Virus record (IMG/VR): IMGVR_UViG_3300022758_000104
Coordinates: 1-5,761 of that record
DNA length: 5,761 nucleotides
Origin: a virus
Strand: one strand, 5' to 3'
Shown here: positions 1 to 5,761 of the stretch, one piece after another
How positions within the stretch are numbered: position 1 is the first letter of the stretch
How the letters are laid out: every line of letters starts with the position of its first letter
Translations under genes and position numbers: made by a program
Notes under the pieces: generated by a model
Database searches by the model: none
Told to the model about the DNA's origin: nothing
Seen by the model: only the letters and a program-made list of their open reading frames with translations

Positions 1-698
1 CCATTTTCCTGTACTTGTCTTTGTCGTTTCCGTACAGCTTCTTGGTCACATATCCAGCTACGTAGTTATACGTCTCTGGCGTTGCTTGAGCTATGTCAAC
101 TGTCCCTTGTCCCCAGACTTTGACCAGTTTATCACTCGTGTAGTGTCCAAACCTTGACAGTCTGTGAATTGGCTTTAAGTCGTCTGGACGCCACCCGTAA
201 AGTATCATGTGATAGTGCGGCCTTGAGGTGTTGTCTCCATACTCTCCGGCTAGGAAGTATCTTAGAGGTGCTTTGACGGCCTTTCTGAGCCTTTTCATGA
301 ATAACTGGACATCCTCTACGCTTAAAGTTTGCACCGTTCTAGGACGCTCTGATGCGCCTCTCCATACGTTCACGCCTCCTTTGAAGATTTCCCCTGTTTC
401 TGTGTCCTGTGTTGGTACATGGTCGTCATCATAGGTCAGTGTGATGAACCAGATTCTTTTCTTGTTGTGGCCGTATGCTTCCAGCTCCATTCGTGTAGCC
501 CAGTCTTTGCGTTTGCGTAGCTTGCATCCTGTGCATTGTCCGCACGGTATCATCATTACATCTTTGCGATACATCAGGTCTTCATACTTCATTTTGGTCT
601 TATGTATTTCGTTAAAAGAAGCGAGTGAGTATACTCGCCCACTCGCCTCTCTATCATGAGGTACATAAAACCGGATTAACGGTTTGTTACACCCCCAT
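1..698 (-). CDS. VP4: Replication initiation protein (rolling-circle HUH endonuclease, gokushovirus VP4), N-terminal ~232 codons. It continues across the circular junction into 5301-5692.
   Basis: My translation of the minus strand reads MGCNKPLIRFYVPHDREASGRVYSLASFNEIHKTKMKYEDLMYRKDVMMIPCGQCTGCKLRKRKDWATRMELEAYGHNKKRIWFITLTYDDDHVP...RPHYHMILYGW...YNYVAGYVTKK. This contains the gokushovirus Rep N-terminal Cys cluster (PCGQCxGC), the HUH motif (HYHMIL) and the catalytic Tyr motif (YVAGYVTKK). ATG at 698-696 sits 2 nt after the VP2 stop and has the RBS GGAGGT. That ATG is 1 nt out of frame with the Rep body because of a G5 run at 691-695 (plus-strand C5); a run of G4 would restore MGCNKPL. As given, the first in-frame ATG is at 592-590 (MKYEDL...). 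The frame is continuous with ORF 5301..5741 (-). Confidence 0.85.
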
Positions 699-700
699 TT

Positions 701-1582
701 TTACCTCCAATAATTTCCGGTTGTTCCCATACCGATTGTTTGTCTGCGTCCTCTTTCGAGGTTTTCTGCCGCTTCCCTTCTTACTTTGTCTTGGACAGGT
801 AGGGCCGCGAGCTTTTCTTTCAGATTGATTGCTCCTTCTACTGCCGCTCCGGCAATACGCTCCATATCGCCCTTGAGTCTTACCGGGTTTGTTGTGCTTG
901 ACATGATAGCCTGCTGTATGCTCTCTGCCGCGCTTTCAGCGTGATTCCAGGCTTCACTGTGGCTGCTCCAACTGCCGTCCTGTTTGATGCCCGGCAATGC
1001 TGTTGCGCTCAGAGCGCTGCTGGATGCCATGCCCATGCTTGCGCTGCCGATTGTCCCCTGTGCGCCAGCTGGCGTGCTTGCTCCGCCCTGAGTGTATGCA
1101 AGGATAGGATTAATGCCAGCTTTTTTCATGTCTTCTACAGCTCGCTGATAAGCTGTATTGCTCATTTCCTGTTGCCAAGCTCTGTTTTTGGCTGCTTCAG
1201 CTGAATTGAATCTCATTGCGGTTTGCTGTTCGATGTGGTTATACACGCCTTGCTGGATTGCTCCTAGTGTGTTGTAGCCCATCTGCATAAGCATAGAGTT
1301 TTTGTTAAATTTTTGCTGGCTCCCCATGTTGGCTTGGCTTAGTGCGTTTGCAATGCTTGCAATTTCCTTGTTTACACTGTCGTTTGTACCGCCGTTACTG
1401 AAGCTTCCACCGCTGCTTGTGCTGTTCATCCAGCTGCTCCCGCTGCTCGAACTGTTGGCCTGCCCTGCTTGTCCGTAGCTTGAGCTTGTGCCAAACAGCT
1501 TGTTTGCTGCAACTCCTGCGATGCTAGGTATTGCGTTTAGTGCTAGTGATTTTAAGAATGGTACTAATGCCGCTAATGCCAT
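701..1582 (-). CDS. VP2: Minor capsid / DNA pilot protein VP2 (293 aa).
   Basis: Contains the motif ...[42 protein letters not shown], characteristic of gokushovirus VP2 pilot proteins. The N-terminal part is low-complexity and Ser/Gly-rich. TAA stop at 703-701 is followed 2 nt later by the VP4 ATG. ATG at 1582 follows the VP1/VP2 intergenic hairpin. Confidence 0.85.
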
Positions 1583-1612
1583 AATAAAATAACCCGGGGT
1601 TTTGCCCCGGGC
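1581..1612 (-). terminator. Intrinsic terminator or attenuator hairpin between VP1 and VP2. The minus-strand stem is CCCGGGG/CCCCGGG with loop caaaa, followed by UUAUUUUAUU.
   Basis: Minus strand reads ...TAAgaaagggggaagCCCGGGGcaaaaCCCCGGGttattttattATG. It has a 7-8 bp all-GC stem and a U-rich tail running directly into the VP2 start codon. Confidence 0.6.
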
Positions 1613-1623
1613 TTCCCCCTTTC

Positions 1624-3289
1624 TTAGTGATGGTCTACGAGACCCGGAATGCTATACATGGGCATAGGTCTCACAGATGTATTGTCGATGATGGTGTCCA
1701 TGATAAACTGAGGCTCGTTGTCCACGGCCAGAGTCCTCTGGATCTCGGAGTCTCCTCCTTCATCCACGTCTGACTCAGGCTTGGAGTCTCTTTATAGTTG
1801 TCTCCGTAGTGCCAGCTGTCCAATGTTCCCTTTGCATTCGAACGGAATTTGCCGCTGATACGGTTAGGCTTCATTCGGTACTCCGCCCCATGGCCTCTTG
1901 ATAACCAAAGGCTTGTTCGTCAGTGCTCGTACCAGTGAGATACAGCTCCTTTTTCAGAATGGCCTGCTCGCCCAGGTTTGCAAACACGGGATAGTAAAAA
2001 TCCAGATTTGTTTTGCGGCTCCACATGCGTTCCAGGCCCTGCTGGTAGGTATGGTCATGCCGGATGCAGCACACACCGATAACATAGCCGTGTTCCTCGA
2101 AACTCTTGGTGAACATACTGCCGTTGTATGGCGTAACGCTCACTGCTGCTGTGTTGCCCTGCGGACTCTCTGCAGTCGTGCCGCTGGTCTGGATGACCTG
2201 ACTCATGTTGATAGTGATGCGCGTGCCGCCCAGATACTCCGGGATTTGTATCGTTTTATCGCTGATTTTCGTGTGAAACAGCGAGTAAATCATCTCGCGG
2301 TAACGACTGCCGCCTCTGGCCAGTTGTTCGTAATATTTTTGAACTTGGAATGCCTGTCGCAGCTGGTTGATGGTCGTTGCCGTAGCGTCTTTCAGATTTG
2401 CACCGAGAAAGTGCATGTTATCTCCTGATGCCATGCTTATGGATCTTCCGTTGTACATGCTATCATATTGGTACGACATTGGCCCCGGCCAGGTGTAGTT
2501 TCCTTCTAACTTTGCCAGTTTTGTTAATTCTCTGTCTTCGTATACTGAGATGTCCGCTGCTTCGCTCATTGGGATTTTCACAGGTTCTCCCGCTTTCTGA
2601 GGGGAAGGCAAAGCCGATGTAAAGTAGTCGTGGTACTTATTTACCGGTAGCGGTCTGCCGCCTGTGTATGCGTTCTGGAGAATATATTCAAGGTCAGGCT
2701 TCGTTGCGTCCATGCCCTTGGTTTCATCATCAGTATAGTTTACGGTTGCATCTTCTTTGCTGTTGACGGCTGGATTGTCCACGTTCTGGTCTCGGAACCA
2801 CTCCTGCCAGATCATGGCGTAGGCTCTAAACGGCAGTGCGTTAACGCTGAATGCGCTGTCGGCTCCTTTGCTCACTTTGGTAGGAATGCCCATGTAGTCC
2901 ATGATGCTTCCCTCGTACGGCGCCGGTTTGTCAGCTGTGCTGGTTACTTTGACCTGCGGAATGGTGTACTCCTGAGTCTGTGCCCACGGCCCGGTGTCGT
3001 TCTCGCCCATAAACCGCTTGAAGTGGTCCCAGATGATACGGCACGGTACGTTGAAGTAGTAAATATCCATGTGGCAGTTGTCCATAACTGGGAAGATAGG
3101 CGTTGTCATACGGATAATTGCGGCCTGGTCGATGCTGAAGGTGTCACCCGGGAGCACTTCATCCACGTAAAACGGAATGAGCTGTCCCGCGTTCATTGTT
3201 AGCTTGACATCCTGTCGACGTTTGAAGCGACTTCGCGTAATGTCCAGGCGCGGGACCTGGTTGAACCCTGCGTCTTTGTTTCTGTTCAT
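1624..3289 (-). CDS. VP1: Major capsid protein VP1 (F-like jelly-roll capsid with a gokushovirus-type insertion loop), ~548 aa if two frame breaks are repaired. As given it is split into three frames: 1871..3289, 1671..1874 and ~1624..1750.
   Basis: N-terminus [51 protein letters not shown] and ...[20 protein letters not shown] are hallmark Microviridae VP1 motifs. A long variable segment follows, corresponding to the threefold insertion loop. The C-terminal continuation [31 protein letters not shown]... is in a second frame (ORF 1671..1874). The final ...[40 protein letters not shown] is in a third frame ending at TAA 1626-1624. ATG at 3289 overlaps the VP3 stop (ATGA), and RBS AGGAGG lies 10 nt upstream. 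Confidence 0.9.
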
Positions 3290-3765
3290 TCAGCGGCTTC
3301 CTCCTTTTTAGGCTCTTCAGGCTGTTTCTCCTGATAGATTCCCAGATTCTTTGCCCAGTCGATAGTTCCGAAGCTTGCCACGAATTTATCGACGTCGTTG
3401 TCAAATTTGAGCTTGATTTCCTTCGGGATTTCATCCCAGATTTGCTCGGCCCGCAGCATGATGTTCTGAAGCTCCATCAGATTCTCCGGCATCTGGGTTG
3501 CGTCCTGAAGCCCGCCACCCATGTCTGGCACCAGTCTGGCTGCAAGGTCTGGGTCGATGGATGCTCGTCGGATGATGTTTTCTAGCTTGGTCTCTTCCAG
3601 ATAGCTGTCGATTTCTGCTTGCTGGTCTATGGTCTGGTCGAGCGTTAGTACCTTTTCGCCCTTCTTGTTGAGCTCCCAAAGATACGTCCGTCTGATAGTC
3701 TCTCCGGCCTCGGTAGCTTTTGCCGTTGCGGTTTCCCTGAAGTTACTTACTGAGCGATACGCCAT
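3286..3765 (-). CDS. VP3: Internal scaffolding protein VP3 (159 aa from ATG 3765; the ORF track's TTG at 3813 is less likely).
   Basis: ATG at 3765-3763 is preceded by AAGGAGA and a 9-nt spacer. The protein MAYRSVSNFRE...NLMELQNIMLRAEQIWDEIPKEIKLKFDNDVDKFVASF...[10 protein letters not shown] is acidic and helical, the size and character of gokushovirus VP3 scaffolds. Its stop overlaps the VP1 start. Confidence 0.75.
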   Translation of the reverse strand: MAYRSVSNFRETATAKATEAGETIRRTYLWELNKKGEKVLTLDQTIDQQAEIDSYLEETKLENIIRRASIDPDLAARLVPDMGGGLQDATQMPENLMELQNIMLRAEQIWDEIPKEIKLKFDNDVDKFVASFGTIDWAKNLGIYQEKQPEEPKKEEAAE

Positions 3766-3979
3766 CGAAGATGTTCTCCTTTTCGTTCTCGAACAGGCCC
3801 GTTTTCTCGTCAAATTTTGCCAGACGTACTAATCGATAGTCGCTGGTCGTTTTGCTCATGATGTTGGCCGGGTCAGTTAATGCGATTTTGAAATTGCGTT
3901 CGGCTACCCTGTCCTCGCGCTCGGTAAAGATGGTGATGTAACCCATCACGCATTTGTCGAAGATTCCGTATACGTTCAT
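3743..3979 (-). CDS. Hypothetical protein, 78 aa.
   Basis: ATG at 3979 is preceded by a strong RBS (AAGGAGAcaaccatATG). The 3' end overlaps the VP3 start by 23 nt. No motif I can recognise. Confidence 0.55.
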   Translation of the reverse strand: MNVYGIFDKCVMGYITIFTEREDRVAERNFKIALTDPANIMSKTTSDYRLVRLAKFDEKTGLFENEKENIFDGVSLSK

Positions 3980-3991
3980 ATGGTTGTCTCC

Positions 3992-4090
3992 TTACTTGAA
4001 CCATTCTTTGATGATGTCGATTGCGATTATAACCAACACAAACGCGCTTGCCAGAGCTGCCGTTGTGATTCCTGCGAATAGTACACTCAC
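3992..4090 (-). CDS. Candidate small hydrophobic transmembrane peptide, 32 aa, with a GTG start overlapping the J-like stop (GTGA).
   Basis: My translation is MSVLFAGITTAALASAFVLVIIAIDIIKEWFK: one uninterrupted hydrophobic helix with a charged C-terminus. GAGGGGG lies 9 nt upstream of the GTG. Its TAA stop is embedded in the RBS of the next gene. It is absent from the ORF track because it is short and starts at GTG. Confidence 0.35.
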   Translation of the reverse strand: MSVLFAGITTAALASAFVLVIIAIDIIKEWFK

Positions 4091-4206
4091 AGTCTGATGC
4101 CCCCTCTCATCGCTCCGCTTCCCAGGTTAATGGCCTTGGTTTTGCGTGCTGTCTTGTTGAAGATTTTTGCGTCTTTCGACTTGCGTACTTTACTCCTCTT
4201 TGCCAT
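4087..4206 (-). CDS. Small basic DNA-binding/packaging protein (J-like; gokushovirus VP8/ORF8 analogue), 39 aa.
   Basis: My translation from ATG 4206 is MAKRSKVRKSKDAKIFNKTARKTKAINLGSGAMRGGIRL*. It is very Lys/Arg-rich, and its C-terminal RGGxRL resembles the RGGxRF/L ending of gokushovirus and SpV4 protein 8. A weak RBS (GAAGGGA) lies upstream. It overlaps the end of the 75-aa ORF by 17 nt. It falls below the ORF track length cutoff. Confidence 0.65.
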   Translation of the reverse strand: MAKRSKVRKSKDAKIFNKTARKTKAINLGSGAMRGGIRL

Positions 4207-4417
4207 GGTTGATGTCCCTTCTGAGGATTTCTACCTCAATGTCGTTTGCTGCCGCCTTCTTGCGAAACGCGAGGTCAATGTAATATTTGGCGTCTTCGAT
4301 TGTTGCGGCCTGTCGTACCAGTTTGTACGCGGCATCTATTGTCTTGTAGGTTTTCATCAATTCCTGCATAAGGTTCTCGTCGGTCTGGTCTCTTGCATTC
4401 CATGTTTTCTTCTCCAT
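4190..4417 (-). CDS. Hypothetical protein, 75 aa; by position a candidate VP5-like protein.
   Basis: ATG at 4417 is preceded by GGAGA and a 6-nt spacer. The protein is charged and helical (MEKKTWNARDQTDENLMQELMKTYKTIDAAYKLVRQAATIEDAKYY...). It lies immediately upstream of the J-like gene, where VP5 sits in classical gokushoviruses; this is inferred from position only. Confidence 0.5.
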   Translation of the reverse strand: MEKKTWNARDQTDENLMQELMKTYKTIDAAYKLVRQAATIEDAKYYIDLAFRKKAAANDIEVEILRRDINHGKEE

Positions 4418-4603
4418 GTTAAGTCTCCGTTTCGTTTTCTGTTACTGTGTGGTAGATTTTGTCCAGCATCGCAAGGATTTTTTCGATTTTGTCAAACAGC
4501 GTTTTGATTTCTTGGAGAGTCAGAGCGGTTCACCTCTTTCGTAAAGTTATTTTGTAAAAATGGAATTTGTCAGAGGAACTTCTTTGCTGCTTAACTGTTT
4601 TTG

Positions 4604-4810
4604 TTATATCAAAAAAAAGAGAGATTGGCAATCCCTCTTTTCCGGTTTTTTATTTCGTTCGTCGAGTTCCTTTTTGACTTCTTCGTATACGTATCTGCAA
4701 CGGTGTTCTTTGACTTTGCATGGGCAGCTCTCACAATCCCCTTTACAATATTCGTATCTGTACTTCATGTAGAGTAACTGTTTGTTACTTGCAAACCGTA
4801 TACTAGTCAT
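4604..4810 (-). CDS. Hypothetical Cys-rich small protein, 68 aa; possible zinc-binding fold.
   Basis: Excellent RBS (AAAGGAGAacaaatATG). The motif YCKGDCESCPCKVKEHRC (C-x3-C-x2-C-x-C...H-x-C) suggests metal binding. The C-terminal codons run through a terminator hairpin and a T8 run, so the exact 3' end is uncertain. Confidence 0.5.
   Translation of the reverse strand: MTSIRFASNKQLLYMKYRYEYCKGDCESCPCKVKEHRCRYVYEEVKKELDERNKKPEKRDCQSLFFLI
4611..4639 (-). terminator. Intrinsic terminator: a 9-bp stem (AAGAGGGAU/AUCUCUCUU with one G-U pair) and 5-nt loop, followed by U8.
   Basis: Minus strand reads ccggaAAGAGGGATtgccaATCTCTCTTtttttt. It lies at the 3' end of the 68-aa ORF. The plus strand carries the same hairpin followed by cttttccggtttttt, so it may act in both directions. 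Confidence 0.55.
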
Positions 4811-4874
4811 ATTTGTTCTCCTTTACTGTGAAGTAGCTTGCTATGCGCTGAACTTGGTACAGCTCTGTGATTTT

Positions 4875-4903
4875 ATTGTACCGTATTTTTAGAAGAAAGT
4901 CGA
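4875..4903 (-). promoter_or_regulatory. Candidate sigma70-type promoter for the small-gene/structural operon: -35 TCGACT, 17-bp spacer, -10 TACAAT.
   Basis: Minus strand reads ...TCGACTttcttctaaaaatacggTACAATaaaatcacag..., about 65 nt upstream of the 68-aa gene ATG. This is hexamer matching only, and the host is unknown. Confidence 0.25.
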
Positions 4904-4942
4904 GATTTTTTGAAAAAAAGTTAGAAGAATTTTGCATTGAAG

Positions 4943-5009
4943 GTCATGCGCTAGGCGCGGTGCGCCGTACGAAGAGCATGACGTAACTTTCCGGTCAGCT
5001 GCCGAGCTG
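4943..5009. promoter_or_regulatory. GC-rich cluster of nested palindromes in an AT-rich intergenic region. GTCATGC/GCATGAC (4943-4949 and 4976-4982) enclose the tight hairpin GGCGCggtGCGCC (4954-4966). CAGCTgccgAGCTG follows at 4996-5009.
   Basis: Inverted repeats read directly from the sequence. Candidate origin, cruciform or protein-binding site. Confidence 0.4.
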
Positions 5010-5023
5010 CCTCTGATTGAGTT

Positions 5024-5306
5024 TTCAACACTTTTAACACTTTCAACAGGTTTTCCACAAAAAGTTGCACAAATGGTTTTGTGCATATTGCTATACTTTC
5101 AACAATTCAACAAGTTTTCAACAAAATTTTCAACATCAAAATGATTCATAAAATATCGTTCCATGGATAAAAATTTATAGTATTCAACATTTCAACACTC
5201 CCTACTACTGCTACTACAACAAGTAAATAATAAAATAATAAAAATCGTGCGTGCATGTGCGCGATTACGTGCGCGTGCGCGAACGATTCAACAAAATAAA
5301 TCAACA
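5024..5306. repeat. Iteron-like array: at least 9 exact copies of TTCAACA plus about 4 one-mismatch variants. On the viral strand the motif reads TGTTGAA(A).
   Basis: Exact copies on the plus strand at 5024, 5042, 5098, 5106, 5117, 5129, 5183, 5191 and 5287. Variants: tttaaca at 5033, ttccaca at 5053, tacaaca at ~5214, atcaaca at 5300. Several are adjacent pairs. A given 7-mer is expected about 0.02 times in 280 bp. Confidence 0.7.
5244..5283. other. GC-rich alternating purine/pyrimidine tract (cgtgcgtgcatgtgcgcgattacgtgcgcgtgcgcg) inside the iteron region, flanked by A/T runs.
   Basis: Read directly from the sequence. It has Z-DNA-like CG/TG alternation and an imperfect direct repeat of CGTGCG(C/T)G units. 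It is a sharp compositional island within AT-rich DNA. Confidence 0.4.
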
Positions 5307-5761
5307 AAATAAAAAATACTCAGCCAAGTATATATACTTGATAGTTACTTGGCTGAGTGACACCAGAGCTAAAAAACGCCCCTTTGCTTTGGACATCTTC
5401 TTCTTCATGGCTGCTTCTTTATCGGCTAGTTGTTCGGCATACTGTTTGTCAGTTTCCATGTTTCTTTCAATTAGGGACGCGATGGCTTTTTCTTGTCGAT
5501 ACTTCTTAATTCTCCACGCCTTTTCAGGATTTTCTGCTTCCAGCTTTCGCCAATAATATTCTGGAATGGCTGCTCTCTTGCCGTTTGTCAGCTGGATGTA
5601 CCCCTGCTGCCAGAGTCTTTCTTGGTTCTTCTGGAACCATTCGTCTCCGAGTCCTGGCTTTCGGCTCATTACGCAGAATGGCGGTATGAGTCCCATTTTC
5701 CTGTACTTGTCTTTGTCGTTTCCGTACAGCTTCTTGGTCACATATCCAGCTACGTAGTTAT
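5301..5761 (-). CDS. VP4: Replication initiation protein VP4, C-terminal part. Bases 5693-5761 duplicate 1-69; the stop codon is at 5303-5301.
   Basis: The ORF track protein ...KLYGNDKDKYRKMGLIPPFCVMSRKPGLGDEWFQKNQERLWQQGYIQLTNGKRAAIPEYYWRKLEAENPEKAW... matches the conserved C-terminal region of Microviridae Rep proteins. It is in frame with the N-terminal part across the 5692/1 junction, giving about 362 aa in total. The last ~25 aa (RFLALVSLSQVTIKYIYLAEYFLFC) are translated through a terminator hairpin and may be artefactual. Confidence 0.8.
   Translation of the reverse strand, partial: NYVAGYVTKKLYGNDKDKYRKMGLIPPFCVMSRKPGLGDEWFQKNQERLWQQGYIQLTNGKRAAIPEYYWRKLEAENPEKAWRIKKYRQEKAIASLIERNMETDKQYAEQLADKEAAMKKKMSKAKGRFLALVSLSQVTIKYIYLAEYFLFC
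5311..5357 (-). terminator. Intrinsic terminator after VP4: a 12-bp stem (CTCAGCCAAGTA/TACTTGGCTGAG) and 15-nt loop, followed by UAUUUUUUAUUUUGUU.
   Basis: Minus strand reads CTCAGCCAAGTAactatcaagtatataTACTTGGCTGAGtattttttattttgttga. The stem is at plus 5319-5330 and 5346-5357, and the U-tract is at 5303-5318. It overlaps the annotated VP4 3' end. Confidence 0.6.
5693..5761. repeat. Terminal redundancy: an exact 69-bp duplicate of window positions 1-69. It is an artefact of linearising a circular genome, not a biological repeat.
   Basis: Direct comparison of the two window ends shows identical strings: ccattttcctgtacttgtctttgtcgtttccgtacagcttcttggtcacatatccagctacgtagttat. Confidence 0.95.

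Follow-up and report, generated by a model that had tools for sequence, protein, structure and literature searches.

Where does the replication initiator gene (Rep, VP4) of this virus begin, and is the frame break at its start a property of the genome or of its sequence record? In the window, i.e., the whole 5,761-nt stretch that was analysed, a well-placed ATG opens only three codons, and the long Rep frame lies one base out of step with it. Positions 1-69 and 5693-5761 form an exact direct repeat, so the window represents a circular molecule of 5692 nt that is terminally redundant by 69 nt; it is the entire genome of a gokushovirus (Microviridae) from the human gut. All genes are carried by the minus strand in the order VP4, small ORFs, VP5, VP3, VP1, VP2; they were named by profile searches and by tblastn with annotated relatives. 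The order VP4-VP5-VP3-VP1-VP2 is that of human-gut Gokushovirinae (PMC3394797), whose organization (one strand, circular, about 5.5-5.9 kb) is matched by the window. The nearest GenBank records belong to gokushoviruses from human, monkey, and pig gut, with 81-84% nucleotide identity.

Rep crosses the circular junction, running from 698 to 1 and then from 5692 to about 5369, and since it spans the junction, ORF lists made on the linear window miss it. The reading frames concerned are the following.

1582-701, minus strand: ORF of VP2 (DNA pilot protein), 293 aa, with a match to the pilot protein family phrog_8742 (E=7.8e-96)
1-695, minus strand: body of Rep (VP4), residues 2 to about 233 (PF23343; phrog_942)
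5369-5692, minus strand: C-terminal third of Rep; the true stop after repair is TAG at 5371-5369

With the VP4 proteins of relatives as tblastn queries, Rep residues 2-339 are covered at 88-90% identity. VP2 has only 50-74% protein identity to relatives with 88-90% identical VP4, and just upstream of the Rep ATG the nucleotide similarity to most relatives ends abruptly. This pattern suggests that VP2 may be a hypervariable or exchanged module with its boundary at the VP2/VP4 junction.

On the minus strand, the VP2 stop/Rep start site reads GGAGGTAAAAATGGGGGTGTAA, spelled ...GGA AAT TAT TGG AGG TAA AA ATG GGG GTG TAA CAA ACC G..., and contains the following elements, to which the first canonical start farther downstream is added.

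703-708, minus strand: Shine-Dalgarno sequence GGAGGT for Rep, in the last VP2 codons, with 5 nt from GGAGG to ATG
701-703, minus strand: VP2 stop TAA, read from the sequence
696-698, minus strand: true Rep (VP4) start ATG, 2 nt past the VP2 stop; the homologous VP4 start in all relatives examined
692-696, minus strand: G5 run (plus-strand C5) with one G in excess; the nearest relative has G4 (ATG GGG TGT)
687-689, minus strand: TAA closing the spurious 3-codon ORF ATG GGG GTG TAA, a product of the extra G
590-592, minus strand: internal in-frame ATG, M36 (MKYEDL...), the first canonical start of the Rep frame as given

The initial annotation had placed a strong ribosome-binding site and an ATG at 698-696, 2 nt past the VP2 stop, and both can be read directly on the minus strand; the sequence also confirms its statements that this ATG opens a 3-codon ORF and that the Rep frame is open from 703-701. 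Its coordinates for the C5 run (691-695), however, are off by one: the run occupies 692-696 and ends with the C that corresponds to the G of the Rep ATG. The Rep body sits in the VP2 frame (+1 to the ATG), is open directly past the VP2 stop, and encodes KWGCNKPLIRFYVPHD.... In relatives within IMG/VR, the distance from the VP2 stop to the VP4 start is typically 0-2 nt. The arrangement around ATG 698-696 is not due to chance, because all relatives examined have VP4 annotated or called from this same ATG.

The most informative relative is the ENA scaffold NIEL14-1_SAMEA2042112_METAG-scaffold_3411 (ERZ28623529; hereafter L006), which was found via its identical VP5 protein. Over 996 nt comprising the VP2 end and Rep, it shares 99.5% nucleotide identity with the window, and the extra G is the sole indel in this comparison. 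L006 reads GGAGGTAAAAATGGGGTGTAAC, i.e., G4, and has an intact ORF starting with MGCNKPLIRFYVPHD.... GGAGGT is identical in L006 as well, and other relatives have a purine-rich GGAGG- or GAGAGG-like sequence in the same place. All 35 N-terminal residues of the repaired Rep are identical in L006, and the 2 proteins are 100% identical from residue 1 to a 19-nt insertion that L006 carries near the C-terminal end; the stretch before this insertion contains 2 substitutions, both silent. Thus, the earlier prediction that reading the run as G4 yields MGCNKPLIRFY... holds: this is the VP4 N-terminus of the nearest relatives, and L006 really has G4. The insertion in L006 itself (about 1244-1262, corresponding to about 5445 in the window) is a 19-nt partial duplication (CAGTATGCCGACGTCTTGC) that breaks the C-terminus of that Rep and is probably another assembly artefact.

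More distant genomes agree. Five annotated GenBank genomes begin VP4 with ATG GGA TGC AAT AAA CCG, on or next to the VP2 stop. The first 29 Rep residues (MGCNKPLIRFYVPHDREASGRVYSLASFN) are common to MG945657, KT264788, KT264789, KT264790, PV067914, and the repaired window. At the nucleotide level, the window differs from these five by 3 synonymous changes (GGA>GGG, TGC>TGT, and AAT>AAC) and one extra G. Across ten distinct DNA relatives, VP4 starts at the homologous ATG with ATGGG(A/G)TG(C/T), and the Logan contig L009 likewise has ATGGGGTGC. A degenerate scan of IMG/VR, which accepted either the in-frame or the +1 version of the site, matched 60 genomes; all matches are in frame, with 54 GGA and 10 GGG (a natural G4) at codon 2, and the +1 version appears in 0 of the 60. 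In all, it is absent from about 70-75 related genomes from GenBank, ENA, JGI, Logan, and IMG/VR. Exact-pattern scans for the window's own junction, with either G4 or G5, gave no match in IMG/VR or JGI metagenomes. Searches for proteins exactly identical to VP2, VP3, or the truncated VP1 of the window were likewise negative, and VP5 alone led to related contigs.

The segment upstream of M36 has the properties of coding sequence in the frame of ATG 698. According to a comparison with ten distinct relatives, the 35 N-terminal codons in the repaired frame show 77 synonymous vs 6 nonsynonymous codon differences, which indicates that this frame is under purifying selection. In a set of 120 representative Rep homologues (52-96% identity), the M-x-C-x-x-P start is found in 117, two more have the motif after a short upstream extension, and the remaining one has an intact ORF whose start was miscalled by the gene caller. 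The M-x-C-x-x-P-L start of gokushovirus Rep proteins, which the initial annotation had named, is therefore borne out by these homologues, and in the window such an N-terminus at the ATG beside the VP2 stop appears only once one G is removed. Near-invariant Rep residues in this part are M1, C3, P6, R9, Y11, P13, and G20. The phrog_942 (replication initiation protein) match begins at residue 1 (residues 1-335, E=2e-112), and the AlphaFold2 model of a 94% identical homologue (P0001) has residues 1-40 predicted as structured (pLDDT 73-88).

A 270-aa Rep call (P0002) was considered as a second N-terminally broken Rep and rejected. Its DNA (L008; JGI 3300045988 Ga0495776_013534, positions 834-1855) is intact: Rep is called there from M70 by a gene-caller mis-start, though the 339-aa ORF from ATGGGATGC is unbroken. 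Truncated Rep N-termini in databases can thus be gene-calling artefacts.

The start of Rep is not its only break. A second one, missed by the first reading of the sequence, lies at the other end of the gene.

5379-5382, minus strand (AAAGGGGCG): second extra G in Rep, G4 vs G3 in 13/13 relatives

This lesion shifts the frame 3 codons before the Rep stop and removes the stop, and the ORF runs on to 5301. The result is a spurious 23-residue tail (RFLALVSLSQVTIKYIYLAEYFLFC), with translation passing through the terminator hairpin. Read as G3, the end becomes AAG GGC GTT TTT TAG, i.e., KGVF*, which is the exact C-terminus of relatives, and the repaired Rep has 339 aa, as do almost all homologues. 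An earlier candidate explanation of this lesion as T6 vs T5 was dropped, the alignment showing G4 vs G3. Just past the true Rep stop, an inverted repeat at 5318-5358 (arms of 18 nt, 89% complementary) is followed by a coding-strand T-run and looks like a terminator; its arm sequence CTCAGCCAAGTA...TACTTGGCTGAG is kept in all relatives.

VP1 is broken at two further sites.

1886-1893, minus strand: VP1 break 1, two single-base duplications, GCCATGGGGCGG vs GC-ATGGG-CGG in 12/12 relatives
between 1756 and 1755, minus strand: VP1 break 2, one base missing, GAAGGA-GGAGAC vs GAAGGA[A/G]GGAGAC in 12/12 relatives

Break 1 adds one C at 1892-1893 and one G within 1886-1889, truncating VP1 at 472 aa. 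An initial description of this site as an extra A plus an extra G, derived from relatives of 81-84% identity, was replaced, as closer relatives show an extra C and an extra G. Altogether, +C, +G, and -1 distribute the VP1 C-terminus over three frames, and the shifted pieces keep 89-98% amino-acid identity to relatives. Repair of both sites gives a protein of 554 aa, which is the length of the three best database matches (93-95% identical). No other assembly contains the truncated VP1 product.

In total, the contig has four break sites with five single-base indels, two in Rep and three in VP1: G4->G5, G3->G4 twice, C1->C2, and the deletion of A or G at GGA|GGA. None of the five is common to any relative (12-13 relatives were checked for the Rep 3' end and VP1 lesions). 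They can confidently be corrected by deleting one C each from 692-696, 5379-5382, and 1886-1889 and one G from 1892-1893, and by inserting one base between 1755 and 1756. The initial annotation had counted the Rep start as the third homopolymer-linked frame disruption. That several breaks exist is correct; their number, however, is higher, and not all of them are classic homopolymer errors.

What, then, produced the extra G? Comparison with related sequences favours a base-calling, consensus, or assembly error, to which we assign a probability of roughly 0.84. A systematic technical error is suggested because the five indels fall in the two most conserved genes, show neither decay around them nor recurrence elsewhere, and are biased to G-runs. 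All four break sites lie at coding-strand G-runs, which make up 26% of the runs of at least 3 bases in coding regions (P about 0.004), and the sequence outside the lesions shows no sign of decay, with a Rep protein identical to that of L006 up to the latter's 19-nt insertion and out-of-frame VP1 segments 89-98% conserved. The earlier attribution to an error-prone platform is well supported, if only circumstantially. The pattern does not fit a classic long-homopolymer error: the affected runs have 1-4 bases, and they include one C1->C2 change and one GGA|GGA deletion; moreover, another G5 run (plus-strand 1613-1617, non-coding, after VP1) reads as in relatives. VP2, VP3, VP5, and the small ORFs are intact despite many A/T runs, and for this reason the error process would be G/C-biased and possibly local. 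The competing view that all five indels are real mutations in a defective, non-viable genome, either short-lived or complemented by co-infecting wild-type phage and caught by chance in the assembly, appears unlikely. The lesions are, after all, present in the sequence as given, ssDNA phages mutate fast, and viromes contain defective genomes; L006, with its own Rep lesion (the 19-nt duplication), also demonstrates that broken Reps do occur in assemblies, whatever the cause. However, five frame-breaking indels would then have to have arisen independently in the two most conserved genes of a genome whose Rep has zero nonsynonymous differences from L006 and whose out-of-frame VP1 segments are still conserved. 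The G/C bias suits a technical process better than random mutation, and no lesion recurs in about 75 related genomes, with the truncated VP1 missing from other assemblies.

Two further explanations take the sequence at the Rep start as correct. According to one of them, a truncated Rep would be made from the internal ATG at 592-590 (M36), which is indeed the first canonical in-frame start and leaves all three catalytic HUH motifs downstream. We regard this as extremely improbable. The sequence preceding M36 (ACATAAGACCAAA) has no Shine-Dalgarno sequence, and position 36 is leucine in 110/120 homologues, which means that no alternative start is conserved there. As the initial annotation had stated, a start at this ATG would lack a ribosome-binding site and cost 35 conserved residues; these are also predicted to be structured, include C3, P6, R9, Y11, P13, and G20, and are encoded by codons under purifying selection in the frame of ATG 698. 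An M36 start would also destroy the putative zinc-binding module discussed below. According to the other explanation, Rep would be produced by recoding, with a +1 ribosomal frameshift on AUG GGG G or polymerase slippage on the G-run yielding MGCNKPL... at a reduced or regulated level. A slip of the glycine tRNA from GGG to the overlapping GGG is geometrically possible and gives the exact conserved N-terminus, and the 0-frame stop follows two codons on. Against it, the +1 configuration is found in 0/60 IMG/VR genomes and 0/14 other relatives, and the nearest strain has a plain ORF. In AUG GGG GUG UAA, one codon intervenes between the slippery codon and the stop, the GGAGG located 5 nt before the AUG has normal initiation spacing, unlike the prfB stimulator, and G5 is too short for efficient slippage. 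Recoding also cannot explain the four other frame breaks of the contig, including the double insertion. For gokushovirus Rep, a literature search turned up no account of either recoding or homopolymer artefacts. This explanation, too, has a negligible probability. The broader statement that G5 is real and Rep is expressed by low-efficiency +1 slippage on AUG GGG G, either ribosomal or transcriptional, is very unlikely; if true, it would mean a recoding-based throttle on the rolling-circle initiator of a microvirus. A related reading, a true multiply-defective genome kept by complementation in the gut, is likewise unlikely.

In the preferred reading, that of a technical error, ATG 698-696 is the real Rep start and has a GGAGG Shine-Dalgarno sequence to itself. 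Counted from the last base of this ATG, the run should comprise four Gs, the fifth putting the start out of frame. Judging from the anatomy of the site, translation of Rep is probably coupled to that of VP2, because a 2-nt gap between stop and start and a GGAGG inside the VP2 end are the usual coupling arrangement.

The non-coding region downstream of Rep has several features of its own. The heptamer TTCAACA occurs in 9 copies on one strand within 5024-5293, often as doublets 8-12 nt apart; the whole window has 10 copies where about 1.06 are expected, and a count of 10 was attained in 0 of 200 shuffles. Such an array looks like iterons and might serve as an origin or as a binding region for a protein. 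A tandem 13-mer (TCAACAAAATAAA) is present twice at 5288-5313. The otherwise AT-rich non-coding region is interrupted at 5250-5282 by a GC-rich block in which purines and pyrimidines alternate (CGTGCATGTGCGCGA / CGTGCGCGTGCGCGA), and relatives have similar GCGCACGC stretches in its place.

The frame break at the Rep start is a sequence-quality and annotation problem, not new biology, and it would become the latter only if reads prove the lesions real. The practical consequences of the lesions concern annotation: automatic annotation would start Rep at M36, add a false 23-residue tail, and cut the capsid protein 82 residues short, and protein databases would take up these truncated or extended products. 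The VP2-stop/VP4-start junction combined with the invariant MxCxxP N-terminus provides a reliable anchor for the annotation of gokushovirus Rep.

As for known systems, the closest one is L006, which represents the same virus at strain level and has the same Shine-Dalgarno sequence and the same TAA-AA-ATG junction. In contrast to the window, the runs at the start and the 3' end of its Rep are G4 and G3, respectively, which leaves both ends of the ORF intact at these points; the 19-nt partial duplication within its Rep is its own, and the scaffold spans only 3.7 kb, without the VP1 C-terminus. Gokushovirus WZ-2015a (KT264788-90), Microviridae sp. MG945657, and Gokushovirinae sp. PV067914 have a 339-aa Rep of 88-90% identity and the same gene order. 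They differ in codon 2, which is GGA and reduces the G-run to G3, and in a divergent VP2 (50-74% aa identity), with similarity lost upstream of the Rep ATG. Concerning recoding, the +1 frameshift of prfB (RF2) relies on a slippery codon directly before the stop and a Shine-Dalgarno sequence 3 nt upstream of the slip site, and is conserved across species. The context here (GGAGGTAAAAATGGGGGTGT) resembles it in having a codon able to re-pair in the +1 frame and an upstream Shine-Dalgarno sequence; in contrast, none of the adjacent stop, the 3-nt spacing, and the cross-species conservation holds for the window.

Finally, the repaired protein can be compared with the Reps of other Microviridae. 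Judging from its motifs, it is a superfamily I HUH rolling-circle initiator: the match to PF23343 has E=4.3e-18 and 65.9 bits (cut-off 27.8), and the window encodes FITLTY (motif 1), HYHMILY (motif 2, HUH), and YVAGYVTKK (motif 3). In a 68-sequence alignment, the invariant residues are F84, T86, T88, Y89, H161-Y162-H163, Y212, Y216, K219, and K220. A search of PDB sequences identified no solved relative of Rep, and the N-terminal module matched no solved structure in PDB or by Foldseek; the fold matches reported by Foldseek are non-significant and consistently point to HUH Rep nuclease domains. The protein shares FxTLTY, HYH, and YVAGYVTKK with two tyrosines (Y-x3-Y, then lysine) with the superfamily I HUH Reps of Microviridae (phiX174 gpA type; PF23343, PHROG 942). 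In contrast to the gpA-type proteins, gokushovirus Reps have an additional module at the N-terminus, which is about 60 residues long and contains four cysteines, C3, C52, C55, and C58 (about 690-688 and about 543-523 in the window), one in MxCxxP and three in PCGQCxGC. These cysteines are invariant across 68-120 homologues and may form a zinc-binding module.

Follow-up and report, generated by a model that had tools for sequence, protein, structure and literature searches.

The window, by which we mean the whole stretch of 5,761 nucleotides analysed here (positions 1 to 5,761 of the IMG/VR virus record IMGVR_UViG_3300022758_000104), holds the whole circular genome of a human-gut gokushovirus (Microviridae). 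The 69 nt at its two ends are identical, so that the circle closes at 5692 nt and the overlap is written twice. The circle lies within the range of approximately 4.5 to 6 kb expected of Gokushovirinae, and homologues of VP1 to VP5 lie on one strand, as is also expected; all five genes (VP1, VP2, VP3, VP4, and VP5) were located on the minus strand when proteins from a close relative (L067) served as tblastn queries. Gene order is the usual one for gokushoviruses, with order and sizes (VP1-VP2-VP4 ... VP5-VP3) as in the GenBank records KT264788 and MG945657. These two records were the top megablast matches (81%–83% nucleotide identity to the window), and the megablast matches were solely to Microviridae/Gokushovirus records, with human, pig, and monkey faeces as their sources. 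VP4, which encodes the replication initiator, spans the circle junction, and a linear list of open reading frames (ORFs) therefore holds just a 146-amino-acid piece of it.

Positions 4864–5281 contain no long ORF, yet match many otherwise distant gokushovirus records at 75%–93% nucleotide identity, and the matching database regions carry the annotation "none." This stretch may be a conserved non-coding element, for example a replication origin or a regulatory region; a search of Rfam returned no RNA family in the window, 4864–5281 included. Two small overlapping minus-strand ORFs are found in 4090–4408, one of 75 amino acids (4190–4417) and one of approximately 39 amino acids (4090–4206). Both are called as genes in two relatives as well (L066 and L067; 82%–92% amino acid identity), and Pfam gives no match for either. 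An ENA scaffold (L064; ERZ28623529 scaffold_3411) was compared with the window in three parts, positions 1–900, 3300–4200, and the remainder: identity is 98%–100% in the VP4/VP2-end and VP3/VP5 regions and 92%–94% elsewhere, a mosaic that suggests recent recombination among gut gokushoviruses.

As written, the major capsid protein gene, VP1, is distributed over three successive frames (Table 1). The VP1 of a relative matched the window by tblastn as residues 1–466, 468–511, and 512–554, with 93%–94% identity in each segment and residue 467 alone lost. The preliminary description of this DNA had given a 472-amino-acid VP1 ORF, its stop at TGA 1873–1871, and a run of CCCC on the plus strand at 1886–1889, all of which is borne out, the ORF lying at 3289..1871 (minus strand). 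It had also reported that a conserved continuation is open in the -1 frame from the same spot, and the frame one base upstream does indeed read it, from about position 1886, in agreement with tblastn. The last six residues of the 472-amino-acid ORF, MGRSTE, are out-of-frame read-through, and the Phage_F profile covers this ORF just from 2 to 417 of its 501 positions (369.6 bits; cut-off 25). The third frame runs GDSEIQRTL...GLVDHH*, and its TAA is the true end of VP1. No uninterrupted ORF passes through the conserved C-terminal block (...GLVDHH*) in the window, where three frames are needed to read it; we would attribute this to sequence error and not to different biology.

Table 1. Position, strand, and character of the features discussed in the text (window coordinates)
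Feature	Position	Strand	Description
VP1, first frame	1871..3289	-	472-amino-acid ORF; residues 1–466 homologous to relatives
VP1, second frame	1755..1886	-	44 codons; 93% identity (tblastn) to residues 468–511 of a relative
VP1, third frame	1624..1755	-	43 codons, then TAA 1626–1624; 93% identity (tblastn) to residues 512–554
Break 1 lesion	1886..1895	-	window GCCATGGGGC, closest relatives GCATGGGC; net +2 nt
Break 2 lesion	1755..1756	-	one base absent between 1756 and 1755
VP4 start lesion	692..698	-	window ATGGGGGTGT, relatives ATGGGGTGT or ATGGGATGC
VP4 stop lesion	5379..5382	-	window AAAGGGGCGTTTTTTAGCTC, 17 relatives AAAGGGCGTTTTTTAGCTC
Terminator-like hairpin	1591..1613	-	9-bp stem with 7 G-C pairs, T-rich tail
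Terminal direct repeat, 69 nt	1..69 = 5693–5761		exact; whole-window ends

The surroundings of the gene fit an intact VP1. Between the full-length VP1 stop and the VP2 start at 1582 lies a terminator-like hairpin (AGCCCGGGG-CAAAA-CCCCGGGTT, followed by the T-rich tail), which is kept in aligned relatives. This strong hairpin adjoins the full-length stop at 1624, not the premature stop at 1871.

To describe the two breaks we drew on a set of 121 related loci from GenBank, IMG/VR, ENA, and JGI, the DNA alignments at the breaks being made with the GenBank and IMG/VR relatives. At break 1 the closest relatives have the codons CAG GAA GCA TGG GCA GAA TAC (Q E A W A E Y), and the window has CAA GAG GCC ATG GGG CGG AGT AC. 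The site encoding A-W-A is GCATGGGCA in the closest relatives and GCCATGGGGCG in the window, a difference of two one-base run expansions, C to CC and GGG to GGGG; the extra bases are one C (plus-strand GG, 1894–1895) and one G (plus-strand CCCC, 1886–1889). These closest relatives are L003, L004, L005, and L011, with amino acid identities over residues 1–466 of 93%–97% for the first three and 85% for L011. Seven of the 11 relatives compared support these window-specific insertions, and three more place a 2-nt gap. The lesion had previously been read as one missing G within 1880–1892. The DNA alignments contradict this, the window being 2 nt longer, not 1 nt shorter, against all relatives; the extra G does fall inside that interval, but the second extra base lies just outside it. 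At break 2, relatives have GAAGGA[A/G]GGAGAC and the window has GAAGGA-GGAGAC, a contraction of either AA to A or GGG to GG; alignment with each of the 11 relatives compared opens a gap of 1 nt, located at either 1757 or 1756. The deletion happens to form AAGGAGG, a Shine-Dalgarno-like string.

In relatives with a complete 3' end, the VP1 tail from FGYQE to the stop is uninterrupted and exactly 94 amino acids long (94 of 94). All 101 relatives that could be read at break 1 have E-[A/C/R]-W-[A/S]-EYR, the central tripeptide being AWA, CWA, RWA, or AWS and the tryptophan invariant. The protein ends in ...GLVDHH* in nearly all listed relatives, three being substituted here (GLDDHH or GLADHH). The possibility, raised in the preliminary description, that reference VP1 proteins really end near EAMG does not hold, since all relatives, and the solved capsids 8DES and 9CGM, continue for about 88 residues. 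The arrangement in the window has no counterpart in the collections searched. No record was found of its exact 472-amino-acid VP1 product or of its exact VP2, IMG/VR does not contain the exact 40-mer that spans break 1, and an indel-tolerant pattern retrieved nothing from the JGI metagenome collection. Nor did these collections yield the VP1 3' end (1600–2000) of the same strain, broken or intact, the best match having 90%–93% nucleotide identity.

Homology-guided repair, in which the two extra bases of break 1 are dropped and one base is added at break 2, gives a VP1 of 554 amino acids. Its three best matches among 5.8 billion proteins, all of them metagenomic, are also 554 amino acids long and share 95%, 94%, and 93% identity with it at 100% coverage. 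The repaired protein spans 2–501 of the 501 positions of Phage_F (PF02305; 471.7 bits against a cut-off of 25, E = 3.8e-141), and its alignment with the solved gokushovirus capsids 8DES_A and 9CGM_A extends to their C-terminal residues; in these capsids the residue equivalent to the break 1 tryptophan is aromatic (Y in 8DES, W in 9CGM). Codon differences from nine relatives are mostly synonymous, with 8–17 synonymous versus 2–5 non-synonymous in the second-frame segment and 5–21 versus 1–3 in the third-frame segment, and the 66 codons that precede the break show the same pattern. At columns that are otherwise invariant, no singleton residue occurs in the repaired VP1, whereas 42 distinct full-length relatives average 1.0 such residues, with up to 6 in one protein. 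Together, the mostly synonymous differences and the lack of singleton substitutions indicate that the indels are the only damage in VP1. Judged by comparison of the sequences, the conserved continuation in the shifted frames is no chance resemblance. The repaired gene is an ordinary gokushovirus VP1 and member of the Phage_F family, and the virus itself most likely makes VP1 as a single unbroken chain of 554 amino acids that ends in GLVDHH*.

VP4 is affected at both ends. At its start, directly after the ATG, GGGG has become GGGGG at 692–696, and the window (ATGGGGGTGTAA) reads MGV*; the body of the protein (GCNKPLIRF...) continues in the next frame, without a start codon of its own, and tblastn matched VP4 residues 2–339 in the window with Met1 unmatched. 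The N-terminus is MGC[NS]KP in all 85 relatives. Over window positions 1–996, L064 is 99.5% identical to the window, from which it differs by four substitutions and a single indel, the window's extra G at 692–696. At the other end of the gene, five codons upstream of the stop, GGG has become GGGG at 5379–5382, with the result that the stop is lost and a tail of 23 amino acids is added (..GRFLALVSLSQVTIKYIYLAEYFLFC*). In 17 relatives the string at this site is identical to that of the window minus one G, and the C-terminus MSKAKG[VILT]F* is found in 91 of 91 relatives. L064 is itself unusual in this region, having a 19-nt insertion (its positions 1244–1262, near window position 5445) close to the 3' end of VP4, which shifts the frame; its VP4 is 329 amino acids long, compared with 339 in relatives.

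The whole window was scanned against 12 relatives for window-specific indels of a length that is not a multiple of three. This recovered the VP1 and VP4 lesions; otherwise just indels in a variable non-coding stretch (4419–4578) survived checking. Two further candidates were rejected. In VP2, blastn placed mutually compensating +1 and -1 indels at 1219–1231, but these reflect misalignment of a divergent stretch, VP2 being intact by MAFFT alignment and translation. An apparent extra A at window position 3721 relative to L065 is a deletion in L065 itself, the window and L064 being in agreement. That ENA contig, of 1.2x coverage, is one A short of an AAAA run within VP3 at about its position 347, and the missing A is likely a homopolymer error of the contig. 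Another record, L105 (CYGL01001911.1), carries at least eight partial VP1 pieces in differing frames and positions and seems to mix related strains through chimerism or mis-assembly.

The preliminary description had offered homopolymer error or a defective genome copy as the two explanations of the VP1 break, and this pair is upheld here. All five lesions are single-base changes in run length (1 to 2, 3 to 4, 3 to 4, 4 to 5, and either 2 to 1 or 3 to 2), and all are private to the window, each being absent from all relatives examined (0 of 85–101). Of the four insertions, three lengthen a coding-strand G run that already had at least 3 bases, an outcome with a chance of approximately 0.011 for each random one-base insertion. 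This points to a run-specific process, for which base-calling or consensus error and replication slippage would both be suitable candidates. Polymerase slippage in vivo prefers the same contexts, and run context alone cannot tell error from mutation. The same strand has ten further runs of at least 4 Gs, and none of these is among the window-specific indels.

We regard systematic homopolymer-length miscalls in the written sequence, introduced during sequencing, base-calling, or consensus building, as the probable explanation. On the coding (minus) strand, break 1 of VP1 would comprise two one-base over-calls, C to CC at 1894–1895 and GGG to GGGG at 1886–1889, and break 2 a one-base under-call between 1756 and 1755, while the VP4 start and stop would have been displaced by G over-calls at 692–696 and 5379–5382. 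The corrected minus-strand sequences would be ...GAGGCATGGGCGGAGTAC..., ...ATGAAGGA[A/G]GGAGAC..., and ...AAAATGGGGTGTAAC.... An artefact is favoured because five independent frame-disrupting changes have accumulated in two essential genes without substitution damage, a combination that is hard to reconcile with a replicating virus, and because the ratio of one indel to four substitutions relative to the 99.5%-identical L064 fits an indel-specific error better than decay. The strongest argument for a systematic error is the occurrence of the same type of lesion twice in VP4. Five homopolymer indels would be unusual if the contig derives from deep Illumina data. Many gut Microviridae genomes have been assembled from pyrosequencing viromes, and pyrosequencing errors have been named as an issue there (PMC3394797, Roux et al. 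2012); a literature search combining Microviridae, homopolymer, and frameshift returned nothing specific to the case of the window.

The alternative that survives best, although we consider it unlikely, is that the indels are real and that slippage at short runs has recently inactivated VP1 and VP4, leaving either a defective genome or the consensus of a defective minor variant. Such a genome could persist just briefly, or through complementation by co-infecting intact genomes. The lesions are, after all, present in the sequence as given. Replication slippage also targets homopolymers, and the run bias seen here does not indicate its cause. Single-stranded DNA phages have high mutation rates, which would favour this reading, and aberrant public assemblies exist in the group, as the 19-nt insertion that truncates VP4 in L064 and the VP1 patchwork of L105 illustrate. 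What speaks against real indels is that reading frames have been disrupted five independent times, yet VP1 nowhere shows a nonsense mutation or an unusual missense substitution, whereas neutral decay should yield more substitutions than indels. Both of the genes struck are essential. The protein A of phiX174 is described as preferentially cis-acting and, by analogy, a genome without VP4 might be poorly rescued by a helper. Furthermore, no lesion is shared by any of the approximately 100 relatives, the 99.5%-identical partial genome included. That a real defective gokushovirus, abundant enough to assemble closed, spreads as a parasite of intact co-infecting relatives is very improbable, though defective interfering genomes might be an analogue for spread of this kind. 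A variant in which VP1 is expressed through slippage on the short G runs is less likely.

The repair suggested in the preliminary description, a single dropped G with a true run of GGGGG, invokes one event at the break 1 site rather than two, and it does restore the frame (...EAMGAEYR...), giving a protein of 555 amino acids. We nevertheless think it has little chance of being correct. It demands a 3-nt insertion that turns the tryptophan invariant in 101 of 101 relatives into Met-Gly, the intact A-W-A being GCATGGGCG; both solved capsids have an aromatic residue at the corresponding place; the closest proteins have 554 amino acids, not 555; and the other run errors of the genome are mostly insertions.

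Programmed recoding would need tRNA-Gly to slip by -1 on G-GGG at break 1, with EAMG-AEYR as the resulting junction, and a second -1 shift at break 2, with the truncated 472-amino-acid VP1 perhaps a regulated product. The -1 slip on G GGG at 1886–1889 re-pairs perfectly, and the Shine-Dalgarno-like AAGGAGG is formed at break 2. The preliminary description had nevertheless held programmed frameshifting to be very unlikely, a judgement with which our tests for a heptamer, for structure, and for conservation all agree, and we find recoding scarcely credible. The shifted arrangement is found in none of the 94 relatives, the site thus being unconserved. The heptamer X XXY YYZ is absent in frame at both breaks (GCC ATG GGG CGG at break 1, AAG GAG GAG ACT at break 2), re-pairing of GAG on GGA at break 2 is mismatched, and the stretches that follow the two breaks (96 and 93 nt) are no more stably folded than shuffled controls (z = -0.79 and +0.13). 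VP4 would require more events, in the opposite (+1) direction, and the break 1 junction would swap out the invariant tryptophan. An alternative code in which TGA is read as tryptophan, as in Spiroplasma phages, was rejected, the conserved continuation lying in another frame and not past a stop in the same frame.

Nothing in the frame break is new biology, and it most likely does not belong to the virus itself. Gene callers run on the uncorrected sequence would report a truncated 472-amino-acid capsid protein with orphan ORFs of 67 and 47 amino acids, together with a VP4 that lacks a start codon and carries a false 23-amino-acid extension, and erroneous VP1 and VP4 products of this sort would pollute protein clusters and phylogenies. 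The value of the present analysis is thus one of curation: five corrected bases give back an ordinary gokushovirus. Homology should decide which frame-restoring edit is made; here the shortest one (one G) would produce a protein seen in none of the relatives. Real indels would make the window a rare documented case of a defective single-stranded DNA phage genome in circulation in the gut, and a moderately interesting one.

Compared with VP1 of the Gokushovirinae (PF02305, 8DES, and 9CGM), the window gene as written differs in being split over three frames, without Trp467, and none of its relatives is split. It resembles the -1 frameshifting of lambda G/GT and dnaX in having a shifted frame with conserved coding and a G run that could allow re-pairing, but differs from both in its lack of a slippery heptamer, of a stimulatory structure, and of conservation in relatives, and in having two consecutive shifts into a third frame together with similar lesions in VP4. 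Set beside the homopolymer errors of 454, Ion Torrent, nanopore, and PacBio sequencing, the window departs in its bias, four of the five changes being insertions and three of these lying in G runs, a combination that fits no single platform we could confidently name; it resembles them in that the lesions are single-base, scattered over two genes, unique to the contig, and free of accompanying substitutions.

Follow-up and report, generated by a model that had tools for sequence, protein, structure and literature searches.

The TTCAACA array in the noncoding DNA of this gokushovirus is probably the DnaA-box part of an oriC-type module, at which the host initiator DnaA would bind and open the double-stranded replicative form as it does at oriC. 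The module is best explained as copied from, or modelled on, a host dnaA-dnaN replication origin, and the match points to Oscillospirales within the Clostridia (for example Ruminococcus and Oscillospiraceae) as the likely hosts. The window, meaning the whole 5,761-nt stretch of DNA that we analysed, is a circular gokushovirus genome with all of its genes on the minus strand (Table 1). It encodes VP1-VP5, without dnaA or dnaN, and its sole phage initiator is the HUH rolling-circle Rep, VP4, which matches phrog_942, carries PF23343 in its N-terminal part and appears intact by domain match. VP5 is followed by two small ORFs, and the array sits in a 490-nt noncoding stretch that runs from the VP4 stop codon to the next minus-strand ORF, starting at 4810; an earlier reading of the window, made from its sequence only, had placed the repeats correctly between the Rep stop and the next transcription unit. 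The small ORFs adjoining the module (68-aa Cys-rich and 75-aa) belong to no Pfam or PHROG family, a 65-aa ORF at 4889-5086 on the minus strand has no PHROG match, and a comparison of the window with E. coli genomes, in which prophage relatives were sought, gave no match.

Table 1 Coordinates of the repeats, module elements and genes in the 5,761-nt window
Feature	Position	Strand	Detail
TTCAACA exact copies	5024, 5042, 5098, 5106, 5117, 5129, 5183, 5191, 5287	+	
TTCAACA exact copy	4155	-	
One-base TTCAACA variants	TTTAACA 5033, TTCCACA 5053, TTGCACA 5065, ATCAACA 5300	+	in register with the exact copies
Distal DnaA-box cluster 1	5022..5059	+	TTTTCAACA 5022-5030, CTTTTAACA 5031-5039, CTTTCAACA 5040-5048, TTTTCCACA 5051-5059
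Weak fifth box AGTTGCACA	5063-5071	+	overlaps the spacer 1 hairpin
Spacer 1 hairpin TGCACAAA/TTTGTGCA	5066-5073 / 5078-5085	+	inverted repeat
Distal DnaA-box cluster 2	5096..5135	+	CTTTCAACA 5096-5104, AATTCAACA 5104-5112, TTTTCAACA 5115-5123, TTTTCAACA 5127-5135
Variable spacer 2 (~45 nt)	5136..5180	+	short palindrome at about 5151-5176
DUE-proximal tandem DnaA boxes	5181..5197	+	TATTCAACA 5181-5189, TTTCAACA 5190-5197
GC-rich spacer CTCC, 4 bp	5198..5201	+	between proximal box and trios
DnaA-trio array CTA CTA CTG CTA CTA	5202..5216	+	3'-GAT GAT GAC GAT GAT-5' on the opposite strand
Microvirus-specific invariant extension CAACAAGT	5217..5224	+	
AT-rich unwinding tract (candidate DUE)	5224..5245	+	
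GC-rich alternating purine-pyrimidine hairpin flanking the DUE	5243..5288	.	T-run follows on the minus strand
Two extra boxes past the hairpin	5285..5306	+	GATTCAACA 5285-5293, AAATCAACA 5298-5306 (overlaps the VP4 stop codon)
VP2	1582..701	-	
VP1	3289..1871	-	C-terminal part in a second frame, 1874..1671
VP3	3813..3286	-	
VP5	3979..3743	-	
VP4 (rolling-circle Rep, 350 aa)	592..1, over the circular junction, then 5761..5301	-	stop 5301-5303

TTCAACA occurs ten times in the window when both strands are counted, nine times on the plus strand (all within 5024-5293) and once on the minus strand, against an expectation of 1.06 (sd 0.96) for both strands of the whole window. None of 200 dinucleotide-preserving shuffles reached ten copies. 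The sequence-only reading had called the heptamers a real repeat family and had named shuffled-composition controls beforehand as the result that could refute it; the shuffles did not reproduce the count, and the claim stands. Its tally of at least nine exact copies, about four variants and some adjacent pairs was likewise borne out, with four one-base variants and two adjacent pairs (5098/5106 and 5183/5191). Compared with the consensus TTWTNCACA, TTTTCCACA is an exact match, and TTTTCAACA, which begins at 5022, 5115 and 5127, carries one mismatch. Across 97 copies the box consensus is nTTTCAACA, with A at position 6 in 84 and C in 13, and relatives have TTATCCACA, TTTTCCACA or TTATCAACA, all of them members of the DnaA-box family, in place of single boxes. 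The earlier description was sound for the array and incomplete for the rest: the parts by which the array can be interpreted, namely the tandem proximal boxes, the GC spacer, the CTA trios and the AT-rich tract (together 5181-5245), escaped it, as did the existence of a mobile, invertible module.

That module is a discrete noncoding segment of about 215 bp, spanning 5019-5246 in the window, with a core common to relatives at 5019-5240. Read along the plus strand, it consists of four to five boxes, a hairpin spacer, four boxes, a spacer of about 45 nt, the tandem pair, CTCC, five trios and the AT-rich tract, and a single module holds 9-11 boxes. The box columns of the first cluster are 90-100% conserved among 47 distinct modules, and their start-to-start distances of 9-11 nt are those of host oriC. 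The sequence of spacer 1 varies among relatives, which usually retain its hairpin (for example CGTCAT..ATGACG), and in three of them (L001, L002 and L016) the third box of the second cluster is TTATCCACA, a perfect canonical DnaA box. Apart from a small CG..CG palindrome, spacer 2 is poorly conserved, and at the equivalent place in host oriCs lies a spacer of comparable length that likewise bears a palindrome. Of 44 phage modules, 35 have a GC spacer of 4 nt, as have 11 of 11 host oriCs; the trio columns are at least 95% conserved, and CTACTACTAC is present in 39 of 44 genomes. Directly after the trios, the microvirus modules carry the invariant CAACAAGT, an extension that is absent from 15 host unwinding sequences and from the module of the prophage L228. 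Of all 30-mers in the genome, the one starting at 5215 is the least stable, at -28.5 kcal/mol against a mean of -40.2 (sd 3.4); among 12 relatives, this candidate DUE zone ranks as the least stable site in 6 and falls in or beside the five least stable in 11. The GC-rich hairpin that flanks the tract looks like the VP4 terminator, and a hairpin occupies this place in all relatives, its sequence not being conserved. The two extra boxes beyond it show no conservation among relatives.

The published basal unwinding system (BUS) of bacterial origins comprises a tandem DnaA-box pair, a GC-rich spacer of 4-5 bp, at least three 3'-GAT-5' trios with a central A, and an AT-rich tract. The spacer between the proximal box and the trios measures 4-5 bp (PMC8235120). 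The published distance from the better box to the first trio is at most 16 bp, with a peak at 10-13, and the orientation of the proximal boxes is essential, such that reversing boxes #6/#7 inactivated the B. subtilis origin. At the level of sequence, the phage module has every element that defines an oriC-type BUS. Its tandem boxes, TATTCAACA and TTTCAACA, are co-oriented with the CTA strand, with the polarity seen in 15 natural dnaA-dnaN origins, and belong to the host type, differing from TTWTNCACA at one base. A distance of 12 bp separates the upstream box from the first CTA, the CTCC spacer is 4 bp long, each of the five trios has a central T on this strand, and the genome's least stable 30-mer begins at 5215. 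The pair is the equivalent of B. subtilis boxes #6/#7, and the order, polarity and spacing of all elements (distal clusters, tandem pair, 4-bp GC spacer, five trios, AT-rich tract) are those of the incC-type oriC of B. subtilis. The module differs from bacterial oriC in its length of about 215 bp, as against 420-1530 bp for host spacers, in its location on a 5.8-kb single-stranded-DNA phage without dnaA or dnaN, in the extra invariant CAACAAGT after the trios, and in being found in both orientations and on both sides of the Rep gene. Because the circular gokushovirus genome encodes VP1-VP5 only, and the module does not lie beside dnaA or dnaN on a chromosome, we refer to it as an oriC-type module on a phage and not as oriC. 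Nor is it an iteron-type origin, given that its repeat unit is 8-9 bp long and identical to host chromosomal boxes.

The lead towards DnaA boxes in the sequence-only reading proved correct, since boxes of this type occupy the dnaA-dnaN spacers of Ruminococcus and Oscillospiraceae chromosomes and relatives of the phage exchange boxes for canonical forms. A scan of 185,579 species genomes, with three close TTTCAACA boxes as the query, returned at least 120 loci. At least about 41 among the 120 listed belong to Ruminococcus, Oscillospiraceae, Ruminococcaceae, Acutalibacteraceae and unclassified Clostridia MAGs from guts and rumens, a taxonomic picture that is ascertained because the loci were retrieved with the motif itself and that is drawn entirely from MAGs. 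The same box type appears in a few other taxa, namely Mesoaciditoga and an Alistipes-labelled MAG. A prophage origin of the bacterial matches was rejected, as VP1 or VP4 occurred in 0 of the 120 loci listed. The arrays adjoin dnaA and/or dnaN in at least 20 loci, the identity of these genes being confirmed by Pfam for four loci and supported by similarity for the rest. Where both genes are present (at least 11 loci), the spacer contains 14-35 boxes co-oriented with the genes and 2-5 opposed to them, and at least 15 loci end in the series TTTTCAACA-G-TTTCAACA-CCCC-(CTA)5-AT-rich just upstream of dnaN.

The phage profile and the DUE-proximal part of the host spacers can be aligned collinearly for about 180 nt, with E-values from 3.6e-16 to 5e-13 and with cluster, spacer, cluster, palindrome spacer, tandem pair, GC spacer and trios in the same order. 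Box spacing (8-12 nt) and the 4-nt GC spacer agree between phage and host. Moreover, the ratio of boxes with A at position 6 to canonical boxes is similar on the two sides (phage modules 142:54, host spacers 141:37). In three host spacers no canonical box occurs at all, and DnaA there must work through boxes of the A6 type. The recognition helix of DnaA is RDHSTIVYA in the hosts, as against RDHTTVLHA in E. coli and RDHTTVIHA in B. subtilis, a difference that could underlie the altered box preference and that we regard as a lead only. An independent CRISPR-based study predicts Clostridiales as hosts of gut gokushoviruses (PMC10159846), in agreement with the host suggested by the box and origin match.

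The sequence-only reading had also held that loss of the motif or its arrangement in related genomes would count against it; related genomes keep both. A blastn comparison with GenBank phages recovered the noncoding region from 43 records of gut gokushoviruses, their sources being human, pig, monkey and other faeces, including genomes whose coding DNA has no megablast match, and a nucleotide profile of the core found a full-length copy in 50 of the 50 microvirus genomes gathered by then. Among 47 distinct modules, the box columns and the segment CCTACTACTACnnCTACAACAAGT are 90-100% conserved, and both spacers vary, with indels. In 26 genomes whose VP1 protein is <60% identical, nucleotide identity to the window is 0.80 for the module, 0.67 for VP1 and 0.69 for VP4, on a shuffle baseline of 0.52. 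Furthermore, 10-mers common to at least 80% of 44 near-complete genomes fall in the module only. Within this gokushovirus clade, the module is the sole element with nucleotide-level conservation; it surpasses both VP1 and VP4 in this respect and is under selective constraint.

Distribution was assessed in a sample free of motif ascertainment, made up of the 80 IMG/VR genomes whose VP1 is nearest to that of the window. Among them, 53 of the 57 with a VP1 identity of at least 47% carry the module, as against 0 of the 23 at 43-46%, and no comparable heptamer or repeat array was found in the 27 VP1 relatives that lack it. The cultured gokushoviruses phiMH2K, Chp2 and SpV4 have no comparable module, and PLSDB plasmids gave no match to it. 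A search of IMG/VR for pairs of the canonical TTATCCACA yielded many matches, with no gokushovirus and no BUS among the first 120 listed.

The module is also mobile. Two genomes (L016 and L040) carry a module 92% identical to that of the window, with VP1 50% and VP4 42% identical, a gap that indicates exchange by recombination. Three arrangements were observed. In the lineage of the window (arrangement A), it is found downstream of VP4 and runs antisense to the genes; a second lineage (arrangement B; KX513876, KT264784 and others, with VP1 about 41% identical) has it between VP2 and VP4 in the sense orientation; and in MG945447 (L008) and the IMG/VR genome L403 (arrangement C), it lies downstream of VP4 in the sense orientation. 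When these last two genomes, which are divergent, were compared with their close relatives, the flanks were collinear and the module of about 219 bp alone was precisely inverted in place. Modules of the second lineage are about 80% identical to that of the window despite capsids about 41% identical, a pattern that fits transfer of the module between lineages. Since both position and orientation change, the function is unlikely to depend on a given strand or neighbouring gene; the suggestion in the sequence-only reading of a strand-specific complementary-strand origin is unlikely in view of the orientation flips.

From this anatomy and its match to natural origins, we infer DnaA binding, unwinding and a use in replication. 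Host DnaA would occupy the two distal box clusters and the proximal tandem pair on the replicative form, oligomerise over the 4-bp GC spacer onto the CTA/GAT trios, and melt the adjoining AT-rich tract. The phage would thereby gain a host-operated site for duplex opening and helicase loading, which may serve amplification or maintenance of the replicative form. Because such a module would act on duplex DNA through a host protein, it could tolerate either orientation and either side of the Rep gene. Four points stand against a DnaA-operated origin. The TTTCAACA-type box has a mismatch to TTWTNCACA at a position that is normally conserved; in 6 of 12 genomes, the DUE zone does not rank alone as the least stable site; the invariant CAACAAGT, foreign to host origins, is not covered by the model; and the need for a second opening site is unaccounted for, given that a microvirus already has a rolling-circle Rep and that cultured gokushoviruses do without the module.

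It is possible, though rather unlikely, that the module binds host DnaA without firing, and that the multicopy replicative form titrates the protein. Initiation on the host chromosome and the genes under DnaA control could be blocked or reprogrammed by such a sink, or phage development could become tied to the host's level of DnaA-ATP. Both datA and DnaA-box clusters are known to titrate DnaA, Ruminococcus chromosomes carry box clusters away from oriC (L181, L196 and L202), and the number of boxes in each module, together with its indifference to orientation and position, suits a passive binding array. A phage precedent exists in the iss region of T5-like phages, where about eight organised DnaA boxes in noncoding DNA were called reminiscent of oriC and where the authors argue against a role in replication (bioRxiv 10.1101/866236). 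The iss cluster is the nearest phage precedent that we found and resembles the module as a noncoding phage cluster of DnaA boxes with the TTATCAACA variant included; it differs in that its boxes form inverted-repeat pairs, that no trios or DUE are described there, and that T5 is a large double-stranded-DNA phage of E. coli. Against a sink stands the place of the strongest conservation, namely the trios, the fixed geometry of box, spacer and trio, and the AT-rich tract, none of which a pure duplex-binding sink would need.

More doubtful is a composite origin, in which DnaA would melt the DUE and the HUH Rep VP4 would nick the exposed single-stranded CTACAACAAGT, so that the host initiator licenses rolling-circle replication; the candidate VP4 nick substrate is CTACAACAAGTTA or its complement. 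HUH nucleases need a single-stranded substrate. The proposal would give a role to CTACAACAAG, which is invariant (43 of 44 genomes), specific to microviruses, and absent from host origins and from the L228 prophage module; in addition, these genomes offer no other conserved nucleotide motif to serve as a common Rep site, and the module adjoins VP4 in every arrangement. An extension that we hold equally doubtful is that module orientation (A as against B and C, and the in-place inversions) sets the strand that is displaced and packaged, such that some microviruses would package the antisense strand. However, CTACAACAAGT lies on opposite strands relative to the genes in A as compared with B and C, which would entail opposite packaged strands, and we know of no such case in Microviridae. 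The complement of the invariant CAAGTT contains AACTTG, whose likeness to the phiX174 nick site extends over 6 nt and which is not a conserved intergenic motif in phiMH2K, Chp2 and SpV4; no phiX174-like origin or nick site was found in these cultured gokushoviruses.

Sites for another host protein are very improbable. The box complement TGTTGAA is one mismatch from the 0A box TGTCGAA, and Spo0A sites overlap DnaA boxes in oriC and in phi29, whose replication is coupled to sporulation; binding of Spo0A could couple phage replication to sporulation in the same way, or the boxes might serve a nucleoid protein. Yet the TGTCGAA consensus occurs in 0 of 47 phage modules and 0 of 11 host origin spacers, TTATCCACA and TTTTCCACA can take the place of a box, in some host spacers there is no further DnaA-box candidate, and the geometry of box, spacer and trio is specific to DnaA. 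Least probable of all are iterons for the phage Rep and repeated -35-like promoter hexamers, both raised by the sequence-only reading, together with a structured noncoding RNA or a small ORF. The array does adjoin Rep, and TTGAAA does resemble TTGACA; yet the repeat unit is a host chromosomal motif that in the same arrangement fills host origins without VP4, and the module flips in orientation and position relative to the genes. A sigma-70 promoter array was also rejected: the scan of the region gave no more than four matches, all weak (9-of-12), of which a single one falls in the array, and shuffles gave 1.8 +/- 1.2. For a structured RNA, RNAalifold on 16 modules returned 0 conserved pairs, and an Rfam scan of the window at E up to 1 returned nothing; for a small protein gene, each frame is open in at most 4 of 47 modules, and the indels are not multiples of three.

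Other mobile elements borrow host DnaA in a different manner from the origin proposed here. P1 oriR, F, pSC101 and RK2 use host DnaA boxes near an AT-rich opening site, and their origins depend on an element-encoded initiator that binds iterons of 17-22 bp. The phage module, by contrast, has neither such iterons nor such an initiator, and its array consists wholly of host-type DnaA boxes and trios. Another parallel comes from enterobacterial gokushovirus prophages, which mimic the host dif site and integrate through XerCD. There, too, a gokushovirus carries a copy of a host chromosomal cis-element and exploits a host housekeeping machine; the difference is that the element is dif and not oriC, the machine XerCD and not DnaA, and the outcome integration. 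In the literature on gokushoviruses and Microviridae, we found no relevant mention of DnaA, DnaA boxes or oriC, an earlier mention elsewhere being possible, and the motif string itself matched primers only.

Microviridae serve as the textbook example of rolling-circle phages, and in the human gut gokushoviruses count among the most abundant viruses; to our knowledge, the clade studied here has no cultured member and no known host. If the module works as proposed, a small rolling-circle virus would have acquired a cellular-type origin operated by DnaA, and for a full chromosomal-type unwinding module of boxes, trios and DUE we found no report in the literature for any virus. The same reading would provide a sequence-based host prediction (Oscillospirales: Ruminococcus and Oscillospiraceae) usable to guide isolation, and would identify nTTTCAACA, a variant DnaA box, as the predominant box in one of the major bacterial orders of the gut. 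It would also suggest a way in which such phages might be maintained as episomes, controlled by the host cell cycle, and would offer a compact natural origin of 215 bp for studying DnaA-trio mechanics and for building vectors for hard-to-transform gut Clostridia. A Ruminococcus prophage of the siphovirus type carries the same kind of module, and origin capture may therefore be a wider strategy.

The origin-like architecture of the microvirus module was also observed in a siphovirus-type prophage of the Ruminococcus MAG JAZRCW010000067 (L228); this prophage carries an oriC-like module, and a large serine recombinase, Dit and a tail protein of the Gp37-like kind are among its gene products. Because the prophage module is built like those of the microviruses, it indicates that putative origin mimicry extends beyond this group. 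Within the microviruses, the modules of two relatives, L016 and L040 (IMG/VR 3300045988_020851 and _005036), are 92% identical to that of the window despite protein identities of ~50% for VP1 and ~42% for VP4, a disparity that is evidence for mosaic recombination involving the module; L016 has in addition a VP3 that is 84% identical to that of the window. In Chlamydia phage 2, a cultured gokushovirus, a box pair is situated at the 3′ end of VP3 or just past it, before the VP3-ORF8 intergenic region; this pair is isolated and without trios.

Features identified in the window and in the compared viral and bacterial loci
Feature	Location	Strand	Remarks
oriC-like prophage module	L228 2737-2931		Order: ~11 TTTCAACA boxes, palindrome spacer, tandem pair, GGCT, CTACTAATACTACTA, AT-rich DNA
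Dense TTTCAACA box clusters, Ruminococcus MAGs	L181 520-1110; L196 6130-6590; L202 2890-3280		Chromosomal intergenic, away from dnaA
Two neighbouring perfect relaxed DnaA boxes (TTTTGCACA)	Chlamydia phage 2 (L132) 2820-2840	minus	12 nt apart
Left noncoding part	window 4864-5020		Contains hairpin 4943-4982 and repeated TTAGAAGAA
Promoter-like site TCGACT-17-TACAAT	window 4903-4875	minus
GC-rich hairpin, alternating purine-pyrimidine runs (CGTGCGTGCATGTGCGCG..CGTGCGCGTGCGCG)	window 5243-5288		Flush against AT-rich tract
Inverted repeat, 18-nt arms (ACTCAGCCAAGTATATAT / ATAGTTACTTGGCTGAGT)	window 5318-5358		Within last ~22 codons of VP4 ORF

On the side of the presumed hosts, the presence of dense box clusters at a distance from dnaA in three MAGs argues that these bacteria possess several putative DnaA-box clusters in each genome; adjoining genes encode, for example, aspartokinase, a methylase of the SpoU family and a biotin ligase/BirA-type regulator. 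The DNA-recognition helix in the C-terminal domain of DnaA reads RDHSTIVYA in the bacterial loci L179, L240 and L145 and in other host dnaA genes, whereas the solved DnaA proteins of E. coli, B. subtilis and Aquifex have RDHTTV(L/I)HA. Ser thus takes the place of Thr, and Tyr that of His, and these substitutions may be linked to the preference for A over C at box position 6.

The GC-rich hairpin next to the module could potentially adopt Z-DNA or a cruciform, given its alternating purine-pyrimidine runs, and on the minus strand it resembles a VP4 terminator. All relatives keep a hairpin at the equivalent position, with the sequence itself not conserved. Since the Rep profile match leaves out the tail of the VP4 ORF, which harbors the inverted repeat, the true end of VP4 or a cis-element may lie at this repeat. 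On the other flank, the left noncoding part is conserved in only a subset of relatives, such as MT135258 and MG945391.

Within the module, the consensus Spo0A heptamer TGTCGAA was found nowhere in the 47 modules compared; a relaxed, Spo0A-like form TGNCGAA, typically TGACGAA (reverse complement TTCGTCA), occurs 27 times in these modules, in spacer 1 (equivalent to window 5060-5095) of the microvirus relatives L003, L005, L008 and others. At least some instances are located in the arms of a hairpin, CGTCAT..ATGACG, that spacer 1 contains in L003, L005 and L008.

Separately, the major capsid gene VP1 of the window is divided between two minus-strand ORFs (1871-3289 and 1671-1874), of which the first (472 aa) matches phrog_514 profile positions 6-432 and the adjacent 67-aa ORF, in a different frame, positions 438-479. 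The apparent frameshift near 1871-1874 is either a sequencing error or a genuine shift.
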